Origin: Escherichia coli
GTDB taxonomy: Bacteria > Pseudomonadota > Gammaproteobacteria > Enterobacterales > Enterobacteriaceae
NCBI RefSeq assembly: GCF_044647545.1
Contig: NZ_CP172818.1
Length of the DNA stretch: 64,000 bases
Reading direction: 5' to 3' (one strand)
Within the stretch, counting starts at the first letter, position 1, and the number at the start of each line of letters is the position of its first letter. This document shows, piece by piece, positions 1-64,000 of the stretch. Both the position numbers and the translations under genes were made by a program. The notes below the pieces were generated by a model. It ran no database searches and had not been told where the DNA came from. It was given only the letters and a program-made list of their open reading frames with translations.

Positions 1-1442
1 TAGAAGCCCAGCAGTACCAGCAGCACCACCAGCAACAGGATCATAAACAGCTCGCGCAGCGACATCCCTGGCAGTTCCTGGCTGGCAATCTGGCTTTTCG
101 CTTTACCGAAGTAAGCGCGATGAAGCATCGCCAGCGAATAAACAGATGCAAAGACCAGCCCAAAGGTAGAGATAACGGTAATCACCGGGACAACCTGGAA
201 GCTGCCGAATAGAATCATAAATTCGCCGACGAAGTTACCGGTGCCTGGCATCCCAAGCGTTGCCACCGCAAAGAACAGCGACAGTGCCGGCAGCCATTTC
301 ATCTTGCTCCACAGACCGCCCATCATGCGCATGTCGCGGGTATGGATACGTTCATAAAGCTGACCGCAGAGAATAAACAGACCCGCCGCCGACAAGCCGT
401 GCGCAATCATCTGAATGACCGCGCCCTGGTAGGCCAACTGGCTGCCGGTGTAGATAGCAATCAGCACGAAACCCATGTGGGAAACCGAGGTGTAGGCGAT
501 CAGACGTTTGATATCGGTCTGGGCGAAGGCCATCCACGCACCGTAGAAGATGCCGATAACACCCAGCCACATAGCGATTGGCGCGAACTCTGCCGACGCG
601 TTCGGGAACAGCGGTAGGGAGAAACGCAGCAGACCGTAAGCGGCGGTTTTCAGCAAGATCCCCGCGAGGTCAACGGAACCGGCAGTCGGTGCCTGGGAGT
701 GCGCATCTGGCAGCCAGCCATGCAGCGGAACCACCGGCATTTTCACCGCAAATGCGATGAAGAAGCCCAGCATCAACAGATATTCCACACCACTGGACAT
801 TGGCGTATTCAGCAGCTCTTCATAGTTGAAGGTCCAGACGCCAGTCGCATTGTAGTGAACAAAAACCAGCGCCAGGATGGCGATCAACATCACCAGACCA
901 CTCGCCTGGGTGTAAATGAAGAACTTGGTTGCCGCCGTGATACGCGTTTTACCATCAGAGGCTTTATGCCCCCACAGTGCGATCAGGAAGTACATCGGCA
1001 CCAGCATCATTTCCCAGAAGAAGAAGAACAGGAACATGTCGATGGCAAGGAACACGCCGATAACGCCGCCCAGGATCCACATCAGGTTGAGGTGGAAGAA
1101 GCCCTGATATTTTTCGATCTCTTTCCACGAACAGAGTACCGCCAGCACGCCGAGCAGACCGGTCAGCACGACCATCAGCAGCGACAGCCCGTCAATGGCG
1201 AGATGGATAGAGATACCAAAACGCGGGATCCACGGCATCTCGAATTCAGACTGCCACTGCGGAATTCCGGCGGATTGCGTCAGTGAATAACCGCCCTGCA
1301 ACCACAGTTGCAGCGACAGCGCCAGCGTCAATCCCATGGTGATCAGCGCGATCCAGCGCGGCACCTTGACGCCAAAGCGTTCGGTCTGCCAGCACAGGAA
1401 GCCGCCGATAAAGGGAATTAATATTAGCCAGGGTAGTAACAT
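1..1442 (-). CDS. nuoM: NADH-quinone oxidoreductase subunit M (partial; 3' end lies beyond window start)
   Basis: Reverse-strand ATG at 1442 followed by MLLPWLILIPFIGGFLCWQ; frame stays open to the window edge; position upstream of nuoL. Confidence 0.9.
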   Translation of the reverse strand, partial: MLLPWLILIPFIGGFLCWQTERFGVKVPRWIALITMGLTLALSLQLWLQGGYSLTQSAGIPQWQSEFEMPWIPRFGISIHLAIDGLSLLMVVLTGLLGVLAVLCSWKEIEKYQGFFHLNLMWILGGVIGVFLAIDMFLFFFFWEMMLVPMYFLIALWGHKASDGKTRITAATKFFIYTQASGLVMLIAILALVFVHYNATGVWTFNYEELLNTPMSSGVEYLLMLGFFIAFAVKMPVVPLHGWLPDAHSQAPTAGSVDLAGILLKTAAYGLLRFSLPLFPNASAEFAPIAMWLGVIGIFYGAWMAFAQTDIKRLIAYTSVSHMGFVLIAIYTGSQLAYQGAVIQMIAHGLSAAGLFILCGQLYERIHTRDMRMMGGLWSKMKWLPALSLFFAVATLGMPGTGNFVGEFMILFGSFQVVPVITVISTFGLVFASVYSLAMLHRAYFGKAKSQIASQELPGMSLRELFMILLLVVLLVLLGF

Positions 1443-1533
1443 GGCGATCTTTATTCCTTGTAAAAGTCCCGTCAGGACCGGATTTTCAACGAATTCTCAC
1501 GACAGAAAATTCTCTTCGGATTGTGGTTGTAGT

Positions 1534-1569
1534 GTCGGATGCGCCGCGAAGGCGGCTTATCCGACCTAC
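1534..1569. repeat. REP-like palindromic unit in nuoM-nuoL spacer
   Basis: gtcggatgcgccgcgaaggcggcttatccgacctac, imperfect GC-rich palindrome of REP type in a 165-bp intergenic gap. Confidence 0.5.
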
Positions 1570-1607
1570 GTTCTTATATGCCCAGGGGCAAGCCCACAAT
1601 CCTTAAC

Positions 1608-3449
1608 TCAACGCAGTACCATCAACAGTGCCAGCACCACGACCGCACCGATGCTCATGGATGCCACATACCAGCGCAGATAACCGTTCTCGCTTAACAG
1701 CAGACCTTTACCTGCAAAGCGGGAAAGGACAGCCGGGATGTTCATCATTGAGTTCAGCGGATCGCGTTTCAGCAACCAGGCAATACCCAGGAACGGCTTG
1801 ACGAACACTTTGTCGTACAGCCAGTCAAAGCCCCAGGCGTTGTACCACCAGGTGCCCAGCAGACGGCCCGGCGCACTGTTGGCGATGGAGGTCACCAGAG
1901 TACGTTTACCCAGCCACAGCCAGGCAGCCAGCAGAATGCCGACCACCGCGACCACGCCAGAGGTAATTTCCAGGGTCAACATGCTGCCGTGCGCCAGCTC
2001 TGTCGTTTGCGGAAGCACGCCCTGCAGCGGCGGTACAATCAGTGCGCCAACGAAGGTGGAAAGGATCAGCAGCACAATCAGCGGCAGGCTGTGAGTTACC
2101 CCTTTCACGGCGTGAGCGTGAATTTGTTCTTTTCCGTGGAAGACGATGAAAATCATACGGAAGGTATAAAGCGAGGTCATAAACGCACCGACCAGACCTG
2201 CCACCATCAGATTGATATGACCATTCGCCATCGCACCCGCGAGGATCTCATCCTTACTGAAGAAGCCCGCAGTGACCAGCGGCAGTGCCGACAGTGCTGC
2301 GCCGCCCACCAGGAAGCAGAGATAAACCAGCGGAATAGATTTACGCAGACCGCCCATCTTGAAGATGTTCTGTTCGTGATGGCAGGCCAGAATGACGGAA
2401 CCGGATGCCAGGAACAGCAGCGCTTTAAAGAACGCGTGAGTCATCAAGTGGAAAATCGCCGCATCCCATGCCTGCACGCCAAGCGCGAGGAACATGTAGC
2501 CAATCTGGCTCATGGTAGAGTAAGCGAGAACACGTTTGATATCGGTCTGTACCAGCGCGGCAAAACCGGCCAGCAGCAGCGTAACCGCCCCAACAATGCC
2601 CACCAGATGCAGAACTTCCGGCGTCATCAGGAACAGGCCGTGGGTACGGGCGATCAGGTAGACACCCGCGGTTACCATCGTTGCGGCGTGGATCAGCGCG
2701 GAGACAGGCGTCGGGCCCGCCATCGCGTCGGCAAGCCATGTCTGCAACGGCAACTGCGCAGATTTACCGACCGCACCGCCCAGCAGCATCAGCGTCGCCC
2801 ACATCAGCATGTTATTGCCATCAGCAAAGTGCGCTGGTGCCAGTTCCACCATTTCGCGGAAGTTCAGGGTGCCCAGTTCGTTGTAGAGAATGAACAGCGC
2901 GAAAGCGAGGAACACGTCACCCACACGGGTCACGACGAACGCTTTCATTGCCGCTGCGCCATTCTTCGGATCGGTGTAATAGAAACCGATCAGCAGATAG
3001 GAGCACAGGCCCACGCCTTCCCAGCCGAGGTACATCAGCAGCAGGTTGTCGGCAAGCACCAGAACCACCATGCTGGCGATGAACAGGTTAGTGTAGGCGA
3101 AGAAGCGAGAGTAGCCCTCTTCACCGCGCATGTACCAGGAGGCGTACATGTGGATCAGGAAACCCACACCTGTGACCACCGAGAGCATAGTCAGCGACAG
3201 GCCGTCCAGCACCAGGTTAAAACCGATGTTAAAGTCGCCTACCGACATCCACGTCCACAGCGGCTGGCTGTATGCCTGCTCACCGTTAGCGAAGAAGTCA
3301 ACGCCGATAAAGGCAGTTACCAGCGCCGCCAGGCCCACAGAGCCAACGCCCACGATCGCCGAGACGTTTTCAGACCAACGCCCACGGGAGAACGCCAGCA
3401 GGACAAAGCCAATCAATGGCAAAATAATGGTTAAGGCAAGCATGTTCAT
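1608..3449 (-). CDS. nuoL: NADH-quinone oxidoreductase subunit L
   Basis: 613-aa polytopic membrane ORF, antiporter-like complex I subunit; operon position. Confidence 0.95.
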
Positions 3450-3748
3450 CCGCGCATCTCACTTACTGAATCGATGTTCAGGTTCTGGCGACGACGGTGA
3501 AGTTGCAGCAGCAGCGCAAGGCCGATACTTGCTTCTGCCGCCGCGAGGCTGATGGCGAGAATGTACATCACCTGACCGTCGGTCTGGCCCCAGTAGCTTC
3601 CGGCGACCACAAAGGCCAGCGCGGAGGCGTTAATCATGATTTCCAGACCAATCAGCATAAACAGCAGATTGCGACGGATAACCAGACCGGTTAAGCCAAG
3701 AACGAATAAGATTGCCGCGAGGATCAGTCCATGTTGTAAGGGGATCAT
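3446..3748 (-). CDS. nuoK: NADH-quinone oxidoreductase subunit K
   Basis: 100-aa hydrophobic ORF; 4-nt overlap with nuoL start. Confidence 0.95.
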
Positions 3749-4299
3749 GCGTGCTCCTCCGTTTTTCTTTTCGCGCTGTCGTCTTTACGATTACTCAGCA
3801 CTTCACCCGCTCGCTCTTCACGACCAACGTGGAAGGCCACAACCAGACCCGCGAGCAGCAGCATAGAAGCCAGTTCCACCGCCAGTACGTAAGGCCCGAA
3901 CAGCGTAATACCCACTGCTTTAGCACTGATTGGCGTACCGTCGATACCCTGATCATTAACACCAAGGATGGCGTAAACAATCACCACCAGCATGATGGCC
4001 GACAAAATCGCCGGACCAATCCACACCTGCGGTTTCAGCCACTGGCGTTCCTGTTCGATTTCTGAACCGCCCAGGTTGAGCATCATCACCACGAACACGA
4101 ACAGCACCATAATGGCACCCGCATAGACGATAATTTCCAGCGCACCGGCGAAGTAAGCGCCCAGTGAGAAGAACACCCCAGAGATCGCCAGCAGCGAAAT
4201 AATCAGGTACAGCAGTGCGTGTACCGGATTGGTATGAGTGATCACTCGCAAGGTCGCAAGTATGGCTATCAGGCCACAGATATAAAAAGCGAACTCCAT
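3745..4299 (-). CDS. nuoJ: NADH-quinone oxidoreductase subunit J
   Basis: 184-aa membrane ORF; stop overlaps nuoK start. Confidence 0.95.
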
Positions 4300-4310
4300 T
4301 GCCCCTCTCC

Positions 4311-4853
4311 TTACGGTAACAGGCTCTTGACGTCGATAGGCTTGGCTTCGTTCTCTGCTTCGCCCTTATCTTTGCCGTCGATTGCCATACCTGCCATCCG
4401 GTAGAAGTTATATTCCGGGTATTTGCCCGGACCGGAGATCAGCAGATCCTCTTTCTCGTAAACCAGATCCTGGCGCTTGTATTCCCCCATTTCGAAATCC
4501 GGGGTTAACTGAATCGCCGTGGTCGGACAGGCTTCTTCGCACAGACCACAGAAAATGCAGCGTGAGAAGTTGATGCGGAAAAATTCCGGATACCAGCGAC
4601 CGTCTTTGGTTTCTGCTTTTTGCAGCGAGATACAGCCGACCGGGCAGGCTACCGCGCAGAGGTTACAGGCTACGCAACGCTCTTCGCCGTCCGGATCGCG
4701 GGTCAGAACGATACGACCACGATAACGGGGCGGCAGATAGACCGGCTCTTCCGGGTACATTCGCGTTTCGCGTTTGGCGAACGCGTGCAGGCCGATCATC
4801 CAGATACTACGAACCTGGGTGCCGAAACCTACTAACAATTCTTTTAAGGTCAT
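4311..4853 (-). CDS. nuoI: NADH-quinone oxidoreductase subunit I (2x[4Fe-4S] ferredoxin-type)
   Basis: 180 aa; two CxxCxxCxxxCP motifs ([24 protein letters not shown]). Confidence 0.95.
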
Positions 4854-4867
4854 GGTCTTATTGCCCC

Positions 4868-5845
4868 TTATTGCGCCTGCCAGAGAATGACAGCCGCCGT
4901 TACCAGCAAGTTGATCAGCGTCAGCGGCAGGCAGATTTTCCAGCCGAAGGACATTACCTGGTCATAACGCGGACGCGGTAACGACGCACGAATCAAAATG
5001 AACATCATCATAAAGAACGCGGTTTTCAGCGCGAACCAGATGAATGGCGGTAACAACGGGCCTTGCCAGCCACCGAAGAACAGCGTCACCATCAGTGCAG
5101 AGATGGTCACAATCCCGATGTATTCGCCCACGAAGAACAGACCGAACTTCATGCCGGAATATTCAATGTGGTAACCATCCGCCAGTTCCTGCTCGGCTTC
5201 CGGCTGGTCAAACGGGTGACGGTGACACACCGCCACGCCCGCGATGGCAAAGGTAATAAAACCAAAGAATTGCGGGATGACGTTCCACACATGCGCCTGG
5301 CTGTTGACGATGTCGGTCATGTTGAATGAACCGGCCTGCGCCACCACGCCCATCAGGGAAAGCCCGAGGAACACTTCGTAGCTCAGAGTCTGCGCAGAAG
5401 CACGCATCGCCCCCAGCAACGAGTATTTGTTGTTACTTGACCAGCCCGCAAACAGCACCGCGTAGACCGCCAGACCGGCCATCATCAGGAAGAACAAAAT
5501 CCCGATGTTCAGGTCGGCAACCACCCAACCCGGACTGACTGGCACAATCGCAAAGGCCAGCAGCAGCGAGGTAAAGGCAATCATCGGCGCCAGGGTAAAG
5601 ATGACGCGATCCGAGAATTTCGGGATCCAGTCTTCTTTAAAGAACATTTTGATCATGTCCGCAACCAGCTGGAGCGAACCGCCCCAGCCAACACGGTTAG
5701 GTCCGTAACGGTTCTGGAACAGCCCCAGCAGGCGACGTTCGCCAAAGCTCATGAAAGCCCCACAGGTGACAACCACCAGCAGGATCACCACCGCTTTGAG
5801 GATGGTCAGCAGGATCTCAATCAGTTCCGGTGTTATCCAACTCAT
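4868..5845 (-). CDS. nuoH: NADH-quinone oxidoreductase subunit H
   Basis: 325-aa membrane ORF; operon position. Confidence 0.95.
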
Positions 5846-8568
5846 TGCTGTGCCTCCTTGAGATCCTCAAGATGCGCGCCAGCCAGCACCGGAGCAATGC
5901 CGGACATACCCATCGGCAAGCCCACCTGCCCTGCCGTCAGTCCTTCGGCGATTTCAACCGGCAGCGTGACCGTGTTGCCATCGTAACTAAAGGAGACGCG
6001 TGTACCTGCGTTCACACCCAACTTCGCGGCATCCGCTGGGTTGAGTTTGATGTACGGCTGCGGCATACGGCTCTGGAAGACCGGAGCACGCTGTGACAAT
6101 TCATCGCTGCCAAACAGGTGGTAATACGGCGCGATACGCCATTTCCCGTCCTGCGGCTGGAAGCGTGCCGGTACGCTGGTGAAGTAATCCAGACCATTTT
6201 CGCTGGTTTCAAACAGACGCACGCCCGGATCGCCAAAGCGCAGTTTGCCGCCCACTTCGTCCTGGAATTTGTTCCACGCCTGCGGGGAGTTCCAGCCCGG
6301 TGCCCAGGCAAACGGCACTTGCGAACGGTGCGCGGTCGGCTGGTTGTTACCTTCCATCGAGAAGGTGAACATGGTGTCAATATCCTGCGGCTGACGCGGC
6401 TCATGAACGCTGATATTGGCGCGCATGGCGGTACGACCGCTGTAACGGTGCGGCTCACGGGCCAGTTTCTGCCCACGAATACGGAATGTCGCATCCGGCG
6501 CAGCATCTTTGATACCCGCCAGTTCCGGGATTTTCGCCACAACAGCGTCAATCACATGGTCGAGCTGCGTCCAGTCCACTTCACGGCTCAGCAGGGTGCT
6601 GTGCAGCGAGTGTAACCAACGCCAGCTTTCCAGCATGACAGTTTTGCTGTCGTAATAAGCCGGATCGTAAACCTGGAAGAAACGTTGGGCACGGCCTTCG
6701 TTGTTAATCACCGTACCGTCGCTTTCAGCAAAGCTGGCAGCAGAAAGTACCAGATGGGCGTTTTCCATAATCGCTGTGCGTTGATGGTCAACCACCATCA
6801 CCAGCGGCGCTTTAGCCAGCGCAGCATTCACGCGGGTAGCAGAAGCGTGACGATGCAGATCGTTTTCCAACACCACCACCGCGTCGGCGCGTCCGGTTTC
6901 CAGTTCGGTTAACGCTTCTTCAAGCGATCCACCGCCCATAATGCCCAGCCCCATGCTGTTGACGGAACGGGCAATCATGGTGATACCGACGTCAGCGCCG
7001 CGACCTTTCAGGGCTTTCGCCACGTTAGCCGCTGCCTGAATCACTTCAGCGCTACCAGCGTTCGTCCCGGAGATAATCAACGGTTTCTTCGCACCAGCCA
7101 GTGCCTGCACGATGACGTCGATTTTGCTTTGCAGCTCAGGTTCGATACCGTCAACCGCTGGCGCGGAGTTATCCAGCGCATGGGCGATGGCAAAACCTAA
7201 ACGCGCCTGATCTTCAACCGGTGCGCGGTAAGTCCACGCCGCGATATCATCCAGACGGGTGTCATCAACGTTGGTAACAAACAGCGGATGCTTCGCACGT
7301 TGACCGATGTTGAGGATTGCCGCAATCTGCCAGTCAGCCACTTTCTGTGCTGCCGCCATTTCGCGTGCTTTACCTTTCACCGCCTGACGAACTGCCAGCG
7401 CGACGCGCGCGCCGGTCTGGGTAACGTCTTCGCCCAGCACCAGTACCGCATCGTAAGATTCAATTTCGCGTAAGGCCGGAGTATAAATGCCGCCTTCGCG
7501 CAGAACTTTTAGCGCCAGTTGCAGACGTTCCTGCTCACCGTGAGCGATACCGGTATAGAAGTTTTCTTCGCCCACCAGCTCACGCAGCGCAAAGTTGCTT
7601 TCCACGCTGGCACGCGGAGAACCAATACCGATCACTTTCTTCGACTGACGCAGAATATCTGCTGCGCCCTGCATTGCCTGTTCGGCGTTGAGGGTAATGA
7701 AATCATTGCCACGACGCTGTACTGGCTGACGCGGACGATCTTTCAGGTTGACGTAACCGTAACCGAAACGACCACGGTCGCAGAGGAAGTAGTGGTTTAC
7801 CGTACCGTTGTAACGGTTTTCGATACGACGCAGTTCGCCATAACGCTCGCCGGGGCTGATGTTACAGCCGATGGAACATTGCTGGCAGATGCTCGGCGCA
7901 AACTGCATATCCCATTTACGGTTGTAACGCTCGGAGTGCGTTTTATCGGTAAATACGCCAGTCGGGCAAATTTCGACCAGGTTACCGGAAAATTCGCTTT
8001 CCAGCGTGCCGTCTTCCGGGCGACCGAAGTAGACGTTGTCGTGCGCACCGTAAACGCCCAGGTCCGTACCGTCAGCGTAATCTTTGTAGTAACGCACGCA
8101 GCGGTAGCAGGCGATGCAGCGGTTCATTTCGTGAGAGATGAACGGCCCCAAATCCTGATTACGGTGGGTACGTTTGGTGAAACGGTAGCGACGGAAACTG
8201 TGTCCGGTCATCACGGTCATATCCTGAAGATGGCAGTTACCGCCTTCTTCACATACCGGACAGTCGTGCGGGTGGTTGGTCATTAACCACTCGACCACAC
8301 TTTCACGGAATTGCTTCGCTTCTTCGTCGTCAATGGAAATAAAGGTGCCATCGGAAGCCGGTGTCATACAGGACATCACCAGGCGACCACGCGTGTCTTC
8401 CGCGTTTTGGTATTGCTTTACCGCACACTGGCGGCAAGCACCGACACTTCCCAGCGCCGGATGCCAGCAAAAGTAAGGAATATCAAGGCCCAGAGACAGA
8501 CAAGCTTCCAGCAGGTTGTCCGCTCCGTTGACCTCGTATTCTTTGCCGTCTACATGAATTGTAGCCAT
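5842..8568 (-). CDS. nuoG: NADH-quinone oxidoreductase subunit G
   Basis: ORF 5842..8574 (910 codons); N-terminal 2Fe-2S and 4Fe-4S cysteine clusters ([27 protein letters not shown]); start taken at third codon (MATIHV, 908 aa), alternative start 8574. Confidence 0.93.
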
Positions 8569-8620
8569 TAGCATGCTTCCAGTTTTCTCGGTCAGGGACC
8601 GAGCGTTAATCGAAATTCGG

Positions 8621-9958
8621 TTACCAGCGCTCTTTCAGCAGGTTCGGCTGAATCCCATTAATCAAATGGGTATTGCTGAACGGCTGTTTGATTCCCGCCT
8701 CAAATTCTTCGCGGAAATATTTGATGGCGCTCTGTAACGGCTCCACTGCACCAGGTGCGTGGGCACAGAAGGTTTTACCCGGGCCTAAGAATCGACACAG
8801 TTGCTCAAGTGTTTCGATATCGCCCGGCTGACCTTCGCCACGCTCCAGCGCACGCAGAATTTTCACGCTCCATGGCAGACCGTCTCGGCACGGCGTACAC
8901 CAGCCGCAGGACTCACGGGCGAAAAACTCTTCCAGGTTACGTACCAGCGACACCATGTTGATTTCATGGTCAACCGCCATCGCCAGCGCCGTACCCAGAC
9001 GGCTTCCCGCTTTACCGATGCTTTCGAATTCCATCGGCAGGTCAAGATGCGCTTCGGTCAGGAAATCGGTGCCCGCACCACCTGGCTGCCAGGCTTTGAA
9101 TTTCAGGCCGTCACGCATACCACCAGCGTAATCTTCAAGGATTTCACGCGCGGTGGTGCCGAACGGCAGTTCCCACAGGCCCGGATTTTTCACCCGACCG
9201 GAGAAGCCCATCAGCTTGGTGCCAGCATCTTTGCTTTTCGAGATGTTCTGATACCACTCCACGCCGTTCGCGAGGATCGCCGGAACGTTGCACAGGGTTT
9301 CAACGTTGTTGACGCAGGTCGGTTTACCCCATGCACCGGAGGTTGCCGGGAATGGCGGCTTCGAGCGCGGGTTAGCGCGACGCCCTTCCAGGGAGTTGAT
9401 TAACGCTGTTTCTTCACCGCAGATATAGCGCCCTGCCCCGGTATGGACAAACAGCTCGAAATCGAAACCTGTTCCCATAATGTTTTTGCCAAGCAGACCC
9501 GCTTCGGTCGCTTCGGCAATAGCACGGCGCAGATTCACTGCCGCTTCAATATATTCGCCACGCAGGAAGATGTAGCCACGATACGCTTTCAGCGCAAACG
9601 CAGAAATGAGCATACCTTCCACCAGCAGGTGCGGTAGTTGCTCCATCAGCAGGCGGTCTTTATAGGTGCCCGGCTCCATTTCATCGGCATTACACAGCAG
9701 GTAACGGATGTTCATGGATTCGTCTTTCGGCATCAGGCTCCACTTCAGGCCAGTAGAAAAGCCCGCGCCGCCGCGCCCTTTCAGGCCAGAGTCTTTAACC
9801 TGATTAACGATTTCGTCAGGAGACAACCCGGTCAGCGCCTTACGCGCGCCTTCGTAACCGTTTTTACTGCGATATTCGTCCAGCCACACTGGCTGTTTGT
9901 CATCGCGCAGACGCCAGGTCAGCGGATGCGTTTCGGGAGTACGGATAATGTTTTTCAT
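8621..9958 (-). CDS. nuoF: NADH-quinone oxidoreductase subunit F (NADH/FMN-binding)
   Basis: 445 aa; [19 protein letters not shown] motif and C-terminal [10 protein letters not shown] 4Fe-4S motif. Confidence 0.95.
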
Positions 9959-10455
9959 TTATACCGCTCCAGCAGTTCAGGGATCGCTTCCGGGGTCAGA
10001 TGCGCGTGAGTATCCTCATCGATCATCATGTTTGGCCCTTTATCGCAGTTCCCCAGGCAGCAGGTTGGCAGCAGCGTAAAGCGACCGTCAAACGTGGTTT
10101 GCCCTGGTTTGATATTCAGTTTTTTCTCCAGCGCTGCCTGAATGCCCTGGTAACCGTTGATGTGACAGACCACGCTGTCGCAATAACGGATCACATGGCG
10201 GCCTACTGGCTGGCGGAAGATCTGACTGTAGAATGTAGCCACGCCTTCGACATCGCTTGCGGGAATACCCAGAACATCAGCGATCGCGTGGATCGCGCCG
10301 TCCGGCACCCAGCCACGCTGCTTCTGAACGATTTTCAGCGCTTCAATGGACGCCGCACGCGGGTCTTCGTAGTGGTGCATCTCGTGCTCAATCGCTTCAC
10401 GCTCAGCCGCACTCAGCTCAAAAGCCTCGGTTTGTGGTTGTTGATTCTCGTGCAT
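9955..10455 (-). CDS. nuoE: NADH-quinone oxidoreductase subunit E
   Basis: 166 aa; thioredoxin-like 2Fe-2S cysteines ([10 protein letters not shown]...[10 protein letters not shown]); overlaps nuoF start. Confidence 0.95.
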
Positions 10456-10457
10456 AA

Positions 10458-12260
10458 TTAGCGGTCCACATCTGACATAACAAAATCGATACTGCCCAGA
10501 TAAACAATCAGGTCAGACACCAGGCTGCCGCGGATCGCCGCCGGAATTTGCTGCAAATGCGCATAACTCGGCGTACGGATACGGGTGCGATAACTCATGG
10601 TGCTACCGTCGCTGGTCAGGTAGTAACTGTTGATCCCCTTGGTCGCCTCAATCATCTGGAAGGATTCATTGGCAGGCATCACCGGCCCCCACGACACTTG
10701 CAGGAAGTGGGTGATCAGGGTTTCGATATGTTGCAACGTGCGCTCTTTCGGCGGCGGCGTGGTCAGCGGGTGATCCGCTTTGAACGGGCCTTCCGGCATG
10801 TTGTTGAGGCACTGCTCAAGAATGCGCAGACTCTGGCGCAGCTCTTCCACTTTCAGCATTACGCGGGTGTAGCAGTCAGAAACGCCACCACCCACCGGGA
10901 TTTCAAAGTCGAAGTTTTCATAGCCAGAATAAGGACGCGCCTTACGCACGTCGAAGTCGATCCCGGTGGCACGCAGGCCCGCGCCGGTGGTGCCCCACTC
11001 CAGCGCCTCTTTCGCGCCGTAAGCGGCAACGCCCTGGGAACGACCTTTCAGAATGGTATTTTGCAGCGCCGCTTTCTCGTAAGACGCCAGACGTTTCGGC
11101 ATCCAGTCGAGGAACTCACGCAGCAGGCGATCCCAACCGCGCGGCAGGTCGTGCGCTACGCCGCCAATACGGAACCACGCCGGGTGCATACGAAAACCCG
11201 TGATCGCTTCCACCAGATCGTAAATTTTCTGACGATCGGTAAAGGCGAAGAACACTGGCGTCATCGCGCCGACGTCCTGAATAAAGGTGGAGATATACAG
11301 CAGATGGCTGTTGATGCGGAACAGCTCAGAAAGCATTACGCGAATGACGTTAACGCGATCCGGCACGGTGATCCCGGCCAGTTTCTCTACCGCCAGCACA
11401 TAAGGCATTTCGTTAACGCAGCCGCCGAGGTATTCGATACGGTCGGTATACGGAATGTAGCTATGCCAGGACTGGCGCTCGCCCATTTTCTCCGCACCAC
11501 GGTGGTGGTAGCCGATGTCTGGTACGCAGTCGACAATCTCTTCGCCATCGAGCTGCAAAACGATACGGAAAGCACCGTGCGCCGACGGGTGGTTCGGACC
11601 GAGGTTGAGGAACATGAAGTCCTCGTTTTCGGTGCCGCGCTTCATCCCCCACTCTTCCGGTTTGAAGGTCAGGGCTTCCATTTCCAGATCCTGTTTGGCT
11701 TTGGTCAGCTCAAACGGCGAGAATTCGGTAGCGCGCGCCGGGTAATCTTTACGCAGCGGATGACCTTTCCAGGTTTGCGGCATCATGATGCGGCGCAAAT
11801 TAGGATGACCGTCGAAAGTAATGCCAAACAGATCCCAGGTCTCACGCTCATACCAGTTAGCGTTCGGGAACAGTTTGGTGAAGGTCGGTACGTGCAGGTC
11901 GTTTTCTGCCAGCGCCACCTTCAGCATGATGTCGCGGTTACGATCGATAGAAATCAGATGGTAGAAAACGGAAAAATCCGCGGCAGGTAACCCTTCGCGG
12001 TGTGTGCGCAGACGTTCGTCCATGCCGTGTAAGTCAAACAGCATGACGTAAGGTTTCGGCAGTTTCTTTAAGAAATCGCCAACTTCCAGTAATTGTTCAC
12101 GCTTGATCCACACAACGGGAACCCCGGTGCGAGTCGCCTGAACAGTAAAGGCATCCGGCCCAAAACGGTTGCGCAGTTCGCCAATCACCGGATCATCAAG
12201 ATGATCGCGGGTCTGCCAGGCGGGTTCTTGCGCGGTTAAGTCGGTCATATTGTTCACCAT
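10458..12260 (-). CDS. nuoC: NADH-quinone oxidoreductase fused subunit C/D
   Basis: 600-codon ORF combining NuoC-like N-terminal and NuoD-like C-terminal halves; start may be 4 codons downstream (MTDLTAQ). Confidence 0.93.
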
Positions 12261-12353
12261 TGCAAATGGTCCGTGGTGACTGTCGGCGCAGTAAGCTTCG
12301 CGAAATAGATTTAGGAATAAGCGAAGAAAAATCCCTTTGCCGACAGGCGCAAA

Positions 12354-13016
12354 TTAAATCTCGTCAGGTGTACGCAGGTTGGTTACGGCAATGCGTTCAC
12401 CGCGCTTGCGTTCGCGCTCTGATTGCATATTGGCGCGATAAACGCCCTGATCGCCAACCACCCAGGAGAGCGGACGACGTTCTTTGCCGATAGATTCCTG
12501 CAACAGCATCAGTGCCTGCATGTACGCTTCAGGACGCGGCGGGCAGCCCGGGATATACACATCAACCGGGATGAATTTATCGACGCCCTGCACAACGGAA
12601 TAAATATCGTACATACCGCCGGAGTTGGCACAGGCACCCATTGAGATAACCCATTTTGGTTCCAGCATCTGGTCATACAGACGCTGAATAACCGGTGCCA
12701 TTTTGGTAAAGCAGGTTCCTGCCACCACCATCAGGTCAGCCTGACGCGGCGAAGCACGCAATACTTCTGCGCCAAAACGCGCCACGTCATGCACCGCGGT
12801 AAACGAAGTCACCATCTCAACGTAACAGCAGGAAAGACCGAAGTTATACGGCCAAATTGAGTTTTTACGACCCCAGTTAACCATGTCATTGAGCTTGCCC
12901 ATAAACACGTTTTTGTTAACTTCTTGCTCCAGAGGGTCGGTTACGATCTCCTGCTTTTGCAGGGGGTAACGGTCGTTCTCACCGTTGGGATCTATGCGGG
13001 TGAGCGTATAATCCAT
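12354..13016 (-). CDS. nuoB: NADH-quinone oxidoreductase subunit B
   Basis: 220 aa; conserved cysteines of the N2 cluster ([18 protein letters not shown]). Confidence 0.95.
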
Positions 13017-13031
13017 CTTAATGCCTCGCGG

Positions 13032-13475
13032 TTAGCGTTGACGATTAGCGATACTGTTCGTTTCCGGGTTCATACGCTCGCGGCGTGAACGCGCGGGCGT
13101 CCAGTCCAGCGCGCCAATACGCACCAGATAAACCAGACCTGCCAGTAACACAAAAATAAAAATTGCAGCTTCCACAAAGCCTACCCAGCCGCTTTCGCGG
13201 ATAGAGGTTGACCATGCGAACAGATACAGCGCTTCAACGTCGAAGATAACGAAGAACATGGCCACCAGATAAAACTTGGCGGACAGGCGTAAGCGGGCGG
13301 AGCCGACCGAGTCGATACCGGATTCAAACGGAACGTTTTTCGACCTTGCGCGTGCGCGACCGCCTAAAAACCAACCGCCTACCAGCATCAGGCAACACAG
13401 GCCAATGGCAACGATAAGAAAGATAGCGAATGCCCAGTGATGAGCGATGACTTCAGTGGATGTTGACATACTCAT
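13032..13475 (-). CDS. nuoA: NADH-quinone oxidoreductase subunit A
   Basis: 147-aa membrane ORF, first gene of the operon. Confidence 0.95.
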
Positions 13476-14020
13476 TGCTTACTCATCAAAAGTAGCGCCA
13501 GATTCACTGCTCTTCACGGCAGATGGACGCCACATCGATTCATGGGGAGGAATAAAAAAAACCTTACAATCACTGTAGAAATTCTTTTATACAGCTAATT
13601 GATGTGGTCTTTTACTCCTTTCTATAACCTTTTGTCAACTTTAACAAAAGTTTCTTCACATTAGTTTACATAATATCAACACCATTAGCATTTAATGCCC
13701 TTTCACCCCAGATCCTTGACGACTCCAGGATAATTAGATGTTGTTGAATCGTGTCCGTTGTGAAGCAATGGAAAAAATACGGGTCTATTTTGACAGGAAT
13801 TTGTGTCGATTCCTCCCCCCAAAAGAGAGTATTTTCTTGATCTGTGACACGCTTTTGTCATTCCATAACAAAAACGCAGCAACAAATTTACGTATTTTTT
13901 AACATCATTGTAGCAGGTGATTTTTTTCAGGCGATTATTTGTGCGTTCAGGACGTGAATCTCTGGTGACTGAAAAATGAACAGTTTTGTGCGTTCTGCAC
14001 GATACGAGGAAGGCTTTTTA
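13476..14020 (-). promoter_or_regulatory. nuo operon promoter and long leader region
   Basis: About 550 bp of AT-rich non-coding DNA upstream of nuoA with A/T tracts; position only, individual sites not resolved. Confidence 0.45.
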
Positions 14021-14022
14021 CT

Positions 14023-14060
14023 AAAAAAAAGCCGCTGGGGTTTAAAATCCCTCCAGCGGC
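14023..14060 (-). terminator. Rho-independent terminator downstream of lrhA
   Basis: 8-bp stem gccgctgg/ccagcggc; on the minus strand the hairpin is followed by a run of 8 U. Confidence 0.6.
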
Positions 14061-14104
14061 TCGTTTTTACACTATTGTTCCAGGAATTATCTATCGTCCG
14101 TCGA

Positions 14105-15962
<1,858 letters not shown>

Positions 15963-17180
15963 ATGTCCCCCATTGAAAAATCCAGCAAATTAGAGAATGT
16001 CTGTTACGACATCCGTGGTCCGGTGCTGAAAGAAGCAAAACGCCTGGAAGAAGAAGGTAACAAGGTACTGAAACTGAACATCGGCAACCCTGCCCCGTTC
16101 GGTTTTGACGCGCCAGATGAAATCCTCGTTGACGTGATTCGCAACCTGCCTACCGCTCAAGGGTATTGCGATTCCAAAGGGCTTTACTCCGCGCGTAAAG
16201 CCATCATGCAGCACTACCAGGCTCGTGGCATGCGTGATGTTACCGTGGAAGATATTTACATCGGCAATGGTGTATCGGAGCTTATCGTTCAGGCAATGCA
16301 GGCATTGCTGAACAGCGGGGACGAAATGTTGGTTCCTGCACCTGATTACCCACTATGGACCGCGGCGGTTTCGCTCTCCAGCGGTAAAGCGGTGCATTAT
16401 CTTTGCGATGAATCCTCTGACTGGTTCCCGGACCTTGATGATATTCGCGCTAAAATTACGCCTCGTACGCGTGGGATCGTTATTATCAACCCAAATAACC
16501 CAACCGGCGCGGTATATTCCAAAGAGCTTTTAATGGAGATAGTGGAGATTGCACGTCAGCATAATCTCATTATCTTCGCCGATGAAATTTATGACAAAAT
16601 TCTCTACGACGACGCTGAGCATCACTCAATTGCGCCGTTGGCACCTGACCTGCTGACCATTACCTTTAACGGCCTGTCGAAAACATACCGCGTTGCAGGC
16701 TTCCGTCAGGGGTGGATGGTGTTGAACGGGCCGAAAAAACACGCCAAAGGCTACATCGAAGGTCTGGAAATGCTGGCTTCAATGCGCCTGTGTGCTAACG
16801 TTCCTGCGCAACACGCCATTCAGACCGCGCTGGGCGGTTATCAGAGCATCAGTGAATTTATTACCCCTGGCGGTCGTCTTTATGAGCAGCGTAACCGCGC
16901 ATGGGAATTGATCAATGATATTCCGGGCGTTTCCTGCGTGAAACCGCGCGGTGCGCTGTACATGTTCCCGAAAATCGACGCCAGGCGCTTTAACATTCAC
17001 GACGATCAGAAAATGGTGCTGGATTTCCTGTTGCAGGAAAAAGTTCTGTTGGTGCAAGGGACGGCATTCAACTGGCCGTGGCCGGATCACTTCCGCATTG
17101 TCACGCTACCGCGTGTCGATGATATCGAGCTGTCTTTGAGTAAGTTCGCGCGTTTCCTTTCTGGTTATCATCAGCTGTAA
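15963..17180 (+). CDS. alaA: Glutamate-pyruvate aminotransferase (class I PLP aminotransferase)
   Basis: 405-aa ORF with aminotransferase class I/II features; synteny. Confidence 0.92.
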   Translation: MSPIEKSSKLENVCYDIRGPVLKEAKRLEEEGNKVLKLNIGNPAPFGFDAPDEILVDVIRNLPTAQGYCDSKGLYSARKAIMQHYQARGMRDVTVEDIYIGNGVSELIVQAMQALLNSGDEMLVPAPDYPLWTAAVSLSSGKAVHYLCDESSDWFPDLDDIRAKITPRTRGIVIINPNNPTGAVYSKELLMEIVEIARQHNLIIFADEIYDKILYDDAEHHSIAPLAPDLLTITFNGLSKTYRVAGFRQGWMVLNGPKKHAKGYIEGLEMLASMRLCANVPAQHAIQTALGGYQSISEFITPGGRLYEQRNRAWELINDIPGVSCVKPRGALYMFPKIDARRFNIHDDQKMVLDFLLQEKVLLVQGTAFNWPWPDHFRIVTLPRVDDIELSLSKFARFLSGYHQL

Positions 17181-17189
17181 TCTTAATTT

Positions 17190-17216
17190 CACTGCCGGAG
17201 ATTGCATCCGGCAGTG
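17190..17216 (+). terminator. Hairpin downstream of alaA (possible terminator)
   Basis: Perfect 10-bp stem cactgccgga/tccggcagtg with 7-nt loop; weak U tract. Confidence 0.4.
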
Positions 17217-17263
17217 TTATCCCGCCACAATGACCTGATGATGTCATCATACGTAAGGTCACT

Positions 17264-17863
17264 ATGAAACAGAGCCATTTTTTTGCCCATCTCTCCCGCC
17301 TGAAACTCATTAACCGCTGGCCGCTAATGCGCAACGTGCGGACGGAAAATGTGTCCGAACACAGTTTGCAGGTAGCGATGGTCGCCCATGCGCTGGCTGC
17401 TATCAAAAATCGGAAATTTGGCGGTAATGTCAACGCCGAACGTATCGCTTTACTGGCGATGTACCACGATGCCTCAGAAGTGCTCACCGGCGATCTCCCT
17501 ACTCCGGTGAAATACTTCAATGCGCAAATCGCTCAGGAGTACAAGGCGATTGAAAAAATCGCTCAGCAAAAACTGGTCGATATGGTTCCGGAAGAGCTGC
17601 GGGATATCTTTGCGCCGTTAATTGACGAGCATGCATATAGCGATGAAGAAAAATCGCTGGTGAAACAGGCAGATGCACTGTGTGCATATCTGAAATGTCT
17701 GGAAGAACTCGCGGCGGGAAATAATGAATTCTTGCTGGCAAAAACGCGACTGGAAGCGACGCTTGAAGCGCGCCGCAGCCAGGAGATGGACTACTTCATG
17801 GAAGTCTTTGTTCCCAGCTTCCATCTTTCGCTCGATGAGATTAGCCAGGATTCACCGCTGTAA
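17264..17863 (+). CDS. yfbR: 5'-deoxynucleotidase, HD-domain phosphohydrolase
   Basis: 199 aa; HD motif ([13 protein letters not shown] ... [10 protein letters not shown]). Confidence 0.9.
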
Positions 17864-17878
17864 GCAGCTGGAGTCTGC

Positions 17879-17909
17879 GTCGCATCAGGCAATAAGCGCC
17901 GGATGCGAC
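17879..17909. repeat. REP-like hairpin between convergent yfbR and yfbS
   Basis: gtcgcatc ... gatgcgac inverted repeat with GC-rich loop. Confidence 0.4.
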
Positions 17910-17921
17910 ATCAGCCTCTTG

Positions 17922-19754
17922 TCAAAACGGAAACAGCATCGGGATCATCACCACACAAACCGCCATCACGATAATGGTGAACGGTACCCCCAACTTCACA
18001 AAGTCACTGAAGCTGTAATTTCCCGGACCTAAAACCAGTGTGTTAACAGGTGAAGAAACCGGCGTCATAAAGGCGGCGGATGCTGCCATCGCCACGACCA
18101 TCGCGAATGGGTAAGGCGACACACCCATCGTTTTGGCAGCAGCCAGCGCAATCGGAGCCATCAACACCGCCGTCGCGGTATTAGAGATAAACAGCCCAAT
18201 AACCGCCGACAGGACAAACAAACAACCCAGCATCATATGTGGCCCGTAACCGCCGCCAATGTCCATCAGCCCTTTCACCGCCAGCGCGACACCTCCCGTT
18301 TTCTGTAATGCCACAGCAAACGGCATCATCCCAACGATCAAAATAATGCTCGGCCAGTGAATGGATTTATAGGCGCTTTCAGCATCGATACAGCGGAATT
18401 TCCCCATCAGCAGGCAGGCGATGATAGCGGCAACAGGATTAGGGATTTCATCGGTAAGCATTAACGCCACCATCAACACCAGGCAAAAAATGGCATGAGG
18501 TGCCTGACTGTGTGCTGGCGATGCTTCACTCACTTCTTCTGGTAAGTTCAGCGCCACAAAGTCACGCCCCTGTTTTGCCAGCATACCGATCAGTTTCCAG
18601 TTACCCACAACCAGGATGATATCGCCCAGCAGCAGAGGCTCATCCGCCAGCGAACCTTCCATCGCCTCGCCATTGCGCTTTAGCCCCACCACATTCAGTC
18701 CGTAGCGGGTACGAAAACCAATTTCGCGCACCGATTTACCAATAAGTTCAGACTCAGGAATTAATGAAATCTCTGCCATGCCCACATCAAGGGCCTGGTC
18801 AGAAAAATACTCGCCGCGCAGTACCATCGGCTCCAGCAATTGCTCACTACAAAATTGCCGGAGATCGACATCAGCCGCAGACATATCAATAAGCAAAACG
18901 TCACGCGCGCGAAATTCAGAAACCCCATTAACGTTCACGATAACGCGACGAAAACGCCGCCAGCGTTCAACACCGATGACGTTAGCGCCATAACGCTCAC
19001 GTAATTTGAGATCGTCCAGCCGTTGACCAATCATTGGCGAACCGGGGCGAATAGCCAGACGACGCGCACGCCCGGTCAGTCGATATTCACGGATAAGATC
19101 GCGAAAGGTTCGACGCGTCCAGCCTTCGCGCTGCGGGGTCTGGGTATCCCCTTTCAGCATGAAACGCATCACTAACATATACAAAATACCCAGCACCAGC
19201 ACGACCAGGCCAATAGGTGTTACGCTAAAGAAACTAAAACCATGATAGCCTTCACGCAGCAATTCACTGTTGACTACCAGGTTCGGCGGCGTCGCCACCA
19301 GCGTCATCATGCCGCTTATCAGCCCGGCAAAACTTAACGGCATCATCAGGCGCGACGGCGACGTTTGCATACGCATGGCAACGCTTAACACCACGGGAAT
19401 AAAGATAGCGACAACGCCGGTTGAACTCATAAACGCGCCAAGCCCCGCGACGGTCAGCATCAACAAAACCAACATTTTGATTTCACTGTTGCCCGCCACT
19501 TTGACCAGCCATGTCCCCATTACAGTGGCAACACCGGTACGGACCAAACCATCGCCAATAATGAACAAGGCGGCAATCAGGACAACGTTAGGATCGGAAA
19601 AGCCGGAAAATACTTCGGGGACCGTCAGCGTTCCGCTTAATGCAAACGCGACAATAACAAACAAAGCGACCGCATCCATACGCACTCTGCCCGTCGCAAA
19701 CAAGACGATGGCAACGGCCAGTAATGAAAGAACCCAAATCAATTCACCGTTCAC
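17922..19754 (-). CDS. yfbS: Putative anion transporter with internal TrkA-C (RCK_C) domains
   Basis: 610-aa ORF; hydrophobic N- and C-terminal halves flanking a charged central segment. Confidence 0.88.
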
Positions 19755-19797
19755 AACTTATCCTTGTTAATTGAGGGGGATGACTTGATTCTGCCAT

Positions 19798-19821
19798 AAA
19801 AAAGCCCCGACGAGACGGGGC
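19798..19821 (-). terminator. Rho-independent terminator downstream of yfbT
   Basis: Stem gccccg/cggggc; on minus strand followed by 6 U. Confidence 0.55.
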
Positions 19822-19840
19822 TAAATCATGATCAGGTGTT

Positions 19841-20491
19841 TCACTGAATAATAACATCGCCATTTGGCTGTTTGGTCACAGTAATTTGCTCCAGACTGTG
19901 GAGGACCAAATCGACCTCATTCAGGCGCGGGGTATCTGCCGGAGCGTTAACCGCAATGACATGGCAACCCGCCGCCAGGCCAGAAAGCACGCCAGCGGGA
20001 GCATCTTCCACCACTACACACTCCTGCGGCGCAAGCCCCAGCAGCTGCGCGCCTAGCAGATACGCATCAGGTTCTGGTTTTCCGCGCTTCACTCGCTCAG
20101 CGGTCACAAACACCTCTGGCGCGGGAAGCCCAGCTATTTTATGGCGCGCTCGCGCTACCGGCATGGAGCCAGAAGTCACAATGGCCCACGGAATACCTGC
20201 TTTATTCAAATGATTGAGTAAGGCGATTGCCCCCGGAAGCGCGGTAATACCCTCGGTTTCCGTGGCCTCGATTTGCTCCAGACGCGTAAACTCGGCGGCA
20301 ATATCAGCCTCGGATTTGCCCGCCATAAAATGGCGCAGAGAGGTGATCGCCTGTTTACCGTGAATGAAAGCCAGCACCTCTTCCGGCGCTAACCCATGAC
20401 GTCTGGCCCAGTTGCTCCACGCCCGCTCTACCGCAGGCAGGGAATCCACCAGCGTTCCATCAAGATCAAACAGAAAACCTTTGCACCGCAC
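19841..20491 (-). CDS. yfbT: HAD-superfamily sugar phosphatase
   Basis: 216 aa; DxDGT motif (FLFDLDGTLVDS). Confidence 0.9.
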   Translation of the reverse strand: MRCKGFLFDLDGTLVDSLPAVERAWSNWARRHGLAPEEVLAFIHGKQAITSLRHFMAGKSEADIAAEFTRLEQIEATETEGITALPGAIALLNHLNKAGIPWAIVTSGSMPVARARHKIAGLPAPEVFVTAERVKRGKPEPDAYLLGAQLLGLAPQECVVVEDAPAGVLSGLAAGCHVIAVNAPADTPRLNEVDLVLHSLEQITVTKQPNGDVIIQ

Positions 20492-20501
20492 GCGGGCCTC
20501 C

Positions 20502-21058
<557 letters not shown>

Positions 21059-21079
21059 ATATGCGTAATCAGGGGTCAA

Positions 21080-21535
21080 TTACAAATCATCAAGGAAAGT
21101 TTTATCCAGTTGTTTGAAGGCGCGCTTAAGCGTGTCAGCTAATGCCTGGTAATCAGGCTTGCCTTCAACGGGTGCCAACACCTGTCCAGACTCCTGTAAT
21201 TTACCGCGAACTTCATAAAACCAGTTGAGGATAGCAGGGGGTAATGGCGTTACAGAACGCTTGCCCAGCCACCACAATCCCTGCATGGGTAAACTTAAAG
21301 CGAACAGCGCAGTGGCAACTGCCGGCCCAAGCTGACCGCCCAGGGCAATCTGCCAGCAGAGAGTAAATACGGCGATCGGCGGCATAAAACGGATCGCATA
21401 ACGCGTCATCTTGATAACGCGATTTTCGACAAAGACCGGGGCAAGGCGTTTTTCCAGCGGCCACGTCTTTGAGTAATGCTGTCCCCGGCGAAACAAGCTA
21501 AAAAAATTAACAGAACGATTATCCGGCGTTGACAT
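21080..21535 (-). CDS. yfbV: Inner-membrane protein, UPF0208 family
   Basis: 151-aa ORF with hydrophobic segments; synteny. Confidence 0.88.
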
Positions 21536-21537
21536 GC

Positions 21538-21553
21538 TTCACCTCAACTTCAC
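21538..21553. promoter_or_regulatory. TTCAC-N6-TTCAC direct repeat (cre-tag-like, CreB-type site)
   Basis: ttcacctcaacttcac immediately upstream of yfbV start, in the yfbV/ackA divergent region. Confidence 0.4.
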
Positions 21554-21872
21554 ATATAAAGATTCAAAAATTTGTGCAAATTCACAACTCAGCGGGACAA
21601 CGTTCAAAACATTTTGTCTTCCATACCCACTATCAGGTATCCTTTAGCAGCCTGAAGGCCTAAGTAGTACATATTCATTGAGTCGTCAAATTCATATACA
21701 TTATGCCATTGGCTGAAAATTACGCAAAATGGCATAGACTCAAGATATTTCTTCCATCATGCAAAAAAAATTTGCAGTGCATGATGTTAATCATAAATGT
21801 CGGTGTCATCATGCGCTACGCTCTATGGCTCCCTGACGTTTTTTTAGCCACGTATCAATTATAGGTACTTCC

Positions 21873-23075
21873 ATGTCGAGTAAGTTAGTACTGGTTCTGA
21901 ACTGCGGTAGTTCTTCACTGAAATTTGCAATCATCGATGCAGTAAATGGTGAAGAGTACCTTTCTGGTTTAGCCGAATGTTTCCACCTGCCCGAAGCACG
22001 TATCAAATGGAAAATGGACGGCAATAAACAGGAAGCGGCTTTAGGTGCAGGCGCCGCTCACAGCGAAGCGCTCAACTTTATCGTTAATACTATTCTGGCA
22101 CAAAAACCAGAACTGTCTGCGCAGTTGACTGCTATCGGTCACCGTATCGTACACGGCGGCGAAAAGTATACCAGCTCCGTAGTGATCGATGAGTCTGTTA
22201 TTCAGGGTATCAAAGATGCAGCTTCTTTTGCACCGCTGCACAACCCGGCTCACCTGATCGGTATCGAAGAAGCTCTGAAATCTTTCCCACAGCTGAAAGA
22301 CAAAAACGTTGCTGTATTTGACACCGCGTTCCACCAGACTATGCCGGAAGAGTCTTACCTCTACGCCCTGCCGTACAACCTGTACAAAGAGCACGGCATC
22401 CGTCGTTACGGCGCGCACGGCACCAGCCACTTCTATGTAACCCAGGAAGCGGCAAAAATGCTGAACAAACCGGTAGAAGAACTGAACATCATCACCTGCC
22501 ACCTGGGCAACGGTGGTTCCGTTTCTGCTATCCGCAACGGTAAATGCGTTGACACCTCTATGGGCCTGACCCCGCTGGAAGGTCTGGTCATGGGTACCCG
22601 TTCTGGTGATATCGATCCGGCGATCATCTTCCACCTGCACGACACCCTGGGCATGAGCGTTGACGCAATCAACAAACTGCTGACCAAAGAGTCTGGCCTG
22701 CTGGGTCTGACCGAAGTGACCAGCGACTGCCGCTATGTTGAAGACAACTACGCGACGAAAGAAGACGCGAAGCGCGCAATGGACGTTTACTGCCACCGCC
22801 TGGCGAAATACATCGGTGCCTACACTGCGCTGATGGATGGTCGTCTGGACGCTGTTGTATTCACCGGTGGTATCGGTGAAAATGCCGCGATGGTTCGTGA
22901 ACTGTCTCTGGGCAAACTGGGCGTGCTGGGCTTTGAAGTTGATCATGAACGCAACCTGGCTGCACGTTTCGGCAAATCTGGTTTCATCAACAAAGAAGGT
23001 ACCCGTCCTGCGGTGGTTATCCCAACCAACGAAGAACTGGTTATCGCGCAAGACGCGAGCCGCCTGACTGCCTGA
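21873..23075 (+). CDS. ackA: Acetate kinase
   Basis: 400 aa; N-terminal [14 protein letters not shown] motif. Confidence 0.96.
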
Positions 23076-23080
23076 TTTCA

Positions 23081-23112
23081 CACCGCCAGCTCAGCTGGCG
23101 GTGCTGTTTTGT
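23081..23112 (+). terminator. Hairpin in ackA-pta spacer (partial terminator/attenuator)
   Basis: Stem caccgccagc/gctggcggtg followed by ctgtttt. Confidence 0.4.
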
Positions 23113-23149
23113 AACCCGCCAAATCGGCGGTAACGAAAGAGGATAAACC

Positions 23150-25294
23150 GTGTCCCGTATTATTATGCTGATCCCTACCGGAACCAGCGTCGGTCTGACC
23201 AGCGTCAGCCTTGGCGTGATCCGTGCAATGGAACGCAAAGGCGTTCGTCTGAGCGTTTTCAAACCTATCGCTCAGCCGCGTACCGGTGGCGATGCGCCCG
23301 ATCAGACTACGACTATCGTGCGTGCGAACTCTTCCACCACGACGGCCGCTGAACCGCTGAAAATGAGCTACGTTGAAGGTCTGCTTTCCAGCAATCAGAA
23401 AGATGTGCTGATGGAAGAGATCGTCGCGAACTACCACGCTAACACCAAAGACGCTGAAGTCGTTCTGGTTGAAGGTCTGGTCCCGACACGTAAACACCAG
23501 TTTGCCCAGTCTCTGAACTACGAAATCGCTAAAACGCTGAATGCGGAAATCGTCTTCGTTATGTCTCAGGGCACTGATACTCCGGAACAGTTGAAAGAGC
23601 GTATCGAACTGACTCGCAACAGCTTCGGCGGTGCAAAAAACACCAATATTACCGGCGTTATCGTTAACAAACTGAACGCTCCGGTTGATGAGCAGGGTCG
23701 TACCCGTCCGGATCTGTCCGAGATTTTTGACGACTCCACCAAAGCAAAAGTGAACAACGTTGATCCGGCGAAGCTGCAAGAATCCAGCCCGCTGCCGGTT
23801 CTCGGCGCTGTGCCGTGGAGCTTTGACCTGATCGCGACTCGTGCGATCGATATGGCTCGCCACCTGAATGCGACCATCATCAACGAAGGCGACATCAATA
23901 CTCGCCGCGTTAAATCCGTCACTTTCTGCGCACGCAGCATTCCGCACATGCTGGAGCACTTCCGTGCCGGTTCTCTGCTGGTGACTTCCGCAGACCGCCC
24001 TGACGTGCTGGTTGCCGCTTGCCTGGCTGCCATGAACGGCGTAGAAATCGGTGCCCTGCTGCTGACTGGCGGCTACGAAATGGACGCGCGCATTTCTAAA
24101 CTGTGCGAACGTGCTTTCGCTACTGGCCTGCCGGTATTTATGGTGAACACCAACACCTGGCAGACCTCTCTGAGCCTGCAGAGCTTCAACCTGGAAGTTC
24201 CGGTTGACGATCATGAGCGTATCGAGAAAGTTCAGGAATACGTGGCTAACTACATCAACGCTGACTGGATCGATTCTCTGACTGCCACTTCTGAGCGCAG
24301 CCGTCGTCTGTCTCCGCCAGCGTTCCGTTATCAGCTGACTGAACTTGCGCGCAAAGCGGGCAAACGTATCGTTCTGCCGGAAGGTGACGAACCGCGTACC
24401 GTTAAAGCAGCCGCTATCTGTGCTGAACGTGGTATCGCAACTTGCGTACTGCTGGGTAATCCGGCAGAGATCAACCGTGTTGCAGCCTCTCAGGGTGTAG
24501 AACTGGGTGCAGGCATTGAAATCGTTGATCCAGAAGTGGTTCGCGAAAACTATGTTGGTCGTCTGGTCGAACTGCGTAAGAACAAAGGCATGACCGAAAC
24601 CGTTGCCCGCGAACAGCTGGAAGACAACGTGGTTCTCGGTACGCTGATGCTGGAACAAGATGAAGTTGATGGTCTGGTTTCCGGTGCTGTTCACACCACC
24701 GCAAACACCATCCGTCCGCCGCTGCAGCTGATCAAAACTGCACCGGGCAGTTCCCTGGTATCTTCCGTGTTCTTCATGCTGTTGCCGGAACAGGTTTACG
24801 TTTACGGTGACTGTGCGATCAACCCGGATCCGACTGCAGAACAGCTGGCAGAAATCGCGATTCAGTCCGCTGATTCCGCTGCGGCCTTCGGTATCGAACC
24901 GCGCGTTGCTATGCTCTCCTACTCCACCGGTACTTCTGGTGCTGGTAGCGACGTAGAAAAAGTTCGCGAAGCAACTCGTCTGGCGCAGGAAAAACGTCCT
25001 GACCTGATGATCGACGGTCCGCTGCAGTACGACGCTGCGGTAATGGCTGACGTTGCGAAATCCAAAGCGCCGAACTCTCCGGTTGCAGGTCGCGCTACCG
25101 TGTTCATCTTCCCGGATCTGAACACCGGTAACACCACCTACAAAGCGGTACAGCGTTCTGCCGATCTGATCTCCATCGGGCCGATGCTGCAGGGTATGCG
25201 CAAGCCGGTTAACGACCTGTCCCGTGGCGCACTGGTTGATGATATCGTCTACACCATCGCGCTGACTGCGATTCAGTCTGCACAGCAGCAGTAA
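23150..25294 (+). CDS. pta: Phosphate acetyltransferase
   Basis: 714-aa ORF from GTG start ([11 protein letters not shown]); C-terminal PTA domain. Confidence 0.96.
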
Positions 25295-25334
25295 TCTCGT
25301 CATCATCCGCAGCTTTGCGCTGCGGATATCGGAA

Positions 25335-25364
25335 CCGGAAATAGTCACTATTTCCGGTTTTTTA
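25335..25364 (+). terminator. Rho-independent terminator downstream of pta
   Basis: Stem ccggaaatag/ctatttccgg followed by 6 T. Confidence 0.65.
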
Positions 25365-25483
25365 TTCTCTTAATTTGCATTAATCCTTTCTGATTATCTT
25401 GCTTAACTGCGCTGCATCAATGAATTGCGCCATCTCACTTTGCATACTTACCACTTTGTTTTGTGCAAGGGAATATTTGCGCT

Positions 25484-27004
25484 ATGTCCGCAATCACTGA
25501 ATCTAAACCAACAAGAAGATGGGCAATGCCCGATACGTTGGTGATTATCTTTTTTGTTGCCATTTTAACCAGCCTTGCCACCTGGGTAGTTCCGGTGGGC
25601 ATGTTTGACAGTCAGGAAGTGCAGTATCAGGTTGATGGTCAAACAAAAACACGCAAAGTCGTAGATCCACACTCATTCCGCATTCTGACTAACGAAGCAG
25701 GCGAACCTGAGTATCACCGCGTACAACTGTTCACGACGGGCGATGAACGCCCGGGTCTGATGAACTTCCCGTTTGAAGGGTTAACCTCAGGATCGAAATA
25801 CGGGACAGCCGTTGGCATCATCATGTTTATGCTGGTGATTGGCGGCGCGTTTGGCATTGTGATGCGTACAGGAACCATTGATAACGGTATCCTGGCGCTT
25901 ATTCGCCATACTCGCGGGAATGAAATTCTCTTTATTCCTGCGCTGTTTATTCTGTTTTCACTTGGCGGTGCGGTATTTGGTATGGGGGAAGAGGCCGTCG
26001 CCTTTGCCATTATCATCGCACCGCTAATGGTCCGGCTGGGCTATGACAGTATTACCACCGTCCTGGTGACTTATATTGCCACGCAAATCGGTTTTGCCAG
26101 TTCGTGGATGAACCCGTTTTGTGTGGTCGTTGCTCAGGGGATTGCCGGCGTTCCGGTGCTTTCTGGCTCCGGGTTGCGCATCGTGGTATGGGTTATCGCC
26201 ACTCTGATTGGCCTGATCTTTACCATGGTGTACGCCTCACGAGTGAAAAAGAATCCTCTTCTGTCATGCGTGCATGAGTCCGACCGCTTCTTTCGTGAAA
26301 AGCAGGCGGATGTTGAACAACGTCCGTTTACCTTTGGTGACTGGCTGGTATTGATTGTCCTGACCGCCGTAATGGTCTGGGTGATTTGGGGCGTGATCGT
26401 TAATGCCTGGTTTATTCCAGAAATTGCCAGCCAGTTCTTCACCATGGGTCTGGTGATTGGCATCATCGGCGTCGTTTTCCGCCTTAACGGCATGACGGTT
26501 AATACCATGGCTTCATCCTTTACCGAAGGGGCGCGAATGATGATCGCCCCTGCCCTGCTGGTGGGTTTCGCCAAAGGGATTTTGCTGCTGGTCGGTAATG
26601 GTGAAGCGGGTGATGCCAGCGTGTTAAATACCATCCTCAACAGCATTGCCAATGCCATTAGCGGTCTGGATAACGCGGTCGCGGCCTGGTTTATGTTGCT
26701 CTTCCAGGCAGTATTTAATTTCTTCGTGACGTCCGGTTCTGGTCAGGCGGCGTTAACCATGCCGTTACTGGCACCGCTTGGCGATCTGGTCGGTGTTAAC
26801 CGTCAGGTTACCGTGCTGGCGTTCCAGTTTGGTGATGGCTTCAGCCACATCATTTACCCGACCTCAGCTTCGTTAATGGCAACGCTCGGTGTTTGCCGGG
26901 TGGACTTCCGTAACTGGCTGAAGGTGGGCGCGACACTGCTTGGACTGCTGTTTATTATGTCCAGCGTCGTGGTGATCGGCGCTCAGTTGATGGGCTACCA
27001 CTAA
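25484..27004 (+). CDS. yfcC: Putative inner-membrane transporter (YfcC family)
   Basis: ORF 25463..27004; start taken at MSAITESK (506 aa); highly hydrophobic. Confidence 0.88.
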   Translation: MSAITESKPTRRWAMPDTLVIIFFVAILTSLATWVVPVGMFDSQEVQYQVDGQTKTRKVVDPHSFRILTNEAGEPEYHRVQLFTTGDERPGLMNFPFEGLTSGSKYGTAVGIIMFMLVIGGAFGIVMRTGTIDNGILALIRHTRGNEILFIPALFILFSLGGAVFGMGEEAVAFAIIIAPLMVRLGYDSITTVLVTYIATQIGFASSWMNPFCVVVAQGIAGVPVLSGSGLRIVVWVIATLIGLIFTMVYASRVKKNPLLSCVHESDRFFREKQADVEQRPFTFGDWLVLIVLTAVMVWVIWGVIVNAWFIPEIASQFFTMGLVIGIIGVVFRLNGMTVNTMASSFTEGARMMIAPALLVGFAKGILLLVGNGEAGDASVLNTILNSIANAISGLDNAVAAWFMLLFQAVFNFFVTSGSGQAALTMPLLAPLGDLVGVNRQVTVLAFQFGDGFSHIIYPTSASLMATLGVCRVDFRNWLKVGATLLGLLFIMSSVVVIGAQLMGYH

Positions 27005-27040
27005 AAATGTTAAGAGCCGCAATTGCGGCTCTTTTTTTCA
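27003..27040. terminator. Bidirectional terminator shared by convergent yfcC and yfcD
   Basis: Stem agagccgc/gcggctct with 5 A upstream and 7 T downstream; overlaps the yfcD stop codon. Confidence 0.6.
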
Positions 27041-27580
27041 TTCTGCCGTTTCAGTCTCTACGGCTTCATTTTTGGCATTGCGCTTCATCCACAACGCCAG
27101 CGCTTTCAGCGAGTCTGGAGTGAACTCATCGCAGCGTGCGGTGATTTCTTCCGGCGTCAGCCAGCAAACTTCACTGACTTCATCTTCCTGTAGGGCGAAG
27201 GGACCGTGAGAGACGCAACTGAACAACGCGCCCCAGACACGGCAATTTTTATCTTCGAAATAGAACTGCCCGTGCTCGGCAAAGGGGACACCGGCAATGC
27301 CCAACTCTTCTTCCGCTTCGCGACGCGCGGATTCCAGCAGTTGCTCATCGGCCTGGACCACACCGCCTGCGGTCGCATCTAACATGCCGGGTAAAAAGTC
27401 TTTTGTCTCGGTACGACGCTGGACCAGAATTTTGCCCATGCCATCATGCACGACGATGTAAGTTGCACGATGACGCAGACACTGTGCCCGCATTTGTTCC
27501 CGGCTGGCTTGTGCAATGACTTCGTTCTCTTCATTGACAATATCCACCCATTCAGTACTTGCCAAACGACGCTGTTCCAT
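27038..27580 (-). CDS. yfcD: Nudix hydrolase
   Basis: 180 aa; Nudix box ([24 protein letters not shown]). Confidence 0.9.
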
Positions 27581-27637
27581 TATCAGGAAACCTTCTTTTT
27601 CTGGCGCTCTTACGGCGCATTTTGAGTTGTGGGTAAA

Positions 27638-28192
27638 TTACGGATTAATCGCGACCTGCGCAATGATACTTTGATCATTGAGTGCGATTACACTAAGTAC
27701 GTCATTATCCAGCATGCCATAACTCGCCGGATTACCGCCTTTAGGAATACTCACCGAGCCGGGGTTGAAGTGGAAAATCTCCCCCCGCTGTTCTGCCACT
27801 GGCAGATGGGTATGACCGTACACCAGCACATCGTTCTGGTTTAAAGCAGGTAGGTTTTCCGGGCCAAAAAGATGACCATGCGTCAAAAACAGACGTTGTT
27901 TTTCCAGTAATACCTGTTGCCACGGCGCGGTTATCGGGAAATGCAGCAGCATTTGATCCACTTCGCTGTCGCAGTTGCCGCGCACAGCGATAACCTTATG
28001 TGCCACTTCATTAAGCCGTTCAGCGACTTTGGCTGGCGCGTAACCCTCCGGTAAAGCATTACGCGGGCCGTGATTCAACACGTCGCCAAGGATCACCAGC
28101 CACTGGGCACCGCTTTGGGCAAACAACTCCAGAACACGTTCCGTCGCCGGTAACGACCCATGAATGTCCGATGCAAACATCAGTTTCATCAC
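27638..28192 (-). CDS. yfcE: Metallophosphoesterase (Mn-dependent phosphodiesterase)
   Basis: 184 aa; calcineurin-like motifs (SDIHGS, GDVLNHGPRN, GHTH). Confidence 0.9.
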   Translation of the reverse strand: MMKLMFASDIHGSLPATERVLELFAQSGAQWLVILGDVLNHGPRNALPEGYAPAKVAERLNEVAHKVIAVRGNCDSEVDQMLLHFPITAPWQQVLLEKQRLFLTHGHLFGPENLPALNQNDVLVYGHTHLPVAEQRGEIFHFNPGSVSIPKGGNPASYGMLDNDVLSVIALNDQSIIAQVAINP

Positions 28193-28195
28193 TCA

Positions 28196-29672
<1,477 letters not shown>

Positions 29673-29728
29673 CAGAAACAGGTTCTCGTGTATTATTTCA
29701 TCCTAAGTAAAACAACGGAGAACCTGCA

Positions 29729-30091
29729 ATGGCACAACCTGCCGCTATTATTCGTATAAAGAACCTTCGTTTACGTACGTTTATCGGAATTAAGGAAGAA
29801 GAAATTAACAACCGTCAGGATATTGTTATCAATGTGACGATCCACTACCCCGCCGATAAAGCGCGCACTAGCGAAGATATCAACGATGCGCTGAATTATC
29901 GCACCGTAACGAAAAACATTATTCAGCATGTAGAGAATAACCGTTTCTCTTTGCTGGAAAAATTAACTCAGGATGTGCTCGATATCGCACGTGAACATCA
30001 CTGGGTGACGTATGCTGAAGTAGAGATCGATAAACTGCACGCGCTGCGCTACGCCGATTCGGTATCCATGACCTTAAGCTGGCAGCGTTAA
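29729..30091 (+). CDS. folX: Dihydroneopterin triphosphate 2'-epimerase
   Basis: 120 aa; dihydroneopterin aldolase-family fold. Confidence 0.9.
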
Positions 30092-30111
30092 CCGCCATAT
30101 CGGGAGGCTGC

Positions 30112-31005
30112 ATGAAGATAGTGATCACCGGAGGGACGGGATTAATTGGTCGCCATTTGATTCCGCGTTTGCTGGATCTGGGCCATCAAATCACGGTAGT
30201 GACGCGTAACCCGCAGAAAGCCAGTTCCGTTCTCGGCCCTCGGGTGACACTATGGCAAGGGCTTGCCGATCAAAGTAACCTCAACGGCGTTGATGCGGTA
30301 ATCAACCTGGCCGGAGAACCGATTGCTGATAAACGCTGGACTCACGAGCAAAAAGAGCGTCTCTGCCAAAGCCGCTGGAATATCACGCAAAAACTGGTCG
30401 ATTTGATTAATGCCAGCGACACGCCACCGTCGGTACTCATTTCCGGCTCGGCAACGGGCTATTATGGCGACTTAGGTGAAGTGGTGGTTACCGAAGAGGA
30501 ACCGCCGCATAACGAATTTACCCATAAACTCTGCGCCCGCTGGGAAGAAATTGCCTGTCGGGCACAAAGTGACAAAACGCGAGTGTGCCTGCTGCGTACC
30601 GGCGTAGTGCTGGCACCGGATGGCGGTATTCTCGGTAAAATGCTGCCGCCGTTTCGTCTTGGCCTGGGCGGGCCGATTGGTTCCGGTCGGCAGTATCTGG
30701 CCTGGATTCATATTGATGATATGGTCAACGGCATTCTCTGGCTGCTGGATAACGAGCTGCGCGGGCCATTTAATATGGTTTCGCCCTACCCGGTACGCAA
30801 TGAACAATTTGCCCATGCGCTCGGTCATGCGCTGCATCGCCCGGCTATTTTGCGCGTCCCCGCAACCGCCATTCGGCTGTTAATGGGCGAATCTTCAGTA
30901 CTGGTATTAGGTGGACAACGCGCGCTGCCTAAACGGCTGGAAGAAGCGGGTTTTGCGTTTCGTTGGTACGATTTAGAAGAGGCGCTGGCGGATGTTGTTC
31001 GCTGA
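30112..31005 (+). CDS. yfcH: NAD-dependent epimerase/dehydratase family protein
   Basis: 297 aa; N-terminal Rossmann motif ([16 protein letters not shown]). Confidence 0.88.
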
Positions 31006-31052
31006 TGTGGTTTACTGCAAACATCCGCCAGTTAACTCCCGGTGTTACAGGA

Positions 31053-31943
31053 TTAGTGGCTTTGCGCGATAAGATCGTCTGGTGAAAGTCGGGTCACCAT
31101 CATAACTAACTCTCTGTCTAAACCTCTCTCCAGCATTTCCTGAGCAATGCGCAGGGCTTCTTCGCGTTTGCCCTGCATTGCGCCTTCTTCACGTAATCTG
31201 TCAGCAATGGTCATCAGTTTCTCCTTTTCTTGTGGTGCGCGTTCCGCTATCTCACCAATAAATGCACGGAAACGCTGGGCATCCCCCGTTTGTAATACAT
31301 AATTAAACAGGGCTTTTAGCTGTCTGTCATTAGTGTTCCCTGTAACTAGCAGCGAAACAATTTGGTCGACTAATCCCAACAGATCGCGCTGACGAATATG
31401 TTTCTGAATTAACTCCAACAGCGCCATTTTGCGATGTTGCATAATCTCGTCATCCGGCACCACGGTAATATCCACAAGCGGAAAAGCCGATGAATATATT
31501 TTGCGGGCTATAGCAGGCTCGGCAAATTCATCAAGCCAGCAGAGTGAATAAGGATAAGGACTTCTGCAACCATGATAAAATAGCATCGGGATCACCAATG
31601 GAAGCTCTTTATAGCCCGCATCAAGATGGTTTTGCATCGCTGCAATGGAATAGCGCATCATGCGAAAAGCCATTAATTCTTCCGGCTTACTTTGGTGCTC
31701 TATCACCACATAAATATAACCTGCTCCCTCCTGCGTTTTCACAGACCACAAGAGGTCGGAATAATATTGCCGCAGGTCTTCATCAATAAAACTGTTTGGT
31801 TCCAGTTTAAGCGTCGTTAAATCACACAGTTTGCGCAGCGGCGCGGGAAGATGAATATCAATAAAATCCCGCGCGGTGTCTGGATGGCGTAAAAAAGATT
31901 TAAATACCGCATCATGCGGCGTGGAAGTTGTCGATATTGTCAT
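31053..31943 (-). CDS. rpnB: Recombination-promoting nuclease (PD-(D/E)XK, transposase_31 family)
   Basis: 296-aa ORF; family recognition plus synteny. Confidence 0.82.
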
Positions 31944-32139
31944 GGCGTTCCGTCACCCCTCAAATTTAAGATGACGCGACAATAACCACGATTAACACCC
32001 AATGCAGCAGGCAGTTTTTATCTTTGGACAGCGAATTCAGAAGTATTTTTAGCGGGCTGCAACTTTTACATTTCAGCGGAAGCGGACTCGCAAATTTCCC
32101 TTGAAAATACTCCGGCAGCGTTAGCTACCGGAGGGGGAA

Positions 32140-32913
32140 TTATTTCAGCGATCCCTTAAGGAACTGTTGCAGACGAGGGCTTTGCGGGTTGCCAAATAAC
32201 TGCTCCGGCGCGCCTTCTTCCTCTATTTTCCCCTGATGGAGAAAAATGACGTGAGTAGAAACATGGCGAGCAAAGCCCATTTCGTGGGTCACCACCACCA
32301 TGGTTTTCCCCTCTTCTGCCAGTTGCTGCATAATACGCAACACTTCGCCTACCAGTTCAGGATCGAGCGCCGAGGTAGGTTCATCAAACAGTAAAACTTC
32401 CGGTTCCATTGCCAGCGCCCTTGCGATGGAAACACGCTGTTGCTGACCGCCGGAAAGATGCACCGGATATTTCCCCTGCGCACGTTCGTCTATCCCGACT
32501 TTCGCCAGATACTTCACCGCCCGCTCGCGCGCTTCCTGCTTGCTCAGGCCCAACACCTGAATCGGCGCTTCCATGACGTTTTCCAGCACCGTCATATGGC
32601 TCCAGAGATTGAAGTGCTGGAATACCATCGTCAGGCGTGTGCGCAGTAAGCGCAGCTGATTTTTATCGGCGACTTTGAGTTGACCATCTTTGTCGCGCAC
32701 CAGATTGATCGTCTGGCCATTGACCACGATCGATCCTTCGCTCGGTTTTTCGAGGAAGTTAATGCAGCGCAGAAAGGTACTTTTCCCCGATCCCGACGAT
32801 CCGATGATACTTATGACATCTCCGGCATTCGCTTGCAATGAGACCCCTTTCAGCACTTCGTGTTCGCCGTAGCGTTTGTGCAAATCGATAACGTTTAATT
32901 TATTCTCGGACAT
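32140..32913 (-). CDS. hisP: ABC transporter ATP-binding protein (His/Lys/Arg/Orn)
   Basis: 257 aa; Walker [10 protein letters not shown], signature [14 protein letters not shown], Walker [12 protein letters not shown]. Confidence 0.95.
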
Positions 32914-32920
32914 CGTATTC

Positions 32921-33637
32921 TCAGTGCGTTGAAGAAGGTTTCACATGCTGCAACCAGCGTTTTTCAGCTCTGCGAAAGAGGCTGATCAGGACATAAGAGA
33001 TGATTAAATAGAGCACCGCGGCAATGCCGAAGGCGGTAAAAGGTTGATATGTGGCGGCGTTAATATCGCGGGCAATTTTCAGCAGATCCGGCACCGTGGC
33101 AGTAAATGCCAGCGCAGTAGAGTGCAGCATCAGGATCACTTCGTTGCTGTATGCCGGTAACGCAATACGCAGCGCAGAAGGCAAAATAATGCAGCGATAC
33201 ATTTTAAAGGTCGAGAAGCCATAGGCTCTGGCGGCTTCAATTTCCCCATGCGGCACTGAACGGATTGCCCCGGCAAAAATCTCGGTAGTGTAAGCGCAGG
33301 TGTTAAGCGTCAGCGCCAGCACGGTACAGTTCAGACCACTGCGAAAAAAGGCGTTAAGGAACTCGGTTCCCTTAACAATCTCCAGCGTGTACATGCCGGA
33401 ATAGAACACCAGCAACTGAACATACAGCGGCGTACCGCGAAAAATATAGGTAAATAACCAGATTGGAAACTGGATGTATTTATTACTTGAGACGCGACCA
33501 ATCGCCAGAAACAGCGCCAGAACTCCGCCTATCACTACCGACAAAATCAGCAGCCACAGGGTGATCGCCACGCCAGTAAAGCGATAACCGTCAGTCCACA
33601 GCAGTGGTTTCCAGTATTCATGTAAGATTTCGATCAC
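32921..33637 (-). CDS. hisM: ABC transporter permease
   Basis: 238 aa; EAA loop ([28 protein letters not shown]). Confidence 0.93.
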
Positions 33638-34320
33638 AGGTCAGCCCTCTTCACACCCACGGAGTAGCGGCGTTCAAGGAACAGCAGCACACCATTGGAA
33701 ACGGTGGTGAAAACAAGATAAATCACGCCACAGACGATAGCGAAATAGAACGGTTCCCAGGTACTTTTGCCTGCCAGCTGCGTGGCTTTGACCACATCTT
33801 CCAGGCCGAGTAACGAAACCAGTGCGGTAGATTTGAGGATCACCTGCCAGTTGTTGCCAATGCCTGGCAGGGCGTAACGCATCATCGCCGGAAACATGAT
33901 CCGCCGAAACACTTGCCCACGAGTAAAACCGAACGCCGTCGCCGCCTCTATATGTCCTTTCGGCACTGCCATAAAAGCACCACGGAACGTTTCGGTAAAA
34001 TAAGCACCGTAGATAAAACCGAGAGTAATAATACCAGCGACCATCGGATCGATATCAATCTGCCCGACGCCCATCGCCTCCGTCACCGTGTTTAGTGCAA
34101 TCTGCAAACCGTAGAAAATTAGCAGCATCAACACCAAGTCCGGCACGCCTCGAATCAGCGTGGTGTACCCTTCGAAAATCAGCCCCGAAAGCCGATTTTG
34201 CGAGAGCTTACCGCCAGCGCCAATTAAACCGATGATTACAGCGAGCACTACAGAGCTGATAGCCAGCTCCAGCGTGACGAGCGCACCCTGTAAAATAACA
34301 CCTGAAAACCCATACAACAT
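33634..34320 (-). CDS. hisQ: ABC transporter permease
   Basis: 228 aa; EAA loop (EAATAFGFTRGQVFRRIMFPAMMRYALP); overlaps hisM start. Confidence 0.93.
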   Translation of the reverse strand: MLYGFSGVILQGALVTLELAISSVVLAVIIGLIGAGGKLSQNRLSGLIFEGYTTLIRGVPDLVLMLLIFYGLQIALNTVTEAMGVGQIDIDPMVAGIITLGFIYGAYFTETFRGAFMAVPKGHIEAATAFGFTRGQVFRRIMFPAMMRYALPGIGNNWQVILKSTALVSLLGLEDVVKATQLAGKSTWEPFYFAIVCGVIYLVFTTVSNGVLLFLERRYSVGVKRADL

Positions 34321-34409
34321 GCTGCCTGTCCTGTCGTGTGTGGTGAATTACCGCCTCTTGTCTCCCTCCGGTTACCCGAAGGGAGCGGGCTTTCTTTCAC
34401 CGATGGCGA

Positions 34410-35192
34410 TTAACCACCATAAACATCAAAATCGAAGTACTTTTTCGCTAATTTCTCGTAAGTACCGTCAGCGCGCATTTCGGCAAAGGCTTTGTTCAGT
34501 GCCTCGCGCAGTTCGTTATCTTCTTTACGCAGGCCCATGCCGGTCCCTACGCCAAACAGTTTTTCATCTTTAACAGACGGGCCACCGAATTTGTAATCTT
34601 TACCGACGGGTTGTTTGAGGAAACCTTCGCTGGCTGCGACCTCATCCTGGAACGCGGCATCAATACGTCCGGCAGTCAGGTCAGAATAAATATTGTCCTG
34701 CCCCTGATAAGAAACGATTTCAATGCCTTTTGGTGCCCAGTGTTCGTTACCGAACGTCTCCTGGGTGGTGCCCTGCAATACGCCTACCCGTTTGCCTTTC
34801 AGCGATTCGACTGTCGGCTGAATGTCGGAATTTTTCGCCACCACCAGACGAGAATCGGCAGCGTACAGTTTGTCGGTGAAGGCTATTTCTTGCTGACGTT
34901 TTTCCGTAATGGAAAGCGATGACATGATGGCGTCAATCTTCTTCGCTTTTAAGGACGGGATTAACGCATCCAGTGGGTTTTCGACAAACGTACATTGCGT
35001 ATTGATGCGTTTGCACAACTCCTTCGCCAGATCGATATCGAAGCCAACCAGTTCACCTTGTGAATTTTTTGATTCAAATGGCGCATAGGTCGGATCGGTA
35101 CCGATGCGGATGTTTTGCGGAATCGCAGCAAACGCCGCAGTTGCGCTGGAGAAGGCCAGAACCAGAGAGAGCGATAGCACCAGTTTTTTCAT
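34410..35192 (-). CDS. hisJ: Histidine-binding periplasmic protein
   Basis: 260 aa with signal peptide; paralog of adjacent argT. Confidence 0.93.
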
Positions 35193-35412
35193 AATGTCCT
35201 CAACTGACAGTCTTTTTATAGGGAATATTTACAGGTTTGTTACACTTATCGTGCCATAAAATTGACCATCAAGGCAAAATATCCCGCCCCGTTAGACGTA
35301 TTATTTTTCATTAAAAATGCTTAAGTATGCATTTCAATGCACCACGATAGTGCAACAAACCTGGCGTGCACCATGATGATCATTCCATCAGGTACAGCTT
35401 CCCTGCGACGTA

Positions 35413-36195
35413 TCAGTCACCGTAGACATTAAAGTCGAAATACTTTTTCGCCATCTTGTCGTAGGTGCCGTCCTGACGCAGCTCGTTAAGCGCCTTATTG
35501 AAGGCCGCCGTCAGTTCAGCATCATCTTTACGCAGCCCTACACCGGTGCCGTCACCGAAGTATTTTTTGTCTTTCACTGATGGGCCTGCAAAGGCGAAAT
35601 CTTTACCGGCGGGTTGCTTAAGGAAACCTTCGCTGGCAGCAACCTCATCTTGTAACGCAGCATCCAGGCGTCCTGCAGCCAGATCGGAATAGACCAAATC
35701 CTGGTTAGCATAGGCCACCACATCGACCCCCTTACTGCGCCAGTTATCATTGGCATACGCTTCCTGGGTTGATCCCTGCAGCACACCAACATGTTTACCT
35801 TTCAGTGAATCCAGCGTTGGCTGAATCGGTGAACCTTTGGCAGCAATCAGACGAGAGTCTGCGGCGTACAGCTTGTCGGAGAAAGCAATCTCCTGCTGAC
35901 GTTTATCGGTAATGGAAAGCGACGAAATAATGGCGTCGATTTTTTTCGCTTTCAGTGAGGGGATCAGCGCGTCAAAGTCACTGGCAACCCAGGTACATTT
36001 CACCTGCATCCGTTTGCACATCTCGTTACCGAGATCGATATCAAAGCCAACAAAGTCACCTTTGGCATCTTTCGATGAGAACGGCGCATAGGTGGTATCA
36101 GTTCCGATACGTACCGTCTCCGGTAGCGCCGCATAGCTGGAAGCCGCTGCGGAGAGACCGACTAACAAAGACAGAGCGAGAATCGACTTCTTCAT
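35413..36195 (-). CDS. argT: Lysine/arginine/ornithine-binding periplasmic protein
   Basis: 260 aa with signal peptide; about 70 percent identical to HisJ by eye. Confidence 0.93.
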
Positions 36196-36225
36196 ACATA
36201 ACCCTCAAGTGAAAATGGCTTTTTT

Positions 36226-36251
36226 ATGTTGTGTATTGTGTTGTGTGTTTG
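36226..36251 (-). promoter_or_regulatory. CA-rich element in argT 5' leader (GcvB-type sRNA target motif)
   Basis: Minus-strand caaacacacaacacaatacacaacat about 30 nt upstream of argT ATG. Confidence 0.45.
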
Positions 36252-36262
36252 CAGGCTCTTTC

Positions 36263-36282
36263 ATGCAGGTCTTATGCCATCT
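36263..36282 (-). promoter_or_regulatory. Sigma54-type -24/-12 promoter upstream of argT
   Basis: Minus-strand TGGCAT-aagac-CTGCA matches TGGCAC-N5-TTGCA at the GG/GC core with correct spacing, about 70 nt upstream of ATG. Confidence 0.45.
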
Positions 36283-36429
36283 TGACGACAACAGTAACAT
36301 TCAACGTTAAATATGTTAATAAGACGTTGCATTATTGTCCTGAAGTTGAAGATAGCAGGTATAGCGGTTGAATCGCAGCGTTTCGATTGAATGGCAGAAA
36401 CAAAATGTCGAGGATTTGATCGCGGTTGC

Positions 36430-36452
36430 AAAATTGCCCTGAAACAGGGCAA
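36430..36452 (-). terminator. Hairpin downstream of ubiX (terminator-like)
   Basis: Perfect stem ttgccctg/cagggcaa with 3-nt loop; short U run on minus strand. Confidence 0.4.
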
Positions 36453-36460
36453 CAGCGGAG

Positions 36461-37030
36461 TTATGCGCCCTGCCAGCGGGCAAAGAGATCTTCAGGAAGC
36501 GTTATGGCGAATTGATCGAGTACACGGTTAACCGTCTGATTTATCACATCATCAAGGGATTGCGGGCGATGATAAAACGCCGGAACGGGAGGCATAATCA
36601 CCGCACCGATTTCTGCTGCCTGAGTCATTAAACGCAGATGGCCTAAGTGCAATGGTGTTTCACGTACGCAGAGCACCAACGGGCGACGCTCTTTCAGCAC
36701 AACATCTGCCGCACGGGTCAGTAAGCCATCAGTATAGCTATGGACAATGCCGGACAGGGTTTTGATTGAACAGGGTAAAATCACCATCCCCAGTGTCTGG
36801 AAAGAACCGGAAGAAATGCTGGCAGCAATATCGCGCGCATCGTGCGTCACATCGGCTAATGCCTGCACTTCGCGCAGGGAAAAATCCGTTTCGAGGGATA
36901 AGGTCTGGCGCGCGGCCTGGCTCATCACCAAATGCGTTTCAACATCTGCGACATCGCGCAGAACCTGTAATAAGCGCACGCCATAAATCGCGCCGCTGGC
37001 ACCGCTGATGCCTACAATGAGTCGTTTCAT
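36461..37030 (-). CDS. ubiX: Flavin prenyltransferase
   Basis: 189 aa; N-terminal flavoprotein motif (MKRLIVGISGASGAIYGVRLLQ). Confidence 0.93.
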   Translation of the reverse strand: MKRLIVGISGASGAIYGVRLLQVLRDVADVETHLVMSQAARQTLSLETDFSLREVQALADVTHDARDIAASISSGSFQTLGMVILPCSIKTLSGIVHSYTDGLLTRAADVVLKERRPLVLCVRETPLHLGHLRLMTQAAEIGAVIMPPVPAFYHRPQSLDDVINQTVNRVLDQFAITLPEDLFARWQGA

Positions 37031-37124
37031 AAATAGTTGCCCTGTCAGACTTGCAGGCAGACTTTGCAGGATTTCGGCGGGAGTTGCAAGTCAGGGTGCC
37101 AGACCGGCACCCTGAGCGAAGGCA

Positions 37125-38642
37125 TCATCCTTCGTTATGCATTTCGAGATTTTCCACTTCGTTCTGACGTTGCACGGCTTTGGCGTCGTCATTACGTAAC
37201 GTATCGAGGAAATCGAGGTAGCCCTGATCAACATCTTTGGTGACGTAGACGCCGTTGAACACCGAGCATTCAAACTGCTGGATATCCGGGTTTTCAGCGC
37301 GAACGGCTTCGATCAAATCGTTCAGATCCTGGAAAATCAACCCGTCAGCACCGATGATCTGGCGAATTTCATCTACTTCACGACCGTGAGCGATAAGCTC
37401 CGTAGCGCTCGGCATATCGATACCGTAAACGTTCGGGAAGCGAATTTCCGGTGCCGCAGAAGCGAGGTACACTTTCTTCGCTCCGGCTTCGCGTGCCATC
37501 TCGATAATCTGCTCAGAAGTGGTGCCACGGACGATGGAGTCGTCGACCAGCAGGACGTTTTTATCGCGGAACTCGGCGCGGTTGGCGTTCAGTTTACGGC
37601 GCACGGACTTACGACGCAGCTGCTGACCCGGCATGATGAAGGTGCGGCCAACATAGCGGTTTTTAACGAAGCCCTGGCGGTACGGTTTGCCCAGAATACG
37701 CGCAATTTCCAGCGCGATATCACACGAGGTTTCCGGAATAGGGATCACCACGTCGATATCCAGATCTTCCCATTCGCGGGCAATTTTCTCGCCCAGTTTG
37801 GTGCCCATATTCACGCGCGCACTGTAAACGGAAATTTTGTCGATGAACGAGTCCGGGCGGGCAAAGTATACATACTCAAACAGGCACGGATTGCTGACCG
37901 GATTGTCAGCACATTGACGGGTAAACAACTGCCCTTCTTCAGTGATGTAAATCGCTTCGCCCGGCGCGACGTCACGCAGGAAATCAAAGCCCAGCGTATC
38001 GAGCGCAACGCTTTCGGAAGCGACCATATATTCTGTGCGGTTCTCGTCAATATCACGTTTTCCCAGTACCAGCGGACGAATCCCGTTAGGATCGCGGAAA
38101 GCAACCATACCGTGGCCGATGATCATCGCCACACAGGCATACGCGCCGCGGATTAAGCGGTTTGTAGCAGCGATGGCGGCGAAAATGTTGTCGGCTTCCA
38201 GCGGGTAGTGGCGGAAGTTGTCCAGTTCGCTGGCAAAGATATTAAGCAGAATTTCCGAGTCGGAAGTGGTGTTGATGTGGCGGCGTTTTTCTTCAAACAG
38301 TTTTTTACGCAACTCGTGAGCGTTGGTCAGATTGCCGTTGTGGGCAAGCGTAATGCCATACGGAGAGTTAACGTAAAACGGCTGCGCTTCAGAGGCGCTG
38401 GAGCTACCAGCCGTAGGGTAACGCACATGACCAATGCCCATATTGCCCTGCAAACGCTGCATATGGCGAGCTTCAAATACATCACTCACCAGCCCGTTCG
38501 CTTTACGCAAACGGAAGCAGTTATTGGCATCTATGGTGATGATGCCGGCGGCATCCTGACCGCGATGCTGAAGCACCGTTAAGGCATCATAAATCGACTG
38601 GTTAACCGGCATAACACCGGCGATACCGACAATACCGCACAT
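37125..38642 (-). CDS. purF: Amidophosphoribosyltransferase
   Basis: 505 aa; N-terminal MCGIVGI nucleophile; PRTase domain. Confidence 0.96.
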
Positions 38643-38678
38643 ACGTCTTTTTCCTCGTTAAGCCACATCTCAGAGCAC

Positions 38679-39167
38679 TTACGCTCTGGGCAAGAAACTT
38701 GACGAGCTTTGCAGATAATCAAAAAACCATCTGATGATAAAACTGAACTGCGGGATCAGCTGTGATTTGCTCCAGTCTTCGCTTTTCGACACCCCGGTAA
38801 AGGAGTCGAGAAAGAAGAGAATGGCAGCAACAATCAACACACCGCGCAACGCACCGAAACAGACGCCCAACACCCGATCGGTGCCTGACAACCCCGTTTT
38901 CTCCACCAACTGGCCTATCACGAAGTTCACGATAGCACCAACGATCAGGGTAGCGATAAACAGTACCGCGATGGCAATCCCATTTCGAACCAGTTCGTCT
39001 TCAAAGCCCGTAAACCAGACTGACAGGTAAGTGTAGTAATGACTGGCAACAAAGAAAGCACAACCCCATGTCACCAGCGATAACGCTTCACGAACAAAGC
39101 CGCGGATCAGGCTAACCAGAGAGGAAAAAGCAATCACCGCGATTATGGCGTAATCAATCCAGACCAT
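38679..39167 (-). CDS. cvpA: Colicin V production membrane protein
   Basis: 162-aa hydrophobic ORF upstream of purF. Confidence 0.9.
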   Translation of the reverse strand: MVWIDYAIIAVIAFSSLVSLIRGFVREALSLVTWGCAFFVASHYYTYLSVWFTGFEDELVRNGIAIAVLFIATLIVGAIVNFVIGQLVEKTGLSGTDRVLGVCFGALRGVLIVAAILFFLDSFTGVSKSEDWSKSQLIPQFSFIIRWFFDYLQSSSSFLPRA

Positions 39168-39331
39168 ATGTGTCCCACGATTTTACGCCCTGTCATCCTG
39201 TTCGGGGCGCATTCTAACAGAAAAAGAAAACGTTTGCGTAGGGATTTCCTTCCCACGCATCAATAAAAATGGCGCTGAAAAAATATTCAACGCCATCGAC
39301 TTTTTATGCCTTTGCGGCATCGGGCAATGCG

Positions 39332-39393
39332 TGTCGGATGCGGCGTGAACGCCTTATCTGTACCAGATAAGACGCGTTAGTATCGCATCAGGC
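39332..39393. repeat. REP/BIME-like element in cvpA-dedD spacer
   Basis: tgtcggatgcggcgtgaacgccttatctg followed by inverted copy cagataagacgcgttagtatcgcatcaggc. Confidence 0.5.
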
Positions 39394-39402
39394 AAGACCA
39401 TA

Positions 39403-40071
39403 TTAATTCGGTGTATAACCCATTACCACGCCGCTTAAGCCAGAAAGTTGCTTCAACTCACCCAGCGAACCTTTCAGCTTATCTTTCGAGGCATCCGGCC
39501 CAACCAGAATACGGGTAATTTTACCCTGCACTGGCGTGGATGGCGACGTATAAACCCGATAACCGGCACCGCGCAGCTTACCGACAATCTCATTCACTTT
39601 ATCGGCATTTTTCAGCGCCCCCAGTTGTACAACATAGGCTTTACCCGTTGGCGCTGCTTTTTCTTCCACGACCGGCTTCGGCGCAGGTGGTGCTTCAACC
39701 TTCGGTTTCGGCGGCTCCACCGGTTTCGGCTTCGGTGGGGCGACCGGTGCAGGTTCCGGTTCAAACTCGGTGTTATTGGCTGCAATAGTGGCCGGATCGA
39801 GCGACGGTGCTGCGGCATCACCTGCCCGCACCTCTTCCGCTGCGCCTTCCGGCGGCTGCGTCGGCAACGCCTGAGTGGCGGCTGGCATCATATCAGGCTC
39901 ATCGCGATCGCCCGCTTTCGGCACCAGCGGGATAGCCGCGAACTCATCCTGATAATGTTTTTTCTGCCCGTCCAGCAGCCCTGGAAGTACTATCACCCCC
40001 AGCGCCACCAGCACGATCGTGCCCACTAACCGATTCTGAAACTTACTTGCCACCGCTTCTCCTCGCGTCAA
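39403..40071 (-). CDS. dedD: Cell-division protein with SPOR domain
   Basis: ORF of 222 codons; N-terminal TM helix, Pro/Ala-rich linker (PKPKPVEPPKPKVEAPPAPKP), C-terminal SPOR-like domain; exact start uncertain. Confidence 0.88.
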   Translation of the reverse strand: MTRGEAVASKFQNRLVGTIVLVALGVIVLPGLLDGQKKHYQDEFAAIPLVPKAGDRDEPDMMPAATQALPTQPPEGAAEEVRAGDAAAPSLDPATIAANNTEFEPEPAPVAPPKPKPVEPPKPKVEAPPAPKPVVEEKAAPTGKAYVVQLGALKNADKVNEIVGKLRGAGYRVYTSPSTPVQGKITRILVGPDASKDKLKGSLGELKQLSGLSGVVMGYTPN

Positions 40072-41311
40072 TCACTTCCATGACATGTGCGACCGTGTGG
40101 AACGAACCACACACCAGCACGGTATCTTCCGCTTTAGCGTCCGCCATTGCGGCATCCCATGCCTGCGCCACGCTATCAAATGATTTGCCGTTACCCAAAT
40201 GCTCAAGCAGTTGTTCTGCCGTGGCACCGCGCGGCCCTTCCAGTGGCGCACAATACCAGTCATCAACCACGCTTTTCAACCAGGCCAGAGTTCCGGCAAT
40301 ATCTTTATCATGTAGCATACCGATAACCGCCAGCACGCGCCCGTTTTTCGGTAGCGCTTTCATACGCCCGGTGAGATATTCCGCCGCATGTGGATTATGC
40401 GCGACATCAAAAATAACGCGTGGCGACTCGCTCACAATCTGGAAACGTCCCGGCAAAATTGCGCTGGCAATCCCGTCGCGAATGGCATTTTCACTGACCT
40501 CCAGCCCGCTGGCACGCAGTGCCGCCAGCGCCGTTGCGGCATTCGGTTGTGGGACAAGCGGCAACGGCAGATTTTCCAGCGTGCCGTGAGCATCGCTAAA
40601 CGTCCAGTCATGATCGGTGACGGAATAGTTCCACTCAACGCCCCGACGTTGTAGCAGTGCACCTTTTTCCTGCGCCACATCAGCAATGGTAGAAGGCATT
40701 TCCGGCTCACCGACAATTGCCGGTTTTTCGCTGCGGAAGATGCCTGCTTTCTCGCGACCAATACTTTCGCGATCTGGCCCCAGCCAGTCGGTATGATCCA
40801 GCGCAATGCTGGTTACTACCGCGACATCGGCATCGACAATATTGGTTGCGTCCAGACGACCGCCCAGCCCTACTTCCAGAATCACCACGTCAAGTTGTGC
40901 CTGTTTGAACAGCCACAACGCCGACAGCGTACCGTACTCGAAATAGGTCAGGGAAATATCACCGCGTGCCGATTCAATCTCCGCAAAAGAGGCGGTGTGG
41001 GCCGATTCCGGCAATTCCTGGCCCTGCACACGTACGCGCTCGGTATAACGCACCAGATGCGGCGAACTGTAGACGCCCACGTTGTACCCTGCCGCCATCA
41101 GAATCGACTCCAGCGTACGGCAGGTGGTGCCTTTGCCATTCGTGCCCGCAACGGTAAACACAAATGGCGCTGGTTTCAGAACGCCAAGACGCGCCGCGAC
41201 CTGGCTCACGCGCTCAAGGCCGAGATCGATAGTTTTACTGTGCAGGTTTTCCAGATAAGAAAGCCACGAAGCCAGAGGCGACGCGGCTTGAGGAGTGCGT
41301 TTGATAATCAT
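40043..41311 (-). CDS. folC: Bifunctional folylpolyglutamate synthase/dihydrofolate synthase
   Basis: 422 aa; P-loop FTVAGTNGKGTT. Confidence 0.95.
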   Translation of the reverse strand: MIIKRTPQAASPLASWLSYLENLHSKTIDLGLERVSQVAARLGVLKPAPFVFTVAGTNGKGTTCRTLESILMAAGYNVGVYSSPHLVRYTERVRVQGQELPESAHTASFAEIESARGDISLTYFEYGTLSALWLFKQAQLDVVILEVGLGGRLDATNIVDADVAVVTSIALDHTDWLGPDRESIGREKAGIFRSEKPAIVGEPEMPSTIADVAQEKGALLQRRGVEWNYSVTDHDWTFSDAHGTLENLPLPLVPQPNAATALAALRASGLEVSENAIRDGIASAILPGRFQIVSESPRVIFDVAHNPHAAEYLTGRMKALPKNGRVLAVIGMLHDKDIAGTLAWLKSVVDDWYCAPLEGPRGATAEQLLEHLGNGKSFDSVAQAWDAAMADAKAEDTVLVCGSFHTVAHVMEVIDARRSGGK

Positions 41312-41380
41312 GGTATCCGCTGATTCGTTACGGTGAGAATAGCAAAAGGGCAGAGCCAGTGGCCCTGCCCTTATCAGTTA

Positions 41381-42295
41381 TCAGGCCTCAGGTTCCTGAT
41401 CTGGTACCGGTGGCACCACTACGCCTTCACGCGGCGCTTCAGGATTCGGCGCTGGCAGATTCATCAACTTCGCCAGAATACTCGCCAGTTTCAGGCGCAT
41501 TTCCGGACGACGGACGATCATGTCGATCGCGCCTTTCTCGATCAGGAATTCACTGCGCTGGAATCCTGGCGGCAGTTTTTCGCGAACGGTCTGTTCGATA
41601 ACACGCGGACCGGCAAAGCCGATTAACGCTTTCGGTTCAGCGATGTTGAGATCGCCCAGCATGGCGAAACTTGCAGAAACACCACCCATGGTCGGGTCGG
41701 TCAGCACGGAGATGTACGGCAAGCCGCGCTCCTGCATTTTTGCCAGCGCCGCAGAGGTTTTCGCCATCTGCATCAGCGACATCAGTGCTTCCTGCATACG
41801 TGCGCCACCAGAGGCGGAGAAGCAGATCAGTGGGCAGTTATCTTCCAGCGCCTGCTCAACGGCACGCACGAAACGTGCACCTACCACAGACCCCATGGAA
41901 CCGCCCATAAAGGCGAACTCGAATGCCGCAGCGACAACCGGCATTCCATACAGGGTGCCTTTCATCACCACCAGCGCATCTTTTTCGCCGGTTTCTTTCT
42001 GCGCAGATGCCAGACGGTCTTTATACTTCTTGGAGTCACGAAACTTCAGCACATCTTTCGGCTCAAGCTCGCTACCCAGCTCCACAAGGCTTCCTTCATC
42101 TAACAGGCTATGCAGGCGATTACGCGCTGTCATACGCATGTGATGGTCACACTTCGGACAGACCTCAAGATTACGTTCCAGCTCAGCGCGGTATAAAACC
42201 TGACCGCAGCTATCACACTTAGTCCACACCCCTTCAGGAATGCTCGCCTTGCGGGTGGGAGTAATGTTGCTTTTAATTCGTTCAATCCAGCTCAT
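41381..42295 (-). CDS. accD: Acetyl-CoA carboxylase carboxyltransferase beta subunit
   Basis: Start at MSWIERIK (304 aa) inside the 332-codon ORF; N-terminal zinc finger CDSCGQ...CPKCDHH. Confidence 0.93.
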
Positions 42296-42450
42296 TAGGG
42301 ACCTTTCTGTCTGAACCTGGTTCGATGCCAGTTTTATCTTTGGGGACGCATAATGCCATTTTTGCCCCCAACAGACCATGAATGTTGCACATTAAAACAT
42401 AACAGCCCGAAACTTTGGATAAAAAAGTGGTCGAACCGCGGAGTTACTTT

Positions 42451-43110
42451 TTATTTTGCGGCGCGTGCCGCAGCGCGTTTGTGGCGAATAAATTCGAAAA
42501 CACCTGGCAATATTGAAACAAAAATAATGCCAACAATCATCAGTTTAAGGTTGCTCTGAATGAAGGGGAGCGTTCCGAAGAAATAACCCGCGTAGGTAAA
42601 AATCAGTACCCATAGCAACGCGCCGATGACGTTAAAAGCGGCGAAATGACGGTACGACATGTGGCCCATTCCCGCAACAAACGGCGCGAACGTTCTGACG
42701 ATCGGCACAAAACGGGCGAGAATAATCGTTTTGCCGCCATGTTTCTCATAAAACTGATGGGTTTTGTCGAGATAACTGCGACGAAAGATTTTCGAATCCG
42801 GATTACTGAACAGTTTGTCACCAAATAACCGTCCAATGGTGTAGTTCACCGCGTCACCCACAATCGCGGCGATCAGCATCAGCACCACCATCATATGGAC
42901 GTTGAGATCGTTGGTTTCCAGTGATGCCAACGCACCGGCAACAAACAGCAATGAATCACCCGGTAAAAACGGCGTTACCACCAGACCGGTTTCACAGAAC
43001 AAAATTAAGAACAAAATGGCATAAACCCAGACGCCATACTCCGCGACCAGTTCTGCCAGATGCACGTCAATGTGCAGGATAAAATCGATGAGGAAATAAA
43101 TCAGGTCCAT
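42451..43110 (-). CDS. dedA: DedA-family inner-membrane protein
   Basis: 219-aa hydrophobic ORF. Confidence 0.9.
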
Positions 43111-43192
43111 ATTTGCCTATGCCTTGTACTCGTCATCTATCAGGCTGTAACTACGTTGGCTACAGCCTGAAATGTTCCGAGCATTATTCTCG

Positions 43193-44005
43193 TTAGTCCG
43201 CCAGAAATAGCGGGCCCATTGGCGGTTTTGGAAGATCATACCGGTCAGGGTAATCCACCGCGACCAGATACAGCCCTTCCGCTTTTGCCGTTGCTGCCGC
43301 CAGCGTTCTGTCCTTTGCCGCTAGCAACTCTGCTATCCAGCTCTCCGGCTGGTTGTGGGCACCGACTTCCATCAGGCTGCCGACAATATTCCTGACCATA
43401 TGATGTACAAAGGCATTCGCTTTGATATCTACCACCACATAAGGACCGTGACGCGTGACATTAATATGCATAACGTTGCGCCACGGGGTCCGGGACTGAC
43501 ACTGCACCGCACGGAACGAGGTGAAATCATTCTCGCCCAGCAAGCATTGCGCAGCCCGATGCATCCGTTCAGCGTCCAGCGGTTCGTAAAAATGGGTTAC
43601 CCCTTTACTCAGTACCGCCGGGCGCAGCCGATGATTGTAGATGATGTAGCGATAACGGCGAGCCGTGGCGCTAAATCGGGCATGAAAATCATCAGGTACA
43701 GCTTTAACCCAACGCACGGCGATGTCACCAGGTAAATTCGCATTTACGCCCAACGTCCACGCAGCGTCTTTGCGCTGCGCGGTCGTTTCGAAATGCACTA
43801 CCTGCCCGGTGCCGTGTACACCTGCGTCAGTACGCCCGGCGCAGAAGACGGTGATGGGTTCGTTCGCCACCTGGGAGAGCGCCTTTTCCAGCTTCTCCTG
43901 CACACTGCGTACTTCATTCTGCCGTTGCCAGCCGTAATACTTACTGCCGTCGTACTCAATGCCCAGCGCAATTTTATAAACTGGCGGTTGTTGCTGGTCG
44001 GACAT
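43193..44005 (-). CDS. truA: tRNA pseudouridine(38-40) synthase
   Basis: 270 aa; TruA family. Confidence 0.93.
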
Positions 44006-45018
44006 TAGTACAGATACTCCTGCACCAGTTTCTCGGCGATTTTTACTGCCATCAGCGCGCCGCCAAAGCGAACGTTATCGGCCACCGACCAGAACTGAAC
44101 TTGCTCCGGCATACCGTAGTCATTACGTACGCAGCCAACGGAAAGATGCGGCGTACCAGAAGCATCCCCCACCTGAGTCGGGAATTCGTTCTCTTCAGAG
44201 AGCACAATATCTTCGCCCTGAGCAAACGCATCACGCGCTTCTTCTGCTGCCAGCGGACGCAGTGCTTCAAAGTTGACCATCTGGGCATGACCGTAGAATA
44301 CCGGTGCCTGGACGACGCTTGCCGAAATCATCAGCCCTTCGTCCTGCAGGATTTTGCGTACTTCGTCAACGATACGACGTTCTTCACGCACGCTACCTTC
44401 GCTATCCGGCAGTAACGGCAGCATGTTGAACGCCAGCTGACGCCCGAAGAAATCTTCTTCATCAATCGGAATGCCGTTGAGCAATTTCGCACTCTGCCCC
44501 GCTAACGCATCGACCGCTTTTTTGCCCTGGGCGGAGGCTGAAATCAGGCTGGTAACGCTGATACGCGACAAACCGCCCTGATCGATTAACGGTTTCAGTG
44601 CCGCCAGCAGTTGGCTGGTCAGACTGTCCGGTACGGCGATGACATTCCGGTTGCGGTAATCGGTCAGTACAAACGGGTTTACTTCCGGCACCACCAGCGG
44701 TACGTCAGGTTCGAGAGCAAACAATCCGCTGCTATCGATCACCAGGCAACCTGAGTTGGTCGCTTCTTCAACCCAGGCAGCGGTAGCTTCTTTGCCTGCG
44801 ACAAAAAACGCCAGCTGCGCCTGCGTCCAGTCGAATTCAGCAGCATCCTGCACGGTGATTGTCTTACCACCAAAGCGCAGTTGTTCGCCTGCGCTTTCGT
44901 TACGTGCCAGTGCATAAATTTCCCCAACCGGGAACTGACGTTCAGCCAGCGTTTCAAGCAGGGCTTCGCCCACAGCGCCAGTTGCGCCCAGGACGGCAAT
45001 GTTCCAGCCTTCAGACAT
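44005..45018 (-). CDS. usg: Aspartate-semialdehyde dehydrogenase paralog
   Basis: 337 aa; N-terminal Rossmann [16 protein letters not shown]; stop overlaps truA start. Confidence 0.9.
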
Positions 45019-45083
45019 GGTGGTTTACTCCAGAAATAGCAAAGCTCCCTGCCAATATTACAGCAGAGAGCATGAAGAAGAGA

Positions 45084-46220
45084 TTAACGTGCCGGATGAT
45101 GAACGGCGTTAAAACCCAGTTTACACAGCAATGATGCCGCGCTGGCGTCATCACAAATCACATACAGAGATGACCATTCACGGCGCTCAAGATAGTTTTT
45201 GCGCAGTTTATCGAACTCACCCGGTATCCCGGCGACTTTACGCAGCGGTGCGTCATCGCGGCGCACATCATACACCAAATGCACCAGCCTTTTTAGAGTC
45301 GGCTGATCGAGCGGACCATGCAGCGTAATGCGACCAAACTCTGGCGCGGGCAGTAATGTATCCAGCGCAACGTGTTGTTCATGCCCAATGAATTTGCTAT
45401 AGGCTTCAAACACTTGCGTAGTACCGCGTGCTTTACCTTCCAGGGTATAGCCTGCAATATGCGGCGTGCCGATATCCACTTTTGTCAGCAATTCCACATT
45501 AAGTTCCGGCTCGCCTTCCCAGACATCCAGCACCACGCTTAACTTCTGGCCTTCATTCAGGCAGGTCAGCAGCGCGGTATTATCGACGACTGCGCCACGG
45601 CAGGCGTTAATCAGAATCGCTCCGGGCTTCAGGCTACGGATCAGTTTTTCATCCGCCAGATGTCGCGTTTTGTACGGCCCGTCTTTAAAGAGTGGCGTAT
45701 GGAAAGTCAGAATATCCGCATGCTGAACTAATTCATCCAGCGAGCGGAAATCACCCTCATCTCCACGGTCGGCGCGAGGCGGATCGCAAAGTAAGGTTTT
45801 AATCCCTAACGCTTCCAGTCGTGCCTGTAAACGGCGACCAACGTTACCAACGCCCACGATCCCCACGGTACGCTCGTGCAGTGAAAATCCATCGCGTTCG
45901 GCAAGCATCAGCAGGGAGGAGAAAACATATTCCACCACCGCAATCGCATTACAGCCAGGTGCCGCGGAAAAACCAATTCCCGCCTGCTTTAACCACGCTT
46001 CATCGACATGGTCGGTCCCCGCGGTGGCAGTGCCAACAAATTTAATGGGTTTTCCTGCCAGCAAAGATTCATTCACTTTCGTGACCGAACGCACCATCAG
46101 CGCATCCGCGTCTGCCAGTTGAGCCACGGGGATGGGACGCCCGGGAACCGCGGTCACCTCACCCAAACGGCTAAATAAGTCGCGGGCATAAGGCATATTT
46201 TCATCAACAAGGATTTTCAC
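45084..46220 (-). CDS. pdxB: Erythronate-4-phosphate dehydrogenase
   Basis: 378 aa; D-2-hydroxyacid dehydrogenase family ([12 protein letters not shown]). Confidence 0.93.
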
Positions 46221-46318
46221 GTTTGTGTTACCTGTATGAGACGAGAGTTAACCGGACAAGTGTGCCATAATCTCGCGGCCAGGCATACTTGCGAAGATTT
46301 CAGGTATAAGGATACGTA

Positions 46319-48492
<2,174 letters not shown>

Positions 48493-48651
48493 TTACTCCA
48501 GAATGCAGCGCAAGGCGAGGAGTATCCCCGTCTCATCTCTCTGGTTTCAGGGTTACGGTGCGTTGGCAGGATTTAACGCGTACGTCTTTTTAGCAGGATA
48601 TCGACAAAGCGGGAAGTTTGCCTGGAACTGGCGGCGATTGTCAATGATGTG

Positions 48652-48675
48652 AAAAAGGGAACCATCGGGTTCCCT
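48652..48675 (-). terminator. Rho-independent terminator downstream of fabB
   Basis: Stem agggaacc/ggttccct with 4-nt loop, followed on the minus strand by 5 U. Confidence 0.55.
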
Positions 48676-48720
48676 TTTGCGTTAGTGCCGGAGGCCGCAT
48701 TGGTGCGTAACCACTCCGAA

Positions 48721-49941
48721 TTAATCTTTCAGCTTGCGCATTACCAGCGTGGCGTTAGTGCCGCCGAAGCCGAAGCTGTTAGACATAACGGTGGTCAGTT
48801 CGCGATCGGTCGTTTCGGTCACGATGTTCAGACCCGCAGCCTGCTCGTCCAGCTCTTCAATGTTGATGCTCGGGGCGATAAAACCGTGTTCCAGCATCAG
48901 CAGAGAGTAGATAGCTTCCTGTACGCCAGCAGCGCCCAGTGAGTGACCGGTCATTGCTTTGGTTGCAGAAATCGCCGGGCTCTTATCGCCGAACACTTCA
49001 CGGATAGCTGCCAGTTCTTTCACGTCGCCAACCGGAGTCGAAGTACCATGAGAGTTCAGGTAGTCGATTGGGGTATCAACACCGTGCATCGCCATCTTCA
49101 TGCAGCGCACTGCACCTTCGCCAGACGGAGCAACCATGTCTGCACCATCAGAGGTTGCGCCGTAGCCAACGATTTCAGCATAGATGTGAGCACCACGCGC
49201 CAGCGCGTGTTCCAGCTCTTCAACCACTACCATACCGCCACCGCCAGCGATAACGAAACCGTCACGGTGAGCGTCGTAAGTACGGGAGGCTTTTTCCGGG
49301 GTGTCGTTGTATTTAGTAGACAGCGCACCCATCGCGTCGAATTCGCAAGCCATTTCCCAGCACAGCTCTTCGCCGCCGCCAGCAAACACGATGTCCTGTT
49401 TGCCCAGTTGGATCTGCTCTACTGCGTTACCGATACAGTGTGCGGAAGTCGCACACGCGGAGCTGATGGAGTAGTTAACGCCGTGAATTTTAAACGGCGT
49501 GGCGAGGCAGGCAGAAACGCCGGATGCCATCGCTTTGGTGACCACATACGGGCCAACCGCTTTCAGGCCGCGCGGGCCGCGCATTGCGTCAGCGCCGAAA
49601 ACCTGGAAACGCGGGGAGCCGCCGCCGGAACCTGCAATCAGGCCAACGCGCGGGTTATTCTGGTAAGCTTCCGGGGAGAGGCCAGCATCTGCAATTGCCT
49701 GCTCCATAGAAAGGAATGCATAAATGGATGCGTCGCTCATAAAGCGCACAACTTTGCGGTCAATGAGGCCAGTGGTATCCAGTTTTACGTTGCCCCAGAC
49801 GTGGCTACGCATGCCGGAATCCTTCAGCTCCTGAGAGAAAGTGATCCCTGAACGTCCTTCACGCAGAGATGCCAGGACTTCCTGCTGGTTATTACCGATG
49901 CTGGAAACAATGCCCAGGCCAGTAATCACTGCACGTTTCAT
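48721..49941 (-). CDS. fabB: 3-oxoacyl-ACP synthase I
   Basis: 406 aa; active-site Cys context [11 protein letters not shown], His motifs HGTSTPVGD and GHSLGAAG. Confidence 0.96.
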
Positions 49942-49944
49942 TCA

Positions 49945-50010
49945 ATACCTCTGTAAGTCGCACATAGAGTAAGTTTCGCATGCACAATAGCGTACACTTG
50001 TACGCCGAAC
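49945..50010 (-). promoter_or_regulatory. fabB promoter/operator region with FabR-type palindrome
   Basis: Palindrome gcgtaca-ct-tgtacgc at about 49990..50005 and adjacent agtaagtttcgcatgcacaat segment upstream of fabB. Confidence 0.5.
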
Positions 50011-50033
50011 AAGTCCGATCAGCCAATTAATAG

Positions 50034-52106
<2,073 letters not shown>

Positions 52107-52124
52107 TCTGCTCTGGCATTGCTT

Positions 52125-52153
52125 GCCGGATATGGCGTGAACGCCGCATCCGG
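52125..52153. repeat. REP-like hairpin between convergent mnmC and yfcL
   Basis: gccggatatggcgtgaacgccgcatccggac, imperfect palindrome. Confidence 0.4.
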
Positions 52154-52155
52154 AC

Positions 52156-52434
52156 TTACTGCTGTGAGGCCTGCTGAAACAGGTGTTCCCACATATCGGT
52201 TACCAGCGCCTGGTCACGCGGTGACAATTCACCCGCGCCAATGGCTTTTTCCAGACTCTGGCTAACGGTCGTATGTACCGCCTGGGCGGAGTGGTCCTCA
52301 CCACTTTCCAGTTCTGCGATGGCTAATGTCAGGTGGCCACGCAAATACCCACTGGCAAACAACTCATCATCACTGGCATGGTCAACCATACCGTCGATTA
52401 ATGCCAGAATGCGTGATTCAAACTCCGCGATCAT
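52156..52434 (-). CDS. yfcL: Small conserved protein YfcL
   Basis: 92-aa ORF, last gene of the aroC operon. Confidence 0.85.
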
Positions 52435-52467
52435 CTTCTTTCCTCATTGTAAAACGTGGCGCTGGCT

Positions 52468-53016
52468 TTAGTTGAGCGCTTCCGGCCACGGGAACTGTTC
52501 CGCCGTAAGTTCCGGCGTGTGATAATAATTTTGTAATGCTTTAATGAAGCGTGCCGGACGTTCGGGAATGCCGTTTGCCAGATAATCCATCACCTGCGCA
52601 TGTACCCGCCGTTGAAACACCACACGATCCGGTTCGAAATCCCCTTCCAGATTGTCGCAGCTAACATTAAACGGATATCCCGCCGCCACGCAGAACAACC
52701 AGTCCAGCGCCTGCGGCTTCACTTCAACATCTTCAAACTGACTTTGCGTCTGGGCATCGCGTCCGTCCGGGCAATACCAGTAACCGAAATCAACCAGCTC
52801 ACGGCGCGCTTTCCCGGCAATACACCAGTGCGAAATCTCGTGGATGGCGCTGGCATAAAAGCCATGAGCAAAGACGATTCGGTTATACGGTACTTCCGCA
52901 TCAGCAGGAAGATAGATCGGTTCGTCGTCGCCTTTAATCAGACGGGTATTAAAATCATCGGCAAAGCAGCTATTAAAAATTTCAATCAACTGCTCATAGT
53001 GGTGTGTACTGTTCAT
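52468..53016 (-). CDS. epmC: Elongation factor P hydroxylase
   Basis: 182-aa ORF; stop overlaps yfcA start. Confidence 0.88.
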   Translation of the reverse strand: MNSTHHYEQLIEIFNSCFADDFNTRLIKGDDEPIYLPADAEVPYNRIVFAHGFYASAIHEISHWCIAGKARRELVDFGYWYCPDGRDAQTQSQFEDVEVKPQALDWLFCVAAGYPFNVSCDNLEGDFEPDRVVFQRRVHAQVMDYLANGIPERPARFIKALQNYYHTPELTAEQFPWPEALN

Positions 53017-53824
53017 TAGTTCATCCCCAACCAGTGGAGGATCTCCTGTCCATGGCTATCGTAAAGTAATTTGGCACTCATCACCGCCGAGACGATAACG
53101 ATCATCGGGCGGATCAGCTTTTGTCCTTTGCTCAACACCAGTCTTGACCCCATGCGCGCGCCGAGGAACTGTCCTACCAACATCACAAATCCTGTCGCCC
53201 AAATCACTTTGCCGCCGAGAATAAACAGCAGCAAACCACCGATGTTTGACGTTGCGTTGAGTAATTTGGCGTGGGCCGTGGCTTTGGCGAGGTTGAATCC
53301 GCACAGCGTAACAAAGGCCAGCGCGTAAAACGACCCAGCAGCCGGGCCAAAGAATCCATCGTAAAAACCGACGCAGCCCCCCGCCACCAGCGCAAATGGC
53401 AGTCCATACATCCGGCGCTGGCGATCTTCTTCTCCCAGTTTTGGCATCAGCAAAAAATAGAGGCCGATACAAATCACCAGGATCGGTAAAATCTGCCGTA
53501 AGACATCGGCCTGAACATACTGCACCAACAGCGCGCCGCTCATTGAGCCGACAAAGGTCATGGCGATATTGAGTTTCTGATCGCTTAAGCTAACCACTTT
53601 GCGCCGAATAAAGTAGATAGTGGCGGAAATAGAGCCGCCGCAGGCTTGCAGTTTATTAGTTGCCAGCGCGTTAGCCGGAGACATCCCCGCCGCCATCAAT
53701 GCCGGAATGGTGAGTAACCCACCGCCACCGGCAATCGAGTCGATCAATCCCGCCAGCATGGCGACAAAAAGAGAACTCCCAGCAACAGCGGGGAAACCAT
53801 AAACAGGCTATTAAACGTTTCCAT
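53016..53824 (-). pseudogene. yfcA: TauE/SafE-family membrane protein YfcA, disrupted by -1 frameshift
   Basis: ATG at 53824 overlaps the mepA stop (TAATG) and encodes [19 protein letters not shown], then hits a stop; the long ORF 53016..53759 (MLAG...) is in the -1 frame; the switch is at the T5 run (plus-strand A5, 53766..53770). Confidence 0.7.
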
Positions 53825-54648
53825 TAGATCACGTGCTCATCCAGTAGCGCCTGGCAGGAAGGCGGCAACGGAGGCGGTGTCTTCTTCTCAGGCTTTGTTG
53901 TTCCCGGTTTTGGTGGTTCAAACCAGCTTTGCAGTTCTGCCCCGCAACCATCGCCTGGTGGCGGTAAAGGTTGATCTTCACACTCCAGACTATCGGCAGG
54001 ACAACGTAATCGTACATGCATATGCGCGCGATGCTGGAACCAGGGTCGCACTTTACGTAACCAGTCGCGATCGGTGCCCGCATCAAGGCAAAGTTGTTGT
54101 TTAATCGCCGGATTAACAAAAATGCGCGTGACGTCTTTGTCCTGGGCGGCGAGTTTGATCAAGCTGAAAATTTCTGGCTTCCACAGCGCGGGGACAACGT
54201 GTTTACCGTCGCGGGATACTAAGTCCAGTGCTTGCGGGCGCAAGAGCTGCGCGGAGGTCCAGCGTGTTTTTGGCAGTTGCAGGAAGATATCGACATCCAG
54301 TCCGGTCTGGTGGCTGGCGTGACCGCCGTTGAAACGACCACCAGCAGGCATCCCCATATCGCCAATCAGCACCGTACCCATGCCCAGATTGCTCACCTGG
54401 CGACTCAGACGCTGGATAAACATCACCAGATCCGGATGTCCGAAATAGCGACGCTGATCGGTACGCATGACCTGATAATGTTCGGACTGTATCGGCAACG
54501 TGTCAGCACCGACGATACAGCCATTAGAAAAACTGCCTATCGATTGTGCGCTACCCGGCACAGGTTGGGTTATTTTTTGCCACGGCGTCGCTGCCAGGCT
54601 GGCGCTACTGGCAAGCAGAGCCAGCAGCGCAATCGCGGTTTTGTTCAT
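53824..54648 (-). CDS. mepA: Penicillin-insensitive murein DD-endopeptidase
   Basis: 274 aa; signal peptide; metallopeptidase His motif ([11 protein letters not shown]). Confidence 0.93.
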
Positions 54649-54651
54649 TTT

Positions 54652-55737
54652 TTACCAGCGTGGAATATCAGTCTTCACATCGGCATTTTGCGCCCGTTGC
54701 CGTAACAGGTGATCCATTAAAACGATCGCCAGCATCGCTTCCGCGATCGGCACCGCGCGGATCCCAACACAAGGATCGTGACGGCCTTTGGTGATCATCT
54801 CAACTTCTTCGCCAAAGCGGTTAATGGTGCGCCCCGGCACGGTAATACTGGAGGTTGGCTTCAGCGCCATATGGGCAATGATTTGCTGCCCGCTGCTGAT
54901 ACCGCCAAGAATGCCGCCCGCATGGTTGCTCTGGAAACCGTCTTTGGTGATTTCGTCGCGGTTCTGGCTGCCACGCAGCGCTACCACGTCAAAACCATCA
55001 CCAATTTCTACGCCTTTCACCGCGTTGATGCTCATCAGCGCATGGGCGATGTCGGCATCCAGGCGGTCAAAGACCGGCTCGCCAAGTCCGGCGGGGACGC
55101 CACTGGCAACAACGGTGACTTTCGCGCCGATGGAGTCGCCCTCTTTTTTCAGCGCGCGCATCAGTTCATCTAACGCGTCGATTTTGTCCGGGTCCGGGCA
55201 GAAAAACGGATTTTGCTCGACCTGCGACCAGTCTTTGATTTCCAGCGGAATGTCACCCATCTGGGTCAGGCAGCCGCGAATCTCAATGCCAAATTTCTCG
55301 GCGAGATATTTTTTGGCAATCGCCCCTGCCGCCACGCGCATGGCGGTTTCGCGGGCGGAAGAGCGCCCGCCGCCGCGATAATCACGCAGGCCGTATTTTT
55401 GTTCATAGGTGTAATCGGCATGACCTGGACGGAAAACGTCCTTAATCGCACTATAATCCTGAGAACGCTGGTCGGTATTTTCGATCAACAAACCGATGCT
55501 GGTGCCGGTAGTAACACCTTCAAAAACACCGGAGAGAATTTTGACCTGATCCGGCTCGCGGCGCTGGGTGGTATAGCGCGATGTCCCAGGGCGACGACGG
55601 TCGAGGTCATGTTGCAGGTCCGCTTCCGTCAGCGGAATGCCTGGCGGAACACCATCGACGATGCAGCCGAGCGCCAGCCCGTGCGATTCGCCGAAGGTGG
55701 TTACGCGAAAGAGTTGTCCAATTGTGTTTCCAGCCAT
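54652..55737 (-). CDS. aroC: Chorismate synthase
   Basis: Start taken at [20 protein letters not shown] (361 aa) within ORF 54652..55740. Confidence 0.95.
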
Positions 55738-55771
55738 CACGGCTCCGTTATTGTTGTGTTTGCGTGTTTAC

Positions 55772-56704
55772 TTAATCTTTATAAATCGCGAAATGTTCAC
55801 GGGCCGCCAGCAGCTGCTCTTTGGTGAGCATAAACACACCATCGCCGCCGTTATCAAACTCCAGCCAGGTGAACGGAACATCGGGATATTGTTCCATAAG
55901 ATGTACCATGCTGTTGCCGACTTCACAAATCAGCACACCATCATCAGCGAGGTAATCTGCCGCGTTACCGAGAATGCGACGCGTCAGTTTCAGACCGTCG
56001 GTGCCAGATGCCAGGCCCAGTTCCGGCTCGTGGCGGTATTCGTTTGGCAGGTCGGACATATCTTCCGCATCGACATACGGCGGGTTGGTGACGATCAGGT
56101 CGTACTGCACTTTCGGCAAGTCGCGGAACAGATCGGACCGAATAGGAATGACGTTGTGGATCAGACCGTGTTCTTCGATATTCTGTTCGGCAACCGCCAG
56201 CGCGTCGGGAGAGATATCTACCGCGTCGACTTCCGCTTCCGGGAAGGCATAAGCACAGGCAATCGCAATGCAGCCGCTTCCTGTGCACATATCTAAAATA
56301 TGCTGCGGTTGCTTGCTGATAAGTCCGGCAAATTTATTGTTGATCAGTTCACCAATCGGCGAGCGCGGCACCAGCACACGTTCATCGACGTAAAATTCAT
56401 GACCGCAGAACCAGGCTTTGTTGGTCAGGTAAGCCACCGGAATGCGTTCGTTGACGCGGCGGATCACGCGCTCAACAATACGGTGTTTTTCGCTGGAGGT
56501 CAGACGCGCGGTGCGCATATCTTCTGGGATATCCAGCGGCAGGTAGAGCGATGGCAGCACCAGCTGTACGGCCTCATCCCACGGGTTATCGGTGCCGTGG
56601 CCGTACCAGATATTCGCCGCGCTGAAGCGGCTCACCGACCAGCGCAACATGTCCTGAATGGTTTGCAGCTCATTTACTGCTTCATCAACGAAAATTTTAT
56701 CCAC
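55772..56704 (-). CDS. prmB: Ribosomal protein L3 glutamine methyltransferase
   Basis: GTG start at 56704 ([10 protein letters not shown], 310 aa) inside longer ORF; NPPY motif ([12 protein letters not shown]). Confidence 0.9.
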
Positions 56705-56869
56705 GTATTCCTCCAGGGCATGATCGCAATAATTTCGGCGGCTAGTTTGCCATGAAGATGACGATAAATCAGCATTCACACGCGGTGAGTGAGGAAAAAT
56801 ACGTTTTAAGCGATCGATTGTACGGTGAGTCGGGTAAACTGTAGGAAAATTAAAAATAGAGACAGATAA

Positions 56870-64000: not shown

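Follow-up and report, generated by a model that had tools for sequence, protein, structure and literature searches.

We analysed a 64,000-nt stretch of an Escherichia coli genome (hereafter the window; NCBI RefSeq assembly GCF_044647545.1, contig NZ_CP172818.1), in which we focused on the gene yfbS. The 610-residue open reading frame that had been proposed from the sequence alone coincides with a RefSeq CDS (WP_001012889.1, "SLC13 family permease"; Table 1). As proposed, yfbS lies between yfbR, which is convergent and downstream, and yfbT, which is upstream on the same strand. The former encodes a 5'-deoxynucleotidase, and the latter, now named hxpA, a hexitol phosphatase. The yfbS region is found in 5425 of 5426 complete E. 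coli genomes. Comparison with nine orthologues gave dN/dS values of 0.04-0.18, and the central domain (0.05-0.09) is as constrained as the membrane halves. yfbS is a real gene, with purifying selection acting on all three of its parts. It is already known, though uncharacterised, its domain architecture is already in databases, and the present results leave the existing annotation unchanged. Searches of the literature on yfbS, b2292 and the combination of TrkA-C with DASS yielded no functional study of the gene, but only mentions in expression tables and unrelated acronyms. Its importance is modest: it is among the E. coli genes that are still uncharacterised despite being present in nearly every complete genome.

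The DNA that separates the stop codon of hxpA from the start of yfbS contains an intrinsic-terminator hairpin and the sequence ATGGCA; 28 of 40 Enterobacterales loci retain the hairpin, with compensatory changes in its stem. A TGGCA at 19792-19796 and a 2.7-fold rise upon PspF overproduction were the basis for considering a sigma-54 promoter 5' of yfbS. This candidate was rejected: E. coli lacks a -12 GC element at the required distance, the element is unconserved, and a relaxed sigma-54 pattern was no more frequent in the window than in shuffled sequences.

Table 1 Features of yfbS and its upstream region, in coordinates of the window.
Feature	Position	Strand	Basis
yfbS CDS (610 codons and stop, GTG start)	17922..19754	minus	ORF list; same coordinates as RefSeq CDS
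N-terminal membrane half, residues 1-200 (first inverted repeat: five membrane helices and re-entrant hairpin)	19155..19754	minus	CitMHS profile 1-181, 156.5 bits; AF2 helices; hydropathy
Hairpin-1 tip Ser110-Ser111-Thr112, equivalent to DASS SNT motif 1 with Asn to Ser	19419..19427	minus	aligned to VcINDY S150-N151-T152
Thr155-Pro156-Pro157-Asn158, break of fifth membrane helix (DASS loop L5)	19281..19292	minus	aligned to VcINDY S200-P201-P202-N203
TrkA_C / RCK_C domain 1, residues 232-297	18864..19061	minus	Pfam PF02080, 40.6 bits alone
TrkA_C / RCK_C domain 2, residues 326-394	18573..18779	minus	Pfam PF02080, 51.7 bits alone
C-terminal membrane half, residues 416-610 (second inverted repeat)	17925..18509	minus	CitMHS profile 200-322; Na_sulph_symp profile 292-462
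Hairpin-2 tip Ser524-Asn525-Thr526, canonical DASS SNT motif 2	18177..18185	minus	aligned to both VcINDY SNT motifs
Residues 558-574, PS01271 fit, including Ser568-Pro569-Val570-Asn571 (DASS loop L10)	18033..18083	minus	regular-expression match; aligned to VcINDY LPVATPPNAIV
Shine-Dalgarno AAGGA, 6 nt 5' of the GTG start	19761..19765	minus	read from sequence
Intrinsic-terminator hairpin AGCCCCG / CGGGGCT, 6-nt loop, T run, then conserved ATGGCA	19792..19822	minus	terminator scan and inverted repeat

The sequence-only reading had described two hydrophobic halves separated by a charged segment of about 180 residues. The halves and the charged middle are borne out: residues 1-200 and 416-610 have mean Kyte-Doolittle values of +1.31 (9 K/R, 8 D/E) and +1.20 (7 K/R, 6 D/E), respectively, compared to -0.28 (33 K/R, 31 D/E) for residues 201-415. 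These same counts put the length of the charged segment at ~215 rather than ~180 residues, a minor difference. The two halves match CitMHS profile positions 1-181 and 200-322, which makes them one split transporter domain. They are 26% identical to each other (E = 3e-6), with SST aligned to SNT and PPN to SPVN, and the AlphaFold (AF2) model of the whole protein (pLDDT 91.3, pTM 0.89) repeats its helix pattern in residues 1-200 and 415-607. In the membrane part of YfbS, the two halves are homologous and inverted with respect to each other, and both contain a re-entrant hairpin and a broken helix.

When the model was searched with Foldseek, the top matches were all DASS structures (E down to 3.9e-12; target-normalised TM-scores of 0.74-0.78), and it superposes on the solved DASS/SLC13 carriers VcINDY, NaS1 and NaCT. 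Sequence matches to solved DASS carriers included VcINDY (7.8e-21), NaCT, NaDC1, NaS1, NaDC3, Pho90, DiT1/2 and INDY. YfbS thus shares the membrane fold of hairpin-bearing inverted repeats with VcINDY and the SLC13/DASS carriers (NaDC1, NaDC3, NaCT, NaS1, Drosophila INDY, LaINDY, plant DiT and yeast Pho90), and it has in common with them the second SNT motif, the PPN and SPxN helix breaks and a PS01271-type signature. The C-terminal half aligns with both VcINDY repeats and the N-terminal half with VcINDY residues 47-240; YfbS is without the first helix of VcINDY. It further differs from the DASS carriers in the ~215 extra residues, with two RCK_C domains, between its repeats, and in a Ser for Asn in its first SNT motif.

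Placement inside DASS proper is not secure, because YfbS reaches only 144.1 bits with the NCBIfam DASS model TIGR00785 (cut-off 198.6), and the best Pfam match is the broad CitMHS model (PF03600; 326.5 bits, 2.3e-97). CitMHS here refers to the citrate-metal:H+ symporters of TCDB 2.A.11. Na_sulph_symp (PF00939) also matched, at 74.9 bits against a cut-off of 27 (8.8e-21). None of the NCBIfam citrate-carrier models matched YfbS, those for MamN and ArsB of the ion-transporter superfamily gave weak matches only, and no CitM or CitH structure was among the PDB matches returned by sequence or fold. The YfbS family is large: a threshold of E <= 1e-3 gives 15,975 cluster representatives and one of E <= 1e-30 gives 2,527. 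It was seen in Gammaproteobacteria, Bacteroidota and Planctomycetota.

Genomes were scanned for YfbS homologues with a 13-sequence alignment. Enterobacterales keep the gene order pta-ackA / yfbV-yfbU-hxpA-yfbS / yfbR-alaA / lrhA. The neighbours differ in Aeromonas, Pseudomonas, Pasteurellaceae and about a dozen distant homologues, where we observed a GGDEF protein, an NMN transporter, lpxB-rnhB, an ABC transporter, AbgT with a peptidase, PFL, pentose-phosphate genes and sdhCAB. Phosphate-related neighbours are scattered among the distant homologues, with PPK1/PPK2 at locus L095 and PHO4 at locus L094. Across the loci examined, the neighbourhood gave no consistent signal for a substrate. In Aggregatibacter, Suttonella and locus L089, YfbS-like genes with 35-39% mutual identity adjoin an orthologous set of lipid genes, which encode a CDP-alcohol phosphatidyltransferase (closest to PIP synthases), a CdsA/YnbB-like cytidylyltransferase and an acyltransferase. 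To assess this association in reverse, we took 80 YnbB-like loci from metagenomes, whose flanks totalled 534 kb and, in 41 loci, extended to 3 kb or more on one side. Of the 80 loci, 55 contained YnbA-like genes, 64 the acyltransferase and none a YfbS-like gene (positive controls, 719-777 bits). The YnbA/YnbB-like lipid genes were therefore rejected as a general functional link to YfbS.

Tandem RCK_C (TrkA-C) domains between the membrane halves had also been proposed, with a domain search set beforehand as their possible refutation. The search supported them. TrkA_C (PF02080; curated cut-off 27 bits) matched the whole protein in two stretches (83.8 bits, 8.1e-24), and both copies scored above the cut-off when the fragments 201-315 and 316-417 were scanned separately. 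The two domains are homologous to each other (E = 6e-7). A profile of the central region, built from 36 family members, matched the solved RCK C-lobes of GsuK (2.6e-11), KtrC (5e-11) and KtrA (RCK_C, 1.4e-9), as well as KhtT and MthK, and domain 2 matched KtrC (6i8v, 7e-5) and the KtrA RCK_C domain (4xtt) by sequence. Structure prediction agreed: an AlphaFold model of the central region alone (pLDDT 90.4) returned the RCK C-lobe folds of MthK, KtrA, KtrC and the KtrA RCK_C domain in Foldseek (rmsd 1.8-2.5 Å over 72-87 columns, 19-30% identity), and it also matched the GsuK C-lobe and the AspT soluble domain. By Pfam, profile and fold, this is the same domain as in the C-lobes of MthK, GsuK, KtrA/KtrC, TrkA, KhtT and BusR. 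In regulators of the MthK/GsuK/KtrA type, RCK_C follows an RCK_N (Rossmann) lobe in rings that gate cation pathways, whereas YfbS has two RCK_C lobes without RCK_N, inside a putative anion carrier. The structure titles of solved RCK_C lobes name c-di-AMP (KtrA, KhtT, BusR, CpaA) and Ca2+ (MthK) as ligands. c-di-AMP, suggested by several of the closest solved lobes, was rejected as the YfbS ligand and cannot be assumed, because E. coli is not known to make it.

The tandem could also be a structural module, forming a cytoplasmic dimer or scaffold contact without ligand sensing and leaving transport unregulated at the protein level, which we consider unlikely. This reading draws on AspT, a dimeric elevator carrier in which two inverted repeats with one hairpin each are joined by a two-lobed cytoplasmic soluble domain. 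That domain gives a protein-protein interface and no ligand is described for it (PMC12462496), so the YfbS tandem could have a purely structural role. At the level of the whole tandem, the best fold match for the YfbS middle was the AspT soluble domain (TM 0.48 over 182 columns), and AspT was a weak match in the central-region profile search (E = 0.028). AspT and its aspartate:alanine exchanger (AAE) family share the plan of YfbS, inverted repeats joined by a cytoplasmic two-lobed domain, but the membrane domains are unlike at the family level (whole-protein TM-score 0.19-0.21). The AAE-family Pfam model had no match on YfbS, which does not have an AAE-type membrane domain. E. coli has AAE family members in YidE and YbjL. 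The weak conservation of RCK_C domain 1 (entropy 2.73, compared to 2.31 for domain 2) would also suit a structural role. On the other hand, the tandem is kept across 32-54% identity, some family members double it to four RCK_C copies, and small-ligand binding is common among solved RCK_C lobes. Conservation in the central part is highest at R360, G377, D378, L381 and G384, which all cluster in domain 2, a pattern as compatible with a defined site as with a fold core; D378, L381 and G384 are at least 95% conserved in 99 family representatives.

Motif conservation was determined in the same 99 representatives, which span 32-54% identity. The alignment places the SST/SNT tips and the TPPN/SPVN helix breaks of YfbS where VcINDY, NaS1 and NaDC1 bind anion and Na+; the roles of the equivalent residues have been described (PMC10980263). 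DASS carriers have SNT at both hairpin tips. In YfbS the second tip is canonical, with N525 present in 93 of 99 representatives, but at the first, between AF2 helices 91-106 and 111-128, S111 aligns with VcINDY N151. Of the 99 sequences, 65 have S and 27 have N at position 111, and N158 and P120 are invariant in all of them. Since the first tip reads Ser-Ser-Thr and not Ser-Asn-Thr, one canonical Na+ ligand appears to be missing. Ser111 takes the place of the Asn that provides a side-chain ligand at Na+ site 1, so coupling probably does not follow the canonical two-site Na+ scheme. Coupling via one Na+ site, H+ coupling or exchange is possible. Residues 558-574 match the Na+/sulfate symporter signature, PROSITE pattern PS01271, although this is a soft test.

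Two positions have been proposed to separate sulfate from carboxylate carriers, although they were called only possible determinants (PMC10980263). YfbS has Pro156 and Ser568 at these positions, like VcINDY (Pro201, Thr421) and unlike NaS1 (Ser260, Asn533), which leads us to lean weakly towards an organic di- or tricarboxylate-like anion rather than sulfate as the cargo. We hold it to be quite improbable that YfbS cotransports Na+ and sulfate as a bacterial equivalent of the SAC1-like transporters (SLT) of algae. As described in PMC8780407, Chlamydomonas SAC1 and SLT resemble SLC13 proteins, and their central intracellular loop contains TrkA-C domains, of which SAC1 has two and SLT three to four. 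By these descriptions the architecture of SAC1 and SLT1-3 is like that of YfbS, whose family also has two- and four-domain members; SAC1/SLT are eukaryotic and tied to sulfate uptake or sensing, and their relation to YfbS rests on the cited papers. The signature fit at residues 558-574 points the same way, and yfbS has been labelled 'sulfate transporter' (PMC3349551). However, that label is an annotation and not a test, Pro156 and Ser568 are as in the dicarboxylate carrier VcINDY, and sulfur-assimilation genes were absent from all neighbourhoods examined.

SAC1, which shares the two-TrkA-C architecture, has been called a putative sulfur sensor (PMC3355512; PMC8780407), and YfbS could by analogy be mainly a sensor ('transceptor') of anion availability with little flux, as proposed for SAC1. 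We find this very doubtful: all transport-site motifs are kept and highly conserved (N158 and P120 invariant, N525 at 93%), we found neither a signalling output domain nor a conserved partner gene, and neighbourhoods vary. A role as a cation (K+) transporter, for which the TrkA_C domain name and a 'cation transmembrane transporter activity' label in a passing statement (PMC8605246) might speak, is barely credible, as the membrane domain is of the DASS/ion-transporter-superfamily and not the Trk/Ktr/Kef type, the Trk model NF007039 covers only the RCK_C stretch (13.4 bits against a cut-off of 293), and every whole-protein fold match is an anion carrier.

We consider it likely that YfbS is an inner-membrane secondary transporter of the DASS/SLC13-type fold, with an RCK_C tandem in the loop joining its halves. 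It would act as a homodimer, with elevator movement of the hairpin-bearing transport domain. Its cargo would be a small anion, probably a divalent one, with transport coupled to a cation. Judged against VcINDY, whose TM1 is missing from YfbS, the N and C termini would lie on the periplasmic side and the RCK_C tandem on the cytoplasmic side. Because the tandem forms the tether from the end of repeat 1 to where repeat 2 begins, it could control the elevator, and it may bind a cytoplasmic ligand or ion and thereby restrain or release the movement. Pho90 is likewise regulated by a cytosolic domain, but one of another kind, an N-terminal SPX domain. Substrate and ligand, described by the sequence-only reading as not evident from sequence, are still not evident after the domain, structure and neighbourhood analyses; once found, they would make the catalogue of E. 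coli transporters more complete and provide a model for regulated DASS-type carriers.

A more far-reaching proposal, which we regard as a long shot, is that YfbS typifies a group of ligand-gated anion carriers, in which RCK_C would sense a cytoplasmic metabolite or ion other than c-di-AMP and the Ser-for-Asn change would give one-Na+, H+-coupled or exchange transport. In its boldest version, the cargo would be inorganic phosphate or a phosphorylated polyol. If so, yfbS would be tied to the adjoining phosphatase genes yfbR (nucleotidase) and hxpA (hexitol phosphatase); against such a tie, the neighbourhood is kept within Enterobacterales only, and a terminator lies between hxpA and yfbS. With phosphate as its cargo, YfbS would be a bacterial counterpart of Pho90, the yeast DASS-type phosphate carrier, with RCK_C replacing SPX. 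What speaks for this version is thin and includes the scattered phosphate-related neighbours at loci L095 and L094. Pho90 matches YfbS both by sequence (2e-6) and by fold.

The yfbS reading frame coincides exactly with a RefSeq CDS annotated as "SLC13 family permease", which bears out the 610-aa ORF proposed by the sequence-only reading, and the RefSeq flanks agree with its placement between the nucleotidase gene yfbR and the sugar phosphatase gene yfbT. A ribosome-binding site (AAGGA) lies 6 nt 5' of the GTG. The 4-kb stretch around yfbS is present in 5425 of 5426 complete E. coli genomes, with 100% identity to several of them, and the window is E. coli chromosome. When compared to nine orthologues of equal length, yfbS has a dN/dS of 0.04-0.18, and the constraint on its central region matches that on the membrane halves. 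The ORF and its layout are real, far beyond chance.

Features at the yfbS locus, elsewhere in the window, and at loci of distant YfbS-like genes
Feature	Position	Strand	Description
yfbS	17922..19754	-	610 codons, GTG start (ORF list)
yfbR		convergent with yfbS	flanking gene; 5'-deoxynucleotidase
hxpA (current name of yfbT)		same as yfbS	flanking gene; hexitol phosphatase
Intrinsic terminator	19792-19830	-	strong hairpin AGCCCCG / CGGGGCT plus T run, between hxpA stop and yfbS start
Palindrome	17879-17909		12-nt, imperfect, GTCGCATCAGGC / GCCGGATGCGAC; in 58-nt gap of convergent yfbR/yfbS
yfbU mechanical ORF	20502-21014	-	170 aa, GTG start
nuoG RNA motif RF01748	8576-8618	-	Rfam match
YfbS-like gene with lipid trio, L066-L068	9830-12013
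YfbS-like gene with lipid trio, L005	6601-8833
YfbS-like gene with lipid trio, L089	9282-11501

Hydropathy divides the product into three parts. Strong hydrophobicity marks residues 1-200 and 416-610 (mean Kyte-Doolittle +1.31 with 17 charged residues, and +1.20 with 13), and residues 201-415 have a mean of -0.28, with 33 K/R and 31 D/E. The expected hydrophobic halves and charged middle were thus recovered, but the middle spans ~215 residues instead of the ~180 first estimated. Pfam matched CitMHS (2.3e-97, two stretches), TrkA_C (8.1e-24, two stretches), Na_sulph_symp (8.8e-21) and DctM. YfbS was also scanned as four separate fragments, in which CitMHS profile positions 1-181 matched the N-terminal half and 200-322 the C-terminal half. 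Both TrkA_C copies exceeded the cut-off of 27 alone, as central fragments (residues 232-297, 40.6 bits; residues 326-394, 51.7 bits), which favours the original interpretation of the middle as tandem RCK_C domains. The two copies are mutually homologous (E = 6e-7), as are the membrane halves (26% identity over 147 residues, E = 3e-6). The initial observation is correct and its interpretation supported; public databases already list the gene and its domain architecture.

The membrane domain of YfbS has a DASS fold built from two inverted repeats, its site motifs are conserved, and the loop between the repeats holds two RCK_C lobes in tandem. Relatives were collected with an exhaustive HMMER search (cluster representatives: 15,975 at E <= 1e-3; 2,527 at E <= 1e-30), and 99 diverse full-length relatives (32-54% identity) were aligned. 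The AlphaFold2 model of whole YfbS is confident (pLDDT 91.3, pTM 0.89) and its helix pattern recurs in both halves. Foldseek against the PDB returned exclusively DASS/SLC13 carriers as top matches (VcINDY, NaS1, NaCT, NaDC3, INDY, NaDC1, Pho90, plant DiT and LaINDY; E down to 3.9e-12, TM-scores on target 0.74-0.78), with AspT, ArsB and TRAP SiaQM ranked lower. Modelled by itself, the central region (pLDDT 90.4) matched the RCK C-terminal lobes of GsuK, MthK, KtrA, KtrC, KhtT, TrkA, PH0236 and BusR, typically at 1.8-2.5 A rmsd over 72-87 columns, and its sequence profile found the same RCK proteins (GsuK, 2.6e-11; KtrC, 5e-11).

Two repeats combined with two RCK_C lobes are a plan that YfbS has in common with the aspartate:alanine exchangers (AAE family), and as a tandem the YfbS middle resembles the AspT soluble domain (TM 0.48 over 182 columns; sequence-profile match weak, 0.028). 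Membership in the AAE family was rejected, as no AAE model matched and the whole-protein TM-score to AspT was ~0.2. YfbS passes the Pfam Na_sulph_symp threshold and scores 144.1 bits against the NCBIfam DASS model, under its cut-off of 198.6. Its first SNT motif is non-canonical. We file YfbS as a DASS-like ion-transporter superfamily member and not as a textbook DASS protein. Compared by published descriptions alone, its architecture is like that of algal SAC1, with two TrkA-C domains, and SLT1-3, with three to four (PMC8780407; PMC3355512). In a YfbS-family subgroup (proteins P0172, P0190 and P0229; ~785-813 aa), the membrane halves are separated by four TrkA_C domains, in agreement with the domain count reported for algal SLT.

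Direct alignment with full-length VcINDY pairs YfbS residue 7 with VcINDY residue 47, so YfbS lacks the first VcINDY helix. M109-S110-S111-T112 aligns with VcINDY I149-S150-N151-T152, and A154-T155-P156-P157-N158 with G199-S200-P201-P202-N203; in the C-terminal half, S524-N525-T526 aligns with both VcINDY SNT motifs and S567-S568-P569-V570-N571 with A-T-P-P-N. In the AlphaFold2 model, these motifs mark the tips of both hairpins and the points where the short helices 156-167 and 569-578 begin, a predicted placement that is the DASS arrangement. In work on the NaS1/NaDC1 structures, the anion is bound by hairpin Ser and Thr and by residues of the broken-helix loop L5, and Na1 and Na2 by the side chains of the hairpin Asn residues together with backbone carbonyls (PMC10980263). 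Combined with the alignment, these roles indicate that the second site is canonical in YfbS and that Ser replaces the Na1 Asn. Across the family, the Na1-Asn position holds Ser in 65/99 relatives and Asn in 27/99, and the second SNT Asn is retained in 93/99. Suggested sulfate/carboxylate discriminators are NaS1 Ser260 versus VcINDY Pro201 and NaS1 Asn533 versus VcINDY Thr421 (PMC10980263). At these positions YfbS has Pro156 and Ser568, a VcINDY-like pair, and on sequence grounds we lean weakly towards an organic anion as its cargo. Residues 558-574 match what we take to be the PROSITE Na+/sulfate symporter signature. The only unusual feature to emerge is the Ser-for-Asn replacement at one cation site.

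By analogy with VcINDY, NaS1 and AspT (the last described in PMC12462496), YfbS would form a homodimer in which the hairpin-bearing domain moves like an elevator. Both termini would be periplasmic and the RCK_C tandem cytoplasmic, since the equivalent VcINDY loop is cytoplasmic and the insert is K/R-rich. As the tandem runs from where repeat 1 ends to where repeat 2 begins, it could control this movement, and we hypothesize that a ligand-dependent change in the tandem could restrain or free the elevator.

The stem of the hxpA-yfbS terminator shows compensatory changes in 28/40 Enterobacterales loci, with a conserved TGAT(T/A)TA upstream and a conserved ATGGCA directly after the T run. Five Photorhabdus loci (L026, L027, L030, L033 and L075) retain yfbV-yfbS-yfbR and have lost yfbU and hxpA; the hairpin 5' of yfbS is also missing there, which fits a role of this hairpin as the hxpA terminator. 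Termination does not account for the conservation of ATGGCA, which might serve a yfbS promoter as its -35 box; no conserved -10 element was found beside it in front of yfbS. The palindrome in the yfbR/yfbS gap looks like a REP element and is probably a bidirectional stop. The yfbU ORF exceeds its RefSeq CDS (495 nt) by 6 codons, an ordinary start-codon choice.

The literature on yfbS holds expression data only. At low oxygen, yfbS rises 3.5- and 4.6-fold in Dickeya and Pectobacterium and is unchanged in E. coli (PMC3349551); it is up 2.7-fold on PspF overproduction (PMC2731931) and lower in intracellular uropathogenic E. coli (PMC4959519) and with lignocellulose inhibitors (PMC8605246). Synteny with hxpA and yfbR is kept across Enterobacterales and does not extend outside the order, and distant homologues have heterogeneous neighbours. 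At eight Pseudomonas loci (L063, L069, L074, L079, L080, L081, L083 and L084), the gene directly 3' of the yfbS orthologue, in the same orientation, encodes a membrane protein that contains a GGDEF diguanylate-cyclase domain (141.9 bits); at a ninth, L082, the same cluster lies ~6 kb downstream. Genes for a LysR regulator and a TauE/SafE-type permease often lie close by. Since these loci come from related species, the adjacency may reflect one event.

Three YfbS-like genes that are distant from one another, each from a different subfamily, adjoin one orthologous lipid-gene trio: a YnbA-like CDP-alcohol phosphatidyltransferase closest to PIP synthases, a CdsA/YnbB-like cytidylyltransferase and an acyltransferase. 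A reverse test on 80 metagenomic YnbB-like loci, with working positive controls, found the lipid genes together (55/80 and 64/80) but a YfbS-like gene at 0/80. The adjacency is therefore sporadic, and a functional link to the lipid genes was rejected. No tRNA genes were found in the 64-kb window, and the nuoG RNA motif, which scored 48 bits (threshold 33), was the sole match of an Rfam scan of the window at gathering threshold.

Follow-up and report, generated by a model that had tools for sequence, protein, structure and literature searches.

The direct repeat TTCAC-N6-TTCAC that abuts the yfbV start in the divergent yfbV/ackA spacer of the analyzed stretch of Escherichia coli DNA (64 kb; the window) corresponds to the published cre-tag of ackA-pta, an ordinary site whose assignment to CreB and ackA-pta is already in the literature and is not new. 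The reading preferred here, to which we give an even chance of being right, is that phosphorylated CreB uses this tag as a tandem-repeat operator, which would act on ackA as a weak distal site, if it acts at all. By its position and orientation it could not serve to activate yfbV, and in its exact form it is confined to the genus Escherichia.

Identification of the tag and its chance expectation

Direct reading of the letters gave TTCACCTCAACTTCAC, i.e., TTCAC ctcaac TTCAC, at positions 21538–21553 of the plus strand, separated by 2 nt from the yfbV ATG and by 319 nt from the ackA ATG (Table 1), so that the preliminary description, which had placed an exact repeat directly upstream of the yfbV start and about 320 bp from ackA, was accurate in both respects. 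The counterpart in strain MG1655 is located at NC_000913.3 2,413,135–2,413,150, and the spacer was recovered from 5424 of 5426 complete E. coli genomes.

Table 1. Features of the yfbV/ackA region, in window coordinates
Feature	Position	Strand	Remarks
cre-tag TTCAC-N6-TTCAC	21538..21553	+	extended form from 21537; half-sites 21538–21542 and 21549–21553, 11 bp apart
yfbV Shine-Dalgarno GAGGTGA	21539..21545	-	3 nt before the yfbV ATG (GAGGT core 5 nt); overlaps the ATG-proximal half-site
yfbV coding sequence, 151 aa, DUF412/PF04217	21080..21535	-	ORF and domain match
yfbV 5'UTR as cloned in the literature	21536..21692	-	primer mapping; 5' end 21692; tag at about +140 to +155
Third co-oriented TTCAC	21581..21585	+	32 bp past the second half-site; derived in Escherichia
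Candidate ackA long-leader promoter TTGTCT-18-TATCCT	21614..21650	+	literature 5' end 21650; hexamers in conserved blocks
ackA, acetate kinase, first gene of ackA-pta, reported Cre-regulon target	21873..23075	+	
pta, phosphate acetyltransferase, second operon gene	23150..25294	+	

According to secondary sources, the cre/blr tag has the form TTCAC-N6-TTCAC and is bound by CreB in vitro. Several reviews that refer to RT-PCR name ackA-pta as activated by CreBC, and the accessible literature describes this dependence of ackA as modest. Both the recognition of the cre-tag motif and the mention of ackA-pta as a reported Cre-regulon member in the preliminary description were thereby borne out. For a comparison with the known CreB sites, the MG1655 regions of eight named regulon genes were taken. 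Each of the eight regions contained exactly one exact upstream tag, always in the sense orientation of the gene concerned and ackA included, which identifies the ackA tag as the site behind the published assignment; presumably, it is the one that is also listed in RegulonDB and EcoCyc. The gap between tag and ATG increased from 18 nt at malE, 22 nt at nudF (trgB), 46 nt at cbrA (yidS), 47 nt at cbrB (yieI), 61 nt at creD and 88 nt at yicR (radC) to 260 nt at talA and 319 nt at ackA. Half-sites extended to CTTCAC were common to the tags of ackA, creD, cbrA and cbrB, this extension having been derived here from the last three sites and not being a published criterion. The strong tags (creD, cbrA and cbrB) were located 46–61 nt from the ATG and were followed, after 10 or 22 nt, by a TAnnnT element, the 10-nt spacing being reminiscent of pho boxes, while the ackA tag had no TAnnnT at either distance and, with its gap of 319 nt, lacked a promoter-proximal placement.

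The site was the single exact match to TTCACN6TTCAC on both strands of the window. Dinucleotide-preserving shuffling of the window gave an expectation of 0.12 matches, with at least one in 12 of 100 shuffles; the bare pattern is therefore real but statistically unremarkable and by itself compatible with chance. Extrapolation from 0.12 per 64 kb predicts about nine chance sites per E. coli genome, and one-mismatch tags were not enriched in the window (7 observed vs 4.3 expected). Such frequencies favor a reading in which the tag is a fortuitous match without a CreB-dependent role in vivo, that is, a yfbV translation-initiation region beside a conserved leader block which happens to be one of the nine or so chance tags, any effect of CreBC on ackA being indirect. 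Against it speaks the extended form CTTCAC-N5-CTTCAC (CTTCACctcaaCTTCAC, 21537–21553), whose 12 specified bases are shared with creD, cbrA and cbrB and which was expected only 0.02 times per window (found in 2 of 100 shuffles).

Conservation of the spacer and of the tag

Conservation was analyzed in a set of 80 Enterobacteriaceae yfbV loci, 78 of which provided usable sequences (7 from Escherichia and 71 from other genera). The spacer had a length of 341–345 bp in 74 of the 78 and contained many conserved blocks, one of which, ACCTCAACTTCACATATAAA, was nearly invariant throughout the 78 sequences and supplies the ATG-distal half-site together with the Shine-Dalgarno core of yfbV. In the 71 non-Escherichia loci nothing else of the tag was conserved: the proximal half-site reads TTCAC only in Escherichia and xxTAC in the other genera, the exact tag was found in none of the 71, and its conservation thus does not extend to creB-carrying relatives. 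Salmonella possesses creB, yet its proximal half is CCTAC and its tag has three mismatches. Over the whole set, the tag was exact in 5 of 78 sequences, all from Escherichia, and had one mismatch in 11, two in 54 and three in 8. Within Escherichia, it was exact in E. albertii and E. whittamii and broken by single-base changes in two species-level lineages.

These results also fit a fortuitous match, since the tag is unconserved outside Escherichia and broken in some members of the genus, while the ancestral state already fitted 7–9 of the 10 specified bases. Moreover, the proximal half, GTGAA in the yfbV sense, overlaps the extended Shine-Dalgarno sequence GAGGTGA.

At the level of E. coli genomes, the exact 30-mer was present in 5305 of 5424, with one mismatch in 22 and with two in 97. 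In the latter group, as checked in the two genomes 14EC001 and cM2a, the proximal half is CTCAC for TTCAC (position 21538) and the flank is ATACAAA for ATATAAA (position 21557). The CTCAC variant of the tag was also observed in Escherichia sp. MOD1-EC7003. As far as these sequences indicate, the divergence within E. coli is too small for this retention to count as evidence that the tag itself is under selection.

Several further observations were made on the same alignment. A third TTCAC (21581–21585) follows the second half-site at a distance of 32 bp, or about three helical turns, in all seven Escherichia sequences, corresponding to position -69 from the ackA 5' end; at this place, nearly all other genera have ACAAC or CCACA, and Trabulsiella has CTCAC. 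Two Kluyvera loci (L064 and L070) carry ~125 bp of inserted sequence that contains inverted repeats (GTAGATGCGTAG...CATAGTCATCTATGC), located between the equivalents of window positions ~21657 and ~21690, the one stretch of the spacer with little conservation, and resembling a small repetitive or MITE-like element; all other spacers are 337–345 bp long. Finally, enterobacterial yfbV sequences with 94 and 90% identity were present under the names Microbispora bryophytorum (in a contig of 455 bp) and Chryseobacterium sp. 18061, respectively, most likely as a result of contamination or mislabelling.

Expression and binding evidence

Activation of CreBC by colicin M increased the expression of creD, cbrA, cbrB and cbrC 14–50-fold; of these, cbrC is located downstream of cbrB and is served by the tag of the latter. 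The genes ackA, pta, yfbV and talA were absent among those that the text and supplements of this work, as far as accessible, list as changed at least twofold by colicin M (LB medium, envelope stress). In a CreC-constitutive mutant, only six genes were upregulated more than 10-fold according to the Avison laboratory, which characterized the Cre regulon as "genes with poorly characterised functions." A literature search returned no genome-wide binding (ChIP) data for CreB and no paper connecting yfbV with CreB. The CreB protein itself contains the domains Response_reg and Trans_reg_C.

That ackA, pta and yfbV are missing from those colicin M lists despite the strong induction of the core regulon is again what a fortuitous match would predict. 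On the other hand, the orientation of the tag toward ackA agrees with that of every other regulon tag, CreBC-dependent expression of ackA has RT-PCR support according to the reviews citing it, and an additional, derived TTCAC is present nearby. The fortuitous match thus remains a strong rival, which we nevertheless regard as somewhat unlikely.

The tag within the yfbV leader

The E. coli yfbV and ackA "5'UTRs" were cloned into reporter plasmids by Miyakoshi et al. (PMC6393394). Primer MMO-0253 of that work maps to the minus strand and sets the yfbV 5' end at 21692, the primer beginning with AATTTGACGACTCAATG. In Salmonella, a yfbV start site was placed inside ackA (PMC6393394). The tag is located at or downstream of the yfbV start under every start-site scenario. 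On the yfbV-sense strand the surrounding sequence is TATATGTGAAGTTGAGGTGAAGCATG, and the ATG-proximal half-site overlaps the Shine-Dalgarno sequence GAGGTGA, a 7-nt match to the extended consensus, which is complementary to the anti-Shine-Dalgarno sequence at the 3' end of the 16S rRNA. The sequence GTTGAGGT was invariant in 80 of 80 Enterobacteriaceae loci and qualifies as the yfbV Shine-Dalgarno region; the GAGGT core was likewise invariant in all 80, and its extension to GAGGTGA occurred only in Escherichia.

An element that is placed inside the yfbV 5'UTR and over its Shine-Dalgarno sequence, and that is inverted relative to the gene, cannot, judging by this arrangement, serve as an activator site for yfbV. 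The earlier suggestion that the site may affect yfbV to the same degree as ackA is therefore only weakly supported: the immediate neighborhood to the yfbV start stands, while the tag is co-oriented with ackA and inverted with respect to yfbV. Hindrance of the roadblock type could at most be conceived.

If yfbV were the main target, CreB-P bound to the DNA of the leader and ribosome-binding site would form a roadblock to RNA polymerase arriving from the yfbV start sites, so that active CreBC lowers the expression of yfbV in a manner analogous to malE. The tag is indeed downstream of the literature 5' end at 21692 and only 2 nt from the yfbV ATG, a position comparable with the malE tag (18 nt from the ATG of a gene that the accessible literature reports as repressed) and with the talA tag, which likewise adjoins the start of a divergent gene, maeB, at a gap of 12 nt. 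However, yfbV is absent from the colicin M lists, so far as these are accessible, the orientation of the tag is opposite to that at malE, and a single response-regulator dimer usually makes a weak roadblock. Such a role for yfbV is accordingly held to be improbable.

RNA structure was rejected as the reason for the conservation of the tag region, the fold of the yfbV 5'UTR being not unusual (z = -1.77). The spacer contained no known Rfam family, its sole match being a chance snoRNA hit with E = 0.36. Locally, the yfbV mRNA (GUUGAgGUGaagCAUgUCAAC, 21527–21547, minus strand) can fold into a small hairpin that encloses both the AUG and the Shine-Dalgarno sequence. A proximal yfbV promoter, TTGCAC-N15-TATATG, was considered and found unsupported, its -10 element lacking the conserved final T.

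A relation of this region to small RNA control is known from Salmonella, where yfbV is repressed by SdhX, which base-pairs with the start-codon region of the mRNA, while E. coli yfbV is refractory to SdhX through G-2 and A6 of codon 2 (PMC6393394). G-2 directly adjoins the proximal half-site, and the Escherichia-specific run at this place is TGAAGC vs TAGGCC in Salmonella. The TGAAGC run has thereby completed the tag, lengthened the Shine-Dalgarno sequence from GAGGT to GAGGTGA and removed part of the SdhX pairing. It would be a bold step to conclude from this that Escherichia alone has rewired the spacer through substitutions at yfbV positions -2 to -7, moving the control of yfbV and ackA from a small RNA to CreBC and gaining the third TTCAC, and we consider such a transition doubtful.

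Position of the tag relative to the ackA promoters

Primer MMO-0081, used for the cloning of ackAeco, begins with GCCTGAAGGCC and sets the ackA 5' end at 21650 on the plus strand, and the tag is then centered at about -104.5. The sequence TTGTCT-18-TATCCT is a candidate for the promoter of this long ackA leader. Further downstream, two more candidate ackA promoters are available: CTGAAA-16-TAGACT, predicted from gSELEX, and a target of FNR ChIP with the palindrome ATGATGTTAATCAT. A start of ackA at ~21747, based on a RIL-seq fragment boundary and the gSELEX-predicted promoter and putting the tag at -201, was superseded by the literature 5' end at 21650, and the RIL-seq boundary was rejected as start-site evidence. 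A promoter scan gave no plus-strand match beside the tag and only a weak minus-strand match inside yfbV.

A promoter of its own just downstream of the tag and directed toward ackA, as at creD, cbrA and cbrB and with a leader of ~290 nt, is very improbable. The orientation does agree with that of the strong promoters, and creD has the flank TTCACATA as well, but no TAnnnT is present 10 or 22 nt past the tag, the sole candidate being TATAAA at a 1-nt gap, the plus-strand promoter scan is empty there, and the 5' end in the literature maps to 21650 and not to the neighborhood of 21580.

Other potential sites in the spacer were inspected in the same region. The sequence TTGTGCAAATTCACAA (21572–21587) was rejected both as a CRP site, its arm spacing being off the CRP consensus, and as an FNR site, its arms being unlike FNR half-sites; in either case, the TTCAC arm is not conserved. 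The palindrome ATGATGTTAATCAT, centered at 21787.5 in a highly conserved block (window 21781–21829), partly overlaps the reported FNR ChIP motif. If TACGCT at 21817–21822 functions as a -10 element, transcription would start near 21829 and the palindrome would be positioned at about -41.5, the place of the FNR site in class II promoters. A further regulator site may be represented by the conserved block GACAACGTTCAAAACATTTTGTC (21596–21618), whose ends, GACAA and TTGTC, are inverted copies of each other and which overlaps the -35 hexamer proposed for the long ackA leader. The literature 5' ends of ackA (21650, plus) and yfbV (21692, minus) imply that the divergent transcripts overlap in their first ~43 nt, and these ends are flanked by an inverted pair of extended -10-like elements, CATTATGCCA (21699–21708) and TGGCATAGAC (21730–21739).

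Proposed mechanism and significance

In the preferred reading of the tag as a weak distal operator of ackA, CreB would function as a response regulator of the OmpR/PhoB type with a winged helix, the phosphorylated form of which takes the tag. The spacing of one helical turn between the half-sites would allow a head-to-tail CreB dimer to occupy one face of the DNA. Binding of CreB is plausible, given the CTTCAC form and an identity of 17 out of 21 positions with the creD site, and as a near-copy of the creD operator this tandem site would probably be occupied by CreB-P when CreC is active. Being oriented toward ackA and placed far upstream of its 5' end, the tag could work as a weak distal activator site at most, if it is active at all, which fits the modest CreBC dependence reported for ackA. 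For yfbV, the wrong orientation and the location in the transcribed leader point to no activation and at most an impediment. The exact tag would be a recent state found only in Escherichia, in which the ancient block gives the ATG-distal half together with the Shine-Dalgarno core, and the ATG-proximal half arose through a small number of base changes that are specific to Escherichia and affect the ribosome-binding site of yfbV.

The discovery value of these results is small, because the site and the assignment of ackA-pta to CreB had already been published. What they add is the context of the ackA tag, which is limited to one lineage, has an atypical placement and was formed over another gene's ribosome-binding site. 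These features call for caution toward annotations in which ackA-pta is listed throughout the enterobacteria as directly controlled by CreB, and the 97 E. coli genomes with a broken tag (e.g., 14EC001 and cM2a) represent natural test material.

Comparison with known tandem operators

A close counterpart of the ackA tag is the reference CreB operator at the creC-creD junction of E. coli, with which it shares the exact repeat, the CTTCAC half-sites and the co-orientation with the target gene (creD aCTTCACcgtcaCTTCACata vs ackA gCTTCACctcaaCTTCACata; the two are identical at 17 of 21 positions). In contrast to the ackA tag, that of creD has a TAGTCT element resembling a -10 hexamer 22 nt downstream and is located 61 nt from the ATG. 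It is, according to the accessible literature, conserved across E. coli, Aeromonas and Pseudomonas, while the ackA tag is restricted to Escherichia and, unlike that of creD, overlaps the ribosome-binding site of another gene.

The cbrA and cbrB tags are also exact, have the extended CTTCAC half-sites and obey the same orientation rule as the ackA tag. They differ in being placed only 46–47 nt from the ATG and in having TAGTCT (cbrA) or TAAATT (cbrB) 10 nt after the tag, a pho-box-like arrangement with the tag in place of the -35 element, which is not the case at ackA. Different, too, is the response of the genes: cbrA and cbrB are upregulated 13–37-fold on CreBC activation and ackA is not.

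The talA tag resembles that of ackA in being exact, distant from its reported target (260 nt) and adjacent to the start of a divergent gene, with the maeB ATG at 12 nt, but it is without the extended C bases and is placed beside, not over, the maeB Shine-Dalgarno sequence AGGAA. In the MG1655 maeB/talA spacer (locus L084, 3391–3406), this tag lies upstream of the divergent maeB ATG in the same geometry as at ackA/yfbV, and it may be maeB and yfbV that feel the tags rather than talA and ackA. Proximity to a start codon is shared with malE, a CreBC-repressed member of the regulon according to the accessible literature, at which occlusion or a roadblock is a plausible mode; the malE tag is, however, co-oriented with malE, while the ackA tag is inverted vs yfbV.

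Beyond the Cre regulon, the two direct repeats with an 11-bp periodicity are alike in the PhoB pho box and other tandem sites of the OmpR family, where a head-to-tail dimer of a winged-helix Trans_reg_C regulator is bound. The pho boxes are distinguished from the ackA tag by their 7-bp repeats, an A/T spacer and a position 10 bp upstream of the -10 element, while from the ackA tag it is ~60 bp downstream to the nearest candidate for a -35 element.

Follow-up and report, generated by a model that had tools for sequence, protein, structure and literature searches.

What are the two inverted repeats that lie between yfbV and ackA in Escherichia coli? The question arises from an original prediction for a 64,000-nucleotide stretch of E. 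coli DNA (the window, whose coordinates are used here), which described two 8-bp inverted repeats 90 to 170 bp upstream of the ackA ATG (21873) and saw in them either dimeric regulator sites or structured DNA. Both repeats are indeed present, and each grows by one base to perfect 9-bp arms. Their placement also holds, IR1 lying 137–171 bp and IR2 87–118 bp upstream of the start codon, both inside the 337-bp yfbV-ackA spacer. IR2 was further said to span an A8 tract (21763–21770, plus strand); the IR2 left arm in fact ends on the first A of this tract, and only the rest belongs to the loop. The region contains one more repeat, IR3, which had gone unmentioned.

21702–21736, plus strand: IR1, perfect 9-bp arms TATGCCATT (21702–21710) and AATGGCATA (21728–21736), spacer 17.
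21755–21786, plus strand: IR2, perfect 9-bp arms CATCATGCA (21755–21763) and TGCATGATG (21778–21786), spacer 14.
21779–21814, plus strand: IR3, GCATGATG (21779–86) and CATCATGC (21807–14), using the IR2 right arm, spacer 20.

A pair of 9-bp repeats is clearly more than the yfbV-ackA spacer would be expected to hold by chance. When its 337 bp were shuffled with dinucleotides preserved, there were on average 0.18 perfect 8-bp repeats with spacers of at most 30, at least two being found with a probability of 0.014 and at least three with a probability of 0.0006; for 9-bp arms the chance mean was 0.04. Over the full 64 kb of the window there are only 21 such 9-bp repeats, and sliding windows of 337 bp contain two or more of them in 0.9% of cases. 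Of 5426 complete E. coli genomes, 5424 carry the sequence once, with an identity of at least 99%. Since the sequence occupies one place per genome in these 5424 genomes and not the multiple sites of a dispersed repeat, a REP/BIME-like element is excluded.

According to published transcription start site (TSS) and dsRNA data, the region is transcribed on both strands. Kim 2012 mapped TSSs at window positions 21650 (plus), 21775 (plus), 21653 (minus) and 22196 (minus). The distal ackA TSS (2,411,269, or 21650; UTR of 223 nt) is represented by 4 reads only, the TSS at 2,411,394 (21775), which falls in the IR2 loop, by 5, and the yfbV TSS (2,411,272, or 21653, minus strand) by 69. The E. coli ackA 5′UTR cloned by Miyakoshi 2019 begins with GCCTGAAGGCC, corresponding to 21650, and a p19-captured sense/antisense dsRNA cluster covers 21584–22166. 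Olvera 2009 gives no ackA TSS, and a promoter map of the region was not found in the oxygen-promoter, CRISPRi and antisense papers. A promoter consensus scan of 21400–22000 returned merely two weak minus-strand promoter-like matches.

21614–21650, plus strand: distal ackA promoter and TSS 21650, TTGTCT-N18-TATCCT, both hexamers conserved (Kim 2012; Miyakoshi 2019).
21653–21689, minus strand: yfbV promoter, TSS 21653, −35 element TTGACG at 21684–89, GTCAAA conserved (Kim 2012).

With the ackA TSS at 21650 and a 223-nt leader, IR1 (+53 to +87) and IR2 (+106 to +137) are therefore inside the ackA mRNA. Because both repeats sit in this transcribed leader, structured RNA describes them better than structured DNA. 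The reading that we prefer, tentatively and at not quite an even chance, is that IR1 and IR2 are RNA hairpin stems in the ackA-pta leader that shape its fate.

The evidence for IR2 comes from comparison of its homologues.

21755–21763, plus strand: IR2 left arm CATCATGCA, the 5′ side of the conserved stem, covarying with 21778–86; hairpin predicted in 35/35 species.
21764–21777, plus strand: IR2 loop, holding the rest of A8 and TSS 21775; 10–16 nt long across 81 sequences.
21778–21786, plus strand: IR2 right arm TGCATGATG, the 3′ side of the stem, shared in part with the left half of an FNR-type palindrome and contained in the invariant block GCATGAYGTTAATCATAAATGTC.

Homologues were gathered by requiring the invariant block, which holds most of the IR2 right arm, and variation in that arm is therefore censored. 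Among 81 distinct Enterobacterales sequences 95% of the IR2 cells are paired. For 35 species the value is 93%, compared with 12–48% when the partner column was slid; over all slid controls the contrast is 12–51% against the observed 93–95%. Changes on both sides were seen in 12 cells of the 35-species set (covariation score 0.227 versus 0.152 in shuffles, reached in 0/500). When IR2 was combined with a second helix, H2 (below), the 81 sequences were 93.2% paired with 40 double-change cells versus 10.8 in shuffles (0/500), although shuffle-based significance is inflated by the relatedness of the sequences, and perhaps 5 to 8 of the compensatory events are independent. Compensatory changes affect three IR2 pairs, with pair 2 occurring as A-U, G-C or G·U, pair 8 as C-G, U-A or G-C and pair 9 as C-G, A-U or G-C. 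At pair 2 the 35 species have 26 A-U, 5 G-C, 3 G·U and 1 other combination, A·C being absent. The arm changes are complementary and include transversions, e.g. TGCC/GGCA to TGGC/GCCA. Pectobacterium retains the full set of 9 pairs, including 4 G·U pairs; read as a DNA palindrome its arms have only 5/9 bases in common, as against 9/9 for RNA pairing.

The IR2 hairpin was predicted in all 35 species, with a mean of −11.6 kcal/mol (z about −3.9), and RNAalifold returned the IR2 helix as the sole consensus structure of the region. In E. coli the hairpin has −10.8 kcal/mol (z −3.2), and the local fold of 21750–21850, comprising IR2 and H2, −26.7 kcal/mol (z −3.0). In the fold of the full-length E. 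coli leader the minimum-energy structure takes the IR3 pairing instead, and the ensemble is diffuse. Predicted hairpin stability is equal on both strands and antisense yfbV RNA crosses the region, so the strand is assigned only by wobble asymmetry, the ratio of G·U to C·A cells in IR2 (43:16) favouring the plus strand. In the comparison across related species that had been proposed as a check, the IR2 helix is kept across Enterobacterales, and IR1 is found in Enterobacteriaceae only. The A-rich 5′ half of the IR2 loop is likewise kept solely in Enterobacteriaceae, and an equivalent hairpin was not found in Erwinia, Pantoea, Budvicia and Vibrio, where the block is absent. IR2 is a predicted hairpin whose pairing is held by compensating mutations across enteric bacteria, and probably an undescribed RNA feature. 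Given the pairing, the compensatory changes, the plus-strand wobbles and the variable spacer, an RNA stem-loop fits IR2 better than a dimeric operator, and a rigid operator of this type would not accommodate the double changes, the G·U wobbles and the drift of the spacer between 10 and 16 nt.

The alternative implied by the original prediction is that each repeat is a DNA operator of a dimeric (or dimer-of-dimers) factor controlling ackA and/or yfbV. We regard this as unlikely.

21781–21794: FNR-type palindrome ATGATgttaATCAT, centre 21787.5, matching TTGAT-N4-ATCAA at 8/10 positions.
21817–21822, plus strand: TACGCT, invariant, predicted −10 element of an FNR-dependent class II promoter with a predicted TSS at ~21829.

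The right arm of IR2 is within DNA occupied in vivo by the oxygen regulator FNR, and to this extent IR2 does overlap a mapped binding site: the FNR ChIP-chip motif AAAATTTGCAGTGCATGATGTTAA (Grainger 2007) corresponds to 21766–89, and the FNR ChIP-seq peaks 2,411,404/410 (Myers 2013) to 21785/21791. An anaerobic sigma70 ChIP-seq peak (2,411,411) maps to 21792. Published expression ratios of delta-fnr to wild type are 0.11 for ackA and 0.10 for pta, i.e. FNR activates ackA-pta about 10-fold. The mapped site cannot be equated with the IR2 arms, however, as the palindrome that matches FNR (TGAT-N4-ATCA) is a different one, at 21781–94. A 4-bp separation of the arms, or TTGAT/ATCAA words in register, is found in neither IR1 nor IR2, and there is no second half-site at 4 bp from the IR2 left arm. 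The 21781–94 palindrome shows no variation among 35 species, also where IR2 has been lost, and in Erwinia and Pantoea other TGAy-N4-rTCA palindromes take its place. A TAnnnT hexamer lies exactly 29.5 bp past the palindrome centre in ~37 Enterobacterales loci and one Vibrio. We infer from these sequence patterns that the FNR site at 21781–94 would be of class II, at −41.5 from a TSS at ~21829; this placement differs from both the motif of Grainger 2007 and the position of −74.5 given in Table 1 of Myers 2013. Kim 2012 does not report a TSS near 21829. The region thus resembles known FNR class II sites (TTGAT-N4-ATCAA near −41.5) in its 21781–94 palindrome, FNR occupancy and TAnnnT at class II distance, but neither repeat is the FNR palindrome, and the IR2 arms are 23 bp apart centre-to-centre with a varying spacer.

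Perfect 9-bp inverted arms in a promoter region, together with the fixed spacer of IR1, are also reminiscent of the palindromic operators of dimeric regulators in general. Against this, the spacing of the arms is atypical (centre distances of 23 bp in IR2 and 26 bp in IR1 would be uncommon in a simple dimer), a cognate factor was not identified, and the complementary changes in the IR2 arms preserve pairing rather than a recognition sequence. Accordingly, the suggestion of dimeric regulator sites or structured DNA is only partly borne out for IR2, whose right arm is in FNR-occupied DNA and whose arms behave as a base-paired helix. The published FNR occupancy and FNR-dependent expression concern the DNA around the IR2 right arm, not IR1. 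Other observations in favour of operators are that proteins do load in the spacer, as indicated by an RpoN gSELEX peak (2,411,432) and by FNR-dependent yfbV expression (0.51), and that IR1 has an arrangement compatible with a protein site.

21702–21710, plus strand: IR1 left arm TATGCCATT, perfect complement of 21728–36; motif TGCCAYTG conserved in Enterobacteriaceae.
21711–21727, plus strand: IR1 spacer or loop GGCTGAAAATTACGCAA, 17 nt in 57/62 sequences; conservation of CTGAAAAnTnnGCAAAA equal to or above that of the arms.
21728–21736, plus strand: IR1 right arm AATGGCATA, pairing with the left arm.

Both the arms and the spacer of IR1 are conserved, and the repeat, centred at −66 of the yfbV TSS 21653, occupies −49 to −83, where activators bind. 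For IR1 the regulator-site reading therefore stays possible at the DNA level owing to the fixed, conserved 17-bp spacer, yet neither a factor nor a mapped site could be linked to it, and the patterns of sigma54, ArcA and NsrR misfit by eye. The E. coli IR1 fold is as stable as that of IR2 (−12.2 kcal/mol, z −3.6), and equally so on both strands. In 62 sequences 79% of the cells are paired versus 75% in shuffles, and there are 21 double-change cells versus 6.3 in shuffles (0/1000), the signal coming mostly from one clade; a first test with 21 species gave no covariation signal. With covariation this weak, the view that IR1, confined to Enterobacteriaceae, is a leader RNA hairpin with the same role as IR2 is tentative. 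IR1 may be an RNA hairpin, a pair of back-to-back −10-like elements or a protein site, and its conserved spacer of fixed length is possibly explained equally well by an element acting at the DNA level.

The second of these options would make IR1 a by-product of two outward-facing extended −10-like elements, as each arm reads TGgCATA(A/G): TGgCATAAT on the minus strand towards yfbV, and TGgCATAGA or TAGACT on the plus strand towards ackA. The −35-like hexamers TTGCGT, and TTGGCT or CTGAAA, are located within the spacer, and outward-facing elements with such −35s would explain its fixed length. Moreover, most Enterobacteriaceae keep TARAMT at 21735–40 in the form TAAAAT, TAGAAT or TAAACT, with CTGAAA 16 bp upstream; Escherichia-, Enterobacter- and Klebsiella-like sequences keep TGGCAKAAT on the minus strand, and a sigma70 ChIP-chip peak (2,411,364) corresponds to 21745. 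Still, Kim 2012 has no TSS near 21745 (plus) or 21693 (minus), the hexamers are weak (3–4/6) and were not called in the consensus scan, and the exchange between C-G and U-A at one pair of IR1 is left unexplained. We consider this origin of IR1 improbable.

Downstream of IR2, the second helix and the third copy of the repeated word raise the possibility of a switch between alternative structures.

21795–21803, plus strand: H2 5′ strand AAATGTCGG, pairing with 21833–41; 91–92% of cells paired.
21807–21814, plus strand: CATCATGC, third copy, pairing with the IR2 right arm to give IR3; this helix is not conserved.
21833–21841, plus strand: H2 3′ strand CTGACGTTT, covarying partner of 21795–803, followed by the rest of a U7 run.

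H2 shows G-C to A-U exchanges, and exchanges between U·G and C-G or U-A, in both directions, and its wobbles (100 G·U versus 16 C·A cells) favour the plus strand. In a leader attenuator, IR2 (1:2), IR3 (2:3) and H2 with U7 as a terminator would set read-through from the distal promoter into ackA. The topology does exist in E. coli: the strand 21778–86 is common to IR2 and IR3, IR3 would enclose the H2 5′ strand, UUUUUUU follows H2, and IR3 is part of the minimum-energy fold of the full leader. The likeness to the trp and pyrBI attenuators lies in the three E. coli word copies, which permit 1:2 and 2:3 pairings before a hairpin and a U run. In the ackA leader, however, neither the 2:3 pairing nor the U run is conserved. 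As a conserved alternative helix IR3 was rejected, with 70.6% of cells paired (below the shuffle mean) and no double changes, and the U run after H2 is not kept in Serratia, Hafnia and Yersinia. A scan of 21400–22000 for intrinsic terminators called none, the interior of H2 is 29 nt long and its base pairs are AU-rich, and the available part of the Adams 2021 supplements holds no ackA or yfbV 3′ end. A leader peptide is missing as well, because the 53-codon ORF at 21703–21864 is frameshifted even in E. albertii. Leader-gfp fusions are in addition expressed. We find attenuation very unlikely.

It might also be argued that the repeats have no function as such. The left arm could be kept, for instance, for alpha-CTD contact by the class II FNR site, with the complementarity of IR2, and IR1 as a whole, being coincidental. 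With a TSS at ~21829 the left arm and the A-tract would occupy −74 to −59, a position contacted by alpha-CTD in class II promoters. The A-rich tract is conserved in Enterobacteriaceae, and E. coli has three CATCATGC-like words in the region. What makes this explanation quite unlikely in our opinion is the concerted change of both partners at three IR2 pairs, the lack of A·C at pair 2, the drop in pairing when the columns are slid, and the improbability of two 9-bp repeats arising by chance.

Several other identities were tried. A search of 21400–22000 against Rfam 15 at permissive thresholds produced only a chance match to snoR66 (19 bits, E 0.31, versus a gathering score of 43). IR1 and IR2 were rejected as terminators: their loops measure 17 and 14 nt, and neither repeat is followed by a U run. 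The 53-codon ORF was dismissed as a conserved uORF: a 1-nt length difference in E. albertii and other indels shift its frame, and the invariant block has no third-position variation. The ArcA site suggested by Herron & Doebeli is a poor fit, its GTTAA and TGTC(A/G) repeats being 13 bp and not 11 bp apart, and the main text of Park 2013 makes no mention of ackA. For a sigma54 promoter, considered because of the gSELEX peak, the TGGC...GC spacings of the candidates are off by at least 1, as judged by eye. As to tidL, the YfbV-dependent Ter-insulation site, Thiel 2012 contains ‘tidL’ 22 times and never ‘ackA’ or ‘intergenic’, and no 8-mer of the repeat arms co-occurs with ‘tidL’ in any 2011–2013 paper.

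Returning to leader hairpins, the ackA-pta mRNA that starts at the conserved distal promoter would carry both of them. IR2, the best supported, would form a 9-bp stem with a 10–16-nt loop under selection across Enterobacterales and, followed by H2 (21795–803/21833–41), a structured block just 5′ of the ribosome-binding region. Its 3′ arm may do double duty, as an RNA stem strand and, in DNA, as the left half-site of FNR. The hairpins could protect the leader from 5′-end-dependent RNase E attack or define processing sites for it; they could also stop the leader from interfering with the ribosome-binding site. That they bind a dimeric transcription factor is unlikely. In vivo the helices may form and have a role of this kind. 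The closest known parallel is provided by stabilising 5′ leader stem-loops, such as that of the ompA 5′UTR, and by obstacles to RNase E scanning. These, too, are hairpins in long untranslated leaders, and those of ackA are likewise kept by compensatory change, without ligand-binding or terminator features. The likeness is known here from sequence and predicted fold; unlike the ompA-type stem-loops, IR2 is internal (+106) and not 5′-terminal, and at the DNA level its 3′ strand is also a half-site for a transcription factor.

A broader version of this reading, which we think possible but doubtful, is that IR2, H2 and, in Enterobacteriaceae, also IR1 make up an undescribed family-wide cis-regulatory RNA module that sets the stability, processing or translation of aerobic distal-promoter transcripts and is interleaved with the anaerobic FNR promoter. 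If so, one DNA stretch would hold two regulatory layers, and the transcripts of the two promoters would differ in carrying the module. If the hairpins matter, the distal (aerobic) and the FNR-dependent proximal transcripts would be regulated differently after transcription. SdhX/Hfq control, which acts at the ackA start codon, would then be exerted on a structured leader. This is of interest since ackA-pta governs acetate overflow and acetyl-phosphate levels and is central to E. coli physiology and bioprocess engineering. Apart from the hairpins, the region is an ordinary, well-studied promoter region.

A minor observation is that the distal transcript starts directly with a small hairpin (21650–59).

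The spacer between ackA and the divergent gene yfbV (21536-21872, 337 bp; the source of the window is the E. coli chromosome) is present once per genome, with 99% identity or more, in 5424 of 5426 complete E. coli genomes, which rules out a dispersed repeat. The original prediction placed two 8-bp inverted repeats, IR1 and IR2, in this spacer; we found both at the predicted positions, with each arm longer by one base. Published positions were converted to the window by subtracting 2,389,619 from NC_000913.2 coordinates, since the MG1655 ackA start is at 2,411,492 in that version (2,413,470 in U00096.3).

Features of the yfbV-ackA region. Transcription start sites (TSSs) are the four of the TSS-seq supplement of Kim et al. 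2012, with NC_000913.2 positions and read counts in brackets.
21533-35, - strand: yfbV start codon (ATG on the complement)
upstream of 21650, + strand: distal ackA promoter, TTGTCT-N18-TATCCT, conserved
21650, + strand: distal ackA TSS (2,411,269; 4 reads; 223-nt UTR)
21653, - strand: main yfbV TSS (2,411,272; 69 reads)
21702-21736: IR1, TATGCCATT-N17-AATGGCATA
21755-21786: IR2, CATCATGCA-N14-TGCATGATG
21775, + strand: ackA TSS (2,411,394; 5 reads)
21779-86 and 21807-14: IR3, an additional repeat, GCATGATG-N20-CATCATGC, having the right arm of IR2 in common
21795-803 with 21833-41, + strand: helix H2, AAATGTCGG with CTGACGTTT, enclosing TACGCT
21873, + strand: ackA start codon (ATG)
22196, - strand: yfbV TSS within ackA (2,411,815; 33 reads)

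Chance is excluded as the origin of the repeats. Shuffled spacers contain on average 0.18 perfect 8-bp repeats (P(>=3) = 0.0006) and are expected to hold 0.04 repeats with 9-bp arms. Only 21 such 9-bp repeats occur across the 64-kb window, and 0.9% of its 337-bp windows have two or more.

Comparative analysis revealed that IR2 behaves as a helix. Homologues were selected through an invariant block that itself includes the IR2 right arm. In the alignment of 35 species bearing this block, 93% of the cells of the nine-pair IR2 stem are paired; shifting the partner by 1 to 3 columns lowers this to 12-48%. Both sides have changed at three pairs (12 cells), and the covariation score (0.227 versus 0.152 in shuffles of these related sequences) was reached in none of 500 shuffles. 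RNAalifold independently identified the IR2 helix as the sole consensus structure of the region, and the hairpin folds in every species (mean -11.6 kcal/mol, z about -3.9). A metagenome scan for the block yielded 81 distinct sequences, in which IR2 is 94.8% paired (648 Watson-Crick, 43 G·U, 16 C·A and 22 other cells). In this set IR2 and H2 together have 40 double-change cells versus 10.8 in shuffles, and none of 500 shuffles matches the observed number; independent compensatory events are few among such related sequences. The spacer of IR2 varies from 10 to 16 nt.

Arms of IR2 in different taxa (left / right).
Escherichia: ..GCA / TGC..
Most genera: ..GCC / GGC..
Serratia: ..GTG / CAC..
One Enterobacter: TGGC / GCCA
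Cedecea group: CG.. / ..CG
Pectobacterium: CATTGTGTC / GGTATGATG (nine pairs, four of them G·U)

IR3 was rejected as a conserved helix, being 70.6% paired with zero double changes, below the shuffle mean. The minimum-energy fold of the full E. coli leader uses the IR3 pairing.

H2, a second conserved helix located after IR2, emerged from folding the leader alignment and E. coli 21750-21850 (-26.7 kcal/mol, z -3.0). It is 91-92% paired; its innermost pair (21803/21833, beside the internal loop) exchanges G-C and A-U, and pair 21798/21838 exchanges U·G with C-G or U-A in other genera. The excess of G·U over C·A wobbles (100 versus 16) points to the + strand for H2, and hence to ackA leader RNA. 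The corresponding counts for IR2 are 43 versus 16. Predicted stability is the same on both strands, so that the strand call derives from the wobble asymmetry only. In Enterobacteriaceae, H2 is followed by a U7 run. ATGTCG, the SdhX seed target at the ackA start codon (21873-21878), has a second copy in the 5' strand of E. coli H2 (21797-21802), where most other genera have ATGTCA.

The read count at the distal ackA TSS is low. The E. coli ackA 5'UTR cloned by Miyakoshi et al. 2019 begins with GCCTGAAGGCCTAAGTAGTAC, which corresponds to the same position; in Salmonella, a yfbV TSS lies within the ackA coding sequence (Miyakoshi et al. 2019). Huang et al. 2020 reported an abundant cluster of sense/antisense dsRNA at 2,411,203-2,411,785 (21584-22166). 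Taken together, the published TSSs, the cloned 5'UTR and the dsRNA cluster indicate that both strands of IR1 and IR2 are transcribed. In the distal ackA transcript, IR1 spans +53 to +87 and IR2 +106 to +137. A small hairpin, GCCUGAAGGC (21650-21659), is located exactly at its 5' end; other genera have longer, covarying stems of other sequence at this site (e.g. GGCCTGTAAGGCC, CGGCCTTTGATGGCCG, GCCGGCCTTTTGGCCGGT). The distal ackA and main yfbV TSSs face each other 3 bp apart, so each transcript crosses the promoter of the other, a layout in which transcriptional interference is to be expected.

On the best-supported reading, IR2 and H2, and tentatively IR1, would be stems of a structured ackA leader in the transcript that starts at the conserved distal promoter. 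Judging from known leader hairpins, their likely role would be to shield the transcript from 5'-end-dependent RNase E or set its processing by that enzyme, or else to insulate the ribosome-binding region. Searches of the region gave no Rfam family match, terminator call or conserved uORF, and the YfbV system is very unlikely to have its tidL site at this locus. The promoter and FNR control of the region are already known; the element is best filed as an uncharacterised, new example of a conserved leader stem-loop.

The FNR ChIP-chip motif of Grainger 2007, AAAATTTGCAGTGCATGATGTTAA, maps to 21766-89. Myers 2013 reported FNR ChIP-seq peaks at 2,411,410 and 2,411,404 (21791 and 21785), a strong anaerobic sigma70 peak at 2,411,411 and delta-fnr/wild type expression of 0.11 for ackA, 0.10 for pta and 0.51 for yfbV. 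We aligned AckA-anchored loci of 80 GTDB species upstream of ackA. The strongest conserved block, GCATGAYGTTAATCATAAATGTC (21779-21802), includes the IR2 right arm and an invariant FNR-type palindrome, ATGATgttaATCAT (21781-94). IR2 is not the FNR palindrome itself. Erwinia and Pantoea lack IR2 yet retain a TGAy-N4-rTCA palindrome at the corresponding position. The 3' strand of IR2 would be an RNA stem strand and, as DNA, also makes up the left FNR half-site.

In about 37 Enterobacterales and one Vibrio, a distance of exactly 29.5 bp separates the palindrome centre from the start of a downstream TAnnnT hexamer, mostly TACGCT (21817-22). This spacing has class II geometry and implies a putative FNR-dependent promoter with the site at -41.5, the -10 element at -12 to -7, a TSS near 21829 and a leader of about 44 nt. 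Such a position is at odds with the table of Myers 2013, which gives -74.5. It also disagrees with TTGCAgtgcATGAT, the core of the Grainger 2007 motif; the TTGCA half of that motif is not conserved in our alignment. Kim 2012 lists no TSS at 21829.

Two published observations fall nearby. With pta codons as positional anchors, an identical +T insertion that arose in two evolving populations (REL606 2,356,984; Herron & Doebeli 2013) falls at about 21795. If placed behind that base, it changes CATAAATG to CATATAATG, creating a consensus TATAAT 16 bp after TTGCAG (21772-77); a new -10-like TATAAT may be an alternative to the ArcA site suggested by the authors. A genomic-SELEX peak of the RpoN holoenzyme lies at about 21813 (2,411,432 in NC_000913.2), within the spacer; inspection by eye found no well-spaced GG-N10-GC sigma54 motif.

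IR1 is more ambiguous. Among 21 Enterobacteriaceae it shows no pairing signal (68.8% paired, 80 of 500 shuffles equally good). Pairing across 62 Enterobacteriaceae-like sequences amounts to 78.9%, versus 75.0% in shuffles; the 21 double-change cells (6.3 in shuffles, 0 of 1000 reaching this value among these related sequences) mostly reflect a single replacement of U-A by C-G in a Cedecea-like clade. The repeat is perfect in Escherichia-, Enterobacter- and Leclercia-like sequences, 8/9 in Klebsiella-like ones, disrupted by C·A in Citrobacter, Kluyvera and Pseudocitrobacter, and not present outside Enterobacteriaceae. Its spacer is conserved in sequence and is 17 nt long in 57 of the 62. The E. 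coli fold (-12.2 kcal/mol, z -3.6) is predicted to be equally stable on both strands. IR1 is centred at -66 relative to the yfbV TSS, and its arms, read outward, resemble extended -10 elements (TGgCATAAT on the - strand, TGgCATAGA on the + strand). IR1 may be an RNA hairpin, a pair of back-to-back promoter elements or a protein site.

A 53-codon ORF (21703-21864) starts at the ATG of the IR1 left arm; its stop codon (21862-64) leaves 8 nt to the ackA ATG. Because E. albertii and other genera carry frameshifts in it, the ORF is probably not coding. On the yfbV side, the strongly conserved TTCACctcaacTTCAC (21538-21553) adjoins the yfbV start codon and Shine-Dalgarno sequence; it fits TTCACnnnnnnTTCAC, which we take to be the 'cre tag' pattern of CreB.

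Follow-up and report, generated by a model that had tools for sequence, protein, structure and literature searches.

The DNA analysed here, a stretch of 64,000 nucleotides (64 kb) from Escherichia coli referred to as the window, carries the gene order pta (+), yfcC (+), yfcD (−), yfcE (−), yfcF (−), yfcG (+), in which yfcC and yfcD converge. Matches to bases 25400-27700 are present in 5425 of 5426 complete E. coli genomes, where the genes are annotated as yfcC, yfcD and yfcE; this bears out the gene identities and the convergent layout that an earlier note had proposed for this DNA. The transporter-like gene yfcC has been placed in FNR Category 1, the genes that FNR activates directly, that have a ChIP peak for it and that are expressed more strongly without O2 (PMC3688515). 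On the opposite strand, yfcE and yfcD form a two-gene transcription unit, for which a promoter scan found a promoter-like -10 hexamer, TATCAT, ending at 28220. A gap of 33 nt separates the yfcC stop codon TAA from the yfcD stop codon TGA, and bases 27002-27040 read TAAAAATGTTAAGAGCCGCAATTGCGGCTCTTTTTTTCA. The features of the locus are, in window coordinates:

25484..27004, + strand: yfcC coding sequence, putative transporter (annotated by PGAP in a strain with 100% identity here; ORF listing)
27002-27004, + strand: yfcC stop codon TAA (sequence)
27003..27007: A5 run on the + strand, U5 in the yfcD-strand RNA (sequence)
27006..27009, − strand: published 3' ends of yfcD and yfcE-yfcD transcripts, K-12 2418603-2418606 (Term-seq, TRS and SMRT-Cappable-seq; coordinate mapping)
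27008..27011: TGTT spacer on the + strand, AACA in the yfcD-strand RNA, which breaks the yfcD-direction U-tract (sequence)
27012..27033, both strands: terminator hairpin, foldable in the RNA of either strand (folding, terminator scan, inverted repeat, covariation)
27012-27020, + coordinates: hairpin 5' arm AAGAGCCGC (sequence)
27021-27024, + coordinates: hairpin loop AATT (sequence)
27025-27033, + coordinates: hairpin 3' arm GCGGCTCTT (sequence)
27032..27038, + strand: T7 run, the U-tract of the yfcC-direction terminator (sequence)
27038..27040, − strand: yfcD stop codon TGA, TCA on the + strand (ORF listing, annotation)
27038..28189, − strand: yfcD (27038-27580) and yfcE (27638-28189), the two-gene transcription unit ending at the hairpin (annotation; SMRT-Cappable-seq reads over b2300/b2299)
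27039..27042, + strand: predicted 3' end of yfcC mRNA, 7-9 nt beyond the last G-C pair (from intrinsic-terminator geometry)
28212, − strand: equivalent of the yfcE-yfcD transcription start site (K-12 2419808; SMRT-Cappable-seq, coordinate mapping)

The hairpin has a perfect 9-bp stem with six G-C pairs and a 4-nt loop, and at the DNA level it forms a perfect 22-bp palindrome. The 8-bp stem (agagccgc/gcggctct) described in the earlier note is correct in sequence and extends by one further pair. The A5 and T7 runs that were said to flank it are likewise both present, but the A5 run (27003-27007), two nucleotides of which also belong to the yfcC stop codon, sits 4 nt off the stem, and the two directions are consequently asymmetric. 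On the other side, the T7 run contributes its first two T to the final two pairs of the stem, and the T that closes the run (27038) lies opposite the A of the yfcD TGA.

The other five convergent junctions of the window differ from this one, and a compact hairpin with a U-tract was found only at yfcC/yfcD. REP-type hairpins lie at the yfbR/yfbS and mnmC/yfcL junctions, a tract-less hairpin spans the yfcH stop codon at yfcH/rpnB, flk and yfcJ overlap by 4 nt, and a tract-less GC hairpin (57456-77) lies between smrB and a minus-strand open reading frame at 57493. Beyond 57421 the window is not collinear with the annotated reference strain.

The hairpin is more than a chance feature of the sequence. 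The 38-mer RNA folded with −15.9 kcal/mol on the plus strand (z −5.0) and −16.4 kcal/mol on the minus strand (z −5.5), none of 200 shuffles folded as stably, and a terminator scan detected the hairpin on both strands. Two-sided hairpins were then defined as having a perfect stem of at least 7 bp with at least five G-C pairs and 3-8 nt in the loop, and T5 and A5 runs no farther than 14 nt away on the 3' and 5' sides, respectively. A single such hairpin occurs in the 64 kb window, that at yfcC/yfcD, and none occurred in 200 dinucleotide-preserving shuffles, on which ground a chance palindrome was rejected. A REP/BIME identity was rejected as well: no other copy of the 22-mer was found in the window at up to three mismatches, and the sequence does not look like that of the REP hairpins present at yfbR/yfbS and mnmC/yfcL. 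An Rfam scan of the hairpin returned no family at gathering score (best match Leu_leader, 27.6 bits against a gathering score of 50), and the sub-threshold matches were all on the plus strand and of a generic, terminator-like kind.

We examined how the junction varies within E. coli. The K-12 allele, with a T6 run and an AATT loop, is matched exactly in 4320 of 5425 genomes (~80%) and the T7 allele of the window in 145 of 5416 (2.7%); the extra T is the sole indel between the window and K-12 over 8 kb. A GATT loop is present in sampled NU14 and ST131 genomes and in other minority variants examined, and one genome has lost the G of the yfcD TGA, leaving a TAA stop. Across the E. coli sequences sampled, the stem is invariant and changes are confined to the loop, the T-run and the stop codon. 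The C-terminal tail of YfcD differs among species, with best tblastn segments ending at query residues 171 to 180. These data bear on the proposal that the T tract includes the yfcD stop codon and thereby constrains both coding and terminator sequence. The overlap exists but amounts to one base (27038), and because it is only 1 nt long, the T-run is polymorphic in length and the stop codon varies, a tight mutual constraint was rejected; the variable YfcD tail also speaks against it.

A scan with YfcD, taking one genome per species, returned 80 loci for comparison. The gene converging on yfcD is yfcC in Escherichia and part of Citrobacter, pta itself in Pseudocitrobacter, Buttiauxella, Leclercia, Kluyvera and some Enterobacter and Citrobacter, and a LacI-type regulator in E. 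albertii, E. whittamii, Salmonella and many Enterobacter and Raoultella. Junctions between the LacI-type regulator and yfcD have 0-6 nt between the stop codons and no intergenic hairpin. Recognisable relatives of the E. coli hairpin were found only where yfcC adjoins yfcD. Among them, Escherichia sp. E1V33 has a GGTT loop (yfcC sense) and an A-run extended to A6, a divergent genome named E. coli carries two copies of the hairpin, and C. amalonaticus has GGAGCCGC.../GGAGCCA.... An alignment of nine sequences, of which two are paralogous and come from a single locus, had 98.8% of its cells paired and compensatory double changes in three of the nine pairs; controls in which the 3' partner was slid by 1-3 columns gave no compensatory changes. 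The alignment, small as it is, shows the helix conserved with compensatory changes in yfcC-yfcD relatives, although such changes would keep a DNA palindrome just as well. In the C. freundii group, the same junction has a hairpin that is REP-like and unrelated. Together with the restriction of relatives to yfcC-yfcD junctions, this implies that a hairpin is maintained at the junction while its sequence turns over, and that the element is not ancient.

In the yfcC direction the site is predicted to be a textbook Rho-independent terminator by structure. As in a canonical intrinsic terminator, the 9-bp GC-rich stem with its 4-nt loop is followed directly by a U-run on the yfcC strand, and the hairpin lies where a transcription unit ends, 8 nt past the stop codon. 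Counted from the last G-C pair the run is U7 (T6 in K-12), of which U5 directly follows the stem. The tail right after the stem (UUUUUCAUU...) has a classical decaying U-score of 4.14, equal to that of the pta terminator (25333-59), and the 8-nt RNA:DNA hybrid past the G-C core falls among the weakest 0.05% of 8-mers. Termination on the plus strand, which we infer from these features, would leave the yfcC mRNA with an end at ~27039-27042, antisense to the yfcD stop codon. The tables from Term-seq, TRS and SMRT-Cappable-seq (PMC7815308, PMC10687069, PMC6131387), for which cultures were grown in LB, M63, M9 or rich medium, contain no plus-strand 3' end for yfcC. A plausible reason is that yfcC is activated by FNR and expressed mainly without oxygen.

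The opposite direction has been mapped in vivo. All 3'-end data come from K-12, which carries the T6 allele where the window strain has T7, and K-12 MG1655 positions left of the T-run convert to window positions by subtracting 2391597. Adams et al. 2021 (PMC7815308) located a minus-strand 3' end by Term-seq at 2418606 and assigned it to yfcD as primary, TRS listed minus-strand ends at 2418603, 2418604 and 2418606 with signals of 0.96-0.996 (PMC10687069), and SMRT-Cappable-seq recovered full-length transcripts from the start site at 2419808 to a termination site at 2418605, over b2300/b2299 (yfcE-yfcD), in both M9 and rich medium (PMC6131387). The reads therefore end in ...CUCUUAAC, ...AACA, ...AACAU or ...AACAUU (window 27006-27009), 3-6 nt beyond the 9-bp stem, or 5-8 nt beyond the last G-C pair. 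The earlier note had proposed that yfcD transcripts terminate at this hairpin, and three independent K-12 datasets, obtained with different methods in different laboratories, place the yfcD end just past it rather than elsewhere; a minus-strand 3' end exists at the hairpin in K-12 in vivo. Of 136 reads from the start site at 2419808 in M9, 72 stopped at the site, 11 read past it and 4 stopped within 50 bp downstream, with a median read-through past the hairpin of 44 nt; the corresponding numbers in rich medium were 24, 1 and 6 of 64 reads, with a median of 84 nt (PMC6131387). From these counts, ~77-87% of yfcE-yfcD transcripts stop here and the few that pass go a short distance. The authors tagged the site 'novelTTS' (PMC6131387), which indicates that it was not a catalogued terminator in 2018.

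The measured yfcD direction is the weaker-looking one, while the canonical yfcC direction is a prediction. The yfcD-direction tail, UUAACAUUUUU, is not an uninterrupted U-tract as in a canonical intrinsic terminator: its U5 is set off from the stem by AACA. This interruption, next to the stem where U matters most, counts against reading the hairpin as a shared terminator. The U-score of the tail right after the stem (AACAUUUUUAG) is 0.51, against 4.14 on the yfcC side. Scored from the last G-C pair, the tails in Escherichia reach ~4.6-4.9 on the yfcC side and 2.1-2.5 on the yfcD side (~2.1 for the site in the window), where canonical sites score at least 4. Other features of this strand are closer to those of an intrinsic terminator. 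An A7 run lies upstream of the hairpin, 7 U fall within the 11 nt after the G-C core, and the 8-nt hybrid, with AU at seven of eight positions, is among the weakest 3% of 8-mers. The nearest-neighbour hybrid-stability values used here are reportedly those of Sugimoto 1995.

We consider it probable that the shared hairpin ends both converging units, as a textbook terminator in the yfcC direction and as a weak intrinsic terminator combined with an exonuclease stop in the yfcD direction. Under this model one 9-bp GC-rich hairpin would serve as the transcript-end element of both units, unequally. On the yfcD strand a weaker, non-canonical intrinsic terminator would act together with protection by the hairpin against 3' exonucleases, and the two would produce the sharp end at 27006-27009.

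The main alternative is that on the yfcD strand the hairpin acts mainly as a protective 3' cap. Polymerase would continue into antisense yfcC and be stopped downstream by Rho or otherwise, PNPase and RNase II would trim the RNA back to the hairpin, and the yfcC direction would still be canonical. Precise ends of this kind are known, since Rho-dependent transcripts are trimmed to positions directly after stable hairpins that have no U-rich tails (Dar & Sorek 2018). The yfcD-side tail broken by AACA is in keeping with this: as with those protective stem-loops, the steady-state end lies a few nucleotides past a stable hairpin with a tail that falls short of a clean U-tract, and ends merely 3-6 nt past the stem would also be expected from exonuclease trimming. 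The RNA downstream is untranslated antisense with a mild C>G bias of 1.2-1.6 on the minus strand, the maximum of 1.59 occurring in one 78-nt window at about the 90th percentile. The hairpins of Rho-terminated RNAs, however, have neither U-rich tails nor upstream A-tracts and are followed by C>G bias, and A-tracts typically mark intrinsic terminators rather than Rho-type ends (Dar & Sorek 2018). The upstream A7 and the 7 U in 11 nt, a moderately U-rich tail, are by that standard intrinsic-type features. Few full-length reads pass the site, with median extensions of only 44-84 nt where the trimming account has polymerase continuing into yfcC, and a bicyclomycin-based table of Rho termination regions contains none naming yfcC or yfcD. 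On this mixed evidence, we infer that termination at the site, and not trimming back to it, gives rise to the minus-strand end, and regard trimming as rather unlikely but a serious alternative.

A second alternative is a collision-type bidirectional terminator, in which transcription from yfcC runs head-on into transcription from yfcD at the hairpin, and the collision, aided by trailing polymerases, drives termination (Ju et al. 2019, Wang et al. 2022). The locus has the layout that this model describes. Two genes converge on a single stem-loop, which the model requires where the polymerases meet, at least one of the two directions is non-classical, and the predicted 3' ends overlap by ~30-35 nt. 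The published test case, ynaJ-uspE, is also weak in one direction, and the other convergent-junction hairpins of the window, which have no U-tracts, match the model's description. Unlike the SEnd-seq bidirectional terminators, though, the yfcC direction here is fully classical and looks strong enough to need no partner. The yfcD end is sharp and efficient in the same datasets that list no yfcC end, so that collision is unlikely to be needed to form it, and frequent collisions are unlikely in the mapping cultures, because yfcC expression is favoured without O2. We therefore consider this account very unlikely. It also seems improbable, if slightly less so, that anaerobic induction of yfcC by FNR alters the ends of yfcE-yfcD transcripts, through head-on polymerases or through pairing of the ~30-nt complementary 3' ends, an effect that T6/T7 length would tune. 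If true, this would amount to oxygen-dependent cross-talk between the yfcC and yfcE-yfcD units.

Finally, a DNA-level element (a site for a dimeric protein or a REP-like mobile repeat) or a chance palindrome can be dismissed almost entirely: the DNA palindrome is perfect and covariation keeps its symmetry as well as the RNA helix, but changes at the centre of the loop (AATT, GATT, GGTT, AACT) disrupt the symmetry and leave the stem intact, RNA 3' ends map to the hairpin, and the single copy in the window, the empty shuffles, the unlikeness to REP hairpins at other junctions and the generic, sub-threshold Rfam matches all point the other way.

Bidirectional terminators have long been known from convergent gene pairs and have been mapped genome-wide in E. 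coli, and the tonB/P14 terminator, with its A-tract, hairpin and T-tract, is a textbook symmetric example. The yfcC/yfcD site resembles such terminators in having one hairpin for two converging genes, A-run and T-run flanks and very short 3' UTRs, and differs from them in its unequal tails and in a 3' end measured in one direction only. Further symmetric examples are offered by the pta/yfcD junctions of Buttiauxella, Leclercia, Kluyvera and Enterobacter. Most pta/yfcD spacers contain a hairpin that is flanked by a tract on each side (A6-8, GC stem, T5-8), and the tails mostly score ~4-5 on both sides.

The yfcC/yfcD hairpin is thus an ordinary terminator of a known kind, and its yfcD-side end is already present in three public datasets. 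Its identification confirms that a shared terminator can be located correctly in a first pass over the raw sequence, and is of little importance beyond annotation. It also carries a caution, in that the best-looking direction, yfcC, rests on sequence and the measured direction, yfcD, has a non-canonical tail. The site may be a convenient natural system in which to ask how much of a U-tract a hairpin requires, and to distinguish intrinsic termination from trimming back to a hairpin.

The only indel distinguishing the window strain from K-12 over 8 kb was an extra T in the T-run at 27032-27038, which encodes the U-tract of the yfcC-direction terminator between the converging yfcC and yfcD genes and is T7 in the window and T6 in K-12. 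The same 8 kb otherwise differed by 117 substitutions. T7 was the minority allele, carried by 145 of 5416 genomes.

Upstream of yfcC and of yfcD, three features were located in the window:

25305-27 and 25333-59 (region 25305-25365): tandem hairpins at the end of pta
25370-25383: symmetric TTAATTTGCATTAA, immediately past the pta terminator, on the upstream side of yfcC
28212-28248, minus strand: yfcE-yfcD transcription start and putative promoter region (published K-12 start, mapped onto the window)

The second pta hairpin (25333-59) is followed by a T-run, in one direction only, and agrees with the pta 3' ends published for K-12 (2416961-64). Direct activation of yfcC by FNR has been reported (PMC3688515). 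TTAATTTGCATTAA differs from the FNR consensus TTGAT-N4-ATCAA at 2 positions; such matches occur often (42 across the window), which leaves it no more than a candidate FNR site. The K-12 yfcE-yfcD start at 2419808 (PMC6131387) corresponds to window position 28212, and a promoter-like -10 hexamer, TATCAT, ends at 28220 on the minus strand, 8 nt upstream. yfcE-yfcD therefore appears to form its own unit, separate from yfcF.

Other parts of the window were also inspected. The converging flk and yfcJ coding sequences overlap by 4 nt (47311-47314), and at yfcH/rpnB (about 30985-31033) the yfcH stop codon lies inside a long hairpin lacking U-tracts. Window 57422-59673 contains only short, fragmentary ORFs and breaks collinearity with strain FDAARGOS_497, to which the window is otherwise almost identical; in that strain smrB is followed by a gene for an AAA-family ATPase and a hypothetical one.

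Beyond the window, other arrangements on the 3' side of yfcD included (locus coordinates):

3040-3245: yfcC/yfcD spacer of L005, a divergent genome that was deposited under the name E. coli strain SCPM-O-B-8794
around 3040-3060: junction of yfcD with a LacI-type regulator gene in L006, L007, L029, L077 and about 40 further loci

The 198 nt between yfcC and yfcD in L005 hold two copies of the E. coli-type yfcC/yfcD hairpin, placed on either side of an inverted pair of REP-like elements. One copy has a G-C pair where the other has A-U, a compensatory change. From both genes, a transcript reaches the hairpin without a U-tract first, and the U-tract copy only past the REP-like pair.

The LacI-type regulator gene converges with yfcD in E. 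albertii, E. whittamii, Salmonella and many Enterobacter and Raoultella, and adjoins PTS-like ORFs. At these junctions (L006, L007, L029, L077 and about 40 further loci) the stop codons lie 0-6 nt apart and an intergenic hairpin is absent; the yfcD and regulator transcripts must therefore each end within the opposing gene.

Follow-up and report, generated by a model that had tools for sequence, protein, structure and literature searches.

The locus described here is, with a probability that we put at about 0.93, the argT–hisJQMP amino-acid uptake locus of E. coli, in which two paralogous periplasmic binding proteins share one ABC transporter and regulation follows the scheme set out below. This locus is a founding model for ABC transporters, and as a discovery its identification carries little weight; it has already been published that the two binding proteins are homologous and share a membrane complex, that argT is controlled by σ54 and NtrC and hisJ by ArgR, and where the GcvB sites are. 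The worth of the analysis is that it tidies the record. To judge from its sequence, hisJ keeps a degraded nitrogen-control promoter that was overlooked in the original prediction, and the statement made there that only argT has a σ54-like promoter needs correcting. A small evolutionary picture also emerges, in which both genes were probably once driven by NtrC and σ54, and the hisJ promoter would have decayed in Escherichia, its NtrC sites being kept. Throughout, the window is the whole 64-kb stretch of DNA that was analysed.

Genes of the locus and the shared transporter

The genes of the locus are as follows.

35413–36195, minus strand: argT, a 260-residue precursor with a 22-residue signal peptide; lysine/arginine/ornithine-binding periplasmic protein
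34410–35192, minus strand: hisJ, a 260-residue precursor; histidine-binding periplasmic protein
33634–34320, minus strand: hisQ, membrane permease subunit; NF011714, 479 bits (cut-off 319)
32921–33637, minus strand: hisM, membrane permease subunit, overlapping hisQ by 4 nt; NF011651, 464.7 bits (cut-off 306)
32140–32913, minus strand: hisP, ATP-binding subunit; NF007908, 577.6 bits (cut-off 466)

The interval originally singled out, with outer coordinates 34410 and 36195, runs exactly from the stop of hisJ to the start of argT, and the two 260-residue binding proteins proposed for it are borne out alike by the open reading frames, the family models, the PDB matches and RefSeq. ArgT reaches 583.6 bits with its NCBIfam equivalog (NF011586; cut-off 440) and only 428 bits with the HisJ model; HisJ reaches 599.4 bits with its own (NF011965; cut-off 459), as against 434.7 bits with the ArgT model. 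Both score 180–190 bits with the ArtJ/ArtI models, well under the cut-offs of those models. ArgT matches PDB entries 2lao, 1lst and 1laf (E about 1e-150), residue 1 of the chain corresponding to residue 23 of the query, and HisJ matches 1hsl and 1hpb (E 6e-155); the crystallised mature chains (1laf and 1hpb; 238 residues) cover residues 23–260 of the precursors. In both precursors the first 22 residues, which are hydrophobic and end in A-x-A, are predicted to be the signal peptide. RefSeq gives the same gene identities, and the annotation is present in 5,424 of 5,426 complete E. coli genomes.

Single copies of hisQ, hisM and hisP follow on the same strand, 3′ of the binding-protein genes, as had been proposed, and the feeding of one ABC transporter by both proteins agrees with the family models and with published work on shared docking (PMC6640053); nothing was found that speaks against this arrangement or the identities of the genes. 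With ubiX upstream and rpnB downstream, the locus has the genes, gene order and flanking genes of argT–hisJQMP in Salmonella Typhimurium and E. coli K-12, the Ames laboratory model, and nothing of substance distinguishes it from the K-12 locus. Each binding-protein gene does have an upstream control region of its own, in separate spacers of 265 nt (ubiX–argT) and 220 nt (argT–hisJ). The spacer upstream of argT is 100% identical to that of K-12, and all three spacers of the locus together differ from K-12 by one SNP, so that experiments with K-12 carry over to the present locus. Collinearity of the full window with strain FDAARGOS_497 was considered and rejected, as it breaks down beyond smrB. 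An Rfam search of the whole window gave no match inside the locus, its sole match being the nuoG RNA at 8576–8618, and a tRNA search of the window found none.

ArgT binds lysine, arginine and ornithine, and HisJ binds histidine and, weakly, arginine (PMC6640053). Both proteins would pass into the periplasm by export, bind their ligands there and then dock on a shared HisQ–HisM–(HisP)2 complex, which would import the ligand using ATP; docking of the two on one membrane complex is described in PMC6640053, which cites Kerppola 1991 and Ames 2001. The artPIQM–artJ system of E. coli is similar in that the paralogous ArtI and ArtJ are thought to feed one ABC complex under the control of ArgR (PMC6640053). 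It differs in having one binding-protein gene inside the operon and the other downstream, in lacking a σ54/NtrC promoter, and in its specificity.

The argT leader and the GcvB sites

The following features bear on the control of argT and on the spacers and ends of the operon.

36436–36450, minus strand: short G+C hairpin (GCCCTG-TTTC-AGGGC, then AATTTTG) just 3′ of the ubiX stop, found by eye
36264–36280, minus strand: argT σ54 promoter ATGGCATAAGACCTGCA (TGGCAT-N5-CTGCA; −24 GG / −12 GC), from the weight matrix and published ChIP-seq
36227–36254, minus strand: C/A-rich element with which the argT mRNA begins and to which the R1 seed of GcvB pairs, from duplex energy
34353–34390, minus strand: stable stem-loop in the hisJ–hisQ spacer, with no U-tract, from folding
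34325–34347, minus strand: a further C/A-rich stretch, TTCACCACACACGACAGGACAGG, located in the leader of hisQ; a published GcvB R1 target, from conservation and the literature
32110–32133, minus strand: terminator-like hairpin after hisP, a 10-bp stem with 7 G–C pairs followed by TATTTTCAAG, from the terminator scan

The bare σ54 pattern has three matches in the window against 1.96 expected, which is not beyond chance, and a weight matrix built from 49 published ChIP-defined sites was therefore used instead. With this matrix the argT element scores 14.68 bits and ranks second in the window. The best match (42517–42533, 15.7 bits) lies inside dedA and is not a ChIP site; matrix scores alone thus do not prove binding. 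The same 17-mer as the argT element is, in K-12, the σ54 ChIP-seq site OS22, and a gSELEX peak of the K-12 RpoN holoenzyme is located in the ubiX/argT spacer. The motif is kept in 76 of 77 loci from the best 80 of 525 matches. With its −24 GG and −12 GC the promoter resembles those of the glnAp2 type (glnA, glnK, glnHPQ, astC and nac), and the regulation of argT by NtrC is documented (PMC6640053). Under nitrogen limitation argT is transcribed from this promoter, the predicted start being at 36253, 58 nt 5′ of the ATG.

At 36220–36249, C and A make up 28 of 30 bases, a proportion not exceeded elsewhere in the 64-kb window. Between the argT leader and the R1 region of GcvB, the identity of which was confirmed by Rfam (199 bits), a 28-nt duplex of −37.0 kcal/mol is predicted, the best of 8,522 window tiles (z −4.9 against dinucleotide shuffles), and the median over 77 loci from the best 80 of 525 matches is −31 kcal/mol. 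Published work lists argT among the R1 targets of GcvB, with verification in Salmonella and conservation in E. coli. Like dppA, oppA, gltI, livJ and livK, it has, 5′ of the ribosome-binding site, an extended C/A-rich stretch that is complementary to the G/U-rich R1; argT itself shows no difference from these targets, and it is the operon that has an extra internal site, at hisQ. When amino acids are plentiful, GcvB pairs with the C/A-rich start of the argT mRNA and stops its translation.

That a C/A-rich element belongs to argT only, as originally proposed, is correct with respect to hisJ, the leader of which lacks a C/A-rich GcvB target (duplex −18.3 kcal/mol, z −0.75), but not for the operon as a whole, as a second such element precedes hisQ. 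The latter is kept in the spacers of E. coli, Salmonella and Citrobacter, and repression of hisQ through GcvB R1 has been verified in E. coli with a hisJ–hisQ reporter; the duplex calculated for it, at −25.1 kcal/mol (z −0.9), is not significant in the simple duplex test. Given the argT site and the one at hisQ within the operon, a single sRNA acts on the operon at two points.

The hisJ–hisQ spacer is shorter in E. coli (89 nt) than in Salmonella and Citrobacter (181–186 nt). REP-type imperfect palindromes were sought in the E. coli spacer and are absent; a different, plain hairpin is found instead, and the fold of 34315–34415 (−35.8 kcal/mol, z −3.6) is equalled by none of 200 shuffles. The Salmonella and Citrobacter spacers do contain REP-type palindromes, recognised by eye, the regular expression having missed them. 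Work on the Salmonella REP provides the analogy for the role of the E. coli hairpin, which is probably an mRNA-stabilising or polarity element standing in place of the REP and would probably keep the message for the binding proteins above that for the membrane components. At the other end of the locus, the hairpin just 3′ of ubiX is, from its sequence, probably the terminator of the upstream cvpA–purF–ubiX unit; the terminator scan missed it because its tail has only four T.

Promoter elements upstream of hisJ

The argT–hisJ spacer contains the following elements.

35367–35383, no strand assigned: NtrC half-site, its TGGTGCA arm perfect, at a distance of 29 bp from the palindrome, from the consensus scan
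35338–35354, no strand assigned: NtrC-type palindrome TGCACTATCGTGGTGCA, 1 mismatch in 13 specified positions, from the consensus scan
35295–35333, minus strand: tandem ARG boxes AATGCATACTTAAGCATT, TTT, AATGAAAAATAATACGTC, the ArgR operator of the hisJ promoter, with putative box limits
35272–35277, minus strand: putative −35 hexamer TTGCCT of the σ70 hisJ promoter, placed by conservation and published geometry
35241–35257, minus strand: σ54-like element ATGGCACGATAAGTGTA (TGGCAC-N5-GTGTA), with the −24 intact and the −12 changed from GC to GT

hisJQMP is driven by its own σ70 promoter, subject to weak repression by ArgR at the two ARG boxes. PhisJ is described as σ70-dependent by Charlier's group, with ArgR bound 17 bp upstream of the −35 and repressing weakly (PMC6640053). 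The two 18-bp boxes, 3 bp apart, match the consensus at 12 + 12 = 24 of 32 positions, which makes them the second-best tandem in the window, and they stop 17 bp before TTGCCT. ARG box 1 hardly varies across 15 genera, and the TTTGC block at the −35 is invariant in the 15-genus alignment. A generic σ70 promoter scan made no call in either upstream spacer, so that the assignment of the hisJ −35 and −10 rests on conservation and the literature. No intrinsic terminator was found by the scan between argT and hisJ (folding of the sequence 3′ of argT gives z −1.7), and transcription from argT therefore probably continues into hisJQMP; published work handles argT–hisJQMP as a single operon. The scan gave a single match there, which was rejected: a weak 5-bp stem at 35285–35298 that lies immediately before the −35 and partly covers ARG box 2 at its 3′ end.

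The σ54-like element scores 12.65 bits, ranking fourth of about 128,000 window positions and above 24% of the ChIP-defined sites. Its TGGCAC is invariant over the 15 aligned genera, and the TG-G-CACGAT that includes it may double as the extended −10 of the σ70 promoter. The −12 is GTGTA in Escherichia, CCGCA in Salmonella and CTGCA in Citrobacter, this last, canonical form being found also in Kluyvera, Franconibacter and Buttiauxella. Farther upstream, the palindrome is the sole strong NtrC match in the 64-kb window, with nothing else at one mismatch or fewer. The two NtrC sites lie some 100–125 bp upstream of the −24/−12, their centres being at −116 and −145 relative to the predicted start, a pairing similar to that of glnAp2, where the sites are at −108 and −140. 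A site is present in this spacer in 65 of 72 related loci from the best 80 of 525 matches, where the background rate is 0.02 per 250 nt. The NtrC ChIP-seq peak assigned to hisJQMP, at 23.7-fold the stronger of the two in the locus, maps to 35323–35403 of the window, over both the palindrome and the half-site; the published NtrC gSELEX includes neither the argT nor the hisJ upstream spacer.

The claim that only argT has a σ54-like promoter consequently needs to be divided. It stands for measured σ54 occupancy, as hisJ is missing from the published E. coli σ54 ChIP-seq lists, at both high and low stringency, and from the published RpoN gSELEX, with or without NtrC. By sequence it fails, because hisJ has both the element and the NtrC sites, the former in canonical form in relatives. 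Compared with glnAp2-type promoters the two genes depart in different ways: E. coli argTp has no recognisable upstream NtrC consensus, and hisJ has NtrC sites, but its −12 is degraded and σ54 has not been detected on it. The retention of two NtrC sites beside a −12 degraded in Escherichia from CTGCA to GTGTA makes it probable that ancestral hisJ had an NtrC/σ54 promoter of its own, which many related genera would have retained; in E. coli this promoter would now be weak or silent, with its NtrC sites still occupied.

Two other readings of these elements have to be weighed, and we consider both unlikely. It could be that the NtrC sites are not a remnant and form a working enhancer of the argT σ54 promoter, looping over about 0.9 kb from its downstream side and possibly serving both promoters. 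Apart from the fact that the only strong NtrC consensus of the window is here, a consensus scan of 36281–37100, upstream of the argT promoter, finds no NtrC-like site at four mismatches or fewer in the ubiX–argT spacer and the 3′ end of ubiX, and the NtrC ChIP-seq signal at argT is only 5.4-fold, in a peak added by eye, compared with 23.7-fold at the hisJ site. An NtrC site upstream of argT is lacking in Escherichia, Citrobacter and Salmonella, and 23 other loci among the best 80 of 525 matches have one at about −220. Moreover, NtrC enhancers, as Reitzer and Magasanik reportedly found in 1986, can work over kilobases and from downstream. However, the position of the sites at −116 and −145 relative to the hisJ −24/−12 is the usual enhancer geometry for an adjacent downstream promoter, the consensus scan could miss weak non-consensus sites near argTp, and an argTp ‘promoter region’ placed at the lac locus, in a published experiment for which the fragment limits are not given, was still up 2.4-fold in a glnK mutant.

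Alternatively, and with about the same small likelihood, the hisJ −24/−12 might still work in E. coli as a weak or conditional σ54 promoter, both binding-protein genes then being activated directly by NtrC and σ54. An ntr-type promoter is said to have been proposed by Ames and Nikaido in 1985 for Salmonella dhuA (hisJ). The score of the element exceeds that of a quarter of the ChIP-defined sites, and the confirmed promoters pspA and pspG likewise have a −12 of TTGTA. In published ChIP-seq of nitrogen-starved cells NtrC is bound just upstream of the element, and the authors of the ChIP-seq work note that peak calling misses some real σ54 sites, such as crl. Set against this are the absence of hisJ from the σ54 ChIP and gSELEX lists already mentioned, the Salmonella RpoN regulon table, which has argT only, and the σ70 dependence of PhisJ reported by Charlier's group (PMC6640053).

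A combination of these ideas is a more speculative proposal still. The sole NtrC enhancer of the Escherichia, Citrobacter and Salmonella loci might loop back to serve argTp from a position about 0.9 kb downstream, the hisJ σ54 promoter that it first served having decayed in Escherichia and surviving mainly within the σ70 promoter. If true, this would be a natural case of enhancer handover between duplicated genes.

The argT and hisJ duplication

The genes argT and hisJ are the products of an old tandem duplication, and it is only in the coding sequences that the duplication can still be recognised, the flanks having wholly diverged and now carrying different controls. The earlier estimate of about 70% identity, alignable end to end, was sound: an ungapped global alignment has 175 of 260 residues identical (67.3%), with 165 of 238 (69.3%) in the mature part and 10 of 22 in the signal peptide, and BLASTP gives a gapless match with 164 of 236 identical (69%, E 4e-130), in line with the published 70% (PMC6640053); for the pair of genes, chance is far from explaining such a likeness. 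The DNA is 68.7% identical, with a dN/dS of about 0.11. The antiquity assigned to the duplication agrees with the saturation of synonymous sites (pS 0.70) and with the order ubiX–argT–hisJ–hisQMP, which is shared by all 77 informative Enterobacteriaceae loci from the best 80 of 525 matches. The two leaders do differ, as was first noted: alignment of the upstream regions shows no homology (local score 18; shuffled sequences, 17.3 ± 2.4), and comparison of the 3′ flanks shows none either. Thus, within the Enterobacteriaceae comparison (77 loci from the best 80 of 525 matches), it is only the coding regions that remained alike after duplication.

Amongst the loci from the best 80 of 525 matches, ArgT and HisJ are at most 76% identical to each other, HisJ orthologues are at least 83% identical, and 18 positions are fixed differently between the two proteins. 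In the 77 genomes from the same best 80 of 525 matches, the identity of ArgT and HisJ within a genome is about 71%, with a maximum of 75%, and orthologues are always closer to one another than to any paralogue. That the likeness of the two genes has been kept up or renewed by gene conversion, and does not reflect an undisturbed old duplication, is thus most improbable: two DNA segments (nt 241–330 and 511–600) do reach 83–87% identity, and identical synonymous codons number 86 against 72 expected (z 2.2), with 16 against 10.4 in codons 171–200, but those segments are ones in which the protein is conserved in both paralogues, no identical run exceeds 17 nt, and neither a grouping of ArgT with HisJ of one species nor long tracts of near-zero dS are seen, so that recent conversion was rejected for want of a clear signal.

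The divergence extends to the binding pocket, where residue 52, Phe in the LAO-binding protein and Leu in HisJ, was reportedly tied to specificity by Oh et al. in 1994. Mature residue 52 of the present locus is Phe in ArgT and Leu in HisJ, and among related loci from the best 80 of 525 matches 75 of 77 ArgT sequences have Phe there and 80 of 80 HisJ sequences have Leu.

Gene content and age of the duplication

The genes of the locus, argT (lysine/arginine/ornithine-binding protein, LAO), hisJ (histidine-binding protein) and those of the membrane importer HisQMP2, are placed in the window as follows.

35413-36195, minus strand: argT ORF, 260 codons
34410-35192, minus strand: hisJ ORF, 260 codons
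33634-34320, minus strand: hisQ ORF
32921-33637, minus strand: hisM ORF, overlapping hisQ by 4 nt
32140-32913, minus strand: hisP ORF

The original prediction described two tandem 260-aa binding proteins, about 70% identical end to end and followed by hisQ, hisM and hisP, in 34410-36195; genes and limits (exactly the hisJ stop and the argT start) are as described, but it left unstated that all the genes lie on the minus strand. The locus was correctly named and is already known, its core for roughly four decades. RefSeq annotates the region as ubiX, argT, hisJ, hisQ, hisM, hisP and rpnB. All five proteins exceed curated NCBIfam cut-offs, with ArgT (583.6 bits; cut-off 440) and HisJ (599.4 bits; cut-off 459) each scoring highest on its own equivalog model, and HisQ, HisM and HisP reaching 479, 465 and 578 bits. 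Solved Salmonella and E. coli structures are matched at E ~1e-150, ArgT by the LAO-binding protein (2lao, 1lst, 1laf) and HisJ by 1hsl and 1hpb; the crystallised mature chains begin at ORF residue 23, consistent with a 22-residue signal peptide. The 5.1-kb his region has 100% matches in several complete E. coli chromosomes and is found in 5,424 of 5,426 complete E. coli genomes.

ArgT and HisJ are 67.3% identical when aligned end to end without gaps (175/260) and 69% by BLASTP (164/236, E 4e-130, no gaps); the mature proteins share 69.3% (165/238), the signal peptides 10 of 22 residues and the genes 68.7% of their DNA. A published value is 70%, with HisQMP2 the partner of both proteins and Kd values of 1.5 uM for ArgT-arginine, 0.11 uM for HisJ-histidine and 10 uM for HisJ-arginine (PMC6640053). 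The two ORFs are 220 nt apart. That their leaders differ, as had been claimed, is upheld by local alignment: the 265 nt upstream of argT and the 220 nt upstream of hisJ score 18, against 17.3 +/- 2.4 for shuffles (equalled or beaten in 193 of 500), whereas the same scoring gives 385 for the coding regions. The 3' flanks are likewise unrelated by local alignment, and the recognisable duplication is now limited to coding sequence.

The duplication is also ancient, as had been proposed. Synonymous sites are saturated (pS 0.70; dN 0.225; dN/dS ~0.11) and the longest in-register identical run is 17 nt. Identical synonymous codons (86 of 173, against 72 expected from local codon usage; z 2.2) are barely above expectation, so that recent gene conversion is not clearly indicated by this test. 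Relatives were sought by a scan with one genome per species, which confirmed 525, and the best 80 of these were used; they include Escherichia, Citrobacter, Salmonella, Leclercia, Enterobacter, Buttiauxella, Klebsiella, Kosakonia, Cedecea, Atlantibacter, Kluyvera, Raoultella, Mangrovibacter, Shimwellia and others. Among these best 80 of 525, argT immediately precedes hisJ in all 77 loci with sufficient upstream sequence, ubiX lies upstream of argT in 75 of the 77, and hisQ, hisM and hisP follow hisJ wherever the available sequence extends that far. Any ArgT is at most 76% identical to any HisJ in this set, while HisJ orthologues are at least 83% identical. The shared gene order and this identity gap show that the duplication is older than the sampled Enterobacteriaceae. 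Eighteen mature positions are fixed differently between ArgT and HisJ in the same best 80; residue 52, reported in the LAO/HisJ crystal-structure papers as the pocket difference linked to specificity, is Phe in 75 of 77 ArgT and Leu in 80 of 80 HisJ. In Leclercia adecarboxylata NCTC13032 (locus L026), the argT frame extended from the tblastn match carries six stop codons, as might arise from a frameshift, pseudogenisation or faulty assembly.

The argT control region

36264-36280, minus strand: sigma54 promoter motif ATGGCATAAGACCTGCA (weight matrix; K-12 ChIP-seq site OS22)
36227-36254, minus strand: C/A-rich element at the predicted 5' end of argT mRNA (GcvB R1 duplex)

All three spacers are almost identical to K-12 (one SNP in argT-hisJ, none in ubiX-argT or hisJ-hisQ), and K-12 experiments are thus directly applicable. 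Both elements originally predicted for argT, the C/A-rich stretch and the sigma54-like promoter, are borne out. ATGGCATAAGACCTGCA agrees in every letter with sigma54 ChIP-seq site OS22, whose predicted start is 58 nt before argT (Bonocora et al. 2015), and an RpoN holoenzyme gSELEX peak also lies in the ubiX/argT spacer. On a weight matrix built from 49 other intergenic ChIP sites it scores 14.68 bits, second of 127,968 window positions, and it is kept in 76 of 77 related loci (best 80 of 525). In Shimwellia pseudoproteus (locus L052) the motif is absent at its usual place (-3.1 bits), and a strong sigma54 match (18.6 bits) occurs in the hisJ spacer, at the unusually large distance of 133 nt from the ATG. 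The top match of the window, TTGGCATTATTTTTGTT (42517-42533, minus strand; 15.7 bits), lies in sense orientation within dedA, upstream of accD. Published sigma54 ChIP-seq sites do not include it, so matrix scores are no proof of binding.

Within the C/A-rich element lies the 30-mer with the highest C+A content of the window (28/30), and the element pairs with R1, the G/U-rich seed region of the sRNA GcvB, in a duplex of 28 nt at -37.0 kcal/mol (GcvB as encoded on an E. coli chromosome, confirmed by Rfam at 199 bits). No tile among the 8,522 on the two window strands scores better (z -4.9 against dinucleotide shuffles), and argT is among the published GcvB R1 targets. Directly 3' of the ubiX stop, a short G+C hairpin followed by AATTTTG (36436-36450, minus strand), where the automatic terminator scan made no call, is probably a terminator insulating argT from the cvpA-purF-ubiX transcript.

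NtrC, sigma54-like and ArgR elements upstream of hisJ

35338-35354: NtrC palindrome TGCACTATCGTGGTGCA (consensus scan)
35367-35383: NtrC half-site with a perfect TGGTGCA arm, 29 bp from the palindrome
35241-35257, minus strand: sigma54-like -24/-12 element ATGGCACGATAAGTGTA, ~100 bp downstream of the palindrome
35295-35333, minus strand: tandem ARG boxes AATGCATACTTAAGCATT-TTT-AATGAAAAATAATACGTC (consensus match)
35272-35277, minus strand: putative -35, TTGCCT

The one error of the original prediction is the restriction of the sigma54-like promoter to argT. The hisJ leader indeed has no argT-like GcvB element (duplex -18.3 kcal/mol, z -0.75), and measured sigma54 occupancy in E. coli also favours argT alone; against the restriction stand the hisJ sequence, NtrC occupancy and the relatives. 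ATGGCACGATAAGTGTA has a perfect -24 and GT where GC is expected at -12. Its 12.65 bits make it the fourth-best match of the window and exceed the scores of 24% of ChIP-defined sigma54 sites. TTGTA at -12 also occurs in confirmed sigma54 promoters such as pspA and pspG. If the hisJ start is placed 19 nt past the motif centre, the midpoints of the NtrC sites fall at -116 and -145. TGCACTATCGTGGTGCA is the only strong NtrC consensus match in the whole 64-kb window, and when coordinates are converted via the sigma54 motif (K-12 U00096.2 = window + 2,389,618; genome version from a table footnote), the NtrC ChIP-seq peak assigned to hisJQMP maps to 35323-35403, over both sites; it is 23.7-fold, against 5.4-fold for an argT peak added by eye (Brown et al. 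2014). Neither the high- nor the low-stringency sigma54 ChIP list includes hisJ, nor do the RpoN gSELEX sites, and a Salmonella RpoN regulon table names argT alone; the lack of ChIP and gSELEX signal is consistent with promoter decay.

In an alignment of 15 genera the hisJ -24 TGGCAC is invariant, and in many genera the element is fully canonical and outscores that of argT: ATGGCACGATAACTGCA in Citrobacter and Franconibacter (17.9 bits), TTGGCATGAAACATGCA in Buttiauxella (19.0 bits), and similar elements in Kluyvera, Pseudocitrobacter and Superficieibacter. It is intermediate in Salmonella (CCGCA at -12, 12.0 bits) and in all five Escherichia lineages sampled (GTGTA, 12.7 bits), and degraded in Enterobacter, Leclercia and Lelliottia. 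NtrC-like sites with at most two mismatches occur in the argT-hisJ spacer of 65 of 72 loci (best 80 of 525), clustered at -120 to -170, against a background of 0.02 per 250 nt of coding DNA. From these alignments we infer that hisJ ancestrally possessed a separate NtrC/sigma54 promoter, one that would be decaying in some lineages, including Escherichia.

For the argT promoter, argTp, the consensus scan finds no NtrC site within 300 nt upstream in E. coli, even at four mismatches; 23 other loci (best 80 of 525) carry one at about -220. Weak non-consensus sites might drive argTp, alone or jointly with those of the argT-hisJ spacer. An argTp fragment (limits not given) moved to the lac locus was still Ntr-responsive, 2.4-fold in a glnK mutant. 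Action of the spacer sites on argTp from ~0.9 kb downstream seems unlikely. NtrC gSELEX, which recovers only seven RegulonDB targets, lists neither the ubiX-argT nor the argT-hisJ spacer.

According to Charlier's group, the hisJ promoter, PhisJ, depends on sigma70 and is subject to weak ArgR repression, with an operator of two 18-bp ARG boxes, 3 bp apart and 17 bp upstream of the -35 (PMC6640053). The tandem identified here (24 of 32 consensus positions, second-best of the window) ends exactly 17 bp from TTGCCT. ARG box 1 and a TTTGC block are nearly invariant across the 15 genera; TG-G-CACGAT, 18 nt after TTGCCT, is invariant and may be read as an extended -10, a role from which the persistence of TGGCAC where the sigma54 -12 is lost would follow. 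The ARG boxes start 4 nt after the NtrC palindrome, so that sites for NtrC, ArgR and RNA polymerase are tightly packed. The dedD-cvpA spacer, upstream of cvpA-purF-ubiX, holds the best tandem ARG-box-like score of the window (25/32; 39274-39312), which may be no more than an effect of the spacer's A+T richness.

Probable read-through into hisJQMP and other features of the window

34353-34390, minus strand: stable hairpin in the 89-nt hisJ-hisQ spacer (fold, no U-tract)
34325-34347, minus strand: second C/A-rich stretch, after this hairpin
32110-32133, minus strand: terminator-like hairpin after hisP (terminator scan)

No intrinsic terminator is found after argT by the terminator scan (fold z -1.7), and published work treats argT-hisJQMP as one operon; transcription from argTp is thus likely to continue into hisJQMP. 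A hisJ-hisQ reporter has confirmed that GcvB represses hisQ via R1, although the C/A-rich stretch before hisQ falls below significance in our simple duplex test (z -0.9). The E. coli hisJ-hisQ spacer folds at -35.8 kcal/mol (101-nt context; z -3.6). Salmonella and most Citrobacter instead have spacers of 181-186 nt with REP-type palindromes, as judged by eye. REP sequences were reportedly discovered in this spacer and found to favour hisJ over the distal genes in expression; by analogy, the E. coli hairpin probably does the same job. Across Enterobacteriaceae (L004-L083, best 80 of 525), the hisJ-hisQ spacer varies between 58 and 289 nt in length, and Buttiauxella and Cedecea combine short spacers with very strong complementarity of hisQ to GcvB R1 (-32 to -35 kcal/mol).

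Other tiles strongly complementary to GcvB R1 (-35 to -36 kcal/mol, in the window's top 0.1%) lie at 19591-19725 and 56326-56430 on the plus strand and 30806-30910 on the minus strand. The tile at 56.3 kb falls in the prmB-smrB area, and prmB-aroC is a listed GcvB candidate (Miyakoshi 2021). Downstream of smrB, 57421-59335 has only short minus-strand ORFs (57-134 aa) where K-12-type genomes annotate yfcO and yfcP, a fimbrial adhesin and subunit; these are probably pseudogenised fimbrial genes. The best complete-genome match here is 98.4%, against 100% for the his region. FDAARGOS_497, identical to the window in its his region, has at this spot an AAA-ATPase and hypothetical gene pair that is absent from the window, and the spot looks like a variable site. 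Finally, Rfam matches only one element in the whole window, the nuoG RNA cis-regulatory motif, which lies between nuoF and nuoG (8576-8618, minus strand; 48 bits, gathering score 33).

Follow-up and report, generated by a model that had tools for sequence, protein, structure and literature searches.

Introduction

Which signals act on the leader of argT, and do the σ54-type promoter and the C/A-rich stretch that lie side by side there belong to one control region? A sequence-only reading of the window (the whole stretch of DNA that was analysed, 64 kb of Escherichia coli chromosome) had proposed nitrogen-regulated NtrC/σ54 transcription combined with repression by the small RNA GcvB. We consider it very probable that the region is a composite control region of the basic amino-acid transporter operon argT-hisJQMP, under dual control by NtrC/σ54 and GcvB. 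The σ54 promoter and the GcvB site of argT are both already published.

The argT locus and its correspondence to K-12

The genes cvpA-purF-ubiX are followed by argT-hisJQMP, all on the minus strand. The argT CDS (35413-36195, minus strand), taken from the open reading frame and from the RefSeq annotation of a 100%-identical genome, is annotated there as lysine/arginine/ornithine-binding periplasmic protein. Positions are counted from the A of the argT ATG, window position 36195, which equals K-12 NC_000913.3 2427791; 5' of argT the minus strand reads ...CAAGATGGCATAAGACCTGCATGAAAGAGCCTGCAAACACACAACACAATACACAACATAAAAAAGCCATTTTCACTTGAGGGTTATGTATG.

Of 5,426 complete E. coli genomes, 5,425 matched a 1.8-kb query taken around the argT leader, some of them at 100%, and the 150 nt 5' of the ATG had at least 99% identity in 3,589 of the 5,425. 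The ubiX-argT spacer is 100% identical to K-12 over its full 265 bp. Flanking coding DNA differs from K-12 at 36/783 positions in argT, at 30/261 third-codon positions and at 6/60 positions of the ubiX end (spacer against argT third-codon positions, Fisher p = 3e-10). Because the spacer is identical, experiments and coordinates from K-12 transfer to the window base for base.

Rfam models at permissive thresholds found nothing in 36520 to 35100. Just past the ubiX stop lies GTTGCCCTGTTTCAGGGCAATTTT (36430-36453, minus strand), stem-loop-like with a short T run, which by its appearance is possibly a cvpA-purF-ubiX terminator insulating argT; a terminator scan made no call at GTTGCCCTGTTTCAGGGCAATTTT and gave no ubiX terminator.

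The σ54 element of argT

The σ54 -24/-12 promoter element TGGCATAAGACCTGCA occupies 36264-36279 on the minus strand (GG at 36277-36278, GC at 36265-36266), 69-84 nt 5' of the argT ATG. It reads TGGCAT-N5-CTGCA, with GG and GC exactly 10 bp apart, and the canonical -24/-12 spacing claimed for it earlier was confirmed. The pattern TGGCAY-N5-YTGCA has a single match in the window, the argT element; by count this is not significant (0.39 expected; at least one match in 30/100 shuffles), and at two mismatches to the strict σ54 consensus the window is not enriched (18 found, 28 expected). The motif is meaningful through its position and conservation, not through its bare occurrence.

TGGCATAAGACCTGCA is the 16-mer core of the 17-mer ATGGCATAAGACCTGCA, which Bonocora et al. 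(PMC4591121) give as the motif of K-12 σ54 ChIP-seq peak OS22 (minus strand, gene argT); their motif centre lies 77 nt 5' of the argT ATG, an offset equal to that in the window. Table 1 of the same paper has a 'distance 58' entry for argT, implying a start at -58. From this entry and from promoter geometry, we infer that the σ54 start of E. coli argT lies at about -58 (36253, minus strand), 12 nt after the C of the -12 element. Genomic SELEX with RpoN holoenzyme recovered the argT spacer (PMC8743547). In Salmonella, ChIP-chip placed a σ54 site at argT, TGGCATAAGACCTGCATG, and argT was induced 3.5-fold, in a σ54-dependent manner, by the promiscuous activator DctD250 (PMC3844500). NtrC ChIP-seq of nitrogen-starved E. 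coli lists argT, as a weak entry (5.4-fold, p = 0.015, flagged; PMC4066584), and an argTp-lacZ fusion rises in a glnK mutant, in which GlnK feedback on NtrC is removed. The σ54 ChIP-seq 17-mer, the genomic SELEX, the Salmonella ChIP-chip and the NtrC ChIP-seq all support the NtrC/σ54 half of the earlier interpretation.

Starts of the σ70 type

SMRT-Cappable-seq of cultures in M9-glucose (ammonium-replete) and in rich medium mapped starts of the argT operon to 2427937 (-146) and 2427879 (-88), and a hisJ start to -49. A σ54-dependent start near -58 is absent from the E. coli maps of transcription starts that were reached, all nitrogen-replete, in which only -146 and -88 appear. No activity of a σ54/NtrC promoter is expected in such media, so the two starts, both 5' of the σ54 element, neither confirm nor refute it, and the comparison with mapped starts, suggested beforehand as a check, left the element as it stood.

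The putative σ70-type promoter for the -88 start (36283) spans 36291-36319 on the minus strand, with -35 TTAACA at 36314-36319, a 17-nt spacer and an extended -10 TGTTACTGT at 36291-36299. The upstream one spans 36341-36357 (minus strand), with an extended -10 TGCTATCTT at 36349-36357 and its start at -146 (36341). Since a simple σ70/terminator consensus scan missed every promoter that the published starts imply, the hexamers were assigned by eye from those starts. The same -146 end is where 'the entire 5' UTR' of argT begins in PMC7815308 (primer AGGACAATAATGCAACGTC).

Schaefer et al. showed that σ54 holoenzyme represses σ70 initiation at argT in vitro through overlapping binding; σ70 initiation was cut by 10-60% at four promoters in vitro, argT among them, and expression was higher without σ54. 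Together with the σ70-type character of both mapped starts, the nearer of which is 4 nt 5' of TGGCAT, these results would suit a -24/-12 element that is mainly a repressive parking site for σ54, argT being essentially a σ70 gene. We think this improbable: argT is induced under nitrogen limitation, and in a σ54-dependent manner by the promiscuous enhancer-binding protein cited above, and a 2019 study (PMC6640053) has argT transcribed from an active, NtrC-activated σ54 promoter and hisJQMP from a σ70 promoter under ArgR. Because repression and activation are compatible, parking of σ54 would add to the model of NtrC/σ54 activation and would not replace it.

The C/A tract and its pairing with GcvB

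The C/A-rich tract UGCAAACACACAACACAAUACACAAC (36228-36253, minus strand; -58 to -33, 26 nt) begins 12 nt after the C of the -12 element. Its 24/26 C/A are the maximum among 26-mers on both strands of the 64 kb; all eight 26-nt windows with at least 24 C/A fall in it, and its uninterrupted C/A run of 16 nt is the longest on that strand. The 26-nt CA-rich stretch noticed in the sequence-only reading is thus real; its placement just before the Shine-Dalgarno is not, as a 21-nt A/U-rich spacer lies between the two. The Shine-Dalgarno itself, GAGGG (36202-36206, minus strand; -11 to -7), was read in the sequence, and its (G/A)AGG core is conserved over the aligned leaders. Directly 3' of the tract is an A-rich run, UAAAAAAG (36219-36226, minus strand), a possible distal-face (ARN) site for Hfq to judge by its composition.

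Pairing was computed with the gcvB sequence of the K-12 record, R1 being nt 61-93. The 26 nt of the tract pair with GcvB nt 63-92 at -37.0 kcal/mol, an energy reached by 0/500 dinucleotide shuffles of the argT leader (shuffle mean -21.6, C/A richness kept); for R1 pairing the tract ranks 1 of 12,792 40-nt windows (both strands; mean -15.8, sd 4.2). The prediction of GcvB pairing, also named beforehand as a check, accordingly returned a strong R1 duplex at the tract. Transcripts from -146, -88 and -58 all have the tract within their 5' UTR, and in each of these three leader isoforms it is predicted to be unpaired with a mean probability of 0.72-0.81.

When RNAduplex was applied without restriction to full-length GcvB and 143-nt targets, the duplexes were over-extended and meaningless, and the R1-only scan with shuffle and whole-window controls took their place. 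The second-best R1 complement in the window (19641-19680, plus strand; -36.7 kcal/mol) is antisense to the 5' end of a 610-aa minus-strand ORF (17922-19754) and is probably not on an mRNA.

The RNA 3' end at -34

A published RNA 3' end (Term-seq; Adams et al., PMC7815308, supplementary file 3) lies at 36229 on the minus strand (K-12 2427825, -34), with 575,966 reads in LB at OD 0.4 and 961,041 in a second condition tab, among the highest in the portion of the table covered. It sits one nt inside the 3' boundary of the computed GcvB duplex, the R1 complement being immediately 5' of it. The fragment ending there would be 25 nt long from the σ54 start and 113 nt from the -146 start. In the same paper similar ends at eptB, ompA and chiP are explained by sRNA pairing; GcvB is never mentioned. 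The position at argT is consistent with exonuclease arrest at the GcvB duplex or with guided cleavage, and the end might mark a GcvB-protected or decoy leader fragment.

A C-rich, G-poor tract could also be a Rho-utilisation (rut) site, the -34 end then reflecting Rho-dependent attenuation in the leader; argT is indeed among the genes with a significant Rho score (internal site 2427233, 2.34) and a strong leader 3' end (PMC7815308). For the -34 end itself, though, the Rho score of 1.64 fell short of significance (nor does the intrinsic-terminator score of 1.27 reach the 3.0 threshold), and a fusion of the argT 5' UTR and ORF was unchanged (1.0-1.4-fold) in the rhoR66S mutant. On these two results from PMC7815308 Rho attenuation was rejected, and the tract fits GcvB R1 far better than composition alone would give; we hold a rut site to be very improbable.

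GcvB and argT in vivo

In the compilation of PMC9299463, argT is a GcvB target with seed R1, 'Verified' in Salmonella and 'Conserved' for E. coli, and is among the strongest GcvB partners in E. coli RIL-seq (5,814, 2,754 and 40,963 chimeras), CLASH (205) and MAPS (64.2). TRIC-seq, where argT again ranks with the strongest partners, localised the GcvB-argT contact in E. coli. The published interactomes, the duplex calculation and the comparison across species given below bear out the part of the earlier interpretation that concerned GcvB repression.

That the tract is only a GcvB-independent translation enhancer or standby site, its complementarity to GcvB incidental, would agree with its predicted lack of structure. 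The 26 contiguous paired positions, at an energy that 0/500 composition-preserving shuffles reach, and the recovery of the GcvB-argT pair by four independent in vivo interactome methods, with repression verified in Salmonella (PMC9299463), make this the least probable of the alternatives weighed here, and a slight one in our estimate. An enhancer role and its masking by GcvB are, moreover, not mutually exclusive.

Conservation across genera

Orthologs were sought with an anchor on the ArgT coding pattern GTDTTYAPF, so that the search carried no bias towards the motif. Among the 46 enterobacterial loci that it yielded, 41 upstream sequences were distinct; they cover at least 8 named genera (Escherichia, Salmonella, Citrobacter, Kluyvera, Pseudocitrobacter, Buttiauxella, Cedecea and an isolate labelled Klebsiella). 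Each of the 41 distinct leaders keeps TGGCA-N7-TGCA; 10/16 invariant columns 5' of the Shine-Dalgarno fall in the 16-nt σ54 element, and the flanks are scrambled. R1 pairing, computed with the E. coli R1 sequence for every species, ranges from -27 to -37 kcal/mol over the 41 leaders (median z = -3.4 against per-species composition-preserving shuffles), and in 22/41 leaders 0/200 shuffles pair as well; the leaders of Pseudocitrobacter and Cedecea pair weakly (z about -1.5 to -1.8, E. coli R1 assumed). From the -12 C to the first paired nucleotide the distance is 8-13 nt (median 12), which puts that nucleotide at about +1 of the σ54 transcript. A chance, non-functional motif was considered and rejected.

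Two natural variants were noted. The leader of Escherichia albertii has a deletion of ~13 nt inside the C/A tract, which shifts the σ54 element to -71 and weakens the R1 duplex to -27.5 kcal/mol; the distance from the -12 C to the start of pairing stays at 12 nt. In E. coli strain B27 (NZ_AP027424.1) only positions 81-150 of the 150-nt regulatory query align, at 100% identity, corresponding to -70 to -1. Similarity breaks at the -12 C, leaving the rest of the σ54 element and everything 5' unaligned; the break may be an insertion or rearrangement in the argT promoter.

Further 5', ATTAACATATTTAACG (36306-36321; -126 to -111) is conserved in Escherichia, Citrobacter, Salmonella, Kluyvera and Pseudocitrobacter, and three of its columns do not vary among the 41 sequences. 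In E. coli the TTAACA within it can provide the -88 promoter with its -35 hexamer; the wider conservation, as a pattern in the alignment, suggests a protein-binding site.

NtrC sites, hisJ and hisQ

An NtrC enhancer site typically lies about 100-200 bp upstream of its promoter, a distance that is not strictly defining. No site resembling the NtrC consensus (TGCACC-N5-GGTGCA, at most 3 mismatches) was found within 300 bp 5' of argT in Escherichia, Salmonella and most Citrobacter; in the window the range searched was 36280-36495. Buttiauxella and Pseudocitrobacter have mostly 1-mismatch NtrC sites at about -291 of argT. The strong NtrC site nearest the argT promoter in the window is ~0.93 kb downstream, in the argT-hisJ spacer: the palindrome TGCACTATCGTGGTGCA (35338-35354, minus-strand context, 5' of hisJ), which has one mismatch to the NtrC consensus; the 64 kb contain no other palindrome close to that consensus. 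It falls inside a published strong NtrC ChIP peak labelled hisJQMP (23.7-fold, stronger than argT; PMC4066584). The argT enhancer may be weak, or may be this hisJ-proximal site 0.93 kb downstream.

About 92 bp downstream of TGCACTATCGTGGTGCA, before hisJ, is a -24/-12-like element, TGGCACGATAAGTGTA (35241-35256, minus-strand context). Citrobacter, Salmonella, Kluyvera and Pseudocitrobacter have this hisJ-proximal element in the form of a canonical σ54 promoter (TGGCACGATAACTGCA, ...GCCGCA, ...CTGCT), with one to three NtrC-like sites before it; in Escherichia species GT replaces GC at its -12. E. coli σ54 ChIP-seq reports no hisJ peak (PMC4591121).

The adjacent hisJ had been said to have no equally clear CA tract, and this holds: its best leader window has 18/26 C/A, and its duplex with R1 (-15.4 kcal/mol) shows no advantage over shuffles (z = +0.35). 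According to PMC9299463, GcvB also acts in the argT-hisJQMP operon at hisQ. In the hisJ-hisQ spacer, just 5' of hisQ, CACCACACACGAC (34333-34345, minus strand) is presumably the published, verified GcvB R1 site of hisQ; its R1 duplex (-23.7 kcal/mol) does not exceed what shuffles give (z = -0.56).

Comparison with known systems

The orthologous locus of Salmonella Typhimurium, argT (argTr), has an identical σ54 site (TGGCATAAGACCTGCATG) and is likewise NtrC-dependent. Spacing in the two aligned Salmonella subspecies equals that of E. coli, and their tracts resemble the E. coli one, which is longer and forms the stronger duplex (-37 versus -27 to -28 kcal/mol, E. coli R1). GcvB repression of argT has been verified by reporters in Salmonella only (PMC9299463). 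The gltIJKL ABC transporter operon, activated by NtrC/σ54 and repressed by GcvB through R1, follows a dual logic like that of argT. SroC originates inside the gltIJKL operon mRNA and has been proven to act as a sponge of GcvB (PMC4474525); for the argT leader fragment, by contrast, a sponge role is only a candidate.

At promoters of the glmY/glmZ type, σ70 and σ54 holoenzymes compete at overlapping sites, as at argT. The argT σ70 starts (-88, -146) are 5' of the σ54 start and do not coincide with it, unlike those of the glmY/glmZ type. For eptB/MgrR, ompA/MicA and chiP/ChiX with ChiZ, the sRNA duplex has an abundant leader 3' end at its downstream edge, like that of argT, and neither these ends nor that of argT are Rho-dependent or intrinsic terminators. 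The connection of the argT end to GcvB is drawn from coordinates, unlike the connections made for eptB, ompA and chiP.

Proposed mechanism

In the proposed model of dual control, σ54 RNA polymerase would bind TGGCAT-N5-CTGCA as a closed complex, and under nitrogen limitation phosphorylated NtrC would activate it, transcription starting ~12 nt after the -12 C, at about -58. With plentiful nitrogen the σ70-type promoters (-146, -88) would supply transcripts, dampened by bound σ54 holoenzyme. Every isoform would carry the unstructured 26-nt C/A tract, which in the σ54 transcript would be the very 5' end. GcvB, made when amino acids are plentiful, would pair through its G/U-rich R1, with Hfq, with the whole tract. 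Repression would probably result from GcvB covering a C/A-rich translation enhancer or standby element and favouring decay, rather than from occlusion of the Shine-Dalgarno, and a stable leader fragment ending at -34 would be left behind. The mode of repression and the part of GcvB in the -34 end are what we infer.

Implications for amino-acid uptake

One further reading treats the promoter and the sRNA site as one conserved unit, the leader fragment being a GcvB decoy under nitrogen starvation that would de-repress other amino-acid and peptide uptake systems. We offer it tentatively and think it unlikely. It would parallel SroC from the NtrC-controlled gltIJKL; in the searchable literature we found no paper describing a trans effect of the argT leader fragment on GcvB or its other targets.

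Confirmation of the two elements adds no new biology, and the architecture was recognisable from raw sequence. Three points may be of use to specialists: the GcvB site begins at the predicted σ54 +1, with spacing strictly conserved across genera; a published, unexplained and abundant 3' end coincides with the duplex edge; and there is no recognisable NtrC site 5' of argT, with conserved NtrC palindromes in the argT-hisJ spacer. For the organism, argT is a textbook meeting of two nutritional signals, nitrogen limitation acting through NtrC/σ54 and amino-acid abundance acting through GcvB.

Follow-up and report, generated by a model that had tools for sequence, protein, structure and literature searches.

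The DNA analysed here (64 kb, called the window below) is a segment of the E. coli chromosome that extends from nuoM to the yfc fimbrial genes and corresponds to about 2.391-2.455 Mb of K-12. Its genes are arranged in the order nuoM, the nuo operon, ackA-pta, the his transporter genes, purF-cvpA-dedD-folC, fabB, mnmC and the yfc genes. Over the stretches tested, strain ST648, FDAARGOS_497 and related isolates are 100% identical to the window, whose lineage reads as ST648-like. No examined genome is identical throughout: the window and FDAARGOS_497 differ by a 6-bp indel at 52154 and over a segment at 57421-59674. Gene coordinates were taken from the PGAP annotation of FDAARGOS_497, which is near-identical, and from the window's own open reading frames.

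Four GC-rich palindromes are present in the window, in the nuoL-nuoM (1533-1569), yfbR-yfbS (17877-17909), dedD-cvpA (39332-39394) and mnmC-yfcL (52125-52154) spacers, each within 1-2 nt of where the original prediction had placed a REP-like element. All four are extragenic by annotation and open reading frames, being in a 3' UTR or intercistronic and 2-38 nt off a stop codon. REP sequences, whose palindromic units in E. coli are classed as Y, Z1 and Z2, were reportedly described by Higgins in 1982, by Gilson and Bachellier, and by Ton-Hoang in 2012. REPs and BIMEs are well-known repeats of E. coli; the palindromes and their biology are already known and the finding is an ordinary one.

Membership in the REP/BIME family

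Every position of the window was scored on both strands by its edit distance to the consensus of Y (35 nt), Z2 (37 nt) and Z1 (30 nt). These consensus sequences are validated by the K-12 copies at these loci, which are 0-3 edits away. The null consisted of 100 Markov-simulated sequences of 64 kb, in which the best match was 9 edits for Y and 10 for Z2, and the median 11. The unit with its head at 39332 is the closest to consensus (5 edits to Y), followed by those with heads at 52124 and 52154 (6 and 7 edits to Y), 1533 (7 edits to Y) and 39394 (7 edits to Z2). These units thus resemble the Y or Z consensus beyond chance (5-7 edits, against a null minimum of 9-10). The unit with its head at 17891 is best matched by Z2 at 11 edits, which is the null median and therefore chance level. 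The consensus scan, which the original prediction had named as its check, accordingly supports four of the five units, but 17877-17909 fails full-length scoring. Over the whole 64 kb, on both strands, no REP besides the four palindromes beats the null, so that the list drawn up earlier is complete by this measure.

Databases and literature were less informative. At Rfam gathering thresholds, the sole match in the window is the nuoG RNA motif. None of the elements attains the gathering score of RF02564 (59.5; the best scores are 24.9, 23.1 and 20.7 bits), but RF02564 (naRNA4) is a model of a specific pair and canonical K-12 BIMEs also fall below its threshold, so its scores are used here in a relative sense only. 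The resemblance of the elements to naRNA4, the Y/Z2 pair of REP325, is confined to weak partial matches of 21-25 bits. The RefSeq annotation of NC_000913.3, as retrieved, has no REP features; K-12 REP names and coordinates were taken from the supplement of bioRxiv 10.64898/2026.03.23.713779 (the preprint supplement below). Allele counts refer to 5,426 complete genomes and are treated as lower bounds. The literature searched had nothing relevant on a REP at nuoL/nuoM, and the RepRanger supplements did not include these genes.

The window elements share several features with canonical E. coli REPs: they are extragenic, just past stop codons, and related to an imperfect palindrome, and GTAG is present at 1566-1569. 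The AA/GC internal mismatch of a self-folding unit is seen at 1533-1569, is altered at 52125-52153, and is formed by neither unit at 39332-39394. The K-12 orthologues of three loci in the interval are named REP168, REP170 and REP171 in the preprint supplement, of which REP170 is missing from the window. They differ from canonical REPs in that three of the four have lost GTAG and one stem arm, and in that the element at 52125 reads equally on both strands, as a chimera of two heads. GTAG is carried only by 1533-1569; neither GTAG nor CTAC occurs within or beside 17877-17909, 39332-39394 or 52125-52154, whereas the K-12 orthologues of the latter two do carry GTAG.

The element between the convergent genes yfbR and yfbS (17877..17909, no strand assigned) consists of a pair of REP head halves turned toward one another (GCGTCGCATCAGGCA / GCGCCGGATGCGAC), and is the equivalent of K-12 REP168 in the preprint supplement. 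Within the element the window is identical to K-12, and the 58-nt spacer differs at two flanking positions. Positions 17877-17891 match the 3' end (head) of Z2 exactly over 15 nt, a match expected about 1e-4 times in the window by simple arithmetic. The predicted hairpin has a free energy of -20.1/-23.7 kcal/mol with z = -4.1/-4.5 (17872-17915). The element is an older head-to-head REP remnant common to the window and K-12.

The palindromes could in principle be chance GC-rich sequences, or ordinary intrinsic terminators unrelated to REPs. The full-length score of 17877-17909 and the failure of every element to attain the RF02564 gathering score would be in keeping with such an origin. However, four of the five units lie well outside the consensus-distance null, canonical REPs occupy the orthologous K-12 loci, the 15-mer at 17877-17891 is an exact Z2 head, and inspection by eye found no T-run after any of the four hairpins, as would be needed for a U-tract in the transcript. 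An origin unrelated to REPs is therefore extremely improbable. We are confident, short of certainty, in assigning the four palindromes to the E. coli REP/BIME family, as Y- and Z2-type copies or relics, with any role that they retain most likely played as RNA hairpins. The earlier attribution of all four to this family thus stands in that they belong to it or derive from it, but a complete REP is found only at 1533-1569.

Collapsed pairs at dedD-cvpA and mnmC-yfcL

The dedD-cvpA element (39332-39394) comprises a Y remnant on the (-) strand and an inverted Z2 remnant on the (+) strand, in the alternating orientation of BIME-2. At the same site K-12 has both units joined tail to tail: an inverted Y (…CTTATCCGACCTAC) is separated by a 14-bp linker from a Z2 (GTAGGCCTGATAAG…) identical to the consensus. 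Alignment to K-12 indicates that what is left of the window's Y unit (39332..39358) comprises head, loop and a portion of the tail arm, while its tail and GTAG are deleted, and that the Z2-type remnant (39366..39394) is also without tail or GTAG. Between them, a TGTACCA junction (39359..39365) stands in for about 30 bp of K-12, namely both tails and the linker. The net loss is about 23 bp at the centre, including both GTAG/CTAC tails and the linker, so that no complete palindromic unit is left and neither REP hairpin can form. Instead, the two units of the window RNA pair only with each other in the predicted fold, a single long hairpin with imperfect pairing whose central stem of 12 bp is new; the junction supplies the loop region of a perfect 8-bp palindrome, CTTATCTG/CAGATAAG, that is likewise new. 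The Z2 remnant has four GC>AT transitions relative to K-12 in its now-unpaired centre. The minimum free energy is -23.7 kcal/mol in the window (z = -2.6, 39328-39398) versus -45.9 in K-12 (z = -4.2), so that the remnant has about half the stability of the K-12 element. Likewise, in searches of equal size, the K-12 element scores 38 bits against RF02564, versus 20.7 for the Y remnant (its positions 4-29, the weak partial match of 21 bits at 39335-39360) and 16.3 for the Z2 remnant.

The original prediction had described 39332-39393 as a two-unit BIME-like element. The Y and Z2 remnants are indeed present, but this is not a working BIME: the centre is deleted, GTAG is gone and neither REP hairpin folds. 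The main correction to the prediction is that the element is a collapsed, GTAG-less relic confined to a minor lineage. A palindrome that looks like a REP can thus be a non-folding relic without GTAG, and REP calls should check for GTAG and the hairpin beyond likeness of sequence.

The window allele is found in 133 of the 5,426 genomes, in all of them with 100% identity. At least 4,644 have the full K-12-type junction, among them O157:H7, ATCC 25922 (a B2 strain) and K-12 itself. Because the full junction predominates to this extent, the collapsed allele is clearly the derived one, as judged from these sequences. Copy number varies at this array of BIME-2 type: K-12 and L65 have a single Y-Z2 unit, ATCC 25922 and EC5931 three or more. 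Deriving the window allele takes deletions of 19 bp, 1 bp and 2 bp and a T>A change; none of the full alleles observed yields it by one clean deletion at a microhomology. A template switch at the quasi-palindrome would be a plausible cause.

On the (-) strand, the dedD stop codon (39405-39403) is followed after 8 nt by the REP remnant, then by a small hairpin and by a terminator-like hairpin with a U-tract (39297..39268), which is downstream of the remnant and upstream of the cvpA control region. A terminator scan over 39100-39500 called only this last hairpin (39268..39297, (-) strand; 12 pairs, tail TTTATTGATG), which is also seen when the entire 3' UTR is folded, and did not call the REP remnant. 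Ahead of cvpA, the sequence ACGCAAACGTTTTCTT at 39239..39224 is what we take to be a match to the PurR operator, and a promoter scan called no promoter near it or cvpA. The remnant thus belongs to the 3' UTR of folC-dedD and is closely followed by a conventional terminator, and it is probably this terminator, not the REP remnant, that does the terminating here. Since a real terminator follows, and since the number of units that strains tolerate ranges from half to three, the remnant is probably near-neutral. It may nevertheless affect translation termination of dedD, as it starts 8 nt past the stop codon.

The element between the convergent genes mnmC and yfcL (52125..52154, no strand assigned) has collapsed in a like manner, into one chimeric hairpin. 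It starts 20 nt past the mnmC stop codon and ends 2 nt before that of yfcL. The K-12 element at this site, REP171 in the preprint supplement, has Y and Z2 units joined by a 9-bp linker. By three-way alignment, the window retains a single hairpin, GCCGGATATGGCGTGAACGCCGCATCCGG, whose left half comes from the inverted Y and whose right half is a REP head. Its distances to Y on the two strands, 6 and 7 edits, are nearly equal. The hairpin is predicted at about -18 kcal/mol with a 1x1 mismatch (z = -3.5/-4.1, 52118-52158), and its RF02564 score is 24.9 bits (52126-52153). Of the 5,426 genomes, about 244 share the collapsed allele, and at least 4,773 have the full BIME. The window carries an additional 6-bp deletion, which no complete genome matches exactly.

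At both dedD-cvpA and mnmC-yfcL the likeness to BIME-2 is in the inverted, tail-to-tail Y and Z2, and the difference is that both window pairs are without the tail-to-tail centre and have no complete palindromic unit left. Both 39332-39394 and 52125-52153 began as an inverted Y-Z2 pair, tail to tail, and lineage-specific central deletions took both GTAG tails and the linker from each.

BIME-2 (Y-Z2) arrays are targets of gyrase and BIME-1 binds IHF, and the elements might therefore act mainly as DNA, as sites of binding or cleavage by gyrase, IHF, Pol I or HU that serve supercoiling domains or the nucleoid. The dedD-cvpA locus, an array of BIME-2 type with one to at least three units by strain, suits such a function. 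However, the window alleles are without linker and tails, and a copy number at dedD-cvpA that ranges from half a unit to at least three units argues against a strict requirement. Moreover, the model element REP325 gave no measurable nucleoid compaction and no REP-REP contacts (bioRxiv 10.64898/2026.03.23.713779). A primary role at the DNA level thus appears quite unlikely, and we favor hairpins that act, where they still act, in RNA.

REP content, rayT and the remaining hairpins

One K-12 REP is absent altogether from the window. In the yfcJ-fabB spacer, pairwise alignment shows an empty site at 48710..48711 where K-12 has a 33-bp REP, which is REP170 in the preprint supplement. Over the interval of the window, K-12 has six GTAG-bearing units and the window one. 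When the adjacent 50 kb of K-12 and of strain ST648 are added (about 115 kb in total), the tally is 11 versus 4; the three units in the adjacent 50 kb of strain ST648 include a near-perfect Y and Z2 at nrdA-nrdB. Of the five K-12 REP loci in the interval of the window, three differ in the window, an indication that REP content at orthologous sites varies much among E. coli lineages. Such variation agrees with published proposals in which much intergenic polymorphism stems from BIMEs and REP populations dwindle once the transposase is lost.

In K-12, rayT lies between yafL and lfhA with REPs on its flanks. In strain ST648, a relative of the window genome, rayT is absent from this canonical locus, where the spacer consists of 97 bp of unrelated sequence. 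The empty yafL-lfhA junction is found in 127 genomes, and at least eight strains among the matches listed have it together with either the collapsed dedD-cvpA allele or a 100% match to the window there. The REPIN/RAYT system, and with it the notion of REP singlets as decaying REPINs, is said to have been worked out by Bertels and Rainey, by Park in 2021 and in RAREFAN. The window resembles that system in having inverted REP doublets that decayed to immobile remnants, in the loss of rayT from its usual locus in the same lineage, and in having fewer GTAG units than K-12. It differs in the path of decay, which here is deletion of the doublet centre to give a chimeric hairpin and not loss of one whole REP.

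Published work gives this resemblance a basis. GTAG is essential for the E. coli TnpA-REP, with no mutation tolerated (PMC8266576); in E. coli, REPINs are reported to decay after RAYT is lost (bioRxiv 10.1101/2022.05.22.493013), and REP singlets are regarded as remnants of decaying REPINs (PMC8049555). Three of the four elements, being without GTAG, should then no longer be substrates of the REP transposase, and since the closest complete genomes have no rayT where it is normally found, the best reading of the elements is as fossils undergoing decay. The window thus fits the known pattern of REP erosion without the transposase, and the connection to rayT loss is best described as an association. 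Indeed, megablast detected rayT in 3,575 of the 5,426 genomes, fewer than the at least 4,644 with the full dedD-cvpA BIME, so many genomes without rayT keep full BIMEs and rayT loss is not sufficient for collapse.

These observations also bear on whether the elements might be active non-autonomous transposons (REPINs), still moved by the REP-associated tyrosine transposase. In favor of this, GTAG and a good hairpin are both retained at nuoL-nuoM, and intact Y/Z2 pairs persist at nrdA-nrdB in strain ST648. On the other hand, three of the four lack the GTAG that is indispensable to the E. coli enzyme, rayT and its flanking REPs are gone from yafL-lfhA in the closest genomes, and every allele is at the same orthologous site as in K-12. 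Continuing mobility is accordingly very improbable.

The functions of the window hairpins would have to be carried over from K-12 or from genome-wide averages. The hairpins that remain may serve as local RNA structures, in 3' UTRs or between cistrons, that impede 3'-to-5' exonucleases, and may promote partial termination, often Rho-assisted or bidirectional. In K-12, REP168 (yfbR/yfbS) and REP171 (mnmC/yfcL) are inside mapped bidirectional terminators, and REP171 overlaps a Rho-dependent signal (bioRxiv 10.64898/2026.03.23.713779, Table S16 for the terminators). The same study places 78 REPs within bidirectional terminators of convergent genes, and finds REP325 to be a partly Rho-dependent terminator as well as a stabilizer of the upstream mRNA (bioRxiv 10.64898/2026.03.23.713779). 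By analogy, the yfbR-yfbS and mnmC-yfcL hairpins are probably still weak bidirectional terminators or barriers to decay. The REP171 derivative of the window differs from the REP-type bidirectional terminators in being a single hairpin of about -18 kcal/mol, versus the -23.9 listed for the K-12 Z2 hairpin. The dedD-cvpA and nuoL-nuoM REPs were not found in those K-12 terminator tables of the preprint supplement that were searched. In tandem gene pairs that contain a REP, the ratio of upstream to downstream expression is higher (median log ratio 0.96 versus -0.09). Counting against the RNA-role reading, terminal REPs have no general effect on half-life (bioRxiv 10.64898/2026.03.23.713779). Terminating ribosomes can stall when a REP is located within 15 nt of the stop codon, according to PMC12306157, which cites Liang et al. 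2015. The significance of the elements past careful annotation is small, their K-12 equivalents being already catalogued.

The intact REP between nuoL and nuoM

The only intact, GTAG-bearing REP of the four is at 1533..1569 on the (-) strand. It is closest to Y, with a 13-nt centre (7 edits, against a null minimum of 9 for Y), and on the transcribed (-) strand it reads GTAG-GTCGGATAAG-CCGCCTTCGCGGC-GCATCCGACA, its GTAG being at 1569..1566. It begins 38 nt past the nuoL stop codon (1608-1610, (-) strand) and ends 90 nt ahead of the nuoM start (1442, (-) strand), and these gene coordinates confirm the predicted location within the nuo operon, between nuoM and nuoL. Its RNA is predicted to form a hairpin of -27.4 kcal/mol with a 2x2 AA/GC internal loop (z = -6.6, 1528-1574), and against RF02564 it gives a weak partial match (1529-1566, 23 bits). 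K-12 and ATCC 25922 (a B2 strain) keep the REP, differing by one or two substitutions. The spacer was detected in at least 4,698 of the 5,426 complete genomes and its flanks in 5,423, a gap on account of which the allele counts are treated as lower bounds.

Beyond E. coli the spacer is highly variable. One genome per species was scanned for the nuoM N-terminus, which gave 115 usable nuoL-nuoM spacers from as many species of Enterobacterales, ranging from 18 to 295 nt. Spacers of 18-27 nt, unstructured, occur in Providencia, Proteus, Yersinia and Pluralibacter. Enterobacter, C. werkmanii and Atlantibacter have a spacer of 76 nt, with only the conserved nuoM-proximal core and no REP. In E. coli, K. 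oxytoca, C. koseri, Citrobacter sp. R56 and Superficieibacter, the nuoL stop codon is followed by a module in which an inverted repeat, GGATTGTGG…CCACAATCC, surrounds species-specific REPs, either single or as a tail-to-tail pair. K. oxytoca, C. koseri and Citrobacter sp. R56 have GTAG REPs of their own species type, and Superficieibacter has a similar palindrome without GTAG. Salmonella arizonae, C. youngae and Kosakonia carry an unrelated ERIC-like element of about 145 nt. The spacer thus reads as a hot spot for small structured repeats, and a length that varies from 18 to 295 nt implies that a REP there is not a general requirement.

The original prediction had drawn attention to this REP as one that might modulate subunit ratios, which is possible but unsupported. 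As an explanation, the REP would be a selected element of the nuo mRNA that stabilizes the upstream nuoA-L segment or attenuates transcription into nuoMN, and so adjusts subunit ratios. The REP is intact, folds strongly and is kept in phylogroups A and B2 and in the window lineage; REPs or a palindrome of other genera occupy the same position, all within the shared outer inverted repeat, and tandem pairs with a REP are on average biased toward upstream expression. Against this, the subunits of complex I are needed 1:1. Several genera manage with REP-free spacers of 18-27 or 76 nt, and S. arizonae, C. youngae and E. coli TR01 have an ERIC-like element instead of the REP. In K-12, long-read data show transcripts that run from nuoG through nuoN and end at a terminator beyond nuoN, so that the REP does not block read-through. 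We regard a selected role in nuo expression as unlikely. If the role were real, the REP would provide a modest, testable case of within-operon regulation, tuning the expression of complex I subunits.

The inverted repeat around the REP raises a further possibility. In the minimum free energy fold of the whole spacer, a 9-bp outer stem encloses the REP, its 5' arm being at 1594..1602 (GGAUUGUGG in the mRNA) and its 3' arm at 1518..1526 (CCACAAUCC), both on the (-) strand. The GGAUUGUGG/CCACAAUCC stem is directly past the nuoL stop codon in Escherichia, Klebsiella, Citrobacter and Superficieibacter, and its apical part may have been refilled repeatedly by each species' own REP type. Over seven sequences, 91% of cells are paired, with one clean compensatory change in a manual alignment. 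The covariation is not significant, however, as 230 of 500 shuffles pair as well, which also tells against the regulatory role considered above; a conserved structure is not claimed, since the pairing is no better than in shuffled controls. It is accordingly rather improbable that the REP tips a larger cross-genus RNA structure, with the composite as the selected feature, and that, separately, the two BIME collapses represent a specific decay route in a rayT-less lineage, by template switching or deletion at the palindrome centre. If such a composite did exist at nuo, it could be a barrier to processing or decay that sets the expression of the distal nuoMN.

Within E. coli, the ERIC-like element replaces the nuoL-nuoM REP in one genome, O157:H7 TR01. 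The idea that O157:H7 generally has a different spacer was rejected, the replacement being private to TR01.

Repeats in the nuoL-nuoM spacer

The spacer between nuoL and nuoM, which in the window spans 1443-1607, ranges in length from 18 to 295 nt among 115 Enterobacterales species (loci L009-L128). It is a hot spot where small structured repeats occur: REPs particular to each species, paired REPs, and an ERIC-like element (about 145 nt). Within the Enterobacteriaceae, broad conservation of the spacer is confined to its nuoM-proximal core, GAATTCGTTGAAAATC…AAGGAATAAAGATCGCC. Within E. coli, the REP module has been replaced by a 143-bp ERIC-like element in one of 5,426 complete genomes, that of O157:H7 strain TR01 (locus L007, 244-386); allele counts are treated as lower bounds, given that megablast with the 165-nt REP-containing spacer recovered 4,699 genomes, as against 5,423 with its 43-44-nt flanks. 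A copy with 100% identity to the TR01 element sits at a different locus in other E. coli genomes, and in Salmonella arizonae and C. youngae the nuoL-nuoM site is occupied by a similar element.

The nuo REP (1533-1569) is enclosed by a 9-bp inverted repeat (1518-1526 and 1594-1602), whose arms match perfectly in the window but only imperfectly in K-12. The same inverted repeat also flanks REPs in K. oxytoca, C. koseri, Citrobacter sp. R56, and Superficieibacter. A compensatory change in the repeat is seen in Superficieibacter; covariation across seven sequences was not significant. Elsewhere in the operon, the nuoF-nuoG spacer contains the Rfam nuoG RNA motif (RF01748; 8576-8618, minus strand); it scores 48 bits, where the gathering threshold is 33.

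Strain variation at dedD-cvpA

The copy number of the BIME in the dedD-cvpA spacer differs by strain: comparison of the EC5931 and ATCC 25922 loci (L130 and L131) with locus L001 gave at least three Y-Z2 units in B2-type strains, and one in K-12 and L65. In several strains the GTAG tetranucleotide of Z2 is changed to ACAG or CCAG. Between the REP remnant of the window (39332-39394) and the cvpA control region is a hairpin resembling an intrinsic terminator (39268-39297, minus strand). Adjoining this hairpin is the 16-mer ACGCAAACGTTTTCTT (39224-39239), a putative match to the PurR operator. A promoter scan called no sigma-70 site near 39224-39297.

A deletion and missing elements at other loci

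At the collapsed mnmC-yfcL allele, the window carries a 6-bp deletion (CACATT) at 52154, which is private when compared with every complete genome having that allele. The deletion shortens the mnmC-yfcL hairpin (52125-52153), leaving 2 nt between it and the stop codon of yfcL. In the yfcJ-fabB spacer, REP170 of K-12 (33 bp) is absent, leaving an empty site at 48710/48711. The closest relatives of the window also have a yafL-lfhA locus without rayT and its flanking REPs, as seen when the spacer of strain ST648 (L134, 31350-31446) is compared with that of K-12 (L132, 463-1358). This rayT-less junction is common to 127 genomes, and by megablast rayT is present in only 3,575 of the 5,426 complete E. 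coli genomes.

The alaA-yfbR hairpin and the yfcO region

The alaA-yfbR spacer holds a perfect 10-bp hairpin, CACTGCCGGA…TCCGGCAGTG (17190-17216), that includes the REP head motif GCATCCGGCA. It fails REP scoring; an ordinary 3' hairpin is the probable explanation.

Positions 57421-59674 are collinear with K-12 smrB-yfcO-yfcP at 94% identity. In FDAARGOS_497, otherwise the closest genome, an AAA-ATPase gene has been inserted at this site, accompanied by a hypothetical gene, and the fimbrial allele is divergent. The yfcO gene may be disrupted in the window, because only a 134-codon ORF is found there, compared with 273 codons in K-12.

Follow-up and report, generated by a model that had tools for sequence, protein, structure and literature searches.

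A one-base loss in a T run that splits yfcA in an ST648-clade Escherichia coli sequence is probably a long-read homopolymer miscall

In the stretch of Escherichia coli DNA analysed here (64,000 nucleotides, referred to below as the window), the coding sequence of yfcA is split by a run of five T residues (T5) at a place where reference genomes have six (T6). Our results suggest that this T5 is probably a site-specific long-read homopolymer miscall, which is the best supported explanation because T5 tracks long-read-only assemblies and not phylogeny. The miscall would have arisen in a long-read assembly, probably one that was nanopore-only or incompletely polished, and the actual yfcA of the organism would then be an ordinary intact gene for a 269-aa protein whose translation is coupled to that of mepA via a TAATG overlap. 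A one-base error in homopolymer length is a classic nanopore indel error (PMC11466455). The features of the locus are as follows.

53016..53824, minus strand: yfcA locus, a frameshifted CDS for a putative transporter of the TSUP/TauE family (PF01925, NF007909).
53766..53770, minus strand: T5 run on the coding strand, A5 on the plus strand; T6 in references (MG1655 alignment).
53744..53824, minus strand: 26-codon ORF that begins at the native start and runs to the TGA at 53746-53744 (ORF list, translation).
53016..53759, minus strand: 247-codon ORF (MLAG...), whose start is Met23 of the native protein (ORF list).
53822..53826, minus strand: TAATG, in which the mepA stop overlaps the yfcA start; translational coupling (sequence, RefSeq coordinates).
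53745..53747, minus strand: yfcA codon 27, TTG (Leu), versus TTT (Phe) in ST648 and K-12 genomes (alignments).
53824..54648, minus strand: mepA, penicillin-insensitive murein endopeptidase, intact (Pfam PF03411, 313 bits).
52468..53016, minus strand: epmC, EF-P hydroxylase, intact, its start overlapping the yfcA stop (Pfam PF04315, 272 bits).

The minus strand across the mepA/yfcA junction and the T run reads GTGATCTAATGGAAACG. The TAA stop of mepA lies at 53826-53824 and the ATG of yfcA at 53824-53822, an overlap of one base, and the RefSeq annotation (mepA 693-1517, yfcA 1517-2326) likewise has one base common to both genes. A preliminary description of this DNA had placed the true yfcA start at 53824, coupled to the mepA stop, and both the sequence and the RefSeq coordinates bear this out. 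Short overlaps between a start and a stop are able to support translational coupling. No Shine-Dalgarno site precedes the native yfcA ATG, which presumably depends on coupling to mepA. Read from this ATG, the frame stops after 26 codons and the 247-codon TauE/TSUP ORF then follows in the other frame. Pairwise alignment with MG1655 places a single-base gap in yfcA, T5 in the window versus T6, and the addition of one T to the run yields one 269-aa protein, so that the earlier claim of a gene split by one base lost in a T run is upheld, along with the positions, peptides and arithmetic given for it.

The 247-aa ORF scores 161 bits against the Pfam TauE model PF01925 (cut-off 32.6) and 499 bits against the NCBIfam equivalog model NF007909, for which the restored protein scores 526 bits (cut-off 383). 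The former covers positions 20-266 of the 266 in NF007909 and the restored 269-aa protein positions 1-266; as encoded, no single yfcA ORF of the window spans the full model. The gene also occupies the conserved position, between mepA and epmC with its start overlapping the mepA stop, and the mepA protein of the window has exact copies on at least 1000 contigs in the protein collection. The protein has its strongest hydropathy peak centred at residues 12-29, and codons 20-21 are where the frame is lost. Most of the first hydrophobic helix (TMH1) would therefore be missing from a product initiated at Met23, much as the preliminary description had proposed for the first transmembrane helix of the 247-aa product. 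In a co-evolution model, YfcA has a UppP-like fold in which TMH1 and TMH5 are 'broken' helices (PMC4602095). As regards function, the literature turned up just this predicted fold and operon membership, and a sequence search found no solved structure related to YfcA.

The window is assigned by its sequence to the ST648 clade (phylogroup F) of E. coli. Positions 52200-55340 are 99.9% identical to 60 complete ST648-clade genomes, including strains ST648, IMT16316 and MS6198, while the longer segment of 12.7-57.4 kb is 99.98% identical to IMT16316, MS6198 and FDAARGOS_497. Alignment shows T6 in all three of these genomes and in CP008697, and none of the 60 clade genomes is among the exact T5 matches. 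Relative to IMT16316, MS6198 and FDAARGOS_497, there are three differences private to the window within 12.7-57.4 kb, namely a 6-bp deletion at 52154, a T>G change at 53745 and the T6>T5 change itself; the remaining 247 codons of yfcA carry no other change relative to the ST648 allele. The restored 269-aa protein is found exactly on seven contigs, all with T6; six of these (L005-L010) were inspected individually and each encodes the protein from a T6 run. On the other hand, a search of 15 billion proteins places the exact 247-aa ORF of the window on one contig alone, of 4,499,902 bp. The absence of T5 from the clade implies that it is either very recent or not real. One record in this set has oddities of its own: CP008697 (strain ST648) carries four private intergenic indels in homopolymers or tandem repeats, at positions equivalent to 13554, 13772, 15477 and 21027 of the window. 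These were rejected as changes in the window as other ST648 genomes lack them too, and the CP008697 record probably has errors or private changes at these places.

The strongest evidence on the cause of T5 comes from its recurrence elsewhere. We searched 5425 complete E. coli genomes for exact matches to a 95-nt query containing T5 and the common TTT at codon 27, and found it in at least 44. All 44 carriers are recent accessions (CP127xxx-CP196xxx, CM142xxx, CM181xxx). In an evenly spaced sample of all matches, roughly 40-45% of records were comparably recent by our own sorting of accession numbers, and against this baseline the recency of all 44 is far from chance. The carriers clump by project: 4 belong to a Perm project, 9 to a UID/UCPROB series, 6 to a Taiwanese CP183xxx series, 4 to a bovine EC series and 4 to an A1/B1 series, with further groups of three each labelled UT*, CRE and BS/HS, as well as ECKH and the laboratory strain C600. 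Their chromosomes range from 4.49 to 5.62 Mb, a spread which shows that they are not one clone. T5 thus appears to follow sequencing project and technology and not phylogeny.

Where the methods or the type of contig allow a judgement, the T5 carriers are long-read assemblies. One announcement (PMC10652846) describes Ch1, C51, APEC20/16 and APEC37 as sequenced with ONT R10.4.1 and processed with Guppy hac, Flye and medaka, with no Illumina data; T5 is present in 4 of the 5 strains of this Perm announcement. UCPROB-002 was likewise produced from ONT data with medaka (PMC13223998). Other contigs carrying a 247-aa ORF are megabase-scale or have Flye-style names, and one is an NCTC record. Several carriers have additional broken housekeeping genes: aroC and mepA are also broken in L028, and mnmC is split in L022 and L030. 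In the K-12 C600 assembly (CM181231), yfcA has T5 and folC is also called 'frameshifted', while MG1655 has T6. In E. coli, folC is an essential gene. PGAP annotates the T5 copies of yfcA as frameshifted pseudogenes; a comparison with reference copies had been proposed as a check, and in it the references had T6, so that the refuting condition named at the outset, references with T5 and an annotated 247-aa product, did not apply. The change in the window has the attributes of a miscall: it alters nothing but the length of a homopolymer, by one base, is missing from the closest relatives and recurs in unrelated strains by project and technology. We infer that the assembly behind the window was made with this class of technology and that its T5 arose in the same way as those of the other carriers.

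The effect is specific to this site. A simulated T5 at the T6 run of aroC, which shares the context CTCTTTTTT with yfcA, was found in 0 of 4186 genomes, and a simulated T5 at the T6 run of mepA in 0 of 5425. In Ch1, 488 and UTAK-15, yfcA is the sole frameshifted CDS in 40 kb. Five T5-bearing assemblies were checked at those of their other A6/T6 runs that could be matched, and these are of full length. That the control runs are unaffected shows a site-specific effect, and generic homopolymer noise was rejected as the whole story since neither control run has a T5 and the neighbouring runs are of full length.

The window itself is uneven in quality. Within 12.7-57.4 kb, all 191 runs of 5 or more bases agree with the three ST648 genomes, including the other 50 runs of 6 or more bases, which indicates that the assembly is not generally poor at homopolymers. 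All differences private to the window lie within 52-64 kb, with none in 1-52 kb. The 6-bp deletion at 52154 is beside a REP element and exactly at an intergenic difference between A-type and ST648-type sequences. Further along, 57421-59674 is a yfcO-yfcR segment of phylogroup A type, where ST648 genomes have a different, 4.3-kb arrangement. Within it, 57843-58977 contains about 10 private indels of 1-3 nt, mostly deletions, and about 11 mismatches, often adjacent to one another; no complete E. coli genome matches this part at >98.2%. More private differences follow at 60695 (G>C), 61996 (A>C, which creates a C10 run) and 63949 (CC>C). These data suggest that 52-64 kb may be a locally poor, possibly chimeric long-read consensus, and a noisy patch just 4 kb from the T run raises the prior that T5 is an error. 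The preliminary description had stated that every other housekeeping ORF in the window is intact; this holds for the housekeeping ORFs, but the fimbrial genes yfcO, yfcP and yfcQ (57.8-59.0 kb) are split by the small private indels. In the ST648 clade, a two-gene insert lies between smrB and the fimbrial operon and encodes a 452-aa ATPase of AAA_15/AAA_21 type and a 219-aa protein (NZ_CP008697.1, 9488-11489 of the extract); the pair is possibly a small defence module, and it is absent from the window between 57421 and 59674.

Three readings of the split gene had been offered at the outset, a real lesion, a strain marker or a homopolymer miscall. The strain marker fails, as all 60 ST648-clade genomes and every contig with the restored protein have T6, and the miscall is the best supported of the three. 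It is unlikely, though deserving of serious consideration, that T5 is real and that a very recent replication-slippage deletion in the T6 run inactivated yfcA in one strain. In that event, which we likewise regard as improbable, the cell would make a 26-aa peptide and at best a poorly expressed 247-aa fragment without most of TMH1. Several observations count against a miscall and for a real deletion. The run disagrees with every relative, although 191 homopolymers in the rest of the 44.7 kb show no discrepancy. F27L is another private change in yfcA, 21 nt from the T run, and the pair could reflect two genuine mutations of the gene. Lesions of yfcA that look genuine are present in a Logan contig (L025) and in two ST648 genomes (AP022161 and CM143886), and the gene appears to be dispensable. 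The otherwise unchanged 247 codons would also fit a very young lesion. However, the identical T5 tracks project and technology and not ancestry, it is present in a laboratory K-12 assembly that also 'breaks' folC, no member of the clade has it, and the private anomalies of the window all cluster in the same 52-64 kb as the nearby noise patch. These points lead us to favour the miscall. A phase-variable homopolymer locus is not supported either, as exact T5 is limited to recent, project-clumped deposits and the tract is just 6 nt in length.

The change at codon 27 deserves separate mention. Relative to the three ST648 references, the private T>G at 53745 converts codon 27 of yfcA from TTT (Phe) to TTG (Leu), and the same substitution gives rise to a GATC site and to the TGA that ends the 26-aa ORF. 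With it, the upstream frame closes at codon 27, adjoining the internal AUG, and no longer at codon 43. TTG at codon 27 is nevertheless found with an intact T6 in a Logan contig (L009), and across contigs L005-L010 Leu27 of the ST648-type allele is encoded by three different codons (CTT, TTA and TTG) in near-identical backgrounds. Parallel selection for F27L was rejected as an explanation because control variants are similarly detectable, so that deep sampling suffices. Nine other Phe-to-Leu variants of this allele served as a baseline, and the protein collection contains seven of them: six occur on 1-6 contigs, the seventh is a common natural allele with 564 contigs, and the other two are absent.

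If T5 were real and the T>G not coincidental, the new TGA might permit termination-reinitiation that rescues a truncated YfcA, and the T6 run might be a recurrent natural slippage hot spot that switches yfcA off; we consider this a long shot. At least as improbable, and in our view slightly more so, is the related proposal that the split gene is still expressed as it stands, through a -1 slip on C UUU UUG or through re-initiation at Met23 after the TGA, with T>G as a compensatory change. The TGA at 53746-53744 begins 10 nt beyond the final base of the Met23 AUG. In support of such expression, T>G brings the upstream-frame stop in from codon 43 to a place beside this AUG, and the general ability of start-stop overlaps to support coupling would apply here. 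Against it, C UUU UUG is not a canonical X XXY YYZ heptamer, and the downstream fold is unremarkable (z = -1.6), its hairpin starting directly after the site and containing the AUG. The existence of TTG together with T6 in L009 means that the change need not be compensatory, the shifted arrangement is conserved in no relative, and the product would still lack NF007909 positions 1-19. The preliminary description had also raised the question of whether the truncated ORF has its own ribosome-binding site. It does not: the lone Shine-Dalgarno-like site, UGGGAGU, is 15 nt upstream of the Met23 AUG, which is the wrong spacing, and a fold computation places this AUG inside a small hairpin, so that an own site for the 247-aa ORF was rejected and expression of the split gene is disfavoured further. 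Programmed -1 frameshifting is rejected: the canonical heptamer is lacking, as is a stimulatory structure 5-9 nt downstream, and the relatives have a single frame.

The consequences concern the databases more than the organism. Biologically, the window contains at most a young pseudogene of an uncharacterised, apparently dispensable putative transporter. If the miscall is the correct explanation, 'frameshifted yfcA' would be a cheap marker of unpolished long-read assemblies, and surveys of pan-genomes or pseudogenes should not score it as a lost gene; at least 44 RefSeq E. coli genomes labelled 'complete' have this T5. The carriers with readable methods, from two projects, are nanopore-only, and yfcA T5 would be a site-specific systematic error worth flagging to curators.

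The window allele can be set beside several known copies of yfcA. The K-12 protein (WP_000447361.1, 269 aa, PF01925, NF007909) has the same TAATG start overlap as the window, and over the 95 nt around the run the two sequences are identical except for run length and codon 27; K-12 has T6, one frame and Phe27, whereas the window has T5, a split into 26 and 247 codons and Leu27. The copies that PGAP calls 'frameshifted' (among them CP127316 of Ch1, CM181231 of C600 and CP172817 of HS-01) share with the window the same one-base loss and the same 247-aa ORF, but they differ from it in phylogroup and in codon 27, which is TTT in them and TTG in the window, a member of the ST648 clade. Other copies carry different lesions. 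In the ST648 clade, yfcA is annotated as frameshifted in NZ_AP022161.1, by deletion of a G in GAGCGGCG equivalent to window position 53536, and in NZ_CM143886.1, by a G6>G5 change equivalent to 53377-53382; among the 60 clade genomes listed, these are the only two with a match one base shorter over the 3.1 kb compared, and in each the deletion is in yfcA. The Logan contig L025 (ERR1023200, positions 1425-1515) has a 10-bp deletion, GTTCTCTTTT, over the same T run, which leaves the same 247-aa ORF as in the window; its size, and the fact that homopolymer length is not what changed, make a base-calling artefact unlikely and a natural lesion of yfcA probable.
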